In this document: positions 1 through 64,000 of the stretch, one piece after another
Numbering within the stretch: position 1 is the stretch's first letter
Layout of the letters: each line of letters begins with the position of its first letter
Assembly: GCA_049428765.1 (NCBI GenBank)
Contig: JBMTAN010000002.1
Span: 589 to 64,588 of the forward strand
DNA length: 64,000 bases
Direction: 5' to 3'
DNA from: Roseiflexaceae bacterium
Lineage (GTDB): Bacteria; Chloroflexota; Chloroflexia; Chloroflexales; Roseiflexaceae
Position numbers and translations under genes: made by a program
Notes under the pieces: model-generated
What the model was told of the DNA's origin: nothing
What the model saw: only the letters and a program-made list of their open reading frames with translations
The model's database searches: none

Positions 1-1237
<1,237 letters not shown>

Positions 1238-1270
1238 GACAAGAAGTATAGACAAAGGATTATCACACAC

Positions 1271-2635
1271 ATGAAAACACTCATCACCAACGGTATTATC
1301 ATCGACCCCGATACACGGCAAACGGGCGTCGGGAGTGTGCTCATTGAGAACGGCACGGTAACCGCACGCTTTGACGGGCAACTCCCAGCTGATGCAAGCA
1401 TCCGCACCGCTCCCGGCACAACCGTGATTGACGCCAGCCACAAGCTTATCAGCCCGGGCCTGATAGATCTGCACGTCCATCTGCGCGAGCCCGGCGAAGA
1501 GCACAAAGAGACCATCGCCACCGGGACGCGCGCGGCGGCTGCCGGTGGCTTCACTGTGGTGGCCTGCATGCCCAACACGCGCCCTGCCATTGATAGTGTG
1601 GCCACTATTCAGCACATCGCCCAAGCTGCCGCGCGCGCCAACAATGCCGAGGTACTGCCGATTGCTGCCGCCACCGTTAGCCGTAATGGCAAAGAGTTAA
1701 GCCCAATGCGTGAGTTGGTAGAGGCCGGCGCCATCGGCTTCAGCGACGACGGCACACCGGTCAGCGATCCTGCCGTCATGCGCAATGTCTTTGAATACAT
1801 CAAAATGCTCGGCGTGCCCTACTTTGGTCACTGCGAAGATATGGTACTCAGCAAAGGCTGGGGCATGCACGAGGGTGCCGTGAGTAATCGGCTCGGACTA
1901 CCCGGATACCCTAGTGCCGCCGAAGAGGTCGGCATCGCCCGCGATATCGCCCTCGCCGAGTTGACCGACAGCCGTTTGCATGTCTGTCACGTCAGCACCG
2001 CTGGCGGCGTGGCCTTGATTCGGGCCGCCAAGGAACGCGGGGTCAAGGTCAGTGGCGAGGCCTGCCCCCACCACATCGTGCTGAGCGATCGCTGGGTACT
2101 CGGCTGGCTCGATGACCAAACCAATGCCGAGAATGAGCCCGGCATCTCGCTCAACTTAACCACTCGCCCACCATACGACACCAGCACGCGTGTCAGCCCG
2201 CCACTCCGCACCGAAGCAGACGCCGAGGCAGTGCTCCAAGGGTTACTCGACGGCACGCTCGACTTTGTGGCCACCGACCATGCACCACATAGCCGTGTCG
2301 ACAAAGAGGTCGAATACCGCCTCGCCATGGCCGGAATTACCGGTATCGAGACCGCATTGGCTAGCATGTTAATGCTCGTCAATCGTGGCCAAATGAGCCT
2401 GATTGACCTGATTGTCAAGATGACCGACGAACCTGCCAAGTTCCTCGGACGAGGCACAACTTCCTTGCGCGTTGGTGCCCGTGCCGACATCACCGTCATC
2501 GATCCACAAATGGTCTGGACCGTCGAAGCCGATAAGCTGTACTCTAAAGGCAAGAACACACCCCTCCTCGGCCAAAAAATGCGCGGCAAGGCCGTCTTGA
2601 CAATGTTCAAGGGCCATATCACCCACCAAGAGTAA
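1271..2635 (+). CDS. pyrC: dihydroorotase (long, amidohydrolase type)
   Basis: 454 aa with metal-ligand motifs DLHVHLREPG and ATDHAPH. It follows pyrB. Confidence 0.9.
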   Translation: MKTLITNGIIIDPDTRQTGVGSVLIENGTVTARFDGQLPADASIRTAPGTTVIDASHKLISPGLIDLHVHLREPGEEHKETIATGTRAAAAGGFTVVACMPNTRPAIDSVATIQHIAQAAARANNAEVLPIAAATVSRNGKELSPMRELVEAGAIGFSDDGTPVSDPAVMRNVFEYIKMLGVPYFGHCEDMVLSKGWGMHEGAVSNRLGLPGYPSAAEEVGIARDIALAELTDSRLHVCHVSTAGGVALIRAAKERGVKVSGEACPHHIVLSDRWVLGWLDDQTNAENEPGISLNLTTRPPYDTSTRVSPPLRTEADAEAVLQGLLDGTLDFVATDHAPHSRVDKEVEYRLAMAGITGIETALASMLMLVNRGQMSLIDLIVKMTDEPAKFLGRGTTSLRVGARADITVIDPQMVWTVEADKLYSKGKNTPLLGQKMRGKAVLTMFKGHITHQE

Positions 2636-2645
2636 ATAACACACC

Positions 2646-2676
2646 ATGGGGCAGGACTGATACAGTTCTGCCCCAT
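2646..2676 (+). terminator. hairpin after pyrC (ATGGGGCAG-N13-CTGCCCCAT)
   Basis: 9-bp inverted repeat 10 nt after the pyrC stop. The downstream T-tract is weak. Confidence 0.35.
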
Positions 2677-2697
2677 TCTGGTAATGAGAGATCACTA

Positions 2698-3348
2698 ATG
2701 ATTCAACGATATATGTGGACAAGTTATATCACGCCAATGGCTGCCATCGCACTAAGTCAACAGTTAAACATCCGTCATGCGTTGATTCGTGAGCGCATGC
2801 AGTCCCATGGCGTCAGTACCGCTGCACTCTTTCAACATCAGCAACAACTCTACGGCTACCTCGAGACCAATCAATCACTCGATACCCACGACCTCTGGTT
2901 CCCACTCGTCGGCGATTTGGTCCAACTCGTACCGACCACGCGCGGGACGCGCATTACCATCGATTTGCCCGATATCTACCACGACGGACATCCGAACGAG
3001 GGCACCCTGTGGCGTGCATCAGGGTACACACCGACCAAACAAATCGGATCACTCGCCCGGCTCAAACCTAAGATGTACTGCAGTTATGTCTATTACCATT
3101 ATCTACGCCAAGAGGAACAACCGCACGGGTTCAACAAGTACTACATCATCGGCGCCCACGAACATACCATCTTCTCATACCAAGAATGGCCAGCGACCGT
3201 TGACGACCCCAAACCACTCGGCACGATGCAGAGCAATCTCACGCCGACCAACTGGCAAGAGCTGATGCACGAACACTTCGAGTTATGGCCTAACCAGCCA
3301 GCCGAATCTCAGGAGTGGATTCGTCTGACCAAAGTATGGGGCATGTAA
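2698..3348 (+). CDS. hypothetical protein, 216 aa
   Basis: Long ORF with coding-like composition and no recognisable motif. The C-terminal half loosely recalls small alpha+beta-barrel sugar mutarotase-like proteins, which is a weak impression only. Confidence 0.6.
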   Translation: MIQRYMWTSYITPMAAIALSQQLNIRHALIRERMQSHGVSTAALFQHQQQLYGYLETNQSLDTHDLWFPLVGDLVQLVPTTRGTRITIDLPDIYHDGHPNEGTLWRASGYTPTKQIGSLARLKPKMYCSYVYYHYLRQEEQPHGFNKYYIIGAHEHTIFSYQEWPATVDDPKPLGTMQSNLTPTNWQELMHEHFELWPNQPAESQEWIRLTKVWGM

Positions 3349-3349
3349 A

Positions 3350-4528
3350 CTAGCGATCACCTCTTTGCATGGCAGTCACAGTAGGCGTAAGTGTCACGAT
3401 AATTGCTCGTCGTCGTGTTGCTGTTCTTGTTCGTGTTGCTGTTCTCGTTATTGTACGTGAAATTGCCGTCCGCGTCCGTGCTGCCACTGCTGTAGCAGTC
3501 TTCTGACCATTTGTTAATGTACGTGTAGCTGTCACTAGCGGGGTGAATGTGGCAGTTGGAGTTGACGTATCACTTGGGGTAACGGTTGATGTGGCGCTCG
3601 ACGTTACAGTAGGGGTAAATGTCGGCGTATTACTTGGCGTCGCAGTCGCAGTTGGCGTCGATGTCCATGTCGGCGTATTACTTGGTGTCGATGTCCATGT
3701 CGGCGTATTACTTGGCGTCGCAGTCGCAGTTGGCGTCGATGTCCATGTCCAGGTCGGTGTGTTGCTCGGCGTGAATGTTGAAGTTGCAGTCACTGTACTC
3801 GTCGACAAATTCCCTTGCCACAAGCGCAACGCCTCACTACTGGTCAAAGCCCGATCATACATACGCACAAGTGGCACGCCTCCAGTAATTCCACGACCAG
3901 AGACACTGCTATTACCAATCCACGTATTGTTTGTTGGGATGAGTGGAAGCCCATAATATGATGAGTGCTGTAGCACACCATTGACATATACAACCACTTG
4001 CGCATTACTATCTATCGTCACAACCACGTGATATGGAGTACCTATACTGACTAAAAAACCCGTATCGATCGGGGCATGCCCCATATATTGCACCTGAATT
4101 GTCATACTGCCACCGTTTGATTTCACTACGATGCCATACCCATTCCCAGCTGATTCATTCCCGTTATACAACACAGTCTGTGTGTCATTCATATTGTCGA
4201 AAATATAAAATACTGCCTCCATACTGACATCATACTGTGCAGATGTCACTAATGGAGCCAGACCATATCCATCATACTCAAAATACATATCACCATATTC
4301 GCCACTAAATCCACTAGTATACCAACTGAAGTAGTCTTGATACCATGTCCCATTCAGTTGCACATGTTTATTCGCACCCGAAAGGTCGTTCCACATGTTC
4401 CCTCCGATATATGAGGAGCTATTATTTGCCTGCACCCAAAAAATCGGGCCACCCGTCGCCTGTAATTGATATGGCAAAAGCCCAAATATCATCAATGCTA
4501 CCATCATCACACCAACGAAGTGCCTCAT
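3350..4528 (-). CDS. secreted protein: signal peptide, LamG/concanavalin-like lectin-type domain, Pro/Thr repeat linker, Arg/Thr-rich tail
   Basis: N-terminal hydrophobic signal [30 protein letters not shown] lies 7 nt upstream of the ATG. The beta-rich middle carries [12 protein letters not shown] repeats. The sequence is visibly AT-richer than its neighbours. Confidence 0.7.
3621..3746. repeat. in-frame tandem repeat inside the LamG-like gene (48 nt, 30 nt, 48 nt)
   Basis: 3621-3668 and 3699-3746 are identical 48-mers. 3669-3698 is the same unit with an 18-nt deletion. Together they encode the PT-rich linker. Confidence 0.85.
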
Positions 4529-4616
4529 AGCACTGCTCCTTACACCATCTATTTATGTATGTTAAAAATGCAAACCAATTGGACACTATTCATTCCATTT
4601 CATAAATAAAACTCAC

Positions 4617-4644
4617 CACTTTTCACTTTTCACTTTTCACTTCA
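4617..4644. repeat. heptamer tandem repeat CACTTTT x3.5 in a divergent promoter region
   Basis: Read directly: cacttttcacttttcacttttcacttca, between the divergent genes at 4528 and 4686. Confidence 0.8.
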
Positions 4645-4685
4645 TATATAATTAACCCAATCCACCAAACCACCCCGGAGCAACC

Positions 4686-6587
4686 ATGCGCTACCCGACC
4701 AACCATATTCATGCCCCCATGACAATCCCAACCTGGGCCATCCAAGAACGCCAGCTGATTGACACTCTCAACCACGCCGCCCGCGAATACATTGACCGCT
4801 ATGTGCGGCCTGATGGCACTCTGATTTGGCGTGACGAATGGCCCGGAATGGACGGCAGCGACGATCCATACGAGGGGTTCATGCAACTCGCCTTGTTGTA
4901 CGTCCTCGGCGGCGACGACTGGCTCTACAACGAAGCCCGGCGCATCTGGGATGGCATCACCTGGCAGTGGACCGAGTACGGTCAAATTGACCGTGAGTTC
5001 ACCAAGTACTACGATTGGATGCATCACGGCGAAGGCTATTTGTACATCTACTTCCTCGGCCTTGCCAACCCAACCCAGCGCAAAGACCGCCAGCGAGCCC
5101 AACGCTTTGCCAACATGTATACCGGCAACGACCCACTCGCCCCCAACTATGACCCACAGCACAAACTCATTCGTGCACCGCTCACTGGCAGTCACGGCCC
5201 ACGCCATCAGGTAACCACCGAAGACTGGCAGACGCATCGGGTTGTGCTTGACCACTATTTGGCCCCCTACGAAGACATCATCAACACCGATTTTGCGCGT
5301 CGCAAATGTCACTGGAGTGACGACACCATCTATGCCGACATCATCGCCAAGATGAATCTGCGCATGAACAAAGGTGATGTACCACTTAACCTCAATGCCA
5401 CTGGTCTGATTACCCACGCATTCCTGTATAGCCAATCGGCTGACTTGCGTCAGTGGATATACGATTACATCAACGCTTGGCAAGCCCGTGCCCAACGCAA
5501 CGGAGGCATCATTCCCGATAACGTCGGTCTGAACGACATCATCGGCGAACATCTTGATGGCAAATGGTGGGGCGGCTATTACGGCTGGCGCTGGCCTCAC
5601 GGCTTTATGACAATCATTGAGCCCATCACCAACGCCTGCATGAACGCCTTGCTCATTAGTGGAGACCCTCGCTGGCTCACACTTGCCCGCCAACAGCTTG
5701 ACGCCAACTGGGCGCTGGGTCGTGAGATTGACGGCCAATATCAGGTGCCATACCGCCACTTCGATAATGGTTGGGGTGATTATCGCCCAGCGCTCCACAA
5801 GTACCCTATCTACCTCTGGTATGCTTCATTAGCCGACGAGGACCTAGATCGTGTGATGCGCATCCCGCGCCACGAAGACTGGAGCGCCATCCACATCGGC
5901 AGTGGCAAGCACTATATCAGCAATACCCTGCCATGGTTCGAGTATGTACATGGGCGCAATCCTGACTACCCCGAGCGCATCCTCGCTGCCAACCTGACCC
6001 TCGTCGCCAATCAACTCACCAAAATGCGATCGCCGATTGCTGATCCTGCCAACTGGGATGACATCAGCGGGCTCGATCAACGCCATATCAACATCAACAT
6101 GCACGTCGATCCGATACACGCCTGGCAAGAATTCACACCGGTGTGTGTCGAGGGACTTCTGCAACTCACGCTCGGTGCGCCGATGCATATCAGCCACGGT
6201 GGCCTGCAGTTCGGTCAAGTGCGCTACTACGATGGCCAACGCCGTCGCCCCGGTTTGCCTGCGGGGGTGGCCACGCTCGTCTCGCAGTTTGACCAATACA
6301 CCATGACAGTGACGGTCGTTAACACGCACGCCAATCAGACCCAAGAATTGGTCATCCAAGCTGGAACATTCGGCGAACATCGCTTTGATCGCGTGCGCAT
6401 CTGCGACCAACTCGGCCGCACGCTCATCACCCAAGAGGTCAATGGCCCATGGTATGGACTGCACATCGCCCCCATGGCCGGAGCAGTACTCCACTTTGAT
6501 GTTGAGCGGTACGTCAATCCTCCGTCATATGCCACGCCGTGGCAAACCCCTAACGACGGCGATAGTGTGATTCGTGGGAGAGAGTAG
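4686..6587 (+). CDS. large cytoplasmic protein of unknown function (633 aa)
   Basis: Uninterrupted ORF with GGAG upstream and no signal peptide. It is translationally abutted to the next gene (stop 6585-6587, ATG 6588). Neighbours are sugar-related. Confidence 0.75.
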   Translation: MRYPTNHIHAPMTIPTWAIQERQLIDTLNHAAREYIDRYVRPDGTLIWRDEWPGMDGSDDPYEGFMQLALLYVLGGDDWLYNEARRIWDGITWQWTEYGQIDREFTKYYDWMHHGEGYLYIYFLGLANPTQRKDRQRAQRFANMYTGNDPLAPNYDPQHKLIRAPLTGSHGPRHQVTTEDWQTHRVVLDHYLAPYEDIINTDFARRKCHWSDDTIYADIIAKMNLRMNKGDVPLNLNATGLITHAFLYSQSADLRQWIYDYINAWQARAQRNGGIIPDNVGLNDIIGEHLDGKWWGGYYGWRWPHGFMTIIEPITNACMNALLISGDPRWLTLARQQLDANWALGREIDGQYQVPYRHFDNGWGDYRPALHKYPIYLWYASLADEDLDRVMRIPRHEDWSAIHIGSGKHYISNTLPWFEYVHGRNPDYPERILAANLTLVANQLTKMRSPIADPANWDDISGLDQRHININMHVDPIHAWQEFTPVCVEGLLQLTLGAPMHISHGGLQFGQVRYYDGQRRRPGLPAGVATLVSQFDQYTMTVTVVNTHANQTQELVIQAGTFGEHRFDRVRICDQLGRTLITQEVNGPWYGLHIAPMAGAVLHFDVERYVNPPSYATPWQTPNDGDSVIRGRE

Positions 6588-7493
6588 ATGCAATACACAC
6601 GACTCGGGCGCACCAACTGGCAGGTTTCACGCTTGGGGCTTGGCGGTGCTGCCATTGGCGACGAGTTCGGCCAGATTAGCCAGGCCGATGCCATACGCAC
6701 CATTCATCACGCCATAGACTGTGGCATCAACTTTTTGGATACTGCCGCCCAATATGGCCGTGGCGAAAGTGAGCGGCGCTTTGGCGTGGCACTCAAAGAC
6801 AAACGCCATCGCGTTTATCTCGCCACCAAGGCGGTGATGCGTGGCACGCCCTACGACTACACTACCACCATGGCCAGCGTCGAGGAGAGTCTGCGCCGAC
6901 TGAACACTGACTACATCGATTTGATTCAACTCCACGAGGCCGAGACGACCACCTTTGAGGTGGCCATCGAGGGATGTATTGCAGCTTTTCTGGATCTCAA
7001 ACAGGCCGGCAAAGTGCGTGCAATCGGTGTCAACGCCCGCAATCTGGCCATTCTGGAGCCCTATATCAAAACAGGGCACATCGATACCGTGTTAGCCTAT
7101 TGTCGCTACATGCTCATCGACATCACCATGCACGACGAGCTCTTTCCGCTGACCCGCACCTACGACATCGGCGTCATCAACGGTAGCCCGCTCGGCATGG
7201 GAGTCATGACCGATACGCCAGCACCGTTTTTGCGCGATCAACACGCCTTACTCGCCGAGGCCGAACGCCGCAAAGCCTTGATTCCTCACCTCAAAAAGCC
7301 AGGGCCACATGGCTTTATTGAAGCCACAATGCGCTATAGCCTGACCAACGACGATATCGCCGTTACGCTGACCGGAGCGCCATTTATGAATCAACTTAAC
7401 CAACATATTGCATGGTGTGATGGTGTTGGCCCAACAAACGCCGAACGCGCTACATTACATCGCCAATTTGCCGGCCAACGCTTGTTTGACTAA
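6588..7493 (+). CDS. aldo/keto reductase family oxidoreductase
   Basis: 301 aa. The N-terminus MQYTRLGRTNWQVSRLGLGGAAIG and the DTAAQYGRGESE motif are typical of the AKR family. Confidence 0.9.
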   Translation: MQYTRLGRTNWQVSRLGLGGAAIGDEFGQISQADAIRTIHHAIDCGINFLDTAAQYGRGESERRFGVALKDKRHRVYLATKAVMRGTPYDYTTTMASVEESLRRLNTDYIDLIQLHEAETTTFEVAIEGCIAAFLDLKQAGKVRAIGVNARNLAILEPYIKTGHIDTVLAYCRYMLIDITMHDELFPLTRTYDIGVINGSPLGMGVMTDTPAPFLRDQHALLAEAERRKALIPHLKKPGPHGFIEATMRYSLTNDDIAVTLTGAPFMNQLNQHIAWCDGVGPTNAERATLHRQFAGQRLFD

Positions 7494-8791
7494 GCCTGCC
7501 GCCCAGGCGCCTGCCACTCAAACCCAGCTGGCAATGAATCAATCACCAAAACCCAGTCGGGGCCACCAAACGGCGTGACAATCTCAATTGGCAACGCAGT
7601 GGTTCGTTCATCCAACCATTGCGCATGCCCCGTACGTGGATTAAACCACCACATCCGATAGGTTGGACCCAGCAGGCTCGATACATCAACGGTCACCGTC
7701 TGATTCGCCGGTAAATACACCATGGCGTAGCTACCAGCACTATCGCGACAGGCCTGAATATGGTGGGAGCCATCCCCTTGGCCGGCAAGAATTAATGACT
7801 GATCAGGAATCCGTCGAAAGTATGGGCGCGATAATAGCAAGTGCTTTGCATGTTGCACCTGACTCGCCCCAGGCAACTGTAGGGCCTCTTGCCACGGGCG
7901 TCGTGCCCAGGTCAATGGCTTATGACCAATGCTCCAAAATTGCCAAATCGGATGACATCCATAAGTGTGCCCGTGCGCACCCGCAAACAACGCCCAATAA
8001 CAGGCCTTGCGTACATCATAATCATCCAAGTAGCCGTGCTCAATCGCAAATCCGGCTGGGTGATCTTCGTAACCAGGCTCGCCATCCATGCATGGCTTGG
8101 TAGGTGTCAGCGCATAGTCTGCGTCAATGCTTCGCCAATTATCGCGATTACGCGCATGACCGCTTTGGAGCATATGAAAATCAATCCAATCAGCCTGTCC
8201 AAAGTACTGGCTCGAATGTTGCTGCCCCTGCGGATGGAATGTGCGTAAATGACGCCCTTCGTCACCCGCATGTAATCCGGCCGCCATTGCCTCAATAATC
8301 GCATATTGGGTGGCGTTCTCGATTGCACGATCACCGCCGAGTACCCAAATCACAGCTGACTCACGATAACGCTGTCCCAACCAGTGGCCATAGTGGTATG
8401 CGTTTTCAGGAGTAAAAATCTCAGGGCCTTCGCCCCATTTTTTGTTCCACTTGTCCCCCCATGTCGGTAACAACGCCATTACAAGTCCAAGCTGATTTGC
8501 TTTTTGGACAACTGCATCGACATGCGCAAAGTAACGCTCATTTGGAGCCAATTCAGATATGTTGTCGAACGGCAGATCTCCTTGTGCATTTGGGACACGT
8601 AATCCATCGAGTTCCGCCAAAACAACCGCCTGAATAACCGTAAAGCCCTTAGTCAGACGATCAGCAAGATAATAACTTGCTTGGTCATACGTCAAACGAT
8701 GGAATAACTCCCAGGCTGTGTCGGCCAAATAAAAAAACGGCTCCCCATCAGACTGCCGTAAATATCGTTGATTTGCACTGACTTGTATCAT
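7490..8791 (-). CDS. DUF4038 / glycoside hydrolase family 140-like protein
   Basis: 433 aa. The N-terminus RYLRQSDGEPFFYLADTAWELF and the TIM-barrel-like pattern match my recollection of the DUF4038 (GH140 apiosidase-like) family. There is no signal peptide. Confidence 0.7.
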   Translation of the reverse strand: MIQVSANQRYLRQSDGEPFFYLADTAWELFHRLTYDQASYYLADRLTKGFTVIQAVVLAELDGLRVPNAQGDLPFDNISELAPNERYFAHVDAVVQKANQLGLVMALLPTWGDKWNKKWGEGPEIFTPENAYHYGHWLGQRYRESAVIWVLGGDRAIENATQYAIIEAMAAGLHAGDEGRHLRTFHPQGQQHSSQYFGQADWIDFHMLQSGHARNRDNWRSIDADYALTPTKPCMDGEPGYEDHPAGFAIEHGYLDDYDVRKACYWALFAGAHGHTYGCHPIWQFWSIGHKPLTWARRPWQEALQLPGASQVQHAKHLLLSRPYFRRIPDQSLILAGQGDGSHHIQACRDSAGSYAMVYLPANQTVTVDVSSLLGPTYRMWWFNPRTGHAQWLDERTTALPIEIVTPFGGPDWVLVIDSLPAGFEWQAPGRQA

Positions 8792-8852
8792 CTCGCATCA
8801 CCCCTCAGCGATACGCCAAAACCATTTTTGTGTTGATGTGCCCTACGCCATA

Positions 8853-9479
8853 TTACTCATCTGCAATCCGCCGGAACCATTGATGCATCCAGGCTGGTGC
8901 ACTCTCAATATCACGTAACAGAGCTTTACGGCTCACTGACGATAATTGCTGACGTAATATACTCACATGATCGTCATTCACCAGCGCATCACCAAGATAA
9001 CGCAATGCCTGAATCAAAATACCGCTCGTGCGCCCTGCACACTGTAAATAGCGTGGGGCGGCTGGACGTATTCGTATGACAACATCGGCAAGTTGAATAA
9101 CACGGGTCGTATCTGCGCTTAATAATACCACCTCGGCCGGAGGTGTTGGCACAAGACCAAGCAGGTAGCACGCATATGCTCCACTTGGTACGAGTGGTAC
9201 TATCTGGTCATCGTTGAGCGCATCAATTATTGATGCCAGTTTCACTGGCACCTCACCAACGACGGGTAATTGCTGCGGGAACACATAAAGACCGTGTGCA
9301 ATACGACGGATGACGCCCTTTTTGGCGAGTCGACCGAGTGCCTGATCAAGTGTGTTACGTGGTGCAAGACCACGTAGTCGCCCAGCATGCCAAACACTCC
9401 CCCGACCTGCCCGGCGCATACGTGCCAAAATCTGTTGTTCAACTGGTGTTGCATCAGCTGATGACGACAAAGGAGGCAT
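8853..9479 (-). CDS. AbiEi-antitoxin-like / DUF6088-like winged-helix protein
   Basis: 208 aa. The N-terminal pattern LDQALGRLAKKGVIRRIAHGLYVFPQ resembles AbiEi_4/DUF6088 N-terminal domains. No AbiEii-type nucleotidyltransferase gene is adjacent. Confidence 0.5.
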   Translation of the reverse strand: MPPLSSSADATPVEQQILARMRRAGRGSVWHAGRLRGLAPRNTLDQALGRLAKKGVIRRIAHGLYVFPQQLPVVGEVPVKLASIIDALNDDQIVPLVPSGAYACYLLGLVPTPPAEVVLLSADTTRVIQLADVVIRIRPAAPRYLQCAGRTSGILIQALRYLGDALVNDDHVSILRQQLSSVSRKALLRDIESAPAWMHQWFRRIADE

Positions 9480-9670
9480 GGAGATACACCAACATACGAG
9501 TGAGTCACCTCAAATATAGCATATCTGATCTGGCGAATACCCTCCCATCAATTCTATCTTTGTTCTACAAAGGTTATACATTCACAACAGAAATATTACG
9601 TAACCGTAAGTGGGTTTCTCGATAACCCGTGCTAGGATAGTCTTATTCCCCTTTACTAGAGAGGTCTATC

Positions 9671-9991
9671 ATGCAACGCGTCTGTTTTTTGCTCAAAGTC
9701 AAAGCTGACCGATTATCGGAATATACCCAACGGCACCAAGAGGTGTGGCCCGACATGCTCGAGGCATTGTCACGCCATGGCTGGCACAATTATTCGCTCT
9801 TTTTACGTGATGACGGGCTACTCGTCGGCTATCTCGAGACACCAGATTTTGCTCGGGCTGTAGCAGGCATGCAATCCGAAGAGGTCAATGCCCGCTGGCA
9901 AGCTGAGATGGCGCCGTTTTTTGAGGCACTCGACAGTGGCGCCGCCGATACCTCGCTCCTGACCCTGACCGAGGTTTTCCACCTAGCGTAA
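9671..9991 (+). CDS. rhaM: L-rhamnose mutarotase
   Basis: 106 aa. The profile is RhaM-like: KVKADRLSEYTQRHQEVWPDMLEAL...HNYSLFL...RWQAEMAPFF. Confidence 0.85.
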   Translation: MQRVCFLLKVKADRLSEYTQRHQEVWPDMLEALSRHGWHNYSLFLRDDGLLVGYLETPDFARAVAGMQSEEVNARWQAEMAPFFEALDSGAADTSLLTLTEVFHLA

Positions 9992-10489
9992 CTAGCCCTC
10001 GCACTGTTGCTGAAATTCAGCGTCACTCAGCGATAATATACGGAACATATCAAGGAACCCTACCAGCGCCGGGTAGCCACTCCAGCACAAAATGACACAT
10101 ATCGTACCTAGCACACGCCGCCCCATATAAAAATACTGTGCACCAATAATCCCGCCAAAAAACGCCAACAGCGCTGCCACACTGCGGCGCCGTGGTGCGG
10201 CTGTAGGGCGCACATCGCCAAACATCGCACCACATCCCGCACAACGTACGGTAAACAACGAGTTCGCCGTGCCACACTGTGGACACGTCTGCGACGTGTA
10301 TCGTTGCACTCCTGATGAGACCGAGGCAACGAGTGGAGTGAGTGCTGATGCTGTCGATGTGGCGTTGGTAGTCGGTGCGTTTCGCGGCGTGCCACACTGC
10401 GGGCATTTGGCATCATATGTTGATCCCATACCACCGCACTGTGGGCATGTCCAATAGGCAGAACCTGATTGATTACTCATGATTTCCAA
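9992..10489 (-). CDS. double zinc-ribbon + TM2 domain membrane protein
   Basis: Two CPQCG...C..CG ribbons precede a TM2-like hydrophobic hairpin (AALLAFFGGIIGAQYFYMGRR). The start is either TTG at 10489 or ATG at 10480. Confidence 0.7.
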   Translation of the reverse strand: MEIMSNQSGSAYWTCPQCGGMGSTYDAKCPQCGTPRNAPTTNATSTASALTPLVASVSSGVQRYTSQTCPQCGTANSLFTVRCAGCGAMFGDVRPTAAPRRRSVAALLAFFGGIIGAQYFYMGRRVLGTICVILCWSGYPALVGFLDMFRILSLSDAEFQQQCEG

Positions 10490-10499
10490 CTTTCAAATT

Positions 10500-10546
10500 C
10501 ATGGCACATGCCATTTTTCAAATTTTATTTTACTGCATGTGCCATG
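10500..10546 (-). terminator. 12-bp inverted repeat CATGGCACATGC-N23-GCATGTGCCATG downstream of lysA
   Basis: Perfect 12-bp arms with an AT-rich 23-nt loop, 40 nt after the lysA stop. It could instead be an operator for the TM2 gene. Confidence 0.4.
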
Positions 10547-10586
10547 ATATGTCTATAATACGTTGTACTGTCACAAAATGTTGCAA

Positions 10587-11903
10587 CTACGTATCCATGC
10601 GCCACAAATCCGCATACGACTCACGGCGACGCATCACTCGTACCTGCCCATGACGCACAAGTAATGCGGTTGGACGCGGCACCATATTATAGTTACTCGC
10701 CATACTTAATGTATAGGCACCTGACACGGCCAATGCCACCAGATCACCCACCATAGGACTTGCCAGCGCCGTATCTTTGAGCAGAAAATCGCCTGACTCG
10801 CAATAGCGCCCAGCCACATTGACCACCTCATCAGCAGTATCAAAGGCCCGATTGGCCACAAGCGCCGTGTACTTGGCACCGTATAACACAGGTCGAATGT
10901 TATCGGCCATTCCACCATCAACATGCACCCAGCGTGGCAAATCACGGACTGGCTTTGAGCCAATCACCCGGTAAATCGCCACACCCGCCCGCGCCACAAT
11001 CGAACGCCCGGGCTCAAGCTCAAGGCGCAAGCGCGGCAAGCCATGTCGCGCGCACCCCTGTTGCAACTTTTGCCACATCGCTGCCACACTTGTAGCAATA
11101 TCGGGTGGCTGTTGATGATCCAGATAGGCCACTGCCAAGCCCCCACCGATGTTCAGAGCCTCGATAGGTAGCTGATAGGTATTACGCAACATGACAACCT
11201 GCTCAAGCAATACATCAATCGCCGCTACATGTGTATGCGCATCAAAAATCTGCGAACCAAGGTGCGCATGAATGGCCGTCAAGCGCAATCCGGACGCTTG
11301 CGCGAGTAACGCGCCAACCTGTGGCATCTGCTCAATCGGGAAGCCGAATTTTGAGGCGTAGTGTCCCGTCTGAATATGCACATGTGTATCAGTCGCAATA
11401 TCTGGTGTCACACGAATTTGAATGGGGAATGGTGTAGTACGTCCAGCAGTTTTGGCCATCAACAACTGAAGTTCATCAAGATTATCAACGACAATCGCCC
11501 CAATACCAGCAGCCAACGCCTCATCCAACTCACGTGGTGTTTTGGCATTACCGTGCATATGGATGTGCATCGGGTCAACCCCTGCATGCAACGCAAGCGC
11601 CAACTCGCCCCCCGACACCACATCGAGTGCCAGCCCTTCACTGTGGACAACCTGCGCAATCATCGTATTCAGTAGGGCTTTGCCAGCATAGTGCACCACA
11701 GCGTCGGTAGCGCCACAGGTCACACAGGCATCACGATAGGCCTGACACATCTCACGAATCGTCACTTCATCGAAGATATACAGCGGGGTATCATACTGTG
11801 TGGCGAGCTCCGTCACATCATGGCCGGCAATCAACAAATGACCGTTAGGGGCAATAGTGGCCGTCTTTGGCCAGACATGACTCAGTGACATGCGCATCTC
11901 CAC
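10587..11903 (-). CDS. lysA: diaminopimelate decarboxylase
   Basis: 438 aa with PLP-fold III motifs (YAGKAL, HLGSQ, GGGLAV, CESGD). GTG start. Confidence 0.9.
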   Translation of the reverse strand: MEMRMSLSHVWPKTATIAPNGHLLIAGHDVTELATQYDTPLYIFDEVTIREMCQAYRDACVTCGATDAVVHYAGKALLNTMIAQVVHSEGLALDVVSGGELALALHAGVDPMHIHMHGNAKTPRELDEALAAGIGAIVVDNLDELQLLMAKTAGRTTPFPIQIRVTPDIATDTHVHIQTGHYASKFGFPIEQMPQVGALLAQASGLRLTAIHAHLGSQIFDAHTHVAAIDVLLEQVVMLRNTYQLPIEALNIGGGLAVAYLDHQQPPDIATSVAAMWQKLQQGCARHGLPRLRLELEPGRSIVARAGVAIYRVIGSKPVRDLPRWVHVDGGMADNIRPVLYGAKYTALVANRAFDTADEVVNVAGRYCESGDFLLKDTALASPMVGDLVALAVSGAYTLSMASNYNMVPRPTALLVRHGQVRVMRRRESYADLWRMDT

Positions 11904-11911
11904 TTTGCAAT

Positions 11912-11944
11912 AAAAAACCGTACCGGTGGAAGTCCACCGGTACG
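11912..11944 (-). terminator. rho-independent terminator after tpx
   Basis: On the minus strand, a CGTACCGGTGG/CCACCGGTACG stem is followed by TTTTTTATT. Confidence 0.75.
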
Positions 11945-11966
11945 ATTATACCAATCAGGCAGTGAA

Positions 11967-12476
11967 TTAAAGCAGACCGGCTAATACGGCAAGGGCTGCA
12001 TCGTAATTTGGATGCTGACCTGCATTAGGCACGTACTCGGCATACTGAATCACGCCAGCGGCGTCGACCACAAATACGGCACGGCTCTCGAGACGAATCT
12101 CTTTGACATAGGTGCCGTAGGCGGCCCCGAATGCCATGGTACGATGATCTGAGGCAACCACGATGTTCTTGATTTCGTTGGCACCACAGTAGCGACGCAA
12201 CGCAAATGGCAGGTCTGCTGTCACTGACAAGAACGTAATCTTGTCGCCATGTGTGCCGGCCTCTTCGTTGAAGCGCTTGGTCTGCAAATCACAGACGCCG
12301 GTATCAACTGATGGGGCAACGCTCACCAACATTGGCTTGCCGGCCATGCTAGCACTATCAATATCCTTGAGGTCTTGACCCAATAACACAAAGGCTGGCG
12401 CCTTATCGCCGACCTTGAGCTCAGGCCCGACCAATGTCTTTGGCCCGATAAAATCAAAAGCGTTGGCACGCTCCAT
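11967..12476 (-). CDS. tpx: thiol peroxidase
   Basis: 169 aa. It has the Tpx peroxidatic Cys context SVDTGVCDLQ and the resolving Cys region. Confidence 0.9.
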   Translation of the reverse strand: MERANAFDFIGPKTLVGPELKVGDKAPAFVLLGQDLKDIDSASMAGKPMLVSVAPSVDTGVCDLQTKRFNEEAGTHGDKITFLSVTADLPFALRRYCGANEIKNIVVASDHRTMAFGAAYGTYVKEIRLESRAVFVVDAAGVIQYAEYVPNAGQHPNYDAALAVLAGLL

Positions 12477-12530
12477 GCGCAGACTCCTCTAGTTGCTACG
12501 ATAACGAATGGACACACCAGTATCACTATA

Positions 12531-12568
12531 CCAAAAAACAAACCGCGGGGCAGATATCTGCCCCGCGG
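12531..12568 (-). terminator. rho-independent terminator after metK
   Basis: On the minus strand, the perfect 26-nt palindrome CCGCGGGGCAGATATCTGCCCCGCGG is followed by TTTGTTTTTTGG. Confidence 0.85.
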
Positions 12569-12585
12569 CCAAAAGACACACCTTA

Positions 12586-13797
12586 TTAGAGACCAGCAGC
12601 ACGACGCAATGCATCGGCCTTATCAGTGGCCTCCCATGGCAAATCGATATCGGTACGACCGAAGTGACCATAGGCTGCCGTCTGACGATAAATCGGGCGG
12701 CGCAACTTGAGGTCGCGGATAATGGCACCTGGGCGCAGGTCAAACATCTCATCGATCAACTTGGCCAACTTGGTCTCATCGATATTGGCTGTGCCATAAC
12801 TCTCAATGCTGATTGAGACAGGGCGGGCCACACCGATGGCGTATGACAACTGCACCTCAAAGCGATCAGCCAAGCCAGCAGCAACTACGTTCTTAGCGAC
12901 GTAGCGGGCTGCATAGGCAGCACTACGATCGACCTTTGTCGGGTCCTTGCCTGAGAATGCGCCACCGCCATGACGCGCAACGCCACCGTAGGTATCGACG
13001 ATAATCTTGCGACCAGTCAAGCCGGCGTCACCATGTGGGCCACCAACAATGAACTGACCAGTTGGGTTGATGTGAATTTTAGGATTGTCCAACATATCAG
13101 CTGGCAACACCGTATTCAAGATGTGCTCTTGGATCTGCGCACGTAAGTGCTCTTGATCTGTTTCAGCCGTGTGTTGCGTGCTCAAAACCACCGTGTTGAT
13201 GCGCTTTGGTTTGCCATACTCGTACTCCACCGTAACTTGACTCTTGCCGTCTGGGCCGAGAAACGGCAACTTGCCGCTCTTGCGAGCCACAGCTAACTCA
13301 CGAGTCAAACGATGTGACAAGCTGATGGTCAGGGGCATCAACTCAGGCGTCTCATTACAGGCGAAGCCAATCATCATACCTTGGTCACCGGCACCAACAG
13401 CCTCGACTTCGGCATCTGTCATTTCACCGGTCTTTGCTTCGTATGCCTTGTCGACACCCATGGCGATGTCGGGTGACTGACCATGGAGGGATACGACCAC
13501 ACCACAGCTGTCGGCGTCGAAGTAGAACTTACCGCCGGTATAGCCGATTTCTTTGACGGTCTGGCGTACAATATCTTGAATATCACCGACATTGCCATTG
13601 ACAGTTACTTCACCCATCACGGCAATCAAACCGGTGGTCGTAGCAGTCTCACAAGCGACGCGGGCACGGGGATCAACAGTCAAAAACGCATCCAGAATGG
13701 CGTCAGATACCTGATCGCACAACTTATCCGGATGACCCTCGGTTACTGATTCTGACGTGAATAGCAACGACGGGGATTTCATAAAAGTGGTTGACAT
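12586..13797 (-). CDS. metK: S-adenosylmethionine synthetase
   Basis: 403 aa with motifs GHPDK, GAGDQG and [14 protein letters not shown] lies 7 nt upstream. Confidence 0.95.
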
Positions 13798-13839
13798 GCT
13801 CTATCCTTACATCTAGCTAGATATACAATCGCACACACA

Positions 13840-13868
13840 CCCCACGCTGTCAGAATGACAGCGTGGGG
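13840..13868 (-). terminator. hairpin between ahcY and metK (13-bp stem, GAA loop)
   Basis: CCCCACGCTGTCA-gaa-TGACAGCGTGGGG sits 10 nt after the ahcY stop. No clear U-tract follows. Confidence 0.4.
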
Positions 13869-13877
13869 TGGTGATAA

Positions 13878-15173
<1,296 letters not shown>

Positions 15174-16175
15174 TTACATTCCAACGAACTCACACTGACC
15201 ACTGTGCATCGCACGGTGCCATGCATCAATAACCTGGGCGTTGGACAGTGTGGCTGACGACTGTGTCAATACCAAGCGCTGTGCGGGAGCTGATGCTACC
15301 GCATGCACAAAAACCTCGGCCTGATGCACAAAATGACTGGCAGGTGGCACCACTATTTGCGACTCTTTGGCAAAGTGGGCTCCACGCCACAGACGCACAA
15401 CCGACACACGATCAGGGAAGACCGTGAATGGTCGCTCAATCTCTATTACACCATCATACCCGATAATTCGTGCTTGTTGGTAAAATCCGCCCAAAAAGCT
15501 TACATTTATCTGGGTTTGACACTGGTGTTGATAGCCAAATATCCCCGACGCCAATACGTCAACGTCGTTGCCTCCACGCATACCCAGAGCATAGACGGTA
15601 GTCGGCGTCATGTGGGTCACCAACTGTGCTAGGCTGACACCGTAACAGCCAATGTCATAAATTGCCCCACCACCGACAGACTCTACCATGCGGATATCCT
15701 GTGGGTTATCTTGACGATAACCGAAGTTTACCTGCACCTGTCGGACCTCGCCAATATCACCCGCAGCAATCAATGCCAATACCTGCGCAGTTTGTGGATG
15801 GAATCGATACATCATCGCCTCCATCACAACCACATTGGCCTGATTGGCAGCCTGCTGGATTAATGTTACCTCAGCAGCACTACACGCCATTGGCTTTTCG
15901 ATCAAGACATGCTTGCCAGCAGCAATCGCCGCCAGCGCTACCGATGCATGCATGTGGTTCGGGAGCGCAATATACACTGCATCAATGGTATTATCTTGCC
16001 AAATACCATCGAGCGTATCGTAGACAGTCGGTGCACCCAGCACATTCGCAAGATCTTGGGCGGCATCACGTCGACGCGCATACACCGCCCGGATTACGAC
16101 GGATGTTGACTGCTGCATCGCCAAACCGACCTTGCGAGCAATACGCCCAGCCCCGATAATTGCCCAGCGGAGCAT
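15174..16175 (-). CDS. Gfo/Idh/MocA family NAD(P)-dependent oxidoreductase
   Basis: 333 aa. It has the N-terminal Rossmann motif MLRWAIIGAGRIARK and the EKP motif (VLIEKPMA). Confidence 0.85.
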   Translation of the reverse strand: MLRWAIIGAGRIARKVGLAMQQSTSVVIRAVYARRRDAAQDLANVLGAPTVYDTLDGIWQDNTIDAVYIALPNHMHASVALAAIAAGKHVLIEKPMACSAAEVTLIQQAANQANVVVMEAMMYRFHPQTAQVLALIAAGDIGEVRQVQVNFGYRQDNPQDIRMVESVGGGAIYDIGCYGVSLAQLVTHMTPTTVYALGMRGGNDVDVLASGIFGYQHQCQTQINVSFLGGFYQQARIIGYDGVIEIERPFTVFPDRVSVVRLWRGAHFAKESQIVVPPASHFVHQAEVFVHAVASAPAQRLVLTQSSATLSNAQVIDAWHRAMHSGQCEFVGM

Positions 16176-16177
16176 AC

Positions 16178-17155
16178 CTATTCGGCCCCCAACGCACGTG
16201 CAACCGCTATATCATGTCCATAGGCGGTCACATAACGCTCATAAAACTGTGCTGGCGTATACAGATGCTCTTGACAGCCGTGATGCTCGATGGCATAGGC
16301 ACCAGCCAACGATGCAATCTTGCCACAACTCCCGGCTGGCAACCCTTTTGACAAACCAAAGACGAATCCGGCCAAATAGGCGTCACCAGCACCAGTGGGA
16401 TCGCGTACCTCATCAACGGGCGCAACATCAATCTCGGTGACGACACAGCTCCCAAAACGCGCATCCGAGATAAACGAGCCCTTCTCACCACGGGTTAAGA
16501 CCGTCAGCGGTACACTATCAATTAACTCCTGCTCGCTTTTACCAGTCATCTGTGCCATCATGGCAAACTCATAGTCATTACCAATCAAGACATACGCTCC
16601 ATTGAGACCATCGAGAATCTGCTCAGCGGTCAACCGTGGCGTCTGTTTGCCCGGATCAAACATAAATGGCACACCCATCTGACGACACTCGCTGACGTAG
16701 CGCGCCATTGCATCAGGGTCCGTTGGCGAGATGATGACCAAATCATCTGCAGTTAATCCATGCCCGAGTAACGACAAATCGCGCGATCGCGCCATAGCAC
16801 CCGTATAAAATGCCACCAACTGATTGTTGGATTGATCGGTATTGATAAAACATGACGCCGTAAACTCGCCGACCACCTCATGAATGCCCGACTCGTCAAT
16901 CCCCTGATTGCTCATCCACTGACGATACTCACCAAAATCCTGCCCAGCCGAGGCAACCACCAATGGACGCTGACCCAACAATGCTAACGAATAGGCGATA
17001 TTACCAGCCACACCACCACGCATGCGCTTCATCGAGTCCACCAAAAAGCTGACTGACAACATGTGGACACGGTCAGGCAAAATGTGATCTTTGAAGTATC
17101 CGGGGAAGTTCATGATATAGTCGTATGCCAACGATCCTGTCACTACTACGCGCAT
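16178..17155 (-). CDS. PfkB-family kinase, adenosine kinase-like
   Basis: 325 aa. The N-terminus MRVVVTGSLAYDYIMNFPGYF...LSVSFLVD...RGGVAGNIAY resembles mycobacterial-type adenosine kinase as I recall it. It has the PfkB DPTGAGDA motif and an ahcY context. Confidence 0.7.
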   Translation of the reverse strand: MRVVVTGSLAYDYIMNFPGYFKDHILPDRVHMLSVSFLVDSMKRMRGGVAGNIAYSLALLGQRPLVVASAGQDFGEYRQWMSNQGIDESGIHEVVGEFTASCFINTDQSNNQLVAFYTGAMARSRDLSLLGHGLTADDLVIISPTDPDAMARYVSECRQMGVPFMFDPGKQTPRLTAEQILDGLNGAYVLIGNDYEFAMMAQMTGKSEQELIDSVPLTVLTRGEKGSFISDARFGSCVVTEIDVAPVDEVRDPTGAGDAYLAGFVFGLSKGLPAGSCGKIASLAGAYAIEHHGCQEHLYTPAQFYERYVTAYGHDIAVARALGAE

Positions 17156-17166
17156 CTGCCTACTCC

Positions 17167-18198
17167 TTATACTCGTTGTTCAAAATAGTGTCGCAGCTTA
17201 TCTGCGACCTGACATGTCACATTCATTGCTTGAGTGGCGTTCGCCACATTGGTCTGACCAAACGACGTGACTGGCATCACCATCAACTGGTTTGCGAGCA
17301 CATGTGCATCAATACCGGATTGGATCAACTGCTCCACTATCGGAATCAAACTACGCATCACTATCGCCACGTCATCGACTGCATCGCTCACTGCCACACA
17401 GCCCAAGCCTAATACACCCTTCCGTGTAAAAAACTGCTGGAGCGGGAGAATAGCATTAAGAAGCGCACCTACGCCCATACTTTCACAAATATTGACCACA
17501 AACACATCAACAGGCAACTGAATCAGATCACCGATTTGACGTGTGGCACCAACAATTAAGCCACGTTTTACGTGTGGTGCTGGAATAACAGACAATATGC
17601 GCGATAATGCCCACACCATATCGTCACGGTCAATCTCCATAAACGGTGAGTTCATCACATCAAGGAATGGCTCCTCGATACACATCAATACCGGCCGTTG
17701 TATAGCTTGTAATTGCGCAACCTGCCAACGCACGCGTTGAATGAGATGGATGACTAACCCCTCAAAAAGCGTTGCATCATTAATAATTGGCGTCTGTGTC
17801 TCATCGTTTAACTGGGCTGCTAACGAAATGGGACCAAGGATTTGGCCCTTGATACCACGCTCAGGTGCCAACTCCTTGGCGAACGTCTCGAACGTCAACA
17901 ACCCCTCAGCCTCGCGCAGGCGCAAGGGTATCTGGTGCGGGCGTCGCTCAAGGTAATCCAGCGCCAAGCGAGTTAACTGTGCGTCGCTTTCACGGCGATG
18001 TACCACCACAAGCCGTTGTTTTTCGTCAACTACAACTCCTGGGAACCCATAGCTTGACTGTACGACACTCCGCTCCCAAAAGCTACGCTGTGGTAATTGC
18101 GGCCATGATACCCATGGCGCAGGGCACTCGCGGAGGAATTGCCATGCTTCTTCAATATTCGTATGCGGTAACGAGCCAAAAAAGAGCGGTGCAACCAC
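17167..18198 (-). CDS. MetE-fold (cobalamin-independent methionine synthase C-terminal-domain-like) protein of uncertain function
   Basis: 343 aa. Landmarks aligned by eye to the MetE/core-MetE fold are FGSLPHT, KGQILGPISLA and CIEEPFL. The expected H-x-C and P-D-C-G zinc motifs read N-I-C and P-V-T-S-F-G. Confidence 0.55.
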   Translation of the reverse strand: MVAPLFFGSLPHTNIEEAWQFLRECPAPWVSWPQLPQRSFWERSVVQSSYGFPGVVVDEKQRLVVVHRRESDAQLTRLALDYLERRPHQIPLRLREAEGLLTFETFAKELAPERGIKGQILGPISLAAQLNDETQTPIINDATLFEGLVIHLIQRVRWQVAQLQAIQRPVLMCIEEPFLDVMNSPFMEIDRDDMVWALSRILSVIPAPHVKRGLIVGATRQIGDLIQLPVDVFVVNICESMGVGALLNAILPLQQFFTRKGVLGLGCVAVSDAVDDVAIVMRSLIPIVEQLIQSGIDAHVLANQLMVMPVTSFGQTNVANATQAMNVTCQVADKLRHYFEQRV

Positions 18199-18208
18199 AA
18201 CTTTCGCC

Positions 18209-19252
18209 TTACTCCTGCATCAAATCGGCCAAGCCACTCGTATATGGCGACATCACTACGCCACGCTCACAAATAATCCCGCTAATTAACCGTGCCGGTG
18301 TTACATCAAAGGCCGGATGCGCAGCCCGCACTCCCTCAGGGGCAATCCGCCGACCACTAATCATTGTGACCTCGTCAGACGACCGCTCTTCAATTGGGAT
18401 CATGCTGCCATCGCTAATACGCATATCAATCGTTGATGTCGGCGCAGCCACATACATCGGGATACCATGAGCATGAGCCAATACTGCCAACCCATAGGTG
18501 CCAATCTTGTTCGCGACATCACCATTGGCAGCAATGCGATCGGCACCAACAATGATACAGTCGACCAGCCCCTGCCCCATAAAATACGCTGCCATGTTGT
18601 CCGTAATCAACGTCAACGGCACACCGGCTCGTTGCAACTCAAACGCCGTCAAACGCGCACCTTGCAAATACGGTCGTGTCTCGTCAACATAGACATGGAT
18701 TTGACGGCCCAGCTCGTGGGCACGATAGATCGGCCCCAATGCAGTACCATAACCAGCAGTCGCGAGTCCACCTGCATTGCAGTGTGTCAAGACGCGTCCA
18801 CGCGCTGGAATTAATGGCTCGCCATGACGACCAATGGATTGACACATGGCCAAATCTTCATCAAAAATCGCCTGAGCTTCACGTTGCATCGCTAGGCGAA
18901 ATGCATCAATGGGCAAATGCTGTTGAGTCACCGCAAAGTCATACATCCGCCGTGTCGCCCAAAACAAATTCACTGCCGTCGGTCGCGAGGCATCGAGTTG
19001 TGTCCGGGCGGCCGCTAATGCCGGCAATAGCTCGTGGCTCTGTTGGGCAGGTGTGTGGGTAGCAACCAAGGCCATACCGTAGGCAGCAGTACAGCCAATT
19101 GCCGGCGCACCGCGCACCTGCATCGAGCGAATCGACTCGGCCACATCTGCAACCGTTGTATATCGATTGACCACCTCTTGTTGCGGGAGCAGACGCTGAT
19201 CAAGCACAAGCACACCACCATCAGCCCATGCCACCGATTGTAGTTGGGTCAT
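18209..19252 (-). CDS. mtnA: S-methyl-5-thioribose-1-phosphate isomerase
   Basis: eIF-2B-related MtnA sequence (VRGAPAIG, THCNAG, ETRP..QG, GADRIA.NGD). Start refined to MTQLQSVAW. Confidence 0.9.
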   Translation of the reverse strand: MTQLQSVAWADGGVLVLDQRLLPQQEVVNRYTTVADVAESIRSMQVRGAPAIGCTAAYGMALVATHTPAQQSHELLPALAAARTQLDASRPTAVNLFWATRRMYDFAVTQQHLPIDAFRLAMQREAQAIFDEDLAMCQSIGRHGEPLIPARGRVLTHCNAGGLATAGYGTALGPIYRAHELGRQIHVYVDETRPYLQGARLTAFELQRAGVPLTLITDNMAAYFMGQGLVDCIIVGADRIAANGDVANKIGTYGLAVLAHAHGIPMYVAAPTSTIDMRISDGSMIPIEERSSDEVTMISGRRIAPEGVRAAHPAFDVTPARLISGIICERGVVMSPYTSGLADLMQE

Positions 19253-19333
19253 AACCGTTAACCTTTGTATATCAAACTGATGACACACCGATAATGAAGT
19301 ATATCACAACCCCTTTGTTATCACGATGTGCCG

Positions 19334-19339
19334 TATAAT
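19334..19339 (+). promoter_or_regulatory. perfect TATAAT -10 box upstream of the ABC-exporter leader
   Basis: TATAAT read directly. No well-spaced -35 is present (TTGTTA lies only 13 nt upstream). Confidence 0.3.
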
Positions 19340-19376
19340 AGTCCTGTTCACCCGCGTATCACAGAGGAGCACTCCA

Positions 19377-19436
19377 ATGACAGTCATCACCATCACGTGT
19401 GCTATGGACCTGGTAGCGGATCTGACGACACACTAA
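19377..19436 (+). CDS. putative 19-aa leader peptide MTVITITCAMDLVADLTTH
   Basis: AGAGGAG lies 8 nt upstream of the ATG. The ORF sits between the TATAAT box and a terminator-like hairpin. No homology evidence is possible here. Confidence 0.3.
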   Translation: MTVITITCAMDLVADLTTH

Positions 19437-19477
19437 ACTCCCTCGACTACCACGCCATTTGTACACTCCCTGATGCA

Positions 19478-19525
19478 GTCGTGAGGCCCTTTGGGGTCAC
19501 GACCAGTTTGTTGTTGCATTTTTTG
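19478..19525 (+). terminator. terminator-like hairpin plus T-rich tract in the ABC-exporter leader (possible attenuator)
   Basis: GTCGTGAGGCCC-ttt-GGGGTCACGAC is followed by CAGTTTGTTGTTGCATTTTTTG, 18 nt before the ABC gene start. Confidence 0.4.
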
Positions 19526-19542
19526 ATAGGAGTGTCCCATTT

Positions 19543-21261
19543 ATGTCGTTTTTTCGATCGCCGAGCATCCGACTCGCTCTCGCGGCTAGTCGCTGGCTCT
19601 GGCTTATCCTTGTGCTTGCCGGTCTGACTGCAGTTATGACCGTTAGTCAGCCATTTATTGTGCAACGTATCATCGATGCCGCACTCGCCCAACAATCACT
19701 GATCCCGTACGTACTTCCATACCTAGCAGTGGTGGTAAGTGTGCCCATCGTACAGTTGCTCATCAGTAGCATCGCCAGTCATAGCGCTTGGAACGCCACC
19801 AACGCCCTACGGCACGCTACCGCCACAGCAATTTTTGCCCAGCCGCTCGACTTTTTTCGCAGTCACGGTATCGGTGAGCTAAGTGAACGCATCGATGCTG
19901 ATAGTGGCCAGTTACACGGCGTTTTTGGCGAGGCAAGTGCGCGACTCGTCAGCACAATGATTCTTGTAATCAGCGTAGGATTCACCACCTGGCTGATAGA
20001 TCCACTCGTATTTGTCGTGATGATGCTCTACCTCAGCATCGGCATCACCATCATCGCTTGGAGCCAACGCGACAATCACCACGATTGGGAGGCCGAACGC
20101 GGCGCCGATGCAGCATTGTATGACACGATTGAGGAAAGCTTTGCCAGTGTGACTGACATACGTGCAGTTGGTGCCGAATCTCGCCTACATCAACGTCTGA
20201 CTCCACGCATCGCCACACTCCTACATACCCATCGTACGGCTCGCCTACGCAGCCAAGTTGCCCAACTGACCTCGACCACCATCAACGCCGTTGGTTGGTT
20301 ATTGGCAATTGGCATCGGTATTTGGCGCTACCAGAATGGCACCGGTAGTATTGGTGAGGCTGTAGCATTGCTCGGTTATGTTACACTATTGATCAAGCCT
20401 ATTGATGAGGTTCGCGGGATTGTCCAAGAGTACCAGCAGGCCCGTGGCGTCATCAGTCGCATCGACGAACTAATGCAACCGATACCCTTCGTTGACGGCA
20501 GACAGACACTGCCATCAGGGCCACTGTCAGTGCGCCTCGAACAGGTAAGCTACCGCTACCCAAGTAGTCCTGATTGGGTGATTCGTGACCTGTCGTTGAC
20601 TATCCCTGCCGGTACCCACGTAGCCATCATTGGGCGCACCGGCAGTGGCAAAACCACTCTCGGTCGATTGGTTAGTCGAATCGAACGCGCCCAACACGGC
20701 TCCATCCTACTTAACAACATCCCCATCAATGACATCAGTGAATCATCATTGCGCAATTCGGTCGGTGTCATCAGCCAAGAGAGCGATATTTTTAATGCCA
20801 CACTGCGTGACAATATCACCTGCTTTGCCACTGGCTACACCGATGCCACCATCAGCACTGCCCTGCATGACTGTGGGCTCGGCGATTGGCTGAAATTGCT
20901 ACCTGATGGTCTCGACACACCAATTGGCGACGGTGAACACGCCTTGTCGCCTGGTGAGCAACAACTGCTCGCCGTAGCCCGTATCGCCATCAGGCAGCCT
21001 GGCATCATTGTGCTTGATGAGGCCAGTGCCCATGTCGACCCGGCCAACGAACAACGTATCGCCACGGCCCTGGTCAATCTGACGAACAAGCGCACCACGC
21101 TCACCATTGCCCATCGACTCAACACGGTCTATGCTGCCGACCTTGTCATCATCATGGCTGACGGCGTGGTCATAGAGTCTGGAGTTCCACAACAGCTCGC
21201 TGCCACGCCGGGTAGTCATTTTGCCACCCTCTTGGCCACTAACCTAACAGAGGTGTTATGA
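19543..21261 (+). CDS. ABC exporter, fused permease/ATPase subunit 1 (non-canonical signature LSPGEQQ)
   Basis: 572 aa. Six-TM region followed by an NBD with Walker A GRTGSGKTT, signature LSPGEQQ and Walker B IIVLDEAS. Confidence 0.9.
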   Translation: MSFFRSPSIRLALAASRWLWLILVLAGLTAVMTVSQPFIVQRIIDAALAQQSLIPYVLPYLAVVVSVPIVQLLISSIASHSAWNATNALRHATATAIFAQPLDFFRSHGIGELSERIDADSGQLHGVFGEASARLVSTMILVISVGFTTWLIDPLVFVVMMLYLSIGITIIAWSQRDNHHDWEAERGADAALYDTIEESFASVTDIRAVGAESRLHQRLTPRIATLLHTHRTARLRSQVAQLTSTTINAVGWLLAIGIGIWRYQNGTGSIGEAVALLGYVTLLIKPIDEVRGIVQEYQQARGVISRIDELMQPIPFVDGRQTLPSGPLSVRLEQVSYRYPSSPDWVIRDLSLTIPAGTHVAIIGRTGSGKTTLGRLVSRIERAQHGSILLNNIPINDISESSLRNSVGVISQESDIFNATLRDNITCFATGYTDATISTALHDCGLGDWLKLLPDGLDTPIGDGEHALSPGEQQLLAVARIAIRQPGIIVLDEASAHVDPANEQRIATALVNLTNKRTTLTIAHRLNTVYAADLVIIMADGVVIESGVPQQLAATPGSHFATLLATNLTEVL

Positions 21262-22964
21262 GCATCCCTACACCACACTTCACCCGCGCTATGATGGCCA
21301 TGACACCGGGCGTCTTGGCGATCTATATGCTTGGGCGCATCGCCAACGTGCTTTTGCCGTTTGGCATCATCTTGATCGAGCGAATCCTGTTCAACCAGCT
21401 AGGTCTAGCAACTAACGACTTGAGCCTATGGACAGTGATTGCGACCTACGTGTCTTTGATGGTCGTCCGCATGGGCAGTATCATGGCCGAGGCCTGGGGC
21501 GACGTCACGTTCCGCTATCGTCTCAAGGGAATATTACATCACAATGCGCTCCAGCAAGCTCTTGAACGCCCAGGCGCCGAACCGTTGCCCGTCTCAGCCC
21601 TTGAGGCCATCAACCGCCTACGTGATGACGTCGACGAGGTGGCTGACTTCCCCTTGTGGATTCCCGAGGTGATTGCCACTGTCGGCACTGGGATTGTTGC
21701 CTTTGTTGTGATGAGTAGCATCGACCTAATGCTCAGTATTATGAGTGTCATCCCCCTCATACTCCTCGGCGTAGCGTCATATCTTATCTGGCCACATTAC
21801 CTCGCCTACCGTTATCAAGCGGGCATGTGCGAGGATCGCTTTACAAGTCTGCTGGGCAGTATGATTGCCGGCGCTCAAACTATCACACTCGCCAATAGTA
21901 GTGCCCCCGCACTTGAGCGCCTCAACGAGATTAGTCAAGAGCGCCAGCGTGTTAATGTGCGTGGGCATATCTTGTTCCAAGCGCAGAGTGCCCTAGTATC
22001 ACTCGGCATCGGCATCTGTGGTACAGCTATCTACTGGTATGGTGGCACAGCCTTGAGTACTGGCGCCATACAACTCGGCGATTTGCTTCTGTTGGTAAGC
22101 AGTCTTGGGATTATCGCCTGGGTGCCCAATGTGATTGCCACATTTATCGGCGATTACGCCCAACAAAAAGTCTCCATCGGGCGCTTAACCGAGTTCATGC
22201 CAAACAATCCTGATGGGCTCATTCGACCGTACCGTTGGTGGTTGCCGGTGCGTGCGGATTCAGCACTAGCCCCACGACCAGCCTTGACAGAGTTGACGCT
22301 TCATAACGTCAGTTACACCTACCCGAGTAGTGGCGGTGGCATCCGCAATGTCAATCTCACTATTCCACGCGGTAGTTTGACGGTGATTACCGGTGCCGTT
22401 GGGAGTGGCAAAAGCACTCTCTTACACCTGCTGAGCGGGCTCCTCGCCCCACAATCCGGCACGATAACGTGGAACGGTCAATCTATCACGCAACTCAGTG
22501 CGCCACAAGTGCTCGCCACCACGCAGATTCCGTTTTTGGTGAGTGACACCCTACGCGAGAATATCACGCTTGGTGCAGCTGACAACCACCTACCACAAGT
22601 CCTCGCCGCCAGCGACCTAACCCACGACATCACCCAACTCCCCGACGGCCTCAACACCATCGTCGGCCCACGTGGGGTACGGCTCTCGGGTGGGCAACGC
22701 CAACGGGTAGCACTCGCACGCATGCTCTTGCGCCCGGCCGAGATCCTTGTGCTCGACGATATCTCGAGCGCCGTCGATGTCACCACCGAGGCATATTTGT
22801 GGCAATCATTACGTCAACACAGCGCCAGCACATTGGTGGCGAGCTCACATCGCCGTACCTTGCTTCAGCAGGCCGACCAGATTGTGGTGGTGACCAACGG
22901 CACTGTCGTAGCGCTTGGACGTTACGAAGACGTCGCACAGCATCTGACACATCTCGACAGTTAA
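21258..22964 (+). CDS. ABC exporter, fused permease/ATPase subunit 2 (Walker B Asp in place of catalytic Glu)
   Basis: 568 aa. ATGA overlap with subunit 1. Walker A GAVGSGKST, signature LSGGQRQR, Walker B ILVLDDIS. Confidence 0.9.
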   Translation: MSIPTPHFTRAMMAMTPGVLAIYMLGRIANVLLPFGIILIERILFNQLGLATNDLSLWTVIATYVSLMVVRMGSIMAEAWGDVTFRYRLKGILHHNALQQALERPGAEPLPVSALEAINRLRDDVDEVADFPLWIPEVIATVGTGIVAFVVMSSIDLMLSIMSVIPLILLGVASYLIWPHYLAYRYQAGMCEDRFTSLLGSMIAGAQTITLANSSAPALERLNEISQERQRVNVRGHILFQAQSALVSLGIGICGTAIYWYGGTALSTGAIQLGDLLLLVSSLGIIAWVPNVIATFIGDYAQQKVSIGRLTEFMPNNPDGLIRPYRWWLPVRADSALAPRPALTELTLHNVSYTYPSSGGGIRNVNLTIPRGSLTVITGAVGSGKSTLLHLLSGLLAPQSGTITWNGQSITQLSAPQVLATTQIPFLVSDTLRENITLGAADNHLPQVLAASDLTHDITQLPDGLNTIVGPRGVRLSGGQRQRVALARMLLRPAEILVLDDISSAVDVTTEAYLWQSLRQHSASTLVASSHRRTLLQQADQIVVVTNGTVVALGRYEDVAQHLTHLDS

Positions 22965-22970
22965 CAAAAT

Positions 22971-23000
22971 GCCCCGGTGTCGACTAGCCGACACCGGGGC
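22971..23000. terminator. bidirectional hairpin between the convergent ABC and AEC genes
   Basis: GCCCCGGTGTCG-actagc-CGACACCGGGGC, a perfect 12-bp stem. Confidence 0.6.
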
Positions 23001-23015
23001 GCACCATAAATCGCT

Positions 23016-23936
23016 CTAAATCCCCATCACTGTCAACAAAATCGTCAACGTAGCCAAACTCAATACTGTCGAGACTACCACGCTCCCTGCCACAAACTGT
23101 GGTCGTGCATTGAACTCAAGTGAGTAGAGCACCATGTTGACGGCCGTTGGCATGCTCGCCTGCAAAATAACAACTTTGGTGGCCAGTGGGTCAAGCCCGA
23201 GCACAAACGCAGCGCCCAAGGCAATCAAGGGTGACGCGAGCAGACGAATGCCAACACCGATACTCGTCAGTTTGACATCCTCGATCGCGGTATTCTGGGC
23301 CAACTGCATGCCAAGTAGCATCAACAAAAACGGCAACGTCGCTTGGGCCAACAAATCAACACCGTTGAGCATGGCGCCGGCCACATTGGGAGCGCCAACC
23401 TCAAAGCCCATCCAGCGCAAGGCAAGAGCTGCAAGTACCGCATAGATGGGGGGCATCTTGAAGATCTGGCGCAAGCCCGTCTTCCAATTACTTTGGCCAG
23501 CCTGAGCAATCGCAATCGTCAACGTCTGGGCCATAATCGCTTGGGCAATAAAAAAGAGCAAGGCTCGCTCAAGACCAGCCGGGCCAAAGGCAAAATTCGC
23601 CGTCGGCAGACCATAATTACCCGAGTTCATGAACATCGTGACGAGCAGTAGCGCTGAAGTACTTTTGGCGTCTTGACGCAGAAAACGCGCAATAATCAGT
23701 GCAAGCAGCCCTGAACCTAGACAAGCAACCACCGAGACCAGCGAGATGCGCAACACATCGTTGCCAGGAATATTGATTTTGATGATATTAATAAAAATTA
23801 GTGCCGGACTCAGCGCATACATGCTGAGTCGGTTGAGTGACCGCGTATCAATCGGCAAAAAGCGCTTGAGTGCATACCCAATGCTCACCACCACCACAAT
23901 CGGCAACAACACATCGATAAAGGCATTGATGAGCAT
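23016..23936 (-). CDS. AEC (auxin efflux carrier) family transporter
   Basis: Polytopic membrane protein with an AEC-like N-terminus MLINAFIDVLLPIVVV. The upstream 8 codons of the ORF come from a palindromic repeat. Confidence 0.85.
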   Translation of the reverse strand: MLINAFIDVLLPIVVVVSIGYALKRFLPIDTRSLNRLSMYALSPALIFINIIKINIPGNDVLRISLVSVVACLGSGLLALIIARFLRQDAKSTSALLLVTMFMNSGNYGLPTANFAFGPAGLERALLFFIAQAIMAQTLTIAIAQAGQSNWKTGLRQIFKMPPIYAVLAALALRWMGFEVGAPNVAGAMLNGVDLLAQATLPFLLMLLGMQLAQNTAIEDVKLTSIGVGIRLLASPLIALGAAFVLGLDPLATKVVILQASMPTAVNMVLYSLEFNARPQFVAGSVVVSTVLSLATLTILLTVMGI

Positions 23937-23952
23937 GGGTATCCTTTTGCAC

Positions 23953-24032
23953 AGACGCATTGGCCATGCGTCTCATCTATCTCTCGCCATCTCGCCCGCA
24001 TCGATACCACAGGCGCATGGCCATGCGTCTCT
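23953..24032. repeat. two copies of a GACGCA-TGGCCA-TGCGTC type palindrome
   Basis: AGACGCATTGGCCATGCGTCT (23953-23973) and GGCGCATGGCCATGCGTCTC (24012-24032). The arms match those of the GAGACGCAGCATGCTGCGTCTC family. Confidence 0.8.
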
Positions 24033-24040
24033 GATTATCC

Positions 24041-25654
24041 CTACCACACTGCCCCAAAAATCATCTCGTCTACGAGGCGTTCAACCGGGGCATGATCATC
24101 ATACAACACCACAGGCCCACGATCGCTCACCAAAAAGGGAAAGCCTGAAGCGTTGGCCATTACTGCACGCAACGCAGGATCCTCGACCTGCTGATAATTG
24201 GCTGCAAAATTTGCCGCCCCATCAGCAATAAATTCGGTCGACCCAATTAACATCCAATTACCGAATGAGGACGTCTCGACGATAAATACGCTCGGGAACA
24301 CCTCGAGCATCGTCGTGGCTAACGTCTGTGCCAAACGAATATCGCCGTCGGCACCGAGGCCAGCGTTCAACACCACCACACCCTTGGGGTTCAAGCGATC
24401 CCGCACCTCACCAAAGAACTCGACAGTGGTCAGATGGAATGGAATATACGGCTGATGGTAGGCATCAATCGCAATCACGTCATACATCGTCGAGGTGGTC
24501 GCTAACCAGGTACGCCCATCTGCCACATGCACGCGGTAGTTGGGATTGCCACCAGCTACCGCACTATCGTTCATGCCAAAGTACTGCCGTGCCACATCGA
24601 CAATCGCGCCATCAATCTCGACCGCATCCACCTCGGCATCAGTACCATGTGTCGCCAAAAACTGCGCCGCACCGGTCCCCGCTGCAGCCCCAATCATCGC
24701 CATCTTCTTAATATCATTCGGGCGGCGATTAGCCACCACATATGGCGCCACACCAAAATAATCCCACGGGCCGCCGCCAGTCAACAAATCACGACTATCG
24801 CCGCTCGTCAGATAGCGCTGATTGAAACTCGAATGCACTGCCATACCCTCGTTGAGCAGCAACAGCGTCTGATTACCAAACTCAGGATGTGCACGTGTGG
24901 CCACTTGAATAACATTGTTACCCGACTCACGCGTGTCAATGACAGTACAGTTGATACACCCTGCTGCCAAACTCGGCGGTCCAGCAATCAGGCGCCACAA
25001 CAACAACGCCACCACCAGCGCTAGCCAGCCGAGACGCGACCAACGGCGGGAGACCCACACCGCTAGCACGATTAACCCAGCCGCAATAATCAACAGTGAC
25101 TGCGTCGAACCAAACTGCGGCACCAGCCAGAGCGCCGTGGCAAATGTACCGGCCAGCGATCCGACCGTAGCAAAGGCCGACAACCGCCCAAGTACTTGGC
25201 CAACCTGCGCTGCATCAGTGGTCAACAATGCCACACGATTGGCAAACGGCGATACGGCAGCTAATAAGATTACAGGCGTCGCAAATAGCACTAGTGCAAT
25301 CACCAGTGCCGCCAAAAAGCCTCCGACTGCGACACTCTGCAAGGCCACGCGGGCCCACGAGATGACGGGCGGTGCAATCGGCGCAATCAAGGCTGTGGCA
25401 ATCCCAGCATACAAAATCAAGCGCGCCATAAAATCAACATCTGTGGCCGCATAACGATCAGCCCAACGACCACCCAGGTGATAGCCAATCGCCAAATACA
25501 ACAGCGTCATACCAATCACCGCTGCCCAAATCGGCTGCGAGGTGCCAAAGGCTGGCGCTAACATGCGCGGCGCAACCATCTCCACGGCGAGCGTTCCTGC
25601 GCCAGCCAGGGTGACGGTCGTTAATAACCGCGAAATCGGCGGCGCTTGTATCAT
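24041..25654 (-). CDS. membrane-fused spermidine/spermine synthase-like protein
   Basis: 537 aa. About 7 N-terminal TM helices precede a class I MTase/aminopropyltransferase-like domain (MIGAAAGTGA, DVIAIDAY). Confidence 0.8.
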   Translation of the reverse strand: MIQAPPISRLLTTVTLAGAGTLAVEMVAPRMLAPAFGTSQPIWAAVIGMTLLYLAIGYHLGGRWADRYAATDVDFMARLILYAGIATALIAPIAPPVISWARVALQSVAVGGFLAALVIALVLFATPVILLAAVSPFANRVALLTTDAAQVGQVLGRLSAFATVGSLAGTFATALWLVPQFGSTQSLLIIAAGLIVLAVWVSRRWSRLGWLALVVALLLWRLIAGPPSLAAGCINCTVIDTRESGNNVIQVATRAHPEFGNQTLLLLNEGMAVHSSFNQRYLTSGDSRDLLTGGGPWDYFGVAPYVVANRRPNDIKKMAMIGAAAGTGAAQFLATHGTDAEVDAVEIDGAIVDVARQYFGMNDSAVAGGNPNYRVHVADGRTWLATTSTMYDVIAIDAYHQPYIPFHLTTVEFFGEVRDRLNPKGVVVLNAGLGADGDIRLAQTLATTMLEVFPSVFIVETSSFGNWMLIGSTEFIADGAANFAANYQQVEDPALRAVMANASGFPFLVSDRGPVVLYDDHAPVERLVDEMIFGAVW

Positions 25655-25908
25655 CGACCCACCGATGAGCGAATCAATACCTCGAGCACCTGCAACAACA
25701 ACATGGCAATAATCGGCGTAAAGTCAAACATGCCACCAGTTGGGAGGATACCGCGCAACGGCGTCAGAATTGGCTCAGTAATTTCATTCAAAATTTGCGT
25801 GATGCGCATATTCCCTGTTTGATCGACCCACGATAACAACACACGGCCAATAATTGCCCACGACAACACGTTTAAAAGCAGAATGATAAATTCAACAAAA
25901 AAATCCAT
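25651..25908 (-). CDS. yggT: YggT family membrane protein
   Basis: Start refined to MDFFVEFIILLL, with GGAGG 6 nt upstream. The two-TM YggT-like pattern includes PLRGILP. The stop overlaps the next gene's start (ATGA). Confidence 0.8.
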   Translation of the reverse strand: MDFFVEFIILLLNVLSWAIIGRVLLSWVDQTGNMRITQILNEITEPILTPLRGILPTGGMFDFTPIIAMLLLQVLEVLIRSSVGR

Positions 25909-26002
25909 GTCAACTCCTCCATCCACCACAAATTGCTGTGATTGTTTATTATGCTGTATTGTAGACATCTTACATGAGCAAATGCTCATGCAAACGCATG
26001 AT

Positions 26003-27334
26003 TTATGACTCCAAGCGAATCTTCACGGCTGCCGCATGCGCATGTAACCCCTCAGCCTCAGCCAACCGCGCCGCCGCCGGACCAATCCGTATCAGCGCAT
26101 GCTGATTTAGCCCCACCACCGAAATAATCTTACGGAAGTCATCCACATTCACCGGCGCGGCAAACCGTGCCGTCCCACCCGTTGGCATGATATGCGACGG
26201 CCCTGCGATATAATCCCCGAGCACCTCAAACGACTGCTCACCGATAAATACCCCACCCGCATTGCGCACCCAGCCTAGATAATCCCAAGCCTGCTCAATC
26301 AACAAACATAAATGCTCGGGTGCATAGGCATTGCTCACTGCAAAGGCTGTCTTAAGTGAATCAACTACCACAATCCCACTCCGCAAGGCCAATGTCTCGG
26401 CAGCCCCAGCATTATCCGGCAAAAGCGCTAACTGACGGGTCAATTCAGCCTTAACCTGCTCAGCAAATTGCGTCTCAGTCGTTAGCAAAATAGCAGCCGC
26501 CTGCACATGCTCAGCCTGCGCTAACAAGTCGGCTGCCACATACGCCGGATTAGCCTGTGCATCGGCAATCACCAACGTCTCGGTGGGACCGGGCAAGCTC
26601 TCAATCCCCACAGCACCATAGACCATGCGCTTAGCCAACACCACGAACAAGTTCCCTGGCCCGGCGATTTTGTCGACACGGACAATCTGTTCCGTGCCAA
26701 ACGCCATCGCTGCAATCGCCTGTGCACCACCCACACGATAGACTCGATCGACACCAGCGACATGCGCCGCAGCCAAGACAATCTCGGCAACCTCACCAGT
26801 CGCCCGTTGGGGCGGCGAACAGACCACAATCTCGTCGACACCAGCCACCCGTGCTGGAATCGCCGACATCAACAGCGTCGACGGCAACGGCGCTGCTCCG
26901 CCTGGCACATAAATCCCCACACGCTCGAGTGGCACCACCAGTTGCCCCAAGGTCCCCTCACTTGTCACATCCATCCACGATTGATGGTGCTGTTTGCTAT
27001 GAAAGCGTCGAATCTGCTCAGCAGCTAACTGCAAGGCATCCTTGACATCATCTGGCTGGGCCTGCCAGGCTGCCACAATCCGCTCAGCAGGGACTTGCCA
27101 GGCAGTCGGTACACTACCATCGAGACGCTGACTCCACTCGACAAGCGCCACATCGCCACGCTGTCGCACATCGTTGACAATTCGCTCAACCGCCTGGGCT
27201 GGCGTTAGCCGCTCACCAAAGCGCTGGGCGATGCCGTCAAGCAACGCCGGCGTGACCTCGACCTCGTCAAACGGCACCCGCTTGAGAACACTCGCTTGAG
27301 CAGTCGCCACATCAGTAAATATCGGGATAGGCAT
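26003..27334 (-). CDS. hisD: histidinol dehydrogenase
   Basis: 443 aa of HisD sequence throughout ([18 protein letters not shown]). Confidence 0.95.
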
Positions 27335-27338
27335 ACAA

Positions 27339-28337
27339 TTACTCGATTTCTTTCATGACCTGGGCAAATGTCTCACTCGTCGCCCCAAAATAGTACTGTG
27401 CCGGTGTCACCGTAATCGCATCGCCGCCGAGTGCACGCAAGTGGCGCACCGTCGCTAACACCTGATCCTGCGGAATCACCAACGTCACCATGAACAGCGT
27501 TCCTGCCATGCCGGGACGCGGCCAAACTGGAGCAATTGTCGGGCCTTGGGCACCAGCCAACTCGGGCCGTGCCACAATCCGCTGCCCAACATCCTCGACC
27601 GACGTGCCAGCAATGTTGGCTGTGACTTGTACCACCCCGCGGGCACGCCGACGCGCCTCGACCATTTCAAGAATGGTTTGCACCGTGCTCGCAACCTCGG
27701 GGGATTGGCGCAAGGCCTTTTTGGAGCTAATCAGACAGGCCTGCGACCTAAGAATCGGGCCACCAACAATTTTAAGCTGATTATCACGTAACGTCGTACC
27801 AGTCTCGGTGATATCGGCGATGATATCTGCATAGCCCAAGCCAGGCGCCGCCTCGGTTGCCCCTTGTGAGTCAATAATCCGGAACGAGTTAATTCCATGG
27901 CTTTGGCAAAATTGTCGTATCAATGCAGCATACTTAGTAGCAATCCGCAACGTACGCCCAGCTGCATGCAATTCAGCCGCCAAATCAGCCAAATCACGCC
28001 ACGAACGCACATCAATCCAGGCCTCAGGTACTGCGAGCACCAACTCACAACGCCCATAGCCCAAATCGTCATGGATGACTATCAAATCATCACGGTCACC
28101 ACGCAACTCTTCGACTAAATCGAGTCCGCTGACGCCGATTTCAATTTCGCCATAGGCAACTTTTTCGATGATATCGGCCGGTCGATGCAACAACACTTCA
28201 ACACCCGGTAGTGCCGAGATAGCAGCCGTATAGCGGCGCGGGTTTGGACGCACGATGCGCAAGCCGCAGCTCTCAAAAAAGCTGAGCGTGCCGTCATATA
28301 AACTCCCTTTGGAGGGGATAGCAAAGCGTAGTGACAT
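27339..28337 (-). CDS. hisG: ATP phosphoribosyltransferase, long form with C-terminal regulatory domain
   Basis: Start refined to [13 protein letters not shown]. Its SD lies inside the last codons of the upstream gene. HisG catalytic motifs (DITETGTTL) are followed by about 100 aa of a HisG_C-like tail. Confidence 0.9.
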
Positions 28338-28342
28338 CTGAC

Positions 28343-29146
28343 CTACTCCTCTTTGGCGGTTCGTTGCCGCCACCAGTCGTTGAGTGCCTGCTCCCACGAT
28401 GTCCGCAAAAAGGCCTCAGCATAGTCGTTATAGCCGGCGATGCGGCGTTCATACGTCTCACGCAAAAACACCAATCCATCCGGCTGTTGCATGCGATTGA
28501 CCCACCCAGCAATGCCGACAACGGCATCATCGAGCAATGTCTGCCCATCAGCAGCAGTCGCCAGCCGCGGGTCCTCGCCAAGCACCGCATATTCACGTGG
28601 ATGCAGTGGTGCTGGCCCTAGACGATCGAGCCGCACCAAATCAGGGCGCAGCGCCAGCGTTTGGGCGGTCTCCCAGCGGCCCGCATGATCGAGGTAATCC
28701 TCACTTAGCACGGCCGCCGGTGGCAACGTCAATACCACTAAACCATGACGCTCATACGCAGCGAGCGCAATCCTCATCAACTCGATTTCATGACCTTGGG
28801 CATAATGACCGCTAATCAGTACCACATAGCGAAAACCAGCTTTGGCCAGGCTGGCAAACATATCCTCGATTACCGCAAGCATAGTGCTGGTCTGCAATGC
28901 CAACGAAAACGGATGTGGCAAGGTGGTCATCGGCCACCACGTCATCGGCAACAGCACGCCACCGACTTTTTGCACCAGCTGATCGGCCACATACTGGGCA
29001 GCGATTCCATCCATACCCAGCGGCAAATGCGGGCCGTGCCACTCCAGCGCTCCCCACGGCAAGATGGCCAGTGGCTGGGTTGCCAAAATAGCAGCCAACG
29101 TATCGGGATGGAGCTCGGTATAGCGGCCCCAGTGTGGTGTGGTCAT
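28343..29146 (-). CDS. creatininase (creatinine amidohydrolase / ArfB / MftE) family protein
   Basis: 267 aa with the family motif LPWGALEWHGPHLPLGMD. ATGA overlap with the upstream gene. Confidence 0.8.
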   Translation of the reverse strand: MTTPHWGRYTELHPDTLAAILATQPLAILPWGALEWHGPHLPLGMDGIAAQYVADQLVQKVGGVLLPMTWWPMTTLPHPFSLALQTSTMLAVIEDMFASLAKAGFRYVVLISGHYAQGHEIELMRIALAAYERHGLVVLTLPPAAVLSEDYLDHAGRWETAQTLALRPDLVRLDRLGPAPLHPREYAVLGEDPRLATAADGQTLLDDAVVGIAGWVNRMQQPDGLVFLRETYERRIAGYNDYAEAFLRTSWEQALNDWWRQRTAKEE

Positions 29147-30084
29147 GCTGATATCTCCTGCTGTGATCGCAAACGCAACAACGCATACAAAGCCTGGTTG
29201 ACGGGAGTGGCTACACCGAGCGACCGCCCTTTGGCGACGACTGCGCCATTCAGCGACTCAACCTCGGTCGGACGCCCGTTAGCGACATCGCGCGCCATCG
29301 ATGAGCGGGCCGTAGCCGGCATACTGCGCGCCGTAGCCAAGGCACTCGCCACCGGGTCAATCTCAAACTGCACGCCATCGGCTTCTGCCACCTTGCGCGC
29401 TTCAGTCAGAGCCGCTATCAACGTCTCAATAATTTCACTATCTGCCATCATCGGGCCGAGAGGTGCCTGCGTCAGCGTGGTAACTGCACTCATGGCCGCC
29501 ACAAAAATCGCCTTGCTCCAGAGGGCAGCCCGACCATCAGGCACCACAGTCGCCGGCGCACCAGCATCATTCAAGGCATGCATCAAGGCCTGCGCCAACG
29601 GCGAGATAGCATGCGGCGGCAACGGGCCATAGGTCAGACGCACCGGCTCAATACCACTGCGGATGACGCCGGGTTCCTCAACACTTAACTCACAATAAAT
29701 CAACCCCGGCAATGTCACCGCTGTGCCGTATATCTCAGCCACCTGTTGATAGGCTGCGATACCGTTTTGCATCGTAAGAATCACCGTACGCGGCCCAATC
29801 ATCGGCTGGGCTTGCCTCAACAGCTCGTCGAGGTGGTAGTTTTTGCTAGCCGTAATCACCACATCACAGACGCCGACTTGCGCCGGCGTATCGGTCACAA
29901 ACGTCGGATGCGCCACCCACGCTGATTGTTGCGTTTGCGGGGCTGGTTGGATACGTATCCCATGTTGCCGGAGCGCCTCAGCATGGGCACCACGGGCAAT
30001 TAACGCCACCGGATGTCCCGATTTAGCCAGTCGGGCACCGAGGTAGGCACCGACACCCCCCGCCCCGAGAACGGCGAATTTCAT
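29143..30084 (-). CDS. 2-dehydropantoate 2-reductase-like (PanE/ApbA family) oxidoreductase
   Basis: Start refined to MKFAVLGAGGVGAYLGARLA (Rossmann motif), with a ketopantoate-reductase-like C-terminal domain. ATGA overlap with the hisS-like gene. Confidence 0.8.
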   Translation of the reverse strand: MKFAVLGAGGVGAYLGARLAKSGHPVALIARGAHAEALRQHGIRIQPAPQTQQSAWVAHPTFVTDTPAQVGVCDVVITASKNYHLDELLRQAQPMIGPRTVILTMQNGIAAYQQVAEIYGTAVTLPGLIYCELSVEEPGVIRSGIEPVRLTYGPLPPHAISPLAQALMHALNDAGAPATVVPDGRAALWSKAIFVAAMSAVTTLTQAPLGPMMADSEIIETLIAALTEARKVAEADGVQFEIDPVASALATARSMPATARSSMARDVANGRPTEVESLNGAVVAKGRSLGVATPVNQALYALLRLRSQQEISA

Positions 30085-31547
30085 ACCTGACCTCCGCAAC
30101 GGGCCACCAACGCATCAAGGGTGAGTGACTCTGTCTGACGCTGATCGCGCCACTGTACCGTCCGCGTTGCAACATCGGCAGCTTGCACGAATACCACCTG
30201 CTGGTCGCGACGTTGGGCATCGCGCACTTGTTGACTCAGTGGACGCTCACGCAACTCGCAGATAGCAATCACATAATGCGCTCGGAGAAGTTGTGCCACT
30301 TCGAGTGCATACGGATAGACCGTCACATCCTCCCAGGCCACCACAACTGCGCGTTGTGCCGGGGGCATAATCTCAGCCGGCGCAGCCAGCACCACGCGCT
30401 CAAGCCCATATGAGAACCCGACGGCGGGCACGCTTTGCTTGCCGCCGAGTGCCCCAACCAATTCGTCATAGCGACCACCGCCACACAGTTGCAGACCGCG
30501 CAAATCGTCGATTTCGAACATCATGCCGGTGTAGTAATGCAGGCCTCGCCCAATACCAAAATCAAGCGTCACTCGCTGCATATCAACACCATGGGGCGCC
30601 AACAAATCAATCAAAGCCCGCACCTCAGCCAACCCTGGGTCGGGGAGCTGATAGCGGGTAATCAGGTCAGTCACATCTGCGAGGGCCTGGGCAGGTGCAC
30701 CACGAATGACACTCAGCTCAGCCAAAAAGGCAATCGCACGTTCGACCGTTGGGCGCTGATCGTGGGTCCGCAAAGTACGCACTAGTCGGCGCACAATCTC
30801 CTCGGGTGGGCGCGTGCCAAACTGCAAATTGACACCAATTGAGCGCAGAGTATGTAACAACAAATCCTCAGCCTGTGCATCATCGAGCCCAGCCAAGACA
30901 GTGGTATCAAACCCTTGTTGTTCACCCTCGATTTCGCTCATCAGCGCGTCGCGTACCACATCAACACCACGATTACGCATACGTTCAAGGCTCCACGTCA
31001 ACACACTCCGCGTGCGTTCGCTGACACCGAGCGAGCCAAGCAACGCGCGGATAATACCGATATGACCGATGCTGATATGGTATTCACGGATCCCGACGGC
31101 ATGTAGTCCAGCACAGGCGACACCAAGCACCTCGGCATCGGCGCGCGGTGCCGGGGCGCCAATCATTTCGCCGCCGATTTGGGTGAACTGTCGCCATGTA
31201 CCACGCTGTGGCCGTTCATATCGAAAGACCGGACCGGTGTAGCGCAGGCGCAACGGCACCGGTTGATCGACGAGTTTACTGATATAGGCACGCAGGACTG
31301 ATGCAGTCCACTCAGGGCGCAAGGCCAGATCACGGCCGTTGAATGAGAATTCATAAATCTTGCCAGCCAACTCCTCGCCTAATTTGCGTACATACAAATC
31401 ACGATGCTCAAGGAGTGGCAATTCAATTGCTTGATAACCGTGGGTGCTCAATACATGGTTGATTTGATGGGCTATATGCTGTTGCCGGGCAAAATCGTCG
31501 GGCAAAACATCGCGCATTCCACGTACTGCATCAACTAGGTTATCCAC
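30081..31547 (-). CDS. hisS: histidyl-tRNA synthetase-like protein (HisS, or a HisS paralog) with an enlarged insertion domain
   Basis: GTG start with AGAGG 7 nt upstream. Class II motifs are FRYERPQRGTWRQFTQ, GRGLHYYTG and GGGRYD...PAVGFSYGLER. An anticodon-binding-like C-terminus is present. Confidence 0.75.
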   Translation of the reverse strand: MDNLVDAVRGMRDVLPDDFARQQHIAHQINHVLSTHGYQAIELPLLEHRDLYVRKLGEELAGKIYEFSFNGRDLALRPEWTASVLRAYISKLVDQPVPLRLRYTGPVFRYERPQRGTWRQFTQIGGEMIGAPAPRADAEVLGVACAGLHAVGIREYHISIGHIGIIRALLGSLGVSERTRSVLTWSLERMRNRGVDVVRDALMSEIEGEQQGFDTTVLAGLDDAQAEDLLLHTLRSIGVNLQFGTRPPEEIVRRLVRTLRTHDQRPTVERAIAFLAELSVIRGAPAQALADVTDLITRYQLPDPGLAEVRALIDLLAPHGVDMQRVTLDFGIGRGLHYYTGMMFEIDDLRGLQLCGGGRYDELVGALGGKQSVPAVGFSYGLERVVLAAPAEIMPPAQRAVVVAWEDVTVYPYALEVAQLLRAHYVIAICELRERPLSQQVRDAQRRDQQVVFVQAADVATRTVQWRDQRQTESLTLDALVARCGGQV

Positions 31548-31649
31548 CTGTGTACCTCTTTTGTTGCAAAAATAAACGCTCCCTGTGTATTTTACCCGAA
31601 TATAGCGATGTGCTATCATACAAGGAGTGGCAATTCGTCGACAGACTAT

Positions 31650-31678
31650 TTGCCTGACATCTCAGAACGTGCTATACT
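31650..31678 (+). promoter_or_regulatory. sigma-70-like promoter for rplS (TTGCCT-17 nt-TATACT with TGc extended -10)
   Basis: Read directly, 62 nt upstream of the rplS ATG. Confidence 0.45.
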
Positions 31679-31740
31679 AATCCGCATTGTGTGCTATTGC
31701 ACGTATAGTTTCTTGACTACTTATAAGGAGCGACGGCATC

Positions 31741-32091
31741 ATGTCGCAGCAAATTCTCGACGCCATTGAGCAGCGTCAACTCAAGGCCGACGTGCCGGAT
31801 TTTCGCGAAGGCGATACGGTCCGCGTTGGCGTGCGCGTGGTTGAAGGTAGCCGCGAGCGTGTCCAGGACTTCGAGGGTGTAGTAATTCGCAAGCGTGCAG
31901 GTGGTATCAACGCCAACTTCACCGTGCGCCGCATGGCATCACACGGAATCGGCGTCGAGCGTACCTTCTTGTTGAACGCTCCCCGCGTCGACTCAATTAC
32001 CGTGGTTCGCCGTGGTAAGGTTCGTCGCTCACGTCTCTTCTACCTGCGTGGCTTGACCGGTAAGGCTGCCCGCATCAAAGAGCGTCGCTAA
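31741..32091 (+). CDS. rplS: 50S ribosomal protein L19
   Basis: 116 aa of canonical L19 sequence (FREGDTVRV...[11 protein letters not shown]). AAGGAG upstream. Confidence 0.95.
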
Positions 32092-32097
32092 CGACCG

Positions 32098-32670
32098 ATG
32101 CACGCCTGGGCATTACAGCTGTATCGCTGGTTGCTTGAGCGCTTGTACTACCAATTTGCCCCTTTGTACGACACAGTGGCTACGCTTATATCGCGTGGCC
32201 ACTGGTTTATTTGGGGTGAGGCCCTCATCCCATTTTGCGCCGGCCCCGTCCTCGAGTTAGGCTGTGGTACCGGGCATTTGCAGGCCAGCCTAGCCACACA
32301 CGGCATATGGAGCATCGGTCTCGATCGCTCGCCCGCTATGCTCGCCCAGGCACAACACCGTACAGCACGCCTAATACGCGCCGACAGCCAGGCACTCCCC
32401 TGTGCCGATCAATCATTCTCCACCGTAGTTGCCGCATTCCCTGCGCCCTACATTGCAGATCCAGCCACATTGACCGAGGTCACCCGCGTCTTAAAACCTG
32501 GTGGCTATCTTGTCATCTTGCTCGCAGCAGGGCGCATGCAATTGCAGGCGCACCCACTATGGCACCAGCTCACACAGCAGAGCTGGTACCTCGAGGCACC
32601 GGTAATCACCATGCATGCCACCCAGTTAAATATTATCGTGGCGAGGCCCCCACATGGCACCCACACTTGA
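32098..32670 (+). CDS. class I SAM-dependent methyltransferase
   Basis: 190 aa with motif I VLELGCGTG and post-I and post-II motifs. Confidence 0.8.
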   Translation: MHAWALQLYRWLLERLYYQFAPLYDTVATLISRGHWFIWGEALIPFCAGPVLELGCGTGHLQASLATHGIWSIGLDRSPAMLAQAQHRTARLIRADSQALPCADQSFSTVVAAFPAPYIADPATLTEVTRVLKPGGYLVILLAAGRMQLQAHPLWHQLTQQSWYLEAPVITMHATQLNIIVARPPHGTHT

Positions 32671-33271
32671 GCATGAACTACACTTTGTGACCCAAGGATA
32701 TCACCTAATTGCCGGTATCGACGAGGTCGGACGTGGCTGTTGGGCCGGTCCGGTGGTTGCCGCAGCGGTCGTACTCAGCGATGTGGTCTATCACATGCCC
32801 AATGTACTCGCCGGCCTCAACGACTCAAAACAACTCAGCGCAAACCAACGACTCGCTTTGGTTGACACGATTGAGCGAGTGGCATTAGGTATCGGTGTGG
32901 GCATAGTCTCCGCTCACGACATTGATACCCTCGGCATCCTCACGGCCACGCGCTACGCCATGCAACAAGCGGTGATGCAGTTACCCGTCATCCCACAGGC
33001 TATTGTGGTAGATGCCGTTGCATTCCCCCGTTGGCCGATCCCACAACAAGCAATTATCAAAGGCGATGAGCAAAGTCTATCGATTGCAGCCGCCTCAGTT
33101 ATCGCCAAAGTCCGGCGCGACCAAATGCTCATTGCCCTCGATCGCACCTACCCGACCTATGGATTTGCCCAGCACAAAGGCTACGGCACAGCTCAACACC
33201 AACAGGCATTACGACAACATGGTTTGATTCAGCAGCATCGCCGGAGCTTCAGGCCCATGGTTGAGATGTAG
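32654..33271 (+). CDS. rnhB: ribonuclease HII
   Basis: 205 aa with motifs GIDEVGRG, DSKQL and HKGYGT. Confidence 0.9.
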   Translation: MAPTLEHELHFVTQGYHLIAGIDEVGRGCWAGPVVAAAVVLSDVVYHMPNVLAGLNDSKQLSANQRLALVDTIERVALGIGVGIVSAHDIDTLGILTATRYAMQQAVMQLPVIPQAIVVDAVAFPRWPIPQQAIIKGDEQSLSIAAASVIAKVRRDQMLIALDRTYPTYGFAQHKGYGTAQHQQALRQHGLIQQHRRSFRPMVEM

Positions 33272-33284
33272 GTTTTACAATACT

Positions 33285-33751
33285 GGGCGCCCTGTCGGAC
33301 ACCCAAACGCCACATGGGGCGTCGATAGCGAGCGATACACCTACCACAAAACCCTCCGTGGATCTCACATGCATACTCCCATCACATCATGGAATCACCA
33401 CAATCAACATCTCCTCTAATCCGTCATTGCATGGCCACGTACTCAATGGATGTGCTGCATGGTATGTCTCGTGGCCGTGCAATCTTCTCCTATGGATATT
33501 CAGCGACCTACCTATTCCCTTCGAACAAGACTGCACGCCCGTATCGGCCAAACGGCCCTGTCGGACGCCCATATGACAACAGGGGCGCTGCAAGCGACAC
33601 CCCTACCTGAACCACCTCCGTGCCTCTGCGCGCAACTTCTGCCTGGTCCTCGTGAAAACACCATACCGCCACCCAATCCCATACCGGGCGCACTCTCGGA
33701 CGCCCATACGAACAGGGCGCCACGAGCGACACACCTACCACAACCTTCGTA
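33285..33751. repeat. repeat-filled spacer: three copies of a ~70-bp element plus one ~110-bp composite element
   Basis: The ~70-bp copies are at 33285-33360, 33552-33622 and 33685-33751. Their core is CCTGTCGGACGCCCATA..ACAGGGCGC..CGAGCGACACACCTACCAC. The composite element at 33429-33539 has a twin at 62160-62268. Confidence 0.8.
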
Positions 33752-33842
33752 CACAAAAGGGCACCATAGTGATATATGCAGAACGAACGACTTTTGGTAT
33801 AGTTATGGTGAGTAGCGATATTGCCAAAATAAAAGGAAACCG

Positions 33843-36371
33843 ATGGGATTTCATGGGAGACAGACCGAACTTGCGCTATTGCGCCAATACTGGGATTCAT
33901 GCACCCAACGCAAAGCCCCGAGCGTTGTCACGCTCGTCGGTGAGAGTGGTATCGGCAAAAGTCGTATAGTACGCGAGTTCTTTCGACAACTCGTTAATGA
34001 TCCGCAGTGGAATCCATCAGAGCATGATTTTTGGCCAACCGACCCAACCAGCGTAGCCATCCTTGCAACTGACCCACTCGCCTCCGAACATGTAGCATCC
34101 GGACCACCGCAGTTTCTGTGGATCGGGCTCGACTGTGCACATATTCCTCTTGATAATTTGCTCGAACAAATCGAAACGCAACGACAGCTCTACCAACGCT
34201 TTCAGGCCCCGCTCAAGCGACTCGGTCAAGGGGTGCGCCAAACAATGGATCCCCAGCGCTGGACATCGTTTTATAACCAACACTTGGCCTCGGTAGTACA
34301 TACCGTCTTGTCGCCGGTCGCCAAGACTGACGACGAGGCCACGCCCGAAACATTTGCCCAACAGGTTATCATGAGCAATCTAGCGCAACAGATTGTGGCA
34401 GTGAGTCCGCTACCAGTCTGTTTGTTCCTTGATAACGTCGATCGCCTCAATCAGGCTAGTCAGCACGCAGTAGCACATTTTGTGCATACATCACTCAAGC
34501 AAGATTGGCCATTGATGATCGTAGCCACGCACCACAACGAGCGTTGGGACGAATTAGCCGATGATTATATTTGGAAAGAGAATATCTGGGTTGAGATAAC
34601 GCCAGCTAGTGAAGTCGATGCATTTAGTTACTTGGCCGAGCACTTTAGCGGCTTGACGGTTGATCACATCGAATACATATTACAAAGCGCTAATGGCAAC
34701 TTTCGGGTGCTCCACGAGTATATCAATGAACTGCGCGCCAATCCAAGTTACTTCGTCAACGGCGATTTTAGTCAGACACTAAACCCAACCGGCAGCGCTC
34801 GATTGCGCACCTGGCAGGCACCTCATCAACGTATTTTGGCGCAACGCTACCGTGACGAACAAGCCGGCGTCGAGCAGTTACTCCAACATATCGGCCATCT
34901 CAATCTCGATTTATCGTTTTTGTTGACCGTGGTGATGCGGCAGAACCCCAAACCACTCTTACGATTGCTTGATGAAGCCCTTGAGATATGGCTCAACGAA
35001 GCCTTTGACGACCACGGTGAATTACTCAACTCAGGCAACAACACGCTCGCTGATTTACCGGTGACCCACCAACAAATGCTGACCACTCTCGGGCACTTAC
35101 GCCTACCTATCAATGGCCGTTCATGGCTCAAAGCCACGGTGATGGCCTGTATCAGCTACGGCAAACAACAACAATGGTCATACCTGAATCAATACGCCAG
35201 CACGCTCGACAGCGTTGATTGGCGCCAACACGCCGGCACCACCATTGGCTGGCAGACGCTTGAACAACTCGCGTCACAACTCCAACAGTCCGGTAGCTAC
35301 CCAATGGCCAATCAGCTCTATGATGCGATTGCCGATGAACAGCAACCCGATGCCGAGTTTGCCGATACCATCGAGCACAACGATCGTTATGCCAAAATTC
35401 TGCACACAATGGTGCAACATGCCCAACCCCAAAAGAACTCAGCTCGCACGCTCGAACTACTCGAGCGCAGTCTAGAGCCACTGCGTAGCCTGGCCCGTAC
35501 CCGCGTCAACGTCGAAGATTTGCGCAATGTGACCCAGACCCTCCTACAAATCGGCCAAATCTACGAAAAACGCGGCTTGCCTGTCGTTGCCTCCGTAGCA
35601 GAGCCCTACTTTGGCGAAATGCTGATGCACCAACGCAACCGACTCAAACCGGAGAGTCGAGCCAGTGCCGATGCCATGTACGCCGATGCCATCACACTCA
35701 GTCATGAGGCACACGGCTACGCCAATCAGCTGGTTGAGACCCAACAAACGACACCCAACATCCACCAGCTCGTCGGCGCCCTCGGCCAACTGAGCCGATT
35801 ACAACGCGGCGCCAATCAAACCAGCGATGCACTGGCAATGACCCAAGAGTGGCTACTGTGGCACCGCCAAATGAGCTCGGGCGCAATTACACCGACTAGT
35901 CGGCGCACTCAAATCGGCATTCTGATTCAACTGGCCGAACTGCACCTGGTCACCAACAACCAGAGCGAGGCAATCGCTACCCTGACCGAGGCTATGGGCA
36001 TGTCCCAAAGCTTGCATGGCGCAAGCGAGACACCAGCCGATTACCTTCAGCGCAGCCTCATCCTCAGCGCCCATAGCCGTAGTGCCCTTGCTAATAGCGA
36101 TCGCAACCGGGCACTTGAGGTGGCCATCGAGCTGCTCAACGTACGCCGTGCCATCACCAATCAAGCACCCTCAATGATACATGTGCGCCATCTGTTGAGT
36201 GCCATGCACCTGACCGGGCAGCTGCTCAGCCAACTCAACTACCACAACGAGGCGCGTAATTTGGCCAACGAGGCCCAACACATTGCCAATCAGGCCTTCA
36301 GGGCAGTTCCCCCTGCCAAAGTGCGGTACGATATCGCCGTTTTGCGCAGTTGGAGTCAATTCGTCGGCTAG
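33843..36371 (+). CDS. STAND-type AAA_16 ATPase with long C-terminal helical (TPR-like) repeat region
   Basis: 842 aa. It opens with FHGRQTELALLRQYW, then Walker A GESGIGKS and Walker B VCLFLDNVD. The remaining ~550 aa are helical-repeat-like. No DNA-binding or effector domain is recognisable. Confidence 0.8.
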   Translation: MGFHGRQTELALLRQYWDSCTQRKAPSVVTLVGESGIGKSRIVREFFRQLVNDPQWNPSEHDFWPTDPTSVAILATDPLASEHVASGPPQFLWIGLDCAHIPLDNLLEQIETQRQLYQRFQAPLKRLGQGVRQTMDPQRWTSFYNQHLASVVHTVLSPVAKTDDEATPETFAQQVIMSNLAQQIVAVSPLPVCLFLDNVDRLNQASQHAVAHFVHTSLKQDWPLMIVATHHNERWDELADDYIWKENIWVEITPASEVDAFSYLAEHFSGLTVDHIEYILQSANGNFRVLHEYINELRANPSYFVNGDFSQTLNPTGSARLRTWQAPHQRILAQRYRDEQAGVEQLLQHIGHLNLDLSFLLTVVMRQNPKPLLRLLDEALEIWLNEAFDDHGELLNSGNNTLADLPVTHQQMLTTLGHLRLPINGRSWLKATVMACISYGKQQQWSYLNQYASTLDSVDWRQHAGTTIGWQTLEQLASQLQQSGSYPMANQLYDAIADEQQPDAEFADTIEHNDRYAKILHTMVQHAQPQKNSARTLELLERSLEPLRSLARTRVNVEDLRNVTQTLLQIGQIYEKRGLPVVASVAEPYFGEMLMHQRNRLKPESRASADAMYADAITLSHEAHGYANQLVETQQTTPNIHQLVGALGQLSRLQRGANQTSDALAMTQEWLLWHRQMSSGAITPTSRRTQIGILIQLAELHLVTNNQSEAIATLTEAMGMSQSLHGASETPADYLQRSLILSAHSRSALANSDRNRALEVAIELLNVRRAITNQAPSMIHVRHLLSAMHLTGQLLSQLNYHNEARNLANEAQHIANQAFRAVPPAKVRYDIAVLRSWSQFVG

Positions 36372-36441
36372 TCACTACACATCAACCCGCTAATTCTCGT
36401 ACAATGATGAGGATTCAGGTTGATACGATTGAGGACACCGC

Positions 36442-37161
36442 ATGACGAACGCATTTGATGCACTTGAATATGTGCGCCAACTTCGCACAATTGGCCCCGA
36501 GATGCCATTCCCATTAGCGCAGCACATCGTCGCTACCGGCGAGGACGCTGTCGCCCCACTTGTCGCCCTGGCCATCGACACCGAGCTCTTAGTCGGTGCC
36601 GAGCCACGCTGCTATGCCCCCATCCACGCCTTACGCATGCTCGGCGAGATCGGCACCCTCGACGCCGTCGCCCCGCTGATTCATGCACCAATCCCTGCCG
36701 CACCTAATCAAGCCATCGAGAAACGCACGGCCATCTGGGACGGCGAGTTACCCCAAGTCATCGCCCGCATCGGCGTTGCCGCCTACGAGCCACTCATCGC
36801 ACTACTCGACGACGAACACACCAGCAATATCGGCCACCACCGCGCCGCCATCGCCTTGGCTTACTTGAGCGTCGCCCAGCCCGATCTGACCGACCAAATT
36901 GTCACAACCCTCGAGGCGCGTCTCACTAGTACCGATACCGACCGTAACGCATCAGTGGCACTAGCATTGGCTAACATGGGCGTTGATCGCAGTTATACGG
37001 TAGTGATGCAGGCCTACAAAGATGGACATTTGGCCAAAGACGCCGTCCAGCCTGGACCATTGCGTCAGCTCTTGCTCAGCAAAAGCAACGCCCGCTTGCG
37101 CTGTGTCACTCACCCACTCGACGAGCGTTATGCCCACCATCCGCTGACGCCGACAAATTAA
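36442..37161 (+). CDS. hypothetical alpha-helical protein (HEAT/ARM-like repeats suspected)
   Basis: 239 aa. GAGGA lies 6 nt upstream, 70 nt after the STAND gene. Repeated A..AL..LG..G helical motifs are present. Confidence 0.6.
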   Translation: MTNAFDALEYVRQLRTIGPEMPFPLAQHIVATGEDAVAPLVALAIDTELLVGAEPRCYAPIHALRMLGEIGTLDAVAPLIHAPIPAAPNQAIEKRTAIWDGELPQVIARIGVAAYEPLIALLDDEHTSNIGHHRAAIALAYLSVAQPDLTDQIVTTLEARLTSTDTDRNASVALALANMGVDRSYTVVMQAYKDGHLAKDAVQPGPLRQLLLSKSNARLRCVTHPLDERYAHHPLTPTN

Positions 37162-37179
37162 GCCACATGGGAAGAGACT

Positions 37180-38148
37180 ATGATATCGATTATCCTCAAC
37201 GAATCGTGGGAGGCGGCGCTGTTCGAGGCCGCCTTCGCCGGCGAGGCGCTGACGCTCTACCCTGCAGGAACTCCTGCCAGTGCAGTTGACCCTGCTACCA
37301 CGGTGCTAAGCGTGTTTATTCACACGCCGATTAACGCTACCGATATGCAGCGCTTGCCCAATCTACAGCTCATCGCCATCCGCGCCACCGGCTACGACCA
37401 TGTTGATGTGGCAACTGCAGCGGCGCGAGGTGTCACTGTATGTAACGTGCCAGCCTATGGCGAGCGCACGGTTGCTGAGTATGCTATGGCGCTGATGTTG
37501 GCCTGTACGCGCCTGATTATCCCCAGCACATTACGCCTCAAACAGGAGTGGAGTAAGGATTTACACGACCTACGTGGTGTCGATTTGTTCGGCAAAACAG
37601 TCGGTATCGTCGGCACTGGCCTGATTGGCCGCAACTTTGGGCGCATGACCACCGGCTTCAAGATGCAGATTTTGGCCCACGACCTCGCTCCCAATCACGA
37701 ATGGGCCGAGGAGGTCGGTGCCCAGTATGTGGACCTCAATGATTTGTATGAGCAGGCCGACATCATCTCATTTCACGCCCCACTCCTGCCGAGCACCCAT
37801 CACCTGTTTAACACGCAGAGCTTGAGCCAGGTCAAACCCGGGGTCATCATTGTCAATACATCACGCGGCGCACTTATTGAAAACGCAGCGCTCTTGACGG
37901 GCCTTGACCAAGGGCTCATTCGGGCTGCGGGACTCGATGTCATCGAACATGAGGCTATGATCGGCAGTGGCAATCACACGCCCGAAATTGCACTGATGCG
38001 CCAGCTCCTCGACCATCCACGCGTCATCGCTAGTGCCCACAACGCATTCAACAGCGCCGAGGCCCTCGAACGCATCATTACCACCACCATTGCCACCATT
38101 TGCCAGATGCAGGCAGGTATGGCACCACAGTACGTGATACGCCGGTAG
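37180..38148 (+). CDS. D-isomer-specific 2-hydroxyacid dehydrogenase family protein
   Basis: 322 aa with NAD motif GIVGTGLIGR and a catalytic R..E..H pattern. The stop codon lies inside a palindromic repeat. Confidence 0.9.
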   Translation: MISIILNESWEAALFEAAFAGEALTLYPAGTPASAVDPATTVLSVFIHTPINATDMQRLPNLQLIAIRATGYDHVDVATAAARGVTVCNVPAYGERTVAEYAMALMLACTRLIIPSTLRLKQEWSKDLHDLRGVDLFGKTVGIVGTGLIGRNFGRMTTGFKMQILAHDLAPNHEWAEEVGAQYVDLNDLYEQADIISFHAPLLPSTHHLFNTQSLSQVKPGVIIVNTSRGALIENAALLTGLDQGLIRAAGLDVIEHEAMIGSGNHTPEIALMRQLLDHPRVIASAHNAFNSAEALERIITTTIATICQMQAGMAPQYVIRR

Positions 38149-38174
38149 AGACGCAGCACTGCTGCGTCTCTACC
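38144..38174. repeat. palindromic repeat GGTAGAGACGCAGCA-C-TGCTGCGTCTCTACC
   Basis: Perfect 15-bp arms between convergent genes. A partial copy of the CCTGTCGGACGCCC element follows at 38193-38220. Confidence 0.85.
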
Positions 38175-38212
38175 CGGGGCGATGATCATCCCGGGCGCCC
38201 TGTCGGACGCCC

Positions 38213-38980
38213 CTACGGGGTTACCGTGGCCACAAACTTGACCGACAGGGCAGCCTCATCCTCGGCCTTGAGCACACCACCGATATCGGGTGCTGCAAAA
38301 CCGAAGTCACTCATCTTGATGGTCGTGGTGGCCTCACCCGTGACTGTGTCACCCTGCAACGTGCCGACTACCGTCCACTCGACCGGCTTGGTCACATCAC
38401 GAACCGTCATGTCACCCACCAACGTGAATGTGACTTGCTCACCCTCGGTGTAGCTGGTCGGCAGATTCAACGCATCGGTTGAGACAAAGTCCGCATAGGG
38501 GAACTTGTCTGACTCCAACCACTGTCGGCGAATCGCATTGTCGCGGCGAGGGCTGTCACTTTTGAGCGTGCGCAGATCGACGCGCATGCGGGTCACCTTG
38601 CCACTCGGCTGGCCATCAGTCGTTACCTCGAACTCACCCTCGACGGCATTGGTCACCCCCACGGCGGTAAACAAACGATTGTCAGAGAAGAAAATCTCCT
38701 CCACCGCATACTGGGCACTGCTCTGCGCCGGATCAATCACAAACGTGCGCGGGCTAGCAGCCGGTGCCGCCGTATCTGTGGCTGGTGCAACAGTCGGCTC
38801 GGCCGTTGGTTCCTCAGCAGCCGGTGCCACGGTCGGTTCCACTGCGGGCTCCATGGTTGGCTCAACAACAGTCACCATGGTTGGAGCCATAGTCGGCTCG
38901 GCGGCGGGGGCAGTTGCACCACAGGCTGTCAAAACAACGACGAGGGCACTAAGAATTACAAACTTCTTCATTGTGGGCAT
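38213..38980 (-). CDS. YceI-family lipoprotein with Pro/Thr/Glu-rich linker
   Basis: Lipobox-like signal MKKFVILSALVVVLTAC, an (EPT/APT) repeat linker and a YceI-like beta-barrel domain. Confidence 0.85.
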   Translation of the reverse strand: MPTMKKFVILSALVVVLTACGATAPAAEPTMAPTMVTVVEPTMEPAVEPTVAPAAEEPTAEPTVAPATDTAAPAASPRTFVIDPAQSSAQYAVEEIFFSDNRLFTAVGVTNAVEGEFEVTTDGQPSGKVTRMRVDLRTLKSDSPRRDNAIRRQWLESDKFPYADFVSTDALNLPTSYTEGEQVTFTLVGDMTVRDVTKPVEWTVVGTLQGDTVTGEATTTIKMSDFGFAAPDIGGVLKAEDEAALSVKFVATVTP

Positions 38981-39075
38981 CTCTCTTCAGGTTACATGAA
39001 TCATTGACGTTTTGGTGATACGCACGCGCTCAACAATGAGTCTCATCATGCCTCTACAACACCAGCGTCATATAG

Positions 39076-39105
39076 TTGACAATGTGCACATCCATCAATT
39101 ACTAT
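39076..39105 (+). promoter_or_regulatory. candidate promoter TTGACA-18 nt-TACTAT for the iol operon
   Basis: Read directly. The spacer contains the palindrome ATGTGCACAT, which is related to the operator half-site. Confidence 0.4.
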
Positions 39106-39120
39106 ACCTGACATCCAATT

Positions 39121-39138
39121 TGTGCAAACGTTTGCACA
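39121..39138. promoter_or_regulatory. LacI-family operator, perfect 18-bp palindrome TGTGCAAACGTTTGCACA
   Basis: Perfect palindrome with the central CG typical of LacI/GalR operators. It lies 15 nt downstream of the candidate -10 and 38 nt upstream of the LacI-family gene. Confidence 0.65.
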
Positions 39139-39175
39139 GATGAATATTTGTTGAGAAAAGCAGCCGAGGAGTGGT

Positions 39176-40204
39176 ATGCGTCGTGTCTCAATAGCCGACA
39201 TCGCCCGTCAGGCCAACGTATCGGTCTCGACTGTCTCGCGGGCGCTCAAAGGCAATCAGCGCATCAGCCCTGATGTGCGCCAGCGCGTCGTACGCTTGGC
39301 TGCCGAGCTCGGCTACACACCCAACGCCATCGCCCAGAGTCTGCAACAACGTCAAAGCAACACGATTGGACTTGTCGTACCTGATGTCGCCGATCCGTTT
39401 TGGGGGGAGGTGGTCAAGGGCATCGAGCAGGTGCTCAGTGCCACCAACAAAGCCTTGTTTTTGAGCGCATCACATCATGACGCCATGCGCCAACTGCAAG
39501 TGATAGAACTCTTCTATCAGCGGCGGGTGGACGGGATTATCATTGCAGACGCCCAACTCAGTACCACGCAGTTGGCGCGCCTCGAGCAACTCGGCGCTCC
39601 CATCGTTTTTCTCAATCAACAACGCGAGCTCCAGGATGCACAAGTGCGCTCTATCAGCATCGACAACCGGACGGGTGGGCGGATGGCGGCCTTGCACCTG
39701 TGGCAACTAGGCCACGACCACTTTGCCTATCTGGGCTCGACCAAGCGTCCAGGCTCAAATCAGCAGCGCGCCGAGGGCTTTGTCAGCGAATTGACGGCCA
39801 ACGGCGTACCCGAGCGTCAGATTATCGTGCGCCACAGTAACGACCTGCACGACGACCTCGATTTGGGCTACATGTTGACCAAGCAACTGTTTGAATGGCA
39901 CCGGCCGACGGCGATTTTTTGTTATAACGACATCATGGCGCTCGGTGCCCTGGCCTACATCAACACGCTCGGATTGCAGGTGCCCAACGACGTCAGCGTG
40001 ATGGGCTTTGATGATGTGCAGATGGCCCGTTACAGCACGCCGGCACTAACGACCATCGGCCAACCCAAAGCGGAGCTCGGCCAAGTGGCAGCCCGCACCC
40101 TCCTCGATTTGATTGCTGGCCACCCGGCCACTGATTGTCTGCTCAAACCATTTGTAGTTTCACGCGCAAGTACCAGTCGGTACACGAAAGGAGATCGGCA
40201 ATGA
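39176..40204 (+). CDS. LacI family transcriptional regulator (probable inositol repressor)
   Basis: 342 aa with the HTH IADIARQANVSVSTVSRAL and a periplasmic-binding-protein-like core. It is the first gene of the iol cluster. Confidence 0.9.
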   Translation: MRRVSIADIARQANVSVSTVSRALKGNQRISPDVRQRVVRLAAELGYTPNAIAQSLQQRQSNTIGLVVPDVADPFWGEVVKGIEQVLSATNKALFLSASHHDAMRQLQVIELFYQRRVDGIIIADAQLSTTQLARLEQLGAPIVFLNQQRELQDAQVRSISIDNRTGGRMAALHLWQLGHDHFAYLGSTKRPGSNQQRAEGFVSELTANGVPERQIIVRHSNDLHDDLDLGYMLTKQLFEWHRPTAIFCYNDIMALGALAYINTLGLQVPNDVSVMGFDDVQMARYSTPALTTIGQPKAELGQVAARTLLDLIAGHPATDCLLKPFVVSRASTSRYTKGDRQ

Positions 40205-41100
40205 CGCCCACCTACACCGCCGCCAATTTGCTCGTCGCACCGGGCAACTCACAAGACCCCGATGTTGTCGTCGAGGTCACGCCCGCCTTGGCCCAATGGG
40301 AACACATCAACTTTCAGGTGCGCCGCCTCGCCAGCGGCAAGAGTTGGCAGTTCGCCACCCAGATGCACGAGATGGCAATTGTGGTGCTCAGCGGTACCAT
40401 CAACGTGGTCAGCAATCGTGGTACCTGGCAGATGGGCGGTCGCCCGCACGTATTTGCGGGTGGCGCCTATGTGCTTTACCTGTCGCTCAACACGCAACTG
40501 ACGGTGACGGCTACTAGTGATGCCGAGTTTGCCGTGACTTGGGTCAGCGCCACCCGCGAGTTCACCCCGGTGCTGGTCACGCCAAAGGACATCGCCCAAG
40601 AGATTCGCGGTGGCGACAATGCCACACGCCAGATTAACCAGCTAATGCCGCCAGGATTCCCCTGTGAGCGCCTGGTACTAGTCGAGGTCTACACGCCATC
40701 GGGCAGTTGGTCGAGCTACCCACCGCACAAGCACGACGTCCACCGCGTCGGAGCGGATGGCACCTTGCTTGAGGCCGATCTCGAGGAGGTCTACTTTTAT
40801 AAGCACGACAAGCCGAGCGGCTACGCCTATCAGCACGTCTACACCGACAAGGACTCGCCATTACAGCAGGCCGGTGCGCCCATCGATGCCGTAGTAGTCG
40901 CCCGCCCTGACCACGTGGTGCTCATCCCCGAGGGCTACCACCCAGTTACCAGTGCCCCCGGCTACACCACCTACTACCTGAACGTACTGGCCGGCAGTGC
41001 TCAATCGCTCGCCAACGTCGATGACCCCAATCACACCTGGGTCAAGCACGAGTACCAAGGCACCGACCCGCGCATCCCGATCTATCCACAGGGGCAATAA
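40201..41100 (+). CDS. iolB: 5-deoxy-glucuronate isomerase
   Basis: Start refined to MTPTYTAANL (ATGA overlap with the regulator). IolB motifs NATRQI and VYTPSGSWSSYPPHKHD are present. Confidence 0.9.
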   Translation: MTPTYTAANLLVAPGNSQDPDVVVEVTPALAQWEHINFQVRRLASGKSWQFATQMHEMAIVVLSGTINVVSNRGTWQMGGRPHVFAGGAYVLYLSLNTQLTVTATSDAEFAVTWVSATREFTPVLVTPKDIAQEIRGGDNATRQINQLMPPGFPCERLVLVEVYTPSGSWSSYPPHKHDVHRVGADGTLLEADLEEVYFYKHDKPSGYAYQHVYTDKDSPLQQAGAPIDAVVVARPDHVVLIPEGYHPVTSAPGYTTYYLNVLAGSAQSLANVDDPNHTWVKHEYQGTDPRIPIYPQGQ

Positions 41101-41102
41101 TC

Positions 41103-42125
41103 ATGACGGCACGTACGTATGATTTGCTCTCGATGGGGCGCTCGTCGATTGACCTCTACTCGAACGACGTCGGCGCCGCCTTTGTCGATATCACCAGCTT
41201 TGCGGCCTATGTCGGCGGCTGCCCGACCAACATCAGCGTGGCCACCCAGCGCTTAGGCGGCAAGACGGCCTTATTGACGGCGGTCGGGGCTGACCAGGTC
41301 GGCGATTTTATTCTGCACTTCTGCCAAAAAGAGGGCATCGAGACGCGCTATACTCCGCGCAAACCTGGTCATCGCTCGAGTGCGGTGGTCTTGGGCATCG
41401 AGCCGCCCAACAAGTTTCCTTTGACCTACTACCGCGACAACTGTGCCGACATCGAGTTGACCATCGACGATGTCTTGGCCAGCCCGATTGCTGATGCCCA
41501 GTACCTACTGATAAGCGGCACCGGTTTGTACCGCGAGCCTTCACGCAGTGCCACGTTCTTTGCCGCCGAATACGCCCAACGGCATGGCACCAAGGTCGTG
41601 CTCGACATCGACTTCCGGCCGGATCAGTGGCACGACCCACGAGCTTTTGGCGTGACGTTGCGCTCGTTGTTGCGCAATGTCGATGTGGTGCTCGGCACCG
41701 AAGACGAGATCAACGCCATGATGATGGGTGAACGCGCCGAGGTGCGTCTGACGCATTCGCAGGTCTCCGATGCGCGCGTCGGCGGCGACGTCGATGCGGC
41801 GATTGCCACGATTCTCGGTATGGGGCCACGCCTGCTCTTCCAAAAGCGTGGCGCCGACGGCTCACGCGTACACGTGGTTGGCGTCAATGGCATCGAGCGC
41901 CTCGAGGCGCCCGGCTACCCGGTCGAGGTCTACAACATCCTTGGCGCCGGCGACGCCTATGCCGGTGGCGTGATTTATGGGCTGTCGCACGGCTGGGAGT
42001 GCGCCAAGGCAGCCCGTTTGGGCAACGCCTGTGGCGCAATTGTGGTGACCAAACACGGCTGTGCCAACTTCATGCCGACCATGGCCGAGGTCAAGCAGTT
42101 TGTGGCGCCACTCGGTGGGTTTTAG
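41103..42125 (+). CDS. iolC: 5-dehydro-2-deoxygluconokinase
   Basis: 340 aa. PfkB kinase with the IolC-type N-terminus DLLSMGRSSIDLYSN...YVGGCPTNI and the motif GAGDAY. Confidence 0.9.
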   Translation: MTARTYDLLSMGRSSIDLYSNDVGAAFVDITSFAAYVGGCPTNISVATQRLGGKTALLTAVGADQVGDFILHFCQKEGIETRYTPRKPGHRSSAVVLGIEPPNKFPLTYYRDNCADIELTIDDVLASPIADAQYLLISGTGLYREPSRSATFFAAEYAQRHGTKVVLDIDFRPDQWHDPRAFGVTLRSLLRNVDVVLGTEDEINAMMMGERAEVRLTHSQVSDARVGGDVDAAIATILGMGPRLLFQKRGADGSRVHVVGVNGIERLEAPGYPVEVYNILGAGDAYAGGVIYGLSHGWECAKAARLGNACGAIVVTKHGCANFMPTMAEVKQFVAPLGGF

Positions 42126-42146
42126 GAACACATCAAAGGACAGATT

Positions 42147-44024
42147 ATGACAACCATACGTTTAACTATGGCGCAGGCCTTGGTGACCTTTTTGACGCAA
42201 CAATACGTCGAGCGCGACGGCAGCGAGCGTCAGTTTTTTGCCGGCTGCTTCGGCATCTTCGGCCACGGCAACATCTCGGGTATGGGCCAAGCGTTGCAAC
42301 AAATCCCGGCTTTGCGCTACTACCAAGCGCGCAACGAGCAGGCGATGGTGCATGCGGCCACGGCCTTTGCCAAAACAGCCAACCGCTTACAGACGATGGC
42401 CTGTACCACCTCGATTGGCCCAGGCGCCACCAACATGGTGACTGGTGCCGCCACCGCCACCATCAATCGCTTACCGGTGTTGCTGTTGCCCGGCGACATC
42501 TTCGCCCGGCGCAACGTCGACCCCGTCTTGCAGCAACTCGAGTGGAGTCAGAGCCGCGACATCTCAGCCAATGACTGCTTTAAGCCGGTTAGCAAGTACT
42601 GGGATCGCATCAATCGCCCCGATCAACTGCCCAGCGCATTACTCGAGACGATGCGCGTCCTGACCAGCCCGGCCGATACCGGCACCGTGACGCTGGCCTT
42701 GCCCCAAGATGTGCAGACCGAGGCCTTCGACTATAACACTGCACTGTTCGAAAAGCGCGTCTGGCACATCAGTCGCATCCGCCCCGACCGGGCGGCCGTC
42801 AGCCGGGCCGCCGCTCTGATCAAGTCGGCCAAGCGCCCGATGATTGTGGCCGGCGGCGGCGTGATTTATAGCGATGCCAGCGCCGTATTGGCCCAGTTCG
42901 TCGATGCCACCGGCATCCCCGTGGGCGAGACGATGGCCGGCAAGGGCAGTTTGCGCTACGACAACCCACTCAACCTCGGTGCAGTCGGCGTGACCGGCAC
43001 CTTTGCGGCCAACCGAATCGCTCGCGACGCCGACGTGGTAATTGGCATTGGTACGCGCTACAGCGACTTTACCACGGCCTCCAAAACGGCCTTCCAGCAC
43101 CCCGACGTGCGCTTTGTCAATATCAACGTGTGTGAGCTGGACGCCGCCAAACACAACGGCGCCATGTTGCTCGGCGATGCCCGCGAGGTGCTCAGCGAAT
43201 TGTTGATAGCTCTGCAAGGTCATCAGGTCGATGCCGCCTACCGCGCCGAGGCGCAACGCCTACAAGCCGATTGGGACGCCGAGGTGCAACGCATCTACGA
43301 CATTCGCCTGGCCCCACTACCCAGCCAAGGCGAGATTATCGGCGTGGTCAACGACCACAGCGACCCCGAGGCCATCATGGTCTGTGCAGCCGGTAGTTTG
43401 CCGGGCGACCTGCACAAATTGTGGCGCGCCCGCCACCCCAAGAACTACCACCTTGAGTACGGCAATAGCTGTATGGGCTACGAAGTGGCCGGTGGCCTCG
43501 GCATCAAGATGGCTGCCCCCGAGCGCGAGGTATATGTGATGGTCGGCGACGGTAGCTGGCTGATGATGTCGAGCGAGTTGGTCACCGCCATCCAAGAGGA
43601 TCGCAAACTGATTGTGGTGCTGATCGACAACGACGGCTACAAAAGCATCGGTGGCCTGAGTCGTTCGCTCGGCCAAGAGGGCTTTGGCACGCGCTACGCC
43701 TACCCGCAACACAACATGCTACCGAGCGACGCCGACGGCAACGACGTGGTACGCCTGCCCGTCGATTTGGCCAGCAACGCCCGCAGTCTGGGCGCAGACG
43801 TCATCGAGTGTCGCACACATGCCGAGTTTGTGGCTGGTATCGCCCAGGCCCGCCAGAACCGCAACACGACGGTGGTCTACATCCGCAATGACCGATACCA
43901 TGGTGTCCCCGGCTACGAGAGTTGGTGGGATGTGCCACCGGCCGAGGTCAGCACCAGCCCCGAGGTCCAGGCCAAACGCGCTGAATGGGCGACCATGCGC
44001 GCCAAGGAACAGGATTATTTATAA
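42147..44024 (+). CDS. iolD: 3D-(3,5/4)-trihydroxycyclohexane-1,2-dione acylhydrolase (ThDP-dependent)
   Basis: 625 aa with the IolD-type N-terminus RLTMAQALVTFL and the ThDP motif GDGSWLMM...N. Confidence 0.95.
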   Translation: MTTIRLTMAQALVTFLTQQYVERDGSERQFFAGCFGIFGHGNISGMGQALQQIPALRYYQARNEQAMVHAATAFAKTANRLQTMACTTSIGPGATNMVTGAATATINRLPVLLLPGDIFARRNVDPVLQQLEWSQSRDISANDCFKPVSKYWDRINRPDQLPSALLETMRVLTSPADTGTVTLALPQDVQTEAFDYNTALFEKRVWHISRIRPDRAAVSRAAALIKSAKRPMIVAGGGVIYSDASAVLAQFVDATGIPVGETMAGKGSLRYDNPLNLGAVGVTGTFAANRIARDADVVIGIGTRYSDFTTASKTAFQHPDVRFVNINVCELDAAKHNGAMLLGDAREVLSELLIALQGHQVDAAYRAEAQRLQADWDAEVQRIYDIRLAPLPSQGEIIGVVNDHSDPEAIMVCAAGSLPGDLHKLWRARHPKNYHLEYGNSCMGYEVAGGLGIKMAAPEREVYVMVGDGSWLMMSSELVTAIQEDRKLIVVLIDNDGYKSIGGLSRSLGQEGFGTRYAYPQHNMLPSDADGNDVVRLPVDLASNARSLGADVIECRTHAEFVAGIAQARQNRNTTVVYIRNDRYHGVPGYESWWDVPPAEVSTSPEVQAKRAEWATMRAKEQDYL

Positions 44025-44031
44025 ACCTCAT

Positions 44032-44093
44032 CCGTAGAGCCGCAGCATGCTGCGACTCTACGGATGGCACATGGCATGCTGCGGCTCTACCGG
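44032..44093. repeat. palindromic repeat in left arm / right arm / second right arm (L-R-R) arrangement between iolD and iolG
   Basis: The full palindrome is CCGTAGAGCCGCAGCATGCTGCGACTCTACGG. A second right arm GCATGCTGCGGCTCTACCGG complements the left arm better than the first right arm does. Confidence 0.85.
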
Positions 44094-44135
44094 GTACCGA
44101 TATCAACCGATACCATCCAAAAGGATTACCATCAC

Positions 44136-45149
44136 ATGTCACACATCCGTATTGGCCTGCTCGGCGCCGGCCGCATTGGTCAAGTCCACGCCCGCACGAT
44201 TGTCCAGCGCGTCCCCACGGCCAAACTTGTCGCTGTGGCTGACCCGATGCCCGGCGTCGCCCAACAGTTGGCCGAGCGCTATGCGATTGCCACGGTCACC
44301 ACAGATTGCATGGCCGTCATCAACGACCCGAACATCGACGCCGTGATGATTTGTACGCCGACCGACACCCACTGCGACTACATCATTGCAGCGGCAGCGC
44401 AGGGCAAGCACATCTTCTGCGAAAAGCCAGTCGCCCTCGATTTGGCCCAAACCGATCGCGCCCTGACAGCAGTGGCGGCGGCCGGGGTCAAGCTCCAGCT
44501 GGGCTTTAACCGGCGCTTCGATGCCAACTTCGTGCGCATGCGCGAGGCGGTGCAGGGTGGCCACATCGGCACACCCAAAGTAGTACATATCGTCAGCCGT
44601 GACCCGGCGCCACCGCCTGTCAGCTACATCAAGGTCTCGGGCGGCATCTTTTTGGACATGACGATTCACGACTGGGACATCGCCCGCTTTTTGATTGGCT
44701 CCGACATCGCCGAGGTCTATGTGCAGGGTGGCGTTACTGTCGATCCCGCCATCGGTGAGGCCGGCGACATCGACACGCACGTGACCATGATTCGCTTCGA
44801 GAACGGCGTGATTGGCACCATCGACAACTGCCGCCAAGCGGTGTACGGCTACGACCAGCGCGCCGAGGTCTTTGGCAGTGCCGGCAGCATCGAGACGGGC
44901 AACAACTACCCCAACAACACGGTGCTGAGTACGGCGAGTAGCGTCCAACGCGACCTGCCGCTCAACTTCTTTATGCAGCGCTATATTGAGGCCTACGCCG
45001 CCGAGATCGAGGCCTTTGTGGCGGCGATTGTCACCAATACACCGGTGGCTGTCGATGGCCATGATGCGCGCAAAGCGTTGATTGCCGGGCTGGCCGCCTG
45101 GAAGAGCTACCGCGAGGGACGTCCCGTCAAACTGGCAGAGATTGGCTAG
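44136..45149 (+). CDS. iolG: inositol 2-dehydrogenase (Gfo/Idh/MocA family)
   Basis: Start refined to MSHIRIGLLGAGRIG. EKP motif (FCEKPVAL). The upstream 24 ORF codons are repeat-derived. Confidence 0.85.
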   Translation: MSHIRIGLLGAGRIGQVHARTIVQRVPTAKLVAVADPMPGVAQQLAERYAIATVTTDCMAVINDPNIDAVMICTPTDTHCDYIIAAAAQGKHIFCEKPVALDLAQTDRALTAVAAAGVKLQLGFNRRFDANFVRMREAVQGGHIGTPKVVHIVSRDPAPPPVSYIKVSGGIFLDMTIHDWDIARFLIGSDIAEVYVQGGVTVDPAIGEAGDIDTHVTMIRFENGVIGTIDNCRQAVYGYDQRAEVFGSAGSIETGNNYPNNTVLSTASSVQRDLPLNFFMQRYIEAYAAEIEAFVAAIVTNTPVAVDGHDARKALIAGLAAWKSYREGRPVKLAEIG

Positions 45150-45176
45150 TGCGCTAGCGCAGCAGAAAGGATCGAT

Positions 45177-46157
45177 ATGCAGACGTTTCGTGTGGCATTT
45201 TTGGGAGCGGGGCGCATCGGCCAAATGCACCTCAACAACCTCAAACATCTCGACGGTGTCACCGTGCAGGTGGTCGCAGATACCAACGCCGACATGGCAG
45301 CGCGTGGTGCCGCCATGGTCAATGCGCCGCGTCACACCGACGATATCATGGCGGCCATCCAAGCGCCTGATGTCGATGCCGTGATGATTTGTACGCCGAC
45401 CGGCACCCATCCCGCACTCATCAAAGCGGCCGTGCAGGCAGGCAAACCGGTCTGGTGCGAAAAGCCGGTGGCGCTGACGCTGGCGGATGTCGATGACCTG
45501 AGTGCGTTTGTGGCACAGTACGACGTACCCGTCATGATCGGCTACATGCGGCGCTTCGATGCGCGCTATCAGCGCGCCAAAGCCCGATTGGATGCGGGTG
45601 AACTAGGGCAGGTCGAGCGCTGGTACTCCAAAAGCATCGACGCCAGCCCGCCCAGCCTGGCATTTATCAAGACGAGCGGCGGGATTTGTATCGACATGAT
45701 TATCCACGACTTCGACTTGGCTACCTACTTTGTGGGTGATGTCGACGAGGTGATGGCGTACGGGGCAGTGCTGGTTGATCCGGGCTTCATCGAGGCCGGT
45801 GATGTGGACACCATTACGGTGATGCTCCGCTTCAAAAACGGTGCCATCGGCGTCATCGAGGGCGGCCGGCGCACGGCATGGGGGTCGGATATCCGCACGG
45901 AGATTATGGGCAGCAAAGAACGCGCCATGGTGGCATTCCCCAATTCGCCACCGAGTAATATCGACGGCGACGCCTCGCCGATGGTATCGCGTGGTAACGG
46001 CTTTAGGGAGGCGTATATCACTGAGCTCCGCTACTTCTTCGACTGCTTGCGCACCGGCACGACACCACAGCCAGGCATCGTTGAAGCGGGCAAAAGCCTG
46101 CGTGTGGCGATGGCGGCCAATCAAAGCATGCGTACGGGCCAACCAGTCCGCGTCTAA
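45177..46157 (+). CDS. second Gfo/Idh/MocA dehydrogenase (inositol/inosose dehydrogenase-like)
   Basis: 326 aa with FRVAFLGAGRIG and WCEKPVAL. It is the last gene of the iol cluster. Confidence 0.8.
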   Translation: MQTFRVAFLGAGRIGQMHLNNLKHLDGVTVQVVADTNADMAARGAAMVNAPRHTDDIMAAIQAPDVDAVMICTPTGTHPALIKAAVQAGKPVWCEKPVALTLADVDDLSAFVAQYDVPVMIGYMRRFDARYQRAKARLDAGELGQVERWYSKSIDASPPSLAFIKTSGGICIDMIIHDFDLATYFVGDVDEVMAYGAVLVDPGFIEAGDVDTITVMLRFKNGAIGVIEGGRRTAWGSDIRTEIMGSKERAMVAFPNSPPSNIDGDASPMVSRGNGFREAYITELRYFFDCLRTGTTPQPGIVEAGKSLRVAMAANQSMRTGQPVRV

Positions 46158-46173
46158 ACCGGTTGTGCACGCG

Positions 46174-46204
46174 TTATCCGCCGTTTATCCACGAGTTATC
46201 CACA
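46174..46204 (+). promoter_or_regulatory. three direct DnaA-box-like 9-mers phased at 11 bp (TTATCCGCC, TTATCCACG, TTATCCACA)
   Basis: Boxes start at 46174, 46185 and 46196. The third is a perfect match to the TTATCCACA consensus. A weaker fourth (TTATATCCC) follows. Confidence 0.5.
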
Positions 46205-46210
46205 TTATAT

Positions 46211-46230
46211 CCCCCTGCAAGTGCGGGGGG
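46211..46230 (+). terminator. GC hairpin CCCCCTGC-aagt-GCGGGGGG after the iol cluster
   Basis: 8-bp stem with one G-T pair. No clear T-tract follows. Confidence 0.35.
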
Positions 46231-46251
46231 ATGAATTATTGACACCGCTCG

Positions 46252-46260
46252 TGCTATACT
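46252..46260 (+). promoter_or_regulatory. extended -10 element TGcTATACT upstream of the membrane-protein gene
   Basis: It has the same CGTGCTATACT string as the rplS promoter and lies 43 nt before the ATG at 46303. Confidence 0.4.
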
Positions 46261-46302
46261 GCGCACATCATCATTCAGAAAAACACACCGAAGGAGGGTC
46301 CT

Positions 46303-47406
46303 ATGCGTACCTGTAGCATCATTGGCGCTAGCCTACTCAGTTTGATTGCGGTGCCGGCGCTGGCATTCGCCGTCGTGTTCTACGGCTTCGCCCAGATTGT
46401 ACTGGGGTCACCGTCGTTTGTGGCCAAACTCGAGCCGGCCAACATCGAGGCTCAAATCCGCAAGGCGGCACCCTATCTCGTGGCGAGCGCGCTGACCAAC
46501 CCGAACGACCCGGACAACCAGCAACTCGTCAACGACCTTCTCCCCGATCCGGCCATGCGAGCTATGGTCACGACGCTGATGCCGATGCTTCTCGAGGTGA
46601 CCAACGGTGATTTGTCGAGTGCATCGCTGGCCCAACTCGATAGTCATATCACCCAAATCATCGCTCAAGCACCACCCTGTAGCGCCGAGGTCGAGGCGGC
46701 GTATGCCCAAGCCATCGCTGGCACGGGGACACTCCCAGGCGAACTCTGTCGCCCTAGCGACGCCGTGCTTGCGCTCAAGATGGCAACGCGCTTGGCCGAT
46801 GAGCTACGGCAACTCTTCGATGGAATCGCCCAAGCGCCATTGACGACGCCCGACGGTGACACCGCACTTTCACCACAGCTGATGAGCCAAGATATCACAG
46901 CCTCGATTGCGGCGGTGCGCGCCAACGCAGGCCAAGGCTTCATTCTGCCGTTAACGCTGATTGTGCTAATACTGGCCTTGGCGGTACGGTCGCTCCGCGA
47001 ATTATTGGGCTGGAGCGGCGGCATCCTGTTGTTTGCCGGCTTGATTGGGCTCGGCGTAGCATTTGCCAGCGGATCACTGTTGGCCATCGATTGGCAGTCC
47101 ACATTCCGCCAAGAGCTCCAAGGTCCCGAGCTGAATCTGGCACTCATCGTGTTCGAACTCTTCGACACCGACGCCTTTGGACCCTTGGTGTCATGGATCA
47201 ATACGGTCAACGGCGGGATGGCGATTGGCGGGCTAGTGGCCATGATTGCCAGTGCATTCTTGCCCCGACCCGTACGCCTAGCCACAGCGCCGGTCGGGGC
47301 AGACCCGTCGGTCGGGGCCATTCCCACCATGCCCGGCGGTGCGCAGATGCAGGACCCAGGGGCCACACAACCGATTCCGACCGGGGATGGTGAACGCAAA
47401 GAGTAG
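46303..47406 (+). CDS. hypothetical membrane protein (367 aa)
   Basis: GAAGGAGG lies upstream. One N-terminal TM segment and a C-terminal cluster of TM segments are present. No recognisable domain. Confidence 0.7.
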   Translation: MRTCSIIGASLLSLIAVPALAFAVVFYGFAQIVLGSPSFVAKLEPANIEAQIRKAAPYLVASALTNPNDPDNQQLVNDLLPDPAMRAMVTTLMPMLLEVTNGDLSSASLAQLDSHITQIIAQAPPCSAEVEAAYAQAIAGTGTLPGELCRPSDAVLALKMATRLADELRQLFDGIAQAPLTTPDGDTALSPQLMSQDITASIAAVRANAGQGFILPLTLIVLILALAVRSLRELLGWSGGILLFAGLIGLGVAFASGSLLAIDWQSTFRQELQGPELNLALIVFELFDTDAFGPLVSWINTVNGGMAIGGLVAMIASAFLPRPVRLATAPVGADPSVGAIPTMPGGAQMQDPGATQPIPTGDGERKE

Positions 47407-47424
47407 ATAGCCACACGCCCTGTG

Positions 47425-47709
47425 CTAGTGACAGATAAGCGTCTGTAAGTAGTGCAGGGCGTGACGGTGAATGGGGAGATTGGAGGGATGCCATACGGGT
47501 TCGTGAATGACGACGATAGTCCAATCTCCTTCGTCGTATCCTGCGGCAAGTTGATCTACCGGCATCGCAAAAAAGAGTTTTGCATCGATGTCGGTATGAT
47601 ATAAATGTTTTGGAAAATCTCCCGCATAAATGAGCACTTCTTCTGTCGCTTCTGGTTGAGCATGCCACGCAATTGTGCAACGATACATGGTGTCTGATTG
47701 AATCTTCAT
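47425..47709 (-). CDS. hypothetical 94-aa protein
   Basis: Start refined to MKIQSDTMYRC, with AAAGAGG 5 nt upstream. It is AT-rich, soluble and His-rich at the C-terminus. It is divergent from the DUF2075 gene. Confidence 0.5.
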   Translation of the reverse strand: MKIQSDTMYRCTIAWHAQPEATEEVLIYAGDFPKHLYHTDIDAKLFFAMPVDQLAAGYDEGDWTIVVIHEPVWHPSNLPIHRHALHYLQTLICH

Positions 47710-47741
47710 GGGCACCTCTTTGATAAAAAAATACACATCAC

Positions 47742-47770
47742 TTGATCTTTTGGCCATTCATCCCTATAAT
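47742..47770 (+). promoter_or_regulatory. sigma-70-like promoter TTGATC-17 nt-TATAAT for the DUF2075 gene
   Basis: Read directly, 36 nt before the ATG at 47806. Confidence 0.5.
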
Positions 47771-47805
47771 CGCACTAATTACGTTATTCGTATAGGCCAA
47801 AAATC

Positions 47806-49776
47806 ATGACAAATGCACACGCCTGGCATGGCACCTTCGCTGCTTTTTTGCAAACGCCAGATACCACATTAATTGAACTGTTCCGTGCACATCATCGTAA
47901 GTCTAGTGTGGAGCAACCCTCACAATCTCACGAAACTGCATGGCGTGATTCTTGGAAAGTATTACGTACAACATTTCAACAACTGATTAATCTTCATGCT
48001 GAAGCCAATCAATGGTTTGTCGTATTTGAATATGAACTCCCGCGTGAACGTGGTCGGCGGCCTGATGCCATTATTTTGACTGGACGAAGCATGTTTGTGC
48101 TTGAGTTCAAAGGCTATGGCTACATTGATAATGCGCATGTCGATCAGGTACACGCATATGTGCGTGATTTTGTAGCATACCATAGCACATCGCATGCTTA
48201 TGCAGGTGCAATGTTGCCAATTCTTGTACCCACACGCATGAAACTCACACGGCAATCGCGCAATATTGTGCAAATTGTCTCACCTGACTTCCTTGCTGAT
48301 ACACTGTGGGATTTCTACTCACGCGGTCAAGCCACAGGGCTATTGGATGAATCTTGGCTCAACGGCGAGTACGAGCCACTCCCCACATTGGTGCGAGCTG
48401 CACGAATTATTTTCAATAACGAACCGTTCCCTCACATCCGTCGTGCCGCGAGTAGTGGTGTCGAAGATGCCATGAAGTATGCGATTAAAGTAGCGGAAGC
48501 AGCTGAAGCACGACAAGAACGCCATCTCGTGCTCATCACTGGGGTGCCTGGCGCTGGCAAAACGCTCGTGGGCATTCGCTTTGTTTATGAATATGCCGCA
48601 GAGCACAGTGATGAACGAAATAAAGCGATTATGTTGAGTGGTAACGGCCCCTTAGTCAACGTGCTCCAACACGCACTTCGTAGCCGAGTATTTGTCCAAG
48701 ATGTCCACGGATTTCTCAAAACGTACACGCGTGAGGGCGTACGACCACCCAAAGAACACATTATTATTTATGACGAAGCACAACGTGCCTGGGATGCGGA
48801 ACGCTCTGCAGAAAAGCGCGGGACGTCGTATTCCGAGCCTGACGATTTTCTCCTGATTGGCAGTCGCCAACGCGATTGGTCGATGATGATTGCCCTCATT
48901 GGTCAAGGTCAAGAGATTCATTTAGGCGAAGAGGCTGGACTTAGTCAGTGGAATACCGCTGTGCACAATGCCAAACAACTCACCGGCACGAGCTGGATTG
49001 TGCACACACCAAAACGACTTTCACATGTCTTTGCGGATGCAGACAAGCTGTATGTGAGCGACAAACTCGACCTTGATCAATCATTGCGTTCACATGTCGC
49101 CGAAGAAGTGCAGGAGTGGGTTTCTACGCTACTCAATGGCACAAATGCCGTGCTCGTTGATGGCCAAAAGCCACGCTTTGATGCCAGTGTTATCCAAAAA
49201 ACGCAACAGCTCAGCAAAGCTATTAAAGCCGATGGATTTGTGTTGTATGTGACGCGTGATATTGAGTTAGCCAAAACATACGCACAACACCGGTATGTTG
49301 GAGAGTATGACAAACGCTATGGATTACTCGCATCATCCAAAGCAAAATGTTTGTCACAATTTGGCATCGACAACGACTTTCAAGCAACTCGTCGCCTACG
49401 TGAGGGGCCATGGTTTAATGACGAACCATCATCGCCATATTCGTGTTGTCAACTAGATGCAGTCGCCACTGAATTCGCCTGCCAAGGGCTTGAACTCGAC
49501 CTGCCTATTGTCTGCTGGGGTGACGATGTGCGATTTGTACGTGGGCAATGGGTGACGCCACCAATGAATCGTTCCAGTGCCAAAGATCCACACCGATTGC
49601 GTGTTAACGCCTATCGTGTCTTGCTTTCACGCGGTCGAGACGGCATGGTCATCTTTGTACCACCCATCCCCACACTCGACGAAACGTTTGCGTTACTCGT
49701 ACAAGCTGGGTGTGATGTTCTCTCACAAGACGCCCCCACCACTGAGCTCCCGTATGCCCTGGCCCTCACCCCCTAA
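47806..49776 (+). CDS. PD-(D/E)xK nuclease-like N-terminal domain fused to a DUF2075 / Schlafen-group-3-like SF1 helicase ATPase
   Basis: 656 aa. The N-terminus has FEYE...RPDAIIL...VLEFK. The helicase part has Walker A ITGVPGAGKT, motif II IIIYDEAQ, LIGQGQEI and C-terminal YRVLLSRGRDGMVIF. The gene is visibly AT-rich. Confidence 0.85.
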   Translation: MTNAHAWHGTFAAFLQTPDTTLIELFRAHHRKSSVEQPSQSHETAWRDSWKVLRTTFQQLINLHAEANQWFVVFEYELPRERGRRPDAIILTGRSMFVLEFKGYGYIDNAHVDQVHAYVRDFVAYHSTSHAYAGAMLPILVPTRMKLTRQSRNIVQIVSPDFLADTLWDFYSRGQATGLLDESWLNGEYEPLPTLVRAARIIFNNEPFPHIRRAASSGVEDAMKYAIKVAEAAEARQERHLVLITGVPGAGKTLVGIRFVYEYAAEHSDERNKAIMLSGNGPLVNVLQHALRSRVFVQDVHGFLKTYTREGVRPPKEHIIIYDEAQRAWDAERSAEKRGTSYSEPDDFLLIGSRQRDWSMMIALIGQGQEIHLGEEAGLSQWNTAVHNAKQLTGTSWIVHTPKRLSHVFADADKLYVSDKLDLDQSLRSHVAEEVQEWVSTLLNGTNAVLVDGQKPRFDASVIQKTQQLSKAIKADGFVLYVTRDIELAKTYAQHRYVGEYDKRYGLLASSKAKCLSQFGIDNDFQATRRLREGPWFNDEPSSPYSCCQLDAVATEFACQGLELDLPIVCWGDDVRFVRGQWVTPPMNRSSAKDPHRLRVNAYRVLLSRGRDGMVIFVPPIPTLDETFALLVQAGCDVLSQDAPTTELPYALALTP

Positions 49777-49781
49777 CCCAC

Positions 49782-50663
49782 CTACTCCTCTCCCCACCAG
49801 CCTTGGCGGCGGAAGAACCAGAGCAACACGGTACTGGCCACCACCATCACCGCCAAGGCGAACGGATAGCCCCATGTCCATTGCAACTCGGGCATCACGC
49901 TGAAGTTCATGCCATAAATGCCGGCCACCATCGAGTTGACCATCAAAATAATTGAGGCCATGGTCAGCACCTTCATCACCTGATTCAGCCGATTCGACTG
50001 CACCGACAAATGCACGTCCAGCACCGTGGCCAGCAAATCGCGGTGCAAGTCGATTGCATCCACGATGCGCAACACGTGATCATATACGTCTTGCATATGC
50101 GTAAAGGCCGCCGTGTCGAGCACCAACAAATCGCCGCGCAACAGCGCATTCAATGCCTCACGCGCCGGTGCAATTTGGCGGCGAATCGTCAGCAACATGC
50201 GCTTGAGATGCACAATCTCGCGTAGTTGATGCGCCTGCGCCCCCACCAACATCTCGGTCTCGAGCGTCTCGACCAGGTCGCCGATATGGTCGAGCATGGG
50301 GAAGTAGCTATCCACAATCGTATCCAAAATCACGTGCAACAGCCCAGCCACACTCAACGACGGCACATCGCGCAACGACTGCCAGCGGGTGCGGGCATCG
50401 TTCATTACCGTCAAATCACCACTGTGAATAGTTATCACCTGCGTGGCCGTGACAAACAAATAAATCGGTATGGAATGCAGTTTTTCTTTGCTACGCCCGT
50501 GATAGCTCAAGGCATAAAAAACAAAGAACACCCCGTGCTCGTAGCGCTCAATCTTGGTGCGCTGCCCACCCTTAAGGATGTCGTCGATAATCAACGGGTG
50601 CAGGCCAATCTCCTGCAATTGCGCCTGGGTGGGCTTGATAATATCGACCCATAACTCGTCCAT
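49782..50663 (-). CDS. corA: CorA family magnesium/cobalt transporter
   Basis: Start refined to MDELWVDII, with GAGGAG upstream. YGMNF motif and two C-terminal TM helices. Confidence 0.9.
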   Translation of the reverse strand: MDELWVDIIKPTQAQLQEIGLHPLIIDDILKGGQRTKIERYEHGVFFVFYALSYHGRSKEKLHSIPIYLFVTATQVITIHSGDLTVMNDARTRWQSLRDVPSLSVAGLLHVILDTIVDSYFPMLDHIGDLVETLETEMLVGAQAHQLREIVHLKRMLLTIRRQIAPAREALNALLRGDLLVLDTAAFTHMQDVYDHVLRIVDAIDLHRDLLATVLDVHLSVQSNRLNQVMKVLTMASIILMVNSMVAGIYGMNFSVMPELQWTWGYPFALAVMVVASTVLLWFFRRQGWWGEE

Positions 50664-50778
50664 GTGCGCTCCTCGTGTGTATGCCTTGATTGCCCTATTA
50701 TGCCAGCAAAAACGCCATCGCCCGAGTCCACCATGGTACAATTCGTCTGATACGACTCTCCAGATAGACGAGGAGCGC

Positions 50779-51675
50779 ATGAGTCACTACGAATACGCCA
50801 CGCCTGAGAACTTTCTCGGGCTCGAAGGCGATATCGCCAGCTACGAACAAGCCCAGGTATTAGTCTTGCCAATCCCCTACGAGGCCACCGTCAGCTTCGG
50901 CCAAGGTGCCCGTGGCGGCCCGCGCGCCATCATCAACGCCTCGCGCCAGGTCGAGCTGTATGACCGCGAGTTCGACTGCGAATACGCCTTCGAATATGGC
51001 GTCCACACCCTGCCTGCCCTGGCTCCCCACACCGCCGGCCCCGAGGCCATGGTCAACGCCATCGAGGCCTGCGCCCGCGAGCACATGGCCACCGGCAAAC
51101 TCCTCGTAGGCCTCGGCGGCGAGCACAGCATCTCCAGCGGCTTTGGTCGCGCCATCAAGGCCATCCACGGCGACTTCGTGCTGGTCCAAATCGACGCCCA
51201 CAGCGACCTGCGCGACAGCTACGAGGGGAGCCCCTACAGTCACGCCAGTGTGGCCCGCCGTATCGCCGATTTGGGCGCCCCCATCCTGCAATTCGGCATC
51301 CGCTCCATCTGCCAAGAGGAGATGGACTATATCCGCGCCACGCCCGCCACCACCCGCGTCTGGTTCAACGACGACGTCCATGCCGGCGGCCACTTGCCCG
51401 AGCTGATCGAGCGCATCAAGGGCAAAAAGGTCTTTTTGACCATCGACGTCGACGGCCTCGACCCTAGCATCATCCCGGCTACCGGCACGCCCGAGCCCAA
51501 CGGCTTGAGCTGGATTCAGACCCTCGAGATTGTCCGCACCGTCAGCCAACACGCCGAGGTGGTCGCATTCGACTGCGTCGAGTTGGCGCCCATCGCCGGC
51601 ATGCACTCGAGCGACTTTATTACCGCCAAGCTCATCTACAAGGTGATGAACCTGATTATGGCCAATCGCGCCTAG
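50779..51675 (+). CDS. speB: agmatinase (ureohydrolase family)
   Basis: Start refined to MSHYEYATPENF. Mn-binding motifs GGEHSIS, QIDAHSDLR and TIDVDGLDP. Confidence 0.9.
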   Translation: MSHYEYATPENFLGLEGDIASYEQAQVLVLPIPYEATVSFGQGARGGPRAIINASRQVELYDREFDCEYAFEYGVHTLPALAPHTAGPEAMVNAIEACAREHMATGKLLVGLGGEHSISSGFGRAIKAIHGDFVLVQIDAHSDLRDSYEGSPYSHASVARRIADLGAPILQFGIRSICQEEMDYIRATPATTRVWFNDDVHAGGHLPELIERIKGKKVFLTIDVDGLDPSIIPATGTPEPNGLSWIQTLEIVRTVSQHAEVVAFDCVELAPIAGMHSSDFITAKLIYKVMNLIMANRA

Positions 51676-52050
51676 TCATCGCAGCCGTATCTGACCAAAA
51701 GCGCTGCCCGCGTGTCGCACCAGCGTCCGGGCAGCGCACCTGTTTGCCATGGCTACAGACGATGCACCTGTCGCACGCCACGCAGCCACTTTCCCAAAAA
51801 GAAAAAAAGGATTACGTCAACCCAGCCACCTCGTGCTGTAGGGCTGCCACAATCTGGCCAATCGCGCCTAGTCATCGCAGCCCCATCTGACCAAAAGCGC
51901 TACCCACGGGATCGCACCAGCGTCCGGGTAGCGCACCTGTTTGCCATGGCTACAGACGATGCACCTGTCGCACGCCACGCAACCACTTTCCCAAAAAGAA
52001 CATCTACGACAACTCAGCCACCTCATGCTGCAGGGCCGCCACAATCTGGC
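51659..52050. repeat. tandem duplication of ~195 bp (2 copies, ~90% identical by eye) spanning the speB / decarboxylase convergent spacer
   Basis: Copy 1 is 51659-51858 and copy 2 is 51855-52050, joined at TGGC. Each copy holds the last 16 nt of speB, the spacer hairpin and the last ~47 nt of the decarboxylase gene. Confidence 0.85.
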
Positions 52051-53425
52051 GCAGGCGGGGCTCGTCCACAAACGGATTGAGCACCACACTGCGTAACCAG
52101 CGCTGACCACGCCAGCGTGGCGTCGAGAAGAACGCCATCCCCCGTTGGTGCAACCGCTGTTGAATCTGCTCCACCTGTGCATCGCTGGCATTTGTTGGCC
52201 TGAAGCAGACCAGATTCGTCGTCACCGGCGCCGCCAGCGTCATGCCGGCCTCGGTCACCTGCTGCGCAAAGGTCTGGGCCAGTGTCATACTTTGGTCGAT
52301 TAGGTGAGCTGCCCCGTTACGGCCAATCAGTTGCATAGTCAGCCACAACTTGAGCACGTCGGCGTGACGCGTGCCTTGCAGGCTCAGCTCACCCGGATTG
52401 ACCAGGTCGGGATCCTCGCCCATGTACGGCGCCGCCACGCGAAAGTAGTCGTGCAACCACTGGCGCTCGTGCACCAGCAACATGGCGGCCGTTTTGCTGA
52501 CGTACATCCACTTTTGCGGATTAAACGTGACCGAATGCGCCAGATGAATGCCGTTCAGCAGGTGGCGATGCGGTTTTGAGAGTACCAGCGCCCCACCATA
52601 GGCCGCATCGATATGCAACCACAACCCCTCGTCGCGCACCACGGCAGCAATCTCGGCGATGGCATCGACCGCACCCAGCACCGTCGTGCCGGCCGTGGCC
52701 ACCACACAAAACGGATCTTTGCCAAGGGCGCGCTGGTCGGCAATCGCTTGGCGCACCGTCTCGCCCTGCAAGGCCCCGCGCGCATCAACGGGCAGGCCAA
52801 CCACCGCCTCGGTGCCTAACCCCATAATCATGGCGGCTTTGTGGAGCGAGGTATGTGCCTCTTGCGAGGCCAGAATCACCAGCGGGCACTGGAATCCGTA
52901 CATGCCCGTGCGTTGCATCCCTTCGTAACGCGCATTGCGCGCCAGCACCAAGGCCTGTAGATTGGCCAACGTCCCACCCGAGAGCATCACGCCACCGGCC
53001 CGTGGCCCAAGATTGAACTCGGCGGCCAACAAACGCACCAGACGATCCTCGAGGCGCGCCGCAAACGGGGCCATCTCGAGCGACAGCATGTTGTTGTTGG
53101 TGGCGGCGCTGACCAACTCCCCCAAGAAGGCCGCCGTGCTCGGCATGGTGTCCATGTGGCCAATATAGCCCGGGTGGGCCGGGTTCATGGCACCGTCGAG
53201 TGCCTGTTGGATGAGCGGCAAGAGCACCTCGGCTGGCTGTGGTTGCTCAGGGAACCGCATTAATACCAAACTCCCCGGGTCAGGCTGCATCGGCTTGGCG
53301 GCGGCCTGTGCCAAATGGCCAATCAACAGGTCCAACACCTGATGCGCCAGCGCCGCAACCTCGGCCTGATTGTGGCCATGCGGATTCACGAATGCGCGCG
53401 GGTCAATACGACTACCTCGAATCAT
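52004..53425 (-). CDS. group II pyridoxal-dependent decarboxylase (substrate not assignable)
   Basis: Start refined to MIRGSRIDPRAF, with AAGGAG 6 nt upstream. It shows the PLP-fold type I pattern with the lysine motif SVTFNPQKW. The longer ORF N-terminus is repeat-derived. Confidence 0.85.
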   Translation of the reverse strand: MIRGSRIDPRAFVNPHGHNQAEVAALAHQVLDLLIGHLAQAAAKPMQPDPGSLVLMRFPEQPQPAEVLLPLIQQALDGAMNPAHPGYIGHMDTMPSTAAFLGELVSAATNNNMLSLEMAPFAARLEDRLVRLLAAEFNLGPRAGGVMLSGGTLANLQALVLARNARYEGMQRTGMYGFQCPLVILASQEAHTSLHKAAMIMGLGTEAVVGLPVDARGALQGETVRQAIADQRALGKDPFCVVATAGTTVLGAVDAIAEIAAVVRDEGLWLHIDAAYGGALVLSKPHRHLLNGIHLAHSVTFNPQKWMYVSKTAAMLLVHERQWLHDYFRVAAPYMGEDPDLVNPGELSLQGTRHADVLKLWLTMQLIGRNGAAHLIDQSMTLAQTFAQQVTEAGMTLAAPVTTNLVCFRPTNASDAQVEQIQQRLHQRGMAFFSTPRWRGQRWLRSVVLNPFVDEPRLRQIVAALQHEVAELS

Positions 53426-53463
53426 CGGCGGCTCCTTTGTCATGCGGTACCGGGGGTATACCG

Positions 53464-53519
53464 CCGGTAGAGACGCAGCATGCTGCGTCTCTACCGGTGG
53501 CATGCTGCGTCTCTACCGG
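53464..53519. repeat. palindromic repeat in L-R-R arrangement (CCGGTAGAGACGCAGCATGCTGCGTCTCTACCGG plus an extra right arm)
   Basis: A perfect 34-bp palindrome is followed after 2 nt by a second identical right arm GCATGCTGCGTCTCTACCGG. Confidence 0.9.
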
Positions 53520-53524
53520 CCAAT

Positions 53525-54085
53525 TTATACCAATTCGCCGACCACACCACGTTCCATCAACTGTTGCATCAGCGCCATTAATTCATCAACGGGCATCGGA
53601 TTGGCTTGCTGATGCCAGTGTACCATCACGCCAATCATAGCCGAGAGCACGTATTCGACCACCACCTCGCGTCGTTGCATCTCGGCCGGCGTGCCCGTCG
53701 CATATAACCCCATGATGGCCGGCTTGATCTGGCGTTTGAGTTTGCCCGCAAAAGCCGGATTGCCGCGTTCGCCGAGCAGGACTGCATAATATTTGGCGTT
53801 TTGGTCATACCACTGCCAAAACTGGGCCAGTGGCATGCCCCTGCTCCCGCGTGGCCCCGCAAATGGCGGCAAGGTGTCGACGGTCGGGATAATACGCCGT
53901 TCAATCTCCTCAAGCACGGCATACACATCAGTGAAATATTCATAAAACGTACTGCGATTGTAGCCGGCCCGTTGCACCACATCTTTGACGGTAATCTGGG
54001 CAATTGGGCGCTGGCAATACAGTTGCCAAAAAGCGTCAATCAGGTTTTGCTTGGTCTGGGCCGTGATGTCGTGGCGCTTTCTCAT
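53525..54085 (-). CDS. TetR family transcriptional regulator
   Basis: 186 aa with the HTH ITVKDVVQRAGYNRSTFYEYF. AGGAG lies upstream. Confidence 0.9.
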   Translation of the reverse strand: MRKRHDITAQTKQNLIDAFWQLYCQRPIAQITVKDVVQRAGYNRSTFYEYFTDVYAVLEEIERRIIPTVDTLPPFAGPRGSRGMPLAQFWQWYDQNAKYYAVLLGERGNPAFAGKLKRQIKPAIMGLYATGTPAEMQRREVVVEYVLSAMIGVMVHWHQQANPMPVDELMALMQQLMERGVVGELV

Positions 54086-54145
54086 CGTTACTCCTAAATC
54101 CTACACCCACCCGCCGATTGTTGGTTGATGCCGTGGATTGCGCTG

Positions 54146-54175
54146 TGTATGCTGAAATCATACAACATGATGTTG
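54146..54175. promoter_or_regulatory. two short palindromes in the TetR/GT divergent spacer (TGTATG-N7-CATACA; CAACAT-G-ATGTTG)
   Basis: Read directly. These are candidate TetR operators by position only. Confidence 0.3.
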
Positions 54176-54193
54176 GATTTAACCAGAGGAGGA

Positions 54194-55462
54194 ATGGACG
54201 TGATTACGATTTTGTGTGCCGGGTCGCGCGGCGACTTCCAGCCCTACATTGCATTGGCGCAGGAGTTACAGGCCCATGGCAAGGCGGTACGGATTGCCGG
54301 GAGCAAGAGCTTTGCCAGTTTTATTCAAAGCTACGGGATTGAGTTTTTTGCGATGAACGCCGACATCGAGTCGCTCAACGTCGATCCCAAACTGCTCGCA
54401 CAGGCCGGCAGTGCCGATAACCCGTTCAAGATGCTGCTCGCCTTCAACAAAATGAAGGAGTACGGCATTTATATGACCAGCGATTACTTTGCAGCTTGTG
54501 AGGGGAGCGAGCTGATTATCTACCATCCGGGCGTGACTATCGGCTACTATGCGGCGCAGGAGTTGGGCATCCCGGCTGTACTGGCCTCGCCGTTCCCGAT
54601 GCACCGCACGCATGAGTACCTGTCGGTGGTGATGTATGGCAAAGCGCCGGCCAACCGCCTGACCATCCCGCTGAGTTACACCATGATTCAGTCGATGTTG
54701 TGGTTGGCCAGCAAAGACTCGGTCAAAGGGTTTTGGCAGGAGCGGTTTGGCAAGGCGCCAGCGGAGTTCGGTATGCCGTTTGAACGCCACAACAGCGCAC
54801 GCCAGCCAGCGGTCATCTCGTGTAGCAACCACGTGTTTGCCCGGCCGGCCGATTGGAACCCGCACATTCACCAGCACGGGTACTGGTTTGTGGAGGAGCC
54901 GCTGCCGTACCAGCCGAGTGCCGAGTTGGCTGCGTTTCTGGCGCACCCAGATAAGCCGATCTACATCGGCTTCGGCAGCATGACGGGCATCAACAAACAG
55001 CCCGGGTTGGCCGAGTTGGTGGTCGAAGCGGTGTGCCAGAGTGGGCGCCGGGCGATTATCAGCGGGTTTGAGCCGGTTGCGCAGTTGCCTGAGTCAGTGA
55101 TGGCGATAGATGCAGTACCGCACACCTGGCTCTTCCCGCAGGTTGCGGCGGTCTGTCATCACGGCGGAGCCGGCACGACGGCGGCCGGGTTCAAAGCTGG
55201 GGTGCCCAGCCTGATTGTGCCGTTCGCCAACGATCAATTTGCCTGGGGGCAGCGGGCGCACGATTTGGGGGTGGGTACGGCGCCGATTGCGCGCACACAG
55301 CTGACGGTCAGCAATCTGGCAGCGGCCATTGGTTACACGAGTAACTCAGCGATACAACGGGCTGCAGCGCATTTGGGCCAGCAGATTGCCACAGAGCATG
55401 GGGCGCGACGTTGTGCCGAGGTGATTGCATCGATTCCCACACCCAAAGGGGCAGGGCGATAA
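54194..55462 (+). CDS. GT1 family UDP-glycosyltransferase (MGT / sterol-macrolide glycosyltransferase-like)
   Basis: The N-terminus ITILCAGSRGDFQPYIALAQEL and the C-terminal HHGGAGTTAAGFKAGVPSLIVPFANDQ motif fit the family. The start is ATG 54194 or GTG 54200, after GGAGG. Confidence 0.85.
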   Translation: MDVITILCAGSRGDFQPYIALAQELQAHGKAVRIAGSKSFASFIQSYGIEFFAMNADIESLNVDPKLLAQAGSADNPFKMLLAFNKMKEYGIYMTSDYFAACEGSELIIYHPGVTIGYYAAQELGIPAVLASPFPMHRTHEYLSVVMYGKAPANRLTIPLSYTMIQSMLWLASKDSVKGFWQERFGKAPAEFGMPFERHNSARQPAVISCSNHVFARPADWNPHIHQHGYWFVEEPLPYQPSAELAAFLAHPDKPIYIGFGSMTGINKQPGLAELVVEAVCQSGRRAIISGFEPVAQLPESVMAIDAVPHTWLFPQVAAVCHHGGAGTTAAGFKAGVPSLIVPFANDQFAWGQRAHDLGVGTAPIARTQLTVSNLAAAIGYTSNSAIQRAAAHLGQQIATEHGARRCAEVIASIPTPKGAGR

Positions 55463-55496
55463 AACAACCGATAGACAGAGACGCATGGCCATCCAC

Positions 55497-55534
55497 CGAC
55501 GGTAGAGCAGCAGCATGCTGCTGCTCTACCGTCG
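55497..55534. repeat. 38-bp perfect palindrome CGACGGTAGAGCAGCAGCATGCTGCTGCTCTACCGTCG
   Basis: It lies between the convergent GT1 and M20 genes. A half-copy GAGACGCATGGCCATCC is adjacent at 55478-55494. Confidence 0.9.
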
Positions 55535-55547
55535 GCCCCCCGATCAT

Positions 55548-56705
55548 TTACCCAATCGTATGTACGCGCGTCATCAACAGGGCCAACAACGCCGTACGCG
55601 GCACAATGCTGTCGATGTCGATATACTCGCGCGGGCTATGGTCGTTGCCGCCCACGGGCCCGAGGCCATCGAGCACCGGCAGGCCTTGTTGAGCCAAATA
55701 ATTGGCGTACGACATGCCACCAGTATGGGCATCGTTGGTCTCAAAGCCTAGCTCACGGGCGCACTGTTTGGTCAACTCGGCGAGTGAGGCAATCGTCGGG
55801 GTGCAGGCCATGGCAGGCACGCGAATGCCACCCGTCACGGTAGTGGCGGTCCCAGGCACAAACACTTGTTCACCAATAGCCCGAATGGCAGCCTCAACCG
55901 GCGCTTGGTCGGCTGGATCCACGATGCGCACGTCGATTTTGGCGCTAGCCCGATCAGGCACAGCATTCGAGACAGTGCCGCCGCTGACCACACCCACATT
56001 CAGCGTCGTGCCCGGGCGCATGCCATTGAGGGCGTGGAGCGCCACGCTTTGGTGAGCCAGTTGCACAATCGCATTGGCACCTTTGTGGGGCTCGACGCCG
56101 GCGTGCGCCGCTTTGCCTTGCACCTCAAAATAAAAGTTGCCGCCGCCCTTACGCGCACTGACAATATCGCCGTTCTCGCGGCCGGCCTCGAGCACAAAGG
56201 CTACGTCGTGTTGAGGGGCCAGCTCGGCAAAGGCGCGGAGTGAAACCTTCATGCCGGCCTCTTCGTCACTACCACACAACAAGGTGATGGCGCCAATATG
56301 CCCCAAGCCACCACACTCCTCGAGGGCCATCATGGCGTACAAGGCCGAGAGCAGACCACTTTTGTTATCGCACGATCCAGGGGCCAGCAAGGTATTACCC
56401 TCGATGCGCATCGGGCGCTCGGCAGCCACGCCGACAGGGTAGACGGTGTCGAGGTGGGCTGCCAGCAAAATGCGCGGGCCGCCCTTGCCGAGAATGGTAA
56501 AGGCGATGGTGTCACCGAACTCGTCGTCCTTCCAGCGTTTGACCTCCCAATTACGTCGGCGCCCCCAGCGGGCCACCCATTCGCCGGCCTCATCGACACC
56601 GACTTTGGAGTCAGTCGGGCATTCGATGGCACACAACTGGCGCAACTCTTCGATATAGGTATCGAGCTGCGGGGTCAGGTAGGACTGGAGCGTCTGTGGG
56701 AACAT
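55548..56705 (-). CDS. M20 family metallopeptidase / deacylase (ArgE/DapE/CPG2-like)
   Basis: Start refined to MFPQTLQSYL, with GGAGGAG 7 nt upstream. Motifs LAAHLDTV, GSCDNKSG and SDEEAG. Confidence 0.85.
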   Translation of the reverse strand: MFPQTLQSYLTPQLDTYIEELRQLCAIECPTDSKVGVDEAGEWVARWGRRRNWEVKRWKDDEFGDTIAFTILGKGGPRILLAAHLDTVYPVGVAAERPMRIEGNTLLAPGSCDNKSGLLSALYAMMALEECGGLGHIGAITLLCGSDEEAGMKVSLRAFAELAPQHDVAFVLEAGRENGDIVSARKGGGNFYFEVQGKAAHAGVEPHKGANAIVQLAHQSVALHALNGMRPGTTLNVGVVSGGTVSNAVPDRASAKIDVRIVDPADQAPVEAAIRAIGEQVFVPGTATTVTGGIRVPAMACTPTIASLAELTKQCARELGFETNDAHTGGMSYANYLAQQGLPVLDGLGPVGGNDHSPREYIDIDSIVPRTALLALLMTRVHTIG

Positions 56706-56917
56706 GGGGGTGTCTCCTCCATCTAAGGCGGCAATTTGGTCGTGCAACTCCCAGATCATGCGCATCCGACGCATATGCCAGGCCGGCCGTTTGGGGCCAG
56801 TCTCGCGCATCAAAATCAACTGGCGCACGCGTTGGCGTAAACTAATCCGTGAATTCAGCGGGTGATCCATGGGCGTATGCCGTTTCGTCGTATGGTGGTT
56901 CTGTGTCGTCATTATAT

Positions 56918-56967
56918 AAAAAATCGGGCCCATGGAGAGACGAAGCATGCTTCGTCTCTCCATGGGC
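56918..56967 (-). terminator. prfA terminator formed by a 40-bp perfect palindrome of the repeat family plus a U-tract
   Basis: On the minus strand, GCCCATGGAGAGACGAAGCATGCTTCGTCTCTCCATGGGC is followed by CGATTTTTTATATAAT. Confidence 0.75.
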
Positions 56968-56983
56968 GTTGGACATCAACCAC

Positions 56984-58069
56984 CTACGCATCGACACCCA
57001 CGGCGCGCAAGCGCTCGGCGTTGTCGTACACGGTCAAGGCATCAATCATGCGATCGATATCGCCATCGAGCATGCCGGGCAAATTCGAGAAGCTCTGGCC
57101 AATCCGGTGATCGGTGATGCGATCCTGTGGGAAGTTGTAGGTGCGCACCTTCTCGGAGCGCTCACCACTGCCGACCTGCGCCAAGCGCGACTCACCGACT
57201 GCTTTGGCACGTTTGGCCTCTTTGATGGCAAACAAACGGGCACGCAACACGTTCAAGGCTTTCTCTTTGTTCTTGAGCTGTGAACGGCCATCTTGACAGG
57301 TCACAACCATCTCATCTGGCGTGCCACCTTTGTAGACGATACGCACGGCTGAGTCGGTCGTATTAACGCCCTGACCGCCATGGCCACCCGCACGGAACAC
57401 GTCGACGCGGTAGTCCTCGGCCTTGAGCTCAATATCACCGTCGTCATCGAGTTTGGGCAATACGGCCACTGTAGCGGTCGAGGTGTGGATGCGCCCACGA
57501 GCCTCGGTGGCCGGTACGCGCTGGACACGATGCACACCGCCTTCGTACTTAAGACGGCTATAGGCACCTTGGCCCTGGATTTCGAGCGAAACTTCTTTGT
57601 AGCCACCGATACCGTTTTCGTTGGCATTAAGAAGCTCAATCTTCCAGCCTACACGCTCAGCGTAGCGCATATACATACGGTAGAGGTCGGCTGCAAACAA
57701 AGCCGACTCATCGCCGCCTTCGCCTTGGCGCAACTCAATGATAACGCTCTTATCGTCATTCGGGTCGCGCGGTAACAACAGAAGCTTCATCTCTTGTTCG
57801 AGCTTTTCACGCTCGGCGTTGAGTGGATCAATTTCATCTAGCGCCATCGCGCGCATGTCATCGTCATCGCCGTTTATCATCTCTTGGGCGTCGGCGATTT
57901 GTTGCATTACACTGTTATACCGCCGAAAGGTAGCCACTACCGGTTCGAGATCGCGTTGCTCACGGGCAATTTGTTGGAGTCGGGCCAAATCGCTGAGCAC
58001 TGCTTGGTCAGCCATTTGATTCGTCAGATCTTCGTAGCGTTCAACCACGCTATTGAGTCGATCAAACAT
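56984..58069 (-). CDS. prfA: peptide chain release factor 1
   Basis: 361 aa with the PxT-type PATE region and the GGQ motif (AGGHGGQGVNT). Confidence 0.95.
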   Translation of the reverse strand: MFDRLNSVVERYEDLTNQMADQAVLSDLARLQQIAREQRDLEPVVATFRRYNSVMQQIADAQEMINGDDDDMRAMALDEIDPLNAEREKLEQEMKLLLLPRDPNDDKSVIIELRQGEGGDESALFAADLYRMYMRYAERVGWKIELLNANENGIGGYKEVSLEIQGQGAYSRLKYEGGVHRVQRVPATEARGRIHTSTATVAVLPKLDDDGDIELKAEDYRVDVFRAGGHGGQGVNTTDSAVRIVYKGGTPDEMVVTCQDGRSQLKNKEKALNVLRARLFAIKEAKRAKAVGESRLAQVGSGERSEKVRTYNFPQDRITDHRIGQSFSNLPGMLDGDIDRMIDALTVYDNAERLRAVGVDA

Positions 58070-58133
58070 GGCGTCTCCTTTGTGTATAAAACATCACTAT
58101 ATCTGCACACAATACATATGTGAAAGTCACAAT

Positions 58134-58181
58134 AAAAAACATACCAAAACCGCTCCGGTAAAGACCGGAACGGTTGGTATG
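58134..58181 (-). terminator. rho-independent terminator after rpsU
   Basis: On the minus strand, the CATACCAACCGTTCCGG...CCGGAGCGGTTTTGGTATG hairpin is followed by TTTTTTATTG. Confidence 0.8.
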
Positions 58182-58196
58182 TATGCATCACAGGCG

Positions 58197-58391
58197 CTAG
58201 TGACCGGTTTGGGCCATCTTCTTGCGACGGTTACGCTCAGCACGGCGGCGCTTTTCTTTGCGCTGCTCGCTCTTTGACACGAACTGCATCTTCTCGCGGT
58301 AGGTCTTGGTGATACGCTCAGCCACGACGATTTTGTTGAAACGGCGAAGCAACTGCTCGATGCTCTCTCCGTCACGGCGTTCAATCTTCAT
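58197..58391 (-). CDS. rpsU: 30S ribosomal protein S21
   Basis: Start refined to MKIERRDGESIEQLLRRFNK. The 64-aa basic protein aligns with the S21 N-terminal pattern. Confidence 0.85.
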   Translation of the reverse strand: MKIERRDGESIEQLLRRFNKIVVAERITKTYREKMQFVSKSEQRKEKRRRAERNRRKKMAQTGH

Positions 58392-58733
58392 TGCGCGTGG
58401 GTTAAACCCGTTCACCCCCCTCCCGAGTTGACTAAAATAATACCGTTTCCAAGTATACGGGGTTATGCTGGCAATTGCAAATGAGGGAATACTGAGCGTC
58501 GTATGGAAGTCCGATAGGGTACACAGTGCCCACCTCGTTGCGTGCTGAGGTCCACACCGTTCTGGTAGGGGCATCACTTGCAGCACCCTGTACATTTCAT
58601 GTCATTCTTCCCACCTCGTTGTGCGTAGAGATGCAAGGGCACAGAGATTGGTCTCCACCCCGTACCGCCCCTGTATGCTACGCATGGGCGTCCGACAGGA
58701 GCCCCTGACACAGTGCCACATCATTACTGCATC

Positions 58734-59105
58734 CTATGTCAAGCCGGTCATCAATTCTTTTTTGAGGAAGTTGTAAATCTCGCCACGCATCAATGAAGCG
58801 TTTTGTGCATTCAGCTCAAGCTCCATAATCACATATACCGCAATCACGCTCCCGCCCATCCCCGTAAAATCATTCAGACCATAGTCAGCCACAGTACTCA
58901 GGGTTTTGGGCACCACCCCGGTAACACGCCAGCCATTGAGTCCTGCAATTTGTACTTGCCCAATATTGAATATTTTGGCCAAGTCAATGCCAGTCATCCG
59001 CGAATCAACATCAATTGCAATCGAACGATGTAAATAAATTGGTGGGCTCTGAGTAGCTCGCAAAATAATCTTCTCAACCTGTTGTTGCAGTTGTGCCTCG
59101 TTCAT
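58734..59105 (-). CDS. hypothetical 123-aa protein
   Basis: AT-richer ORF with AAGGGAGA-like purines upstream. No recognisable domain. Confidence 0.55.
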   Translation of the reverse strand: MNEAQLQQQVEKIILRATQSPPIYLHRSIAIDVDSRMTGIDLAKIFNIGQVQIAGLNGWRVTGVVPKTLSTVADYGLNDFTGMGGSVIAVYVIMELELNAQNASLMRGEIYNFLKKELMTGLT

Positions 59106-59190
59106 GGAATCTCCCTTGTTAGCTCAGGATGCAATATGCCATGGTCGCTGGTCAATATGATAACGCTCCAGCGACCACGGCTCCAATCAA

Positions 59191-59727
59191 TTAGACGCTC
59201 CGCACCGGTCGGTAAATGCCAGTAATTACGGCGCCACCAATCACGTTGCGTTGCGTATTCGTGTAGTAGTGTACGCCAAGCCCCACCGTGTGGAATGCGA
59301 CCAGACTCACCAAACGACTCACTGCCGTTTGCGTCATGACCTCAAACTGCCAGGATTGCGCCTGATCAGCCCATAATGTAGGGAGTTGTGGCACGGCAAT
59401 CATCGCCTCGGTCAGTGAGGTGAGACCAACAACCTGCGCCCACTGTGCAATCTGCTGCGGCGCAACACTTAACTGACGCGCAATTGCCGGATTGGCCCAG
59501 GCCCATAACCATGTTGCATTGCTGGCACAGAATGAGCCAACCATCTTGACGGTAGCAACTGCTACCGTCTGACCATGACGCGTGTACGTCACAGTTCCTT
59601 CGTCTTGCGATAGTCGCCAATCGCAACGAGAGAGTTGATACGCTTGCTCTAATTCACGTTGGCGCCCCCGCAACCACCGCTGATAGCCATCAAGCGCCTG
59701 TACTCCCTGATTCTCCAATCCTTGCAT
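59191..59727 (-). CDS. hypothetical protein, DUF6882-like (by the TWLWAWANP motif)
   Basis: Start refined to MQGLENQG, with AAGGAGG 4 nt upstream. The pattern DWRLSQDEGTVTYT...VGSFCASNATWLWAWANP matches my recollection of DUF6882. Confidence 0.55.
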   Translation of the reverse strand: MQGLENQGVQALDGYQRWLRGRQRELEQAYQLSRCDWRLSQDEGTVTYTRHGQTVAVATVKMVGSFCASNATWLWAWANPAIARQLSVAPQQIAQWAQVVGLTSLTEAMIAVPQLPTLWADQAQSWQFEVMTQTAVSRLVSLVAFHTVGLGVHYYTNTQRNVIGGAVITGIYRPVRSV

Positions 59728-59775
59728 ATGCCCTCCTTTTGCTTTTCCCAATTTCATTATATGGATTTGATAATG

Positions 59776-59843
59776 CACAAATGTGGTTTTTGATAACAAA
59801 ATGAAAGTTCACAAATGTGGTCTTTGTAATAAAAATGACATGT
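59776..59843. repeat. 34-bp tandem direct repeat x2 (CACAAATGTGGTyTTTG.AA.AAAATGA...)
   Basis: The copies start at 59776 and 59810, in the divergent spacer between the DUF6882-like gene and the oxidoreductase gene. Confidence 0.75.
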
Positions 59844-59935
59844 ATATATATCCACAACATCGGGTATTAGAGGATGAATGAGAAATGATACAATAGGCGT
59901 AGTTACCGCTGATACAAGACACAAAGGGCAACATC

Positions 59936-60952
59936 ATGGCCACACTACGCGCATTACTAGTTGGAGCAGGTGGGATGGGGCAGTCCTGGGCAAAAAATTT
60001 AGTTGCCAATGCCGATGTCACATTCGCTGGCTGGATTGACATCCGCCCAGGGGCGGCCGCTGATGCAGCCGGAAAGCTAGGGTTGGTAGCCGACTACTAT
60101 GGCGATGATTTAGGCACTGCATTACGGGTCGTACAGCCTGATTTTGTCGTGGATGTCACCATCCCCGAGGCGCACCACGATGTTACCATCACCTGTCTCA
60201 ATGCGGGTATCCCGGTAATTGGTGAGAAGCCGATGGCAGTCTCAATGGATCAAGCACGTGCCATGGTCGAGACCGCAGATCGTACTGGCGTGCGCTACAT
60301 GGTCAGCCAAAGTCGACGCTATGATGCACGCTTGTGGGCCTACCGCGACGCCATTCGCCACGTTGGCGAGACAGGAATTCTGAATTCAGACTTTTATATT
60401 GGGGCGCACTTCGGTGGATTCCGTGATGAGATGGCCCACGTACTCGTGCTCGACATGGCAATTCACACCTTTGATGCGGCCCGCTATTTGCTCGGCGATG
60501 TCACGCCCATATCGGTCTACTGTGAGGAGTTCAATCCACGCTGGAGTTGGTACAAAGGTGATGCCGGTGCAGTAGCCTTGTTTGAGATGGCCAACGGCGC
60601 TCGATTCACCTACCGTGGCTGTTGGGCAGCCGAGGGTCTACATACCTCATGGGAGGCCGATTGGCGGGCAGTCGGTAGTCAAGGCAGTGCCACCTGGGAC
60701 GGGCATGACGACATCAAGGCTGAGGTCGTCGTTGAACGCAGCGGGTTCCACGCCAAGTGTCAACAGCTCCACATGACCGCGGCCAAGGATATTGCACATG
60801 GGATTGCCGGATCGCTCAAGGACTTCATCAACAGTCATCGCACCGGCGCAACACCCATGGGTGATTGTCGTGACAATATCAAAAGCCTAGCCATGGTTTT
60901 TGGTGCGATTGAATCAGCCAAACTCGGCAAACGCGTGCAGATTATCATTTAA
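59936..60952 (+). CDS. Gfo/Idh/MocA family oxidoreductase
   Basis: 338 aa with the Rossmann motif LLVGAGGMGQ and the GEKPMA motif. Confidence 0.85.
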   Translation: MATLRALLVGAGGMGQSWAKNLVANADVTFAGWIDIRPGAAADAAGKLGLVADYYGDDLGTALRVVQPDFVVDVTIPEAHHDVTITCLNAGIPVIGEKPMAVSMDQARAMVETADRTGVRYMVSQSRRYDARLWAYRDAIRHVGETGILNSDFYIGAHFGGFRDEMAHVLVLDMAIHTFDAARYLLGDVTPISVYCEEFNPRWSWYKGDAGAVALFEMANGARFTYRGCWAAEGLHTSWEADWRAVGSQGSATWDGHDDIKAEVVVERSGFHAKCQQLHMTAAKDIAHGIAGSLKDFINSHRTGATPMGDCRDNIKSLAMVFGAIESAKLGKRVQIII

Positions 60953-60967
60953 GAAAGCGAATCATCG

Positions 60968-61387
60968 ATGTATCAACACACTATACTCGATCATCACGAT
61001 GCCCAAAAAGCCATCAATGCCATTTTGCCCATACTCGAATCACGTGGTGCCAAAGGGGTGATTGCCGTAGCCGATGCCCATGGTGAGCTCATCGCCCTGA
61101 TCCGCATGGCCGGTGCCCCGCTCCAGTCAGTGACTATTGCCACGAACAAGGCGTTTAGTGCAGCCCGCGCATGCAAACCAACCCGCGACATCGGCCGCAA
61201 AGTACGCAGTGCCGATCAAGGCTTTGATATCGCATACTACGGTGATCCGCGCTTTATTGGCTGGGGTGGCGGCATGCCTGTCATACACAATGGCACATGT
61301 ATCGGGGCCGTAGCAGTCAGTGGGCTCACCGAGGACGAAGACGCCGAGTTAGCAACCGTTGGCATCGATGCCATCTTGAAAGGATAA
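60968..61387 (+). CDS. GlcG/HbpS-like (DUF336) haem-degrading-domain protein
   Basis: 139 aa with a DUF336 pattern (VAVADAHGELIAL...GGGMPV...IGAVAVSG). Confidence 0.8.
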   Translation: MYQHTILDHHDAQKAINAILPILESRGAKGVIAVADAHGELIALIRMAGAPLQSVTIATNKAFSAARACKPTRDIGRKVRSADQGFDIAYYGDPRFIGWGGGMPVIHNGTCIGAVAVSGLTEDEDAELATVGIDAILKG

Positions 61388-61391
61388 CACG

Positions 61392-62000
61392 ATGTATATT
61401 CCTGTTGCCAATCGCATACATGATCGACCGCGCCTGATTGCGTTCATGCAACAATACGACTTTGCCACGCTCGTCACCAACGGCCCTGATGGCTTACCAG
61501 CCGTCAGTTACGCACCGGTGATGGTCGAGACCACCGACGATACGATGCATCTCATGTTCCATTTGGCCCGCGCCAACGACCACAATGCGTTACTCAAAGC
61601 AGGTACACCAACCACTGCCATTTTCCGTGGGCCGCATGCGTTTATCTCGCCGACCTGGTACGAGAGTCCCAATGCCGTGCCCACATGGAACTACACAGTC
61701 GTGCACGCCAGCGGCACCTGCCAGGTCACCGCCGAGCCCGATACCGTTATGCCTATGCTCAACGATTTGACGCATATCTACGACCGTAATCACCCCGGAT
61801 TCACCCAAGAGGGTCACGGCAATATGCTCCCTGGCATCGTGGCCTATCGCATGACGATTACCAAACTTGAGGGCAAGTTTAAGTTGGGCCAAAACCGCCC
61901 GCTCGCCGATCGCGTCGGCATGCGCCAAAAACTCGAAGTATCACATCGTGATGATAGTCGCGCGCTCGCCGCCATCATGAAAGAATTCGAACCCGAATAG
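61392..62000 (+). CDS. PaiB-family FMN-binding negative transcriptional regulator
   Basis: 202 aa with a PaiB-like N-terminus MYIPVANRIHD...AFMQQYDFATLVT and a split-barrel pattern. Confidence 0.8.
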   Translation: MYIPVANRIHDRPRLIAFMQQYDFATLVTNGPDGLPAVSYAPVMVETTDDTMHLMFHLARANDHNALLKAGTPTTAIFRGPHAFISPTWYESPNAVPTWNYTVVHASGTCQVTAEPDTVMPMLNDLTHIYDRNHPGFTQEGHGNMLPGIVAYRMTITKLEGKFKLGQNRPLADRVGMRQKLEVSHRDDSRALAAIMKEFEPE

Positions 62001-62112
62001 GCTCCGTTACCCTGTTGCCACACAAATGTGAAGTGACAGGGCGTTCTGGCATAAGAGTACAAATCGCCGGCGCACAAGACTCACACTGGGTTTCGTGCAC
62101 ACCGCGCCACTA

Positions 62113-62413
62113 GGTTGTCATGGCCCGCATGCAGTGACCATTGCGCTCATTCCATCAGTGCATGGCCACGTACTCCTGCAATCTTGTGCCGCATGTCGCG
62201 ATGGTGCGTGGCCGTGCAATCTTCTTCTCAGCAATCATGTAGATTGCCGTGGAAAAAGACTGCACGCCGGTGTTAGCACAATCGCCACCAGGTTGCAATG
62301 GTCGGCATGCAGTGACGGGCTGGGGAGTTTCACCTCTGCGACTCGGCGTCTCTGCGCGTAACCTGTGACATGAGGGAAGTGGCGCCACGTTGCCATTGCC
62401 CGCATGCAGCGAC
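62113..62413. repeat. repeat cluster: three copies of GGTTGyCATGGyCsGCATGCAGTGAC plus the twin of the 33429-33539 composite element
   Basis: The short copies are at 62113-62138, 62291-62316 and 62389-62413. The composite element is at 62160-62268. Confidence 0.75.
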
Positions 62414-62475
62414 TAGTGTTATTTTGTTACAATAATTACGACAATTTGTAGTTTTAAAAAAAGGACCAACCGACG

Positions 62476-63663
62476 ATGGCACCATCACGACTGTCACTAT
62501 GGCTCAGTGGAGTAGTTGCCTGATTGTCGGTGTTATTATGATCCGCAATGCATGGATTGTCGATGATGCCTATATCACCTTTCGCACGGTAATAACTTTG
62601 TGAATGGGTACGGCGTAACATGGAACCCTAGCGAGCGTGTGCAGTCACCCACTGTGGATGTTCGTTGTGACGGGAGTGTATCTATTCACACATGAGCTCT
62701 TTTTTAGTGTCATCGTGCTCTCATTTGTGCTGAGTATGGGTGCATTTATCCTCTTATGGCGTAGTGGCTCGCGTGAATGGTGGAGCGCGTTATGGCTAGG
62801 CAGTGCATTAATTGCCAGTAAGGCAATTCTTGATTACACGTCATCAGGGCTTGAGAACCCATTATCGTATCTATTTGTGGTGCTGTTTGTCGTCGTCTTT
62901 CATCGTGCGCTGAATACATCAACGCCTACAGCACGCCAAATCGGGATACTATATCTCATCGCGGTGCTGAGTTTTTTTAATCGGAATGACACCATCATCA
63001 TCTACATGCCAGCCTTACTCTGGGTGACGTATCAGGCCCAATCCCTCGGTATCACAACGATTATGCGCACGGTGGCGATTGCCACGCTGCCAGCGAGTAG
63101 CTGGCTCATCTTCTCGATTATTTATTATGGATACCCGTTACCGAACACGGCCTATGCCAAAGCACTTGCAACTGATATCCCGCTTGAGTGGCAATTACAA
63201 CGTAGCTGGGATTATATATGGAACAGCTGGCAGTGGGATACCGTGAGTTGGCTTATGTTTGGTGGAGCGCTCGGCTATACGCTATGGCGCAAAGCCTGGC
63301 GTGATCTCGTCATAGTGGTATGTCTATCACGAGGGTGCAGCCCTGCTCAACTGGCGCCCCGGGCTGGCGATGCCTGCACACGAATGGTATCGTTGGGGGC
63401 AGATTGCACGCAATGACGGACAAGCAGTCTATGTTGGGGGCGCGCTCGGTGGGGAGGCAATCGGCTATGCCTACTACGACGCCATCCGCCTGATTACTCG
63501 GGCACCACTGTGGAGTCAGGCACGCTGGTGGGCGATTTGGCAGATGAATACCGGTCAGTATGAGTACCTTCGTACGCTCGAAGTTGACCACTATATTGAT
63601 AATGGTCGCGTCCATTTGTTGCTTGATGATGTCGAGGATGGTGTAGATTCTGTCTATCAATAG
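62476..63663 (+). pseudogene. disrupted polytopic membrane glycosyltransferase-like gene (at least 4 frameshifts)
   Basis: The reading frame has to jump near 62520, 62591, 62640 and 63310-63400 to keep a continuous membrane-protein sequence (MAPSRLSLW.. / LIVGVIMIRNAWIVDDAYITFRTV / NNFVNGYGVTWNPSERVQ / HPLWMFVVTG...). The region is AT-rich. Confidence 0.6.
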
Positions 63664-63716
63664 CAATCGGTCGCTATAATAGACAGAGATACGCACATCG
63701 TTGATTGGGGTACACA

Positions 63717-64000
63717 ATGATGCACACATTTCACTATCGCTTGCACGCTCATATTGCCCCCGACGTAAATCGACGAATCACTCGTGATGGACGAATCGGC
63801 GAGGTATGCATGGTGTTGCAACGTCCAGATGGGCGCATTTGGTGTGCCGCCAAGCAGTACTACCCTGGCCTAATTGCGCGCTTGCTGACCGGTGGTATTC
63901 ATCCCGGCGAGCAACTCGAGGATGCTCTCTTACGTGAAATCGCCGAGGAGACCGGGCTTACACCGTTCCACGTCACCCCTTTGTTCCATGTGGAGTATCA
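63717..64000 (+). CDS. NUDIX hydrolase, N-terminal part (3' end outside window)
   Basis: The ORF is open to the right edge. Nudix box GGIHPGEQLEDALLREIAEETGL. TATAAT at 63675-63680. Confidence 0.75.
   Translation, partial: MMHTFHYRLHAHIAPDVNRRITRDGRIGEVCMVLQRPDGRIWCAAKQYYPGLIARLLTGGIHPGEQLEDALLREIAEETGLTPFHVTPLFHVEY

Follow-up and report, generated by a model that had tools for sequence, protein, structure and literature searches.

Two divergent genes make up a low-GC3 islet at positions 47407–49781 of the window, the window being the whole 64-kb stretch of Roseiflexaceae DNA that was analysed. The larger gene (47806–49776, forward strand) encodes a 656-aa nuclease-helicase of the Nhi-like family, recognized from its open reading frame (ORF), from the PADLOC model PDC-S41 and by BLASTP. 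The smaller one (47425–47709, reverse strand) encodes an acidic 94-aa protein with no assigned function, which is restricted to this lineage and whose position and sequence are kept in relatives. According to the ORF list, the pair is wedged between the 3′ ends of an upstream gene (ending at 47406) and a reverse-strand CorA gene (ending at 49782), with gaps of 18 and 5 nt. Genes for iol catabolism, a membrane protein, CorA and agmatinase flank the islet, and no other defence gene adjoins it among the ORFs and Pfam matches of the 64-kb window.

The islet deviates from its surroundings in composition. Measured in steps of 500 nt, GC content drops from about 0.60 to 0.42–0.52 within 47500–49500; the islet as a whole has a GC content of 0.486, compared with 0.555 for the remainder of the window, and the lowest-GC 2-kb stretch of the window (0.473) lies inside it. 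Its z-score against all non-overlapping 2.4-kb blocks of the window is only about −2.0, because the composition of the window is heterogeneous. GC3 is more informative than overall GC: it is 0.438 in the helicase gene and 0.463 in the small ORF, as opposed to 0.70–0.81 in the flanks and 0.70–0.85 across seven neighbouring genes, and the helicase value is the third-lowest of the 50 long ORFs in the window (mean of 0.609 and s.d. of 0.088). The initial annotation, made from the letters, had described the stretch as AT-richer than both flanks and as tightly inserted between two gene ends, and both descriptions hold when the values are computed.

A σ70-type promoter for the helicase gene, TTGATC-17-TATAAT, was located by consensus scan at 47742–47770 (forward strand). 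The window contains a single copy of this exact pattern, against 0.02 expected by chance, and both hexamers and the distance between them stay unchanged in five diverged lineages, one of which has an intergenic region of 339 nt; the near-consensus promoter proposed at the outset is therefore present, unique in the window and conserved. Purifying selection on the helicase gene is strong (dN/dS of 0.04–0.09). At the convergent junction of the membrane-protein gene and the small ORF, a strong hairpin spans 47410–47468 (inverted repeat I2 at 47414–47463; minimum free energy (MFE) of −36.2 kcal/mol and z-score of −6.9 relative to shuffled sequences). It is without a U-tract and possibly serves as a transcription stop. 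Terminator-like sites at 48151 and 48391, inside the helicase gene, were disregarded, as their frequency is that expected by chance.

The iol-downstream slot and its history

Deviant composition and a pair of genes wedged tightly between its neighbours are what recently inserted mobile-element cargo (an integrative island, a transposon or a prophage remnant) would leave, and homologs of the helicase are carried on Bacillus megaplasmids and on one phage-like contig. However, no integrase, transposase or other mobility gene was found at the islet; the repeat search gave just the junction hairpin, and neither direct nor inverted repeats enclose the islet; and in the whole window Rfam (at gathering thresholds) and ARAGORN returned no match and no tRNA. 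PHROGs match the 656-aa protein at the P-loop level only, through a Zot-like profile. Moreover, the gene pair keeps the same place relative to iolG2 in relatives whose flanking iol genes are 84–93% identical, and this position is kept even across lineages with saturated synonymous divergence. A recent insertion of this kind is thus very unlikely. Of the earlier description of the islet as horizontally acquired, the compositional deviation stands; mobility genes, a tRNA and flanking repeats are absent and the position is shared with relatives. Any transfer of the gene pair would be old, since those marks are lacking and related genomes hold it in the same place.

The contents of this slot differ among relatives within a Roseiflexaceae clade, comprising an Nhi-like gene, an EcoRII/Dcm system together with an Nhi-like gene, or a type II restriction enzyme. 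The Nhi-like ortholog of one relative, L002, lies beside the EcoRII/Dcm system. Because relatives hold EcoRII and Dcm or a type II enzyme there, the slot downstream of the iol operon is a local defence hot spot. It constitutes a small natural experiment, in which one chromosomal site carries different defence contents in different relatives.

Domains and family of the 656-aa protein

The sequence motifs named in the initial annotation (E...D...E-F-K, Walker A, DEAQ and VLLSRGRDG) are all located in the 656-aa protein, with FEYELPRERGRRPDAIIL at residues 74–91, LEFKG at 99–103, GVPGAGKT at 246–253, DEAQ at 323–326 and VLLSRGRDG at 605–613. The AF2 model of the protein has a pLDDT of 87.9. The N-terminal domain, composed of approximately residues 1–190 (47806–48375, forward strand), is assigned to the PD-(D/E)xK type on the basis of invariant residues, weak Pfam matches and fold. 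The candidate catalytic residues E75, D87, E100 and K102 and the helix Q114...Y118 are invariant across 52 homologs, as are Walker A and Walker B. Residues 64–122 give weak Pfam matches to HSDR_N and NERD, and the model of the domain (pLDDT of 87.9) has a β-β-β-α-β core. The leading Foldseek matches of the domain are all PD-(D/E)xK nucleases (VC1899, Cdn1, Can2, Bax1, Hjc and McrC), each individually weak (E values of 8e-3 to 0.2, none at or below 1e-3 and none significant). The domain is accordingly predicted to be restriction-endonuclease-like, and the nuclease core first suggested by the E...D...E-x-K arrangement agrees with both the conservation and the modelled fold, the best Foldseek E value being just 8e-3.

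The DUF2075 domain, a Schlafen-group-3-type SF1 ATPase-helicase, is composed of residues 239–619 (48520–49662, forward strand) and matches almost the entire Pfam profile PF09848 (E value of 3.2e-64, positions 1–353 of 354), which confirms the helicase assignment made earlier. Walker A (GVPGAGKT) is encoded at 48541–48564 and Walker B (DEAQ) at 48772–48783, both on the forward strand. In Foldseek the domain is structurally similar to SLFN11 (PDB entry 7zel, E value of 6.5e-11), SLFN14 (9jr9, 1.3e-8) and RecD (2e-8), and also to Dda, Upf1 and Dna2. No solved structure of a close relative exists; querying the PDB by sequence, whether with this protein alone or with a profile built from 52 sequences, returned P-loop-level noise only (KaiC, McrB, and spurious RfaH and TrkA matches). 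Pfam detects no modification-reader domain (SRA, PUA or DUF3427) within the protein, and residues 126–235 have no domain assignment.

The PADLOC model PDC-S41 matches the protein along nearly its full length (E value of 1.3e-125, residues 5–627 on positions 4–632 of 657). BLASTP aligns residues 5–412 with residues 3–399 of the Nhi-like protein SG141 (34% identity and E value of 9e-73), a direct comparison that covered the N-terminal 399 of the 611 residues of SG141. With tblastn, residues 5–631 (96% of the query) align with a homolog on a Bacillus cereus plasmid, which is 89% identical to SG141 and itself matches PDC-S41 with an E value of 2.3e-115. Because this 89%-identical B. cereus plasmid protein matches PDC-S41, PDC-S41 and Nhi-like are the same family. 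SG141, from Bacillus cereus FSL H8-0482, has been experimentally verified as a defence protein, cloned as a single-gene fragment of 2331 bp (Millman et al. 2022, 10.1101/2022.05.11.491447). PDC-S41 is a PADLOC-DB v2 candidate derived from guilt-by-embedding and listed as unvalidated (Payne et al., 10.1101/2024.01.29.577857), and our literature search found no mention of it by name.

The initial reading of the gene as a nuclease and DUF2075-helicase defence gene of Nhi type is therefore upheld by homology to a verified protein, as well as by the PADLOC match. The term Nhi-like applies to the family of that name, which has no sequence identity to Nhi (Millman et al. 2022, 10.1101/2022.05.11.491447); it does not extend to Nhi sensu stricto, for which the PADLOC model covers the P-loop region alone (residues 239–331, E value of 3e-4). 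The PADLOC model of AbiO likewise reveals no sequence homology beyond the P-loop. The further statement that no such system is described for Chloroflexota does not stand: the Nhi-like homolog table of Millman et al. includes Chloroflexi genomes (10.1101/2022.05.11.491447), a PADLOC model exists, and named Chloroflexota homologs were found. Judged by its sequence, the 656-aa protein has a probability of roughly 0.78 of being an anti-phage nuclease-helicase that works as a single protein, belongs to the Nhi-like family (PADLOC PDC-S41) and acts by the mechanism proposed below. Its target specificity may differ from that of the verified protein, as the two are just 34% identical. The gene is an ordinary new member of the family and not a new kind of system.

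Homologs number more than 4000 and are approximately 50% identical across bacterial phyla and archaea, with 553 confirmed loci in species-representative genomes. Of 80 family loci from multiple phyla, at most 11 share any one neighbour family, the largest such cluster being NUDIX/SRA-HNH (11 of the 80). Type IV restriction enzymes are found among the neighbours, as are DpdF-, MkoA- and PsyrT-like proteins, DUF3427/HNH proteins and small NUDIX hydrolases, the PADLOC scan having covered 141 neighbouring proteins; as the survey was made without a matched control set, this enrichment in defence genes is qualitative. One homolog (P0117) is fused to a NUDIX domain, and the copies on Bacillus megaplasmids adjoin an HNH protein, an NTP pyrophosphohydrolase and a second DUF2075 gene. 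The contexts are thus non-conserved and often beside defence genes, rather than conserved housekeeping ones.

This distribution bears on whether the protein could be a housekeeping nuclease-helicase for repair or recombination, of the RecD, Dna2 or AddAB kind, that merely looks foreign. RecD, Dna2 and Upf1 are among its closest folds, the clade has passed the locus on by vertical inheritance, and metabolic genes adjoin it in the window. Yet the phyletic spread is patchy, with the same level of identity between distant phyla and archaea, the neighbourhoods are wholly unconserved, GC3 sets the gene apart from its neighbours, one relative has a restriction enzyme at the same locus, and a homolog is verified as anti-phage. 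NCBIfam gives sub-threshold P-loop matches only for the protein, with no housekeeping equivalog. A housekeeping role is extremely improbable, and the Nhi-like assignment is retained in what follows.

The divergent 94-aa ORF

The small ORF is listed at 47425–47757 (reverse strand) with 110 aa, and has 94 aa when read from the ATG at 47709; this ATG is backed as the real start by homologs and by a GAGGTG Shine-Dalgarno sequence read from the DNA. The gene is under purifying selection (dN/dS of 0.21) and evolves fast, with 57% identity where the helicase has 93%. Its product has a pI of 4.0–5.6 and is acidic in all 11 homologs. No match was detected in Pfam, PADLOC, NCBIfam, PHROGs or PDB sequences, and no regulator, antitoxin or inhibitor family was recognized. 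Among 5.8 billion proteins, its family comprises 13 clusters at 90% identity and three at 50%, all from this lineage. An exhaustive profile search gave three further candidates (P0136–P0138), which on inspection of their sequences proved to be tandem-repeat or low-complexity proteins (16, 4 and 5 stretches matched) and were discarded as artefacts. An HTH-type regulator was also rejected, as an HTH match is absent and all homologs are acidic.

Wherever enough sequence is available from close relatives, the two genes stay together and divergent (the window, L001–L006, L011, L012 and L095/96), and in L001 their starts are just 74 nt apart, so that the promoters must overlap there. Such an arrangement would suit a two-gene module, in which the divergent pair forms a functional unit in this lineage and the 94-aa protein acts as a regulator, as a sensor adaptor, or as an immunity factor or inhibitor by which host DNA is spared from the nuclease. 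Purifying selection on a fast-evolving gene fits this proposal, as does the presence of a restriction-type gene beside the small ORF wherever it is found. So does the uniform acidity, since nuclease inhibitors and DNA mimics are often acidic. However, one gene suffices in the verified B. cereus case, and none of the neighbour families counted in the 80 loci is the small ORF. The ORF is missing from L007–L009, where the helicase relative is 58% identical, and is found without an adjacent helicase beside a type II restriction enzyme (L093/94) and a C5 methylase (L097/98). With known regulator, antitoxin and inhibitor families unmatched as well, the two-gene module is quite unlikely.

The small ORF is a real gene, a lineage-specific resident of the iol slot and not a required component of the system. 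The suggestion that it might be a partner or regulator of the helicase does not carry over to the family: co-occurrence is not observed across the 80 loci, its clusters are few, and its presence without the helicase, together with the absence of a conserved partner in those loci, argues that it is not a general partner. More speculatively still, the 94-aa protein might be a lineage-specific modulator of restriction-type nucleases (a self-protecting inhibitor, a DNA mimic or an adaptor) that marks, and travels with, the iol-downstream hot spot. Such a role, if real, would account for the small ORF beside three DNA-targeting systems (Nhi-like, type II enzyme and C5 methylase) and for a divergence several times faster than that of its neighbours.

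Proposed mechanism and comparison with known systems

The Nhi-like protein would be made constitutively. Its DUF2075 motor may hydrolyse ATP to move along, or unwind, invading DNA, which the N-terminal nuclease would then cut. The cue that distinguishes phage from host is most likely DNA modification, because phages escape the B. cereus Nhi-like protein by loss of their own cytosine methylase (10.1101/2022.08.27.505566), and because the family has type IV, DUF3427/HNH and NUDIX neighbours and a NUDIX fusion. These neighbours agree with the published hint of action on modified phage DNA and give a testable direction. As the L002 ortholog lies beside an EcoRII/Dcm system, this ortholog, at least, cannot attack m5C DNA indiscriminately.

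The same family might instead respond to phage replication intermediates or to SSB or other replication proteins, as does staphylococcal Nhi, and degrade replicating phage DNA. The architecture is identical to that of Nhi (PD-(D/E)xK and DUF2075), escape from Nhi maps to core replication proteins, the 656-aa protein is without a modification-reader domain, and an ortholog coexists with a Dcm-type methylase. Set against this, sequence similarity to Nhi is detected in the P-loop only, phages escape the closer verified relative through methylase loss, and members of the family are associated with DUF3427, NUDIX and type IV restriction genes. A replication trigger is therefore unlikely, though it deserves some weight, and a modification cue remains our preferred reading.

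Among known systems, the group III Schlafens SLFN11 and SLFN14 share the C-terminal PF09848 helicase and are the best structural matches, although PDB sequence searches did not retrieve SLFNs. Whereas the Schlafen core (AlbA_2) is a tRNA-cleaving RNase, the N terminus of the window protein is of the PD-(D/E)xK DNase type, and Pfam gives no AlbA_2 match in it at E values up to 0.1. McrBC-type (type IV) enzymes are comparable only by a works-like analogy, as an NTPase motor with a PD-(D/E)xK nuclease directed against modified foreign DNA. The matches to McrB are weak and at P-loop level, and McrC appears in the fold search with the N-terminal domain; however, homology does not go beyond the P-loop and a generic nuclease fold, and the window protein, whose motor is of the SF1 ATPase type and not an AAA+ GTPase, is without an identified modification-reading domain. 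Nhi (SERP2475 of Staphylococcus epidermidis; Bari et al. 2022, 10.1101/776245) also joins an N-terminal PD-(D/E)xK domain and a DUF2075 SF1 helicase in a single polypeptide, with the same presumed chemistry, and differs in sequence outside the P-loop region and in its reported trigger, replication proteins as opposed to a methylase.

The closest counterpart is SG141. The two proteins are collinear over the 399 residues of SG141 that were compared, of similar size (611 and 656 aa) and each encoded by a single gene with its own promoter, and have in common the FEYE...RRPD...E-x-K nuclease motif, Walker A, DEAQRAWD and GxGQEI. The Roseiflexaceae protein, from a metagenome-assembled genome (MAG), differs in belonging to another phylum, in its divergent sequence, in having a divergently oriented, lineage-specific 94-aa neighbour, and in lying in a metabolic chromosomal context rather than on a megaplasmid. 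A phage-defence specialist would find nothing surprising here. The result does justify annotating the gene confidently as an Nhi-like defence nuclease-helicase, instead of a hypothetical or DUF2075 protein. PDC-S41 is the model that would annotate it automatically, and the correspondence of this candidate to the validated Nhi-like family changes how PDC-S41 counts in defence censuses are to be read.

Composition and layout of the locus

The AT-rich islet contains the gene of the 656-aa nuclease-helicase (47806-49776, + strand; hereafter the helicase) and a divergent small ORF on the − strand, first listed at 47425-47757. The islet is faced by the 3′ ends of a 367-aa membrane-protein gene (stop at 47406, 18-nt gap) and of corA (49782-50780, − strand, 5-nt gap). 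The ORFs, gaps, GC content, promoter and motifs were rechecked and agree with the coordinates and sequence features of the initial annotation, with all of the protein motifs at the positions that it gave. In 500-nt windows, GC content drops from approximately 0.60 in the flanks to 0.42-0.52 in the islet, which holds the lowest-GC 2-kb stretch of the window and has a GC content of 0.486, against 0.555 in the remaining window. Because the window is heterogeneous, this deviation corresponds to a z-score of only approximately −2. GC at third codon positions (GC3) bears out the claimed AT-richness more tellingly, with values of 0.44 for the helicase, the third-lowest among the window's 50 long ORFs, and 0.46 for the small ORF, compared with 0.70-0.85 for seven neighbouring genes.

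The lowest GC3 of the window (0.39) belongs to a gene for a 208-aa DUF6088/AbiEi_4-like protein, an AbiE antitoxin-type regulator (8853-9479, − strand). No AbiEii-type partner is evident among the immediately adjoining long ORFs, an apiosidase-like gene and a zinc-ribbon/TM2 protein. The other gene with a marked AT shift encodes a 392-aa Laminin_G_3 (concanavalin-like) protein (3350-4528, − strand; GC3 of 0.42) and explains a second GC trough near 2500-3500.

Low helicase GC3 recurs in four lineages (0.44 in the window, 0.33 in L001:8001-9968, 0.31 in L006:4828-6795 and 0.43 in L011:703-2673, the latter three being loci in other genomes), with flanks at 0.63-0.81 and with synonymous sites saturated between the lineages (dS of 2.3-3.6). 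A relative with 58% identity to the helicase (locus L007) has a host-like GC3 of 0.66. It seems that the helicase is actively kept AT-rich, and that this is not the fading trace of a transfer.

The near-consensus promoter noted previously was recovered by consensus scan (TTGATC-17-TATAAT, 47742-47770), and this exact pattern occurs only once in the 64 kb, against 0.02 expected. Both hexamers (−35 and −10) and the distance between them are unchanged in five lineages, one of which has a 339-nt spacer upstream. Past the −10 box, the helicase 5′ leader (47771-47805 and the homologous positions in L001, L006, L011 and L095) carries a TTACGT and, separately named, an ATAGG block, both constant in these five lineages. 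The leader is better conserved than the small ORF coding sequence and may contain an operator or other leader element. A very stable hairpin (47410-47468; −36.2 kcal/mol, z-score of −6.9) is found where the small ORF and the convergent membrane-protein gene meet. It covers the last approximately 13 codons of the small ORF, a C-terminal extension absent from 79-aa homologues, and has a U-tract on neither strand.

Family assignment and domain structure of the helicase

The Schlafen-group-3/DUF2075 helicase domain expected from the motifs was detected by Pfam at residues 239-619 (E = 3e-64), together with weak nuclease matches (HSDR_N and NERD) at residues 64-122. Within the PADLOC library, the candidate model PDC-S41 matched over the full length (E = 1.3e-125), and the Nhi and AbiO models matched the P-loop region only (E of approximately 1e-3 to 1e-4). 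Millman et al. 2022 (supplement) cloned the experimentally verified 'Nhi-like' protein SG141 of Bacillus cereus FSL H8-0482 (611 aa) on a fragment of 2331 bp that carries this single gene. Over the first 399 of its 611 residues, which the comparison covered, SG141 is collinear with the window protein (residues 5-412 aligned to 3-399, 34% identity, E = 9e-73), and the two have in common the blocks FEYE..RRPD..E-x-K, GxPGAGKT, SGNGPLV, DEAQRAWD and IGxGQEI. For the family assignment, this alignment with the SG141 of Millman et al. 2022 is the decisive link. A 611-aa B. cereus megaplasmid protein, 89% identical to SG141 and covering 96% of the window protein's length, is assigned by PADLOC to PDC-S41 (E = 2.3e-115) rather than to Nhi, its match to the 'Nhi' model being at the P-loop level only. 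PDC-S41 therefore corresponds to the Nhi-like family of Millman et al. 2022, and the window gene is a member.

A confident AlphaFold2 model of the whole protein (52 homologues; pLDDT of 87.9) matches SLFN11 (E = 6.5e-11), SLFN14, RecD, Dda, Upf1 and Dna2, which indicates a predicted SF1-type two-lobe motor. The N-terminal 235 residues modelled alone also reached a pLDDT of 87.9 and gave no significant match in a PDB search. For this region, a PD-(D/E)xK nuclease core had been proposed. The leading fold matches (VC1899, Cdn1, Can2/Card1, Bax1, Hjc, McrC, EndoMS and R.BspD6I) are all PD-(D/E)xK nucleases, with E-values of 8e-3 to 0.2, none significant; residues E75, D87, E100, K102, Q114 and Y118 are invariant family-wide and map to the expected strands and helix. 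The modelled nuclease assignment is sound but not proven. Strong purifying selection acts on the helicase (dN/dS of 0.04-0.09).

The small ORF and its genomic slot

The small ORF starts at an ATG at 47709, preceded by GAGGTG, and encodes 94 residues. It is a real gene, with a dN/dS of 0.21 against its closest relative. Its exact sequence is annotated in a Roseiflexaceae metagenome-assembled genome. It evolves fast (57% identity where the helicase has 93%, and 77% where the helicase has 96%) and is acidic in every homologue (pI 4.0-5.6). No match was detected in Pfam, PADLOC, NCBIfam, PHROGs or PDB sequences. Its family comprises 13 clusters in 5.8 billion proteins; an exhaustive profile search found three clusters at 50% identity, and the other three matches were repeat artefacts.

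Relatives with 84-93% identical iol genes carry the same divergent pair (helicase 82% identical, small ORF 42%) directly downstream of iolG2, in varying surroundings. At L002, an EcoRII-like restriction enzyme and a Dcm-type methylase (L002:586-3001) lie between iolG2 and the pair, followed by a duplicated 3′ fragment of iolG2 (L002:3086-3235, 74% over 50 residues), an arrangement that suggests cassette insertion into this slot. In L001 and L006, sulfotransferase and glycosyltransferase genes replace corA. At L093/94 (L093:2-730), next to the iol operon, the small ORF follows a type II restriction enzyme gene (PADLOC REase_II, E = 1e-73) at a distance of 17 nt, with no adjacent helicase, the contigs ending just upstream; at L097/98 (L097:38-919) it stands beside a C5 DNA methylase and a 114-aa gene, again with no adjacent helicase. 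The conserved pair and place, with restriction genes at the slot, therefore identify a local defence hot spot and vertical inheritance of the pair within the clade. No integrase, tRNA or bracketing repeats were found at the islet. The small ORF had been suggested as a partner; with 13 clusters and occurrences apart from an adjacent helicase, it is not part of a family-wide system. Within this lineage, it might act as a modulator of nearby nucleases.

Family neighbourhoods and relation to known systems

The family has more than 4000 homologues, many of them approximately 50% identical across Proteobacteria, Actinomycetota, Armatimonadota, Chloroflexota and methanogenic archaea, with 553 confirmed loci in a scan of species-representative genomes. 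In 36 of the 63 loci that exceed 8 kb in length, the gene departs from the GC content of its flanks by over 3 points, downwards in 29 and upwards in 7. Among 51 plasmid records with a match, 47 are B. cereus-group megaplasmids. On these, as at L099 (B. cereus plasmid pb1, NZ_CP095378.1 32577-50370), genes for a second DUF2075 helicase, an HNH endonuclease, an NTP pyrophosphohydrolase and an HD-domain protein are a few kb away from the Nhi-like gene. Among 50,697 phage records, the sole match is a full-length homologue (28.5% identity, 96% coverage; MT836127.1 10072-12009) on a 12.7-kb contig from human faeces that is labelled 'Bacteriophage sp.' and carries no annotation.

Homologues placed mainly in conserved housekeeping neighbourhoods would count against a defence role, and the neighbourhoods of 80 loci (723 ORFs within 6 kb) are clearly not of this kind: neighbour families occur in at most three loci each, with one exception in 11. 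This cluster brings together SRA-like/HNH proteins and NUDIX hydrolases of a small, MutT-like type, linked via a fusion of the two modules (L062:8059-9543). One or both kinds of protein are encoded within 3 kb of the helicase in L023, L025, L026, L031, L032, L033, L051, L055, L057, L060 and L062, which span several bacterial phyla and one archaeon. Protein P0117 is itself an Nhi-like-NUDIX fusion, and the neighbourhood may represent a modified-nucleotide-directed multi-gene variant of the Nhi-like system. In a qualitative survey, tallied without a matched control set, of the 141 neighbours at 28 loci, the matches comprise methyl-directed restriction enzymes of type IV, DUF3427 and further DUF2075 proteins and DpdF-, MkoA-, PsyrT- and Cas3-like helicases, as well as clearly metabolic genes.

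The analysis shows that the window protein belongs to the family, has its nuclease and ATPase residues intact, is selectively constrained and is encoded behind a conserved promoter. It would use ATP-driven translocation or unwinding, coupled to cutting of invading DNA. DNA modification is the best lead for the discriminating cue, and the type IV restriction enzymes, DUF3427/HNH proteins and NUDIX hydrolases that recur near the family agree with it. A crude model in which any m5C is the target is contradicted at L002, where the orthologue coexists with the Dcm-type methylase. A trigger like that of staphylococcal Nhi, namely replication proteins or intermediates, is a live alternative.

The initial annotation considered such a system undescribed in Chloroflexota-like hosts; this host-range novelty fails because the SG141 homologue table (a single sheet) already includes Chloroflexi, as well as archaeal, genomes (Millman et al. 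2022). Three residual curiosities are the persistence of low GC3 despite saturated synonymous sites, the small acidic ORF and the hot spot. PADLOC-DB v2 calls PDC-S41 an unvalidated candidate, and censuses that do so miscount a validated family. On sequence grounds, the window gene is best described as a divergent addition to the known, validated Nhi-like family. It belongs by sequence to Nhi-like/PDC-S41, resembles Nhi in architecture only, and has the helicase domain alone in common with eukaryotic group III Schlafens.
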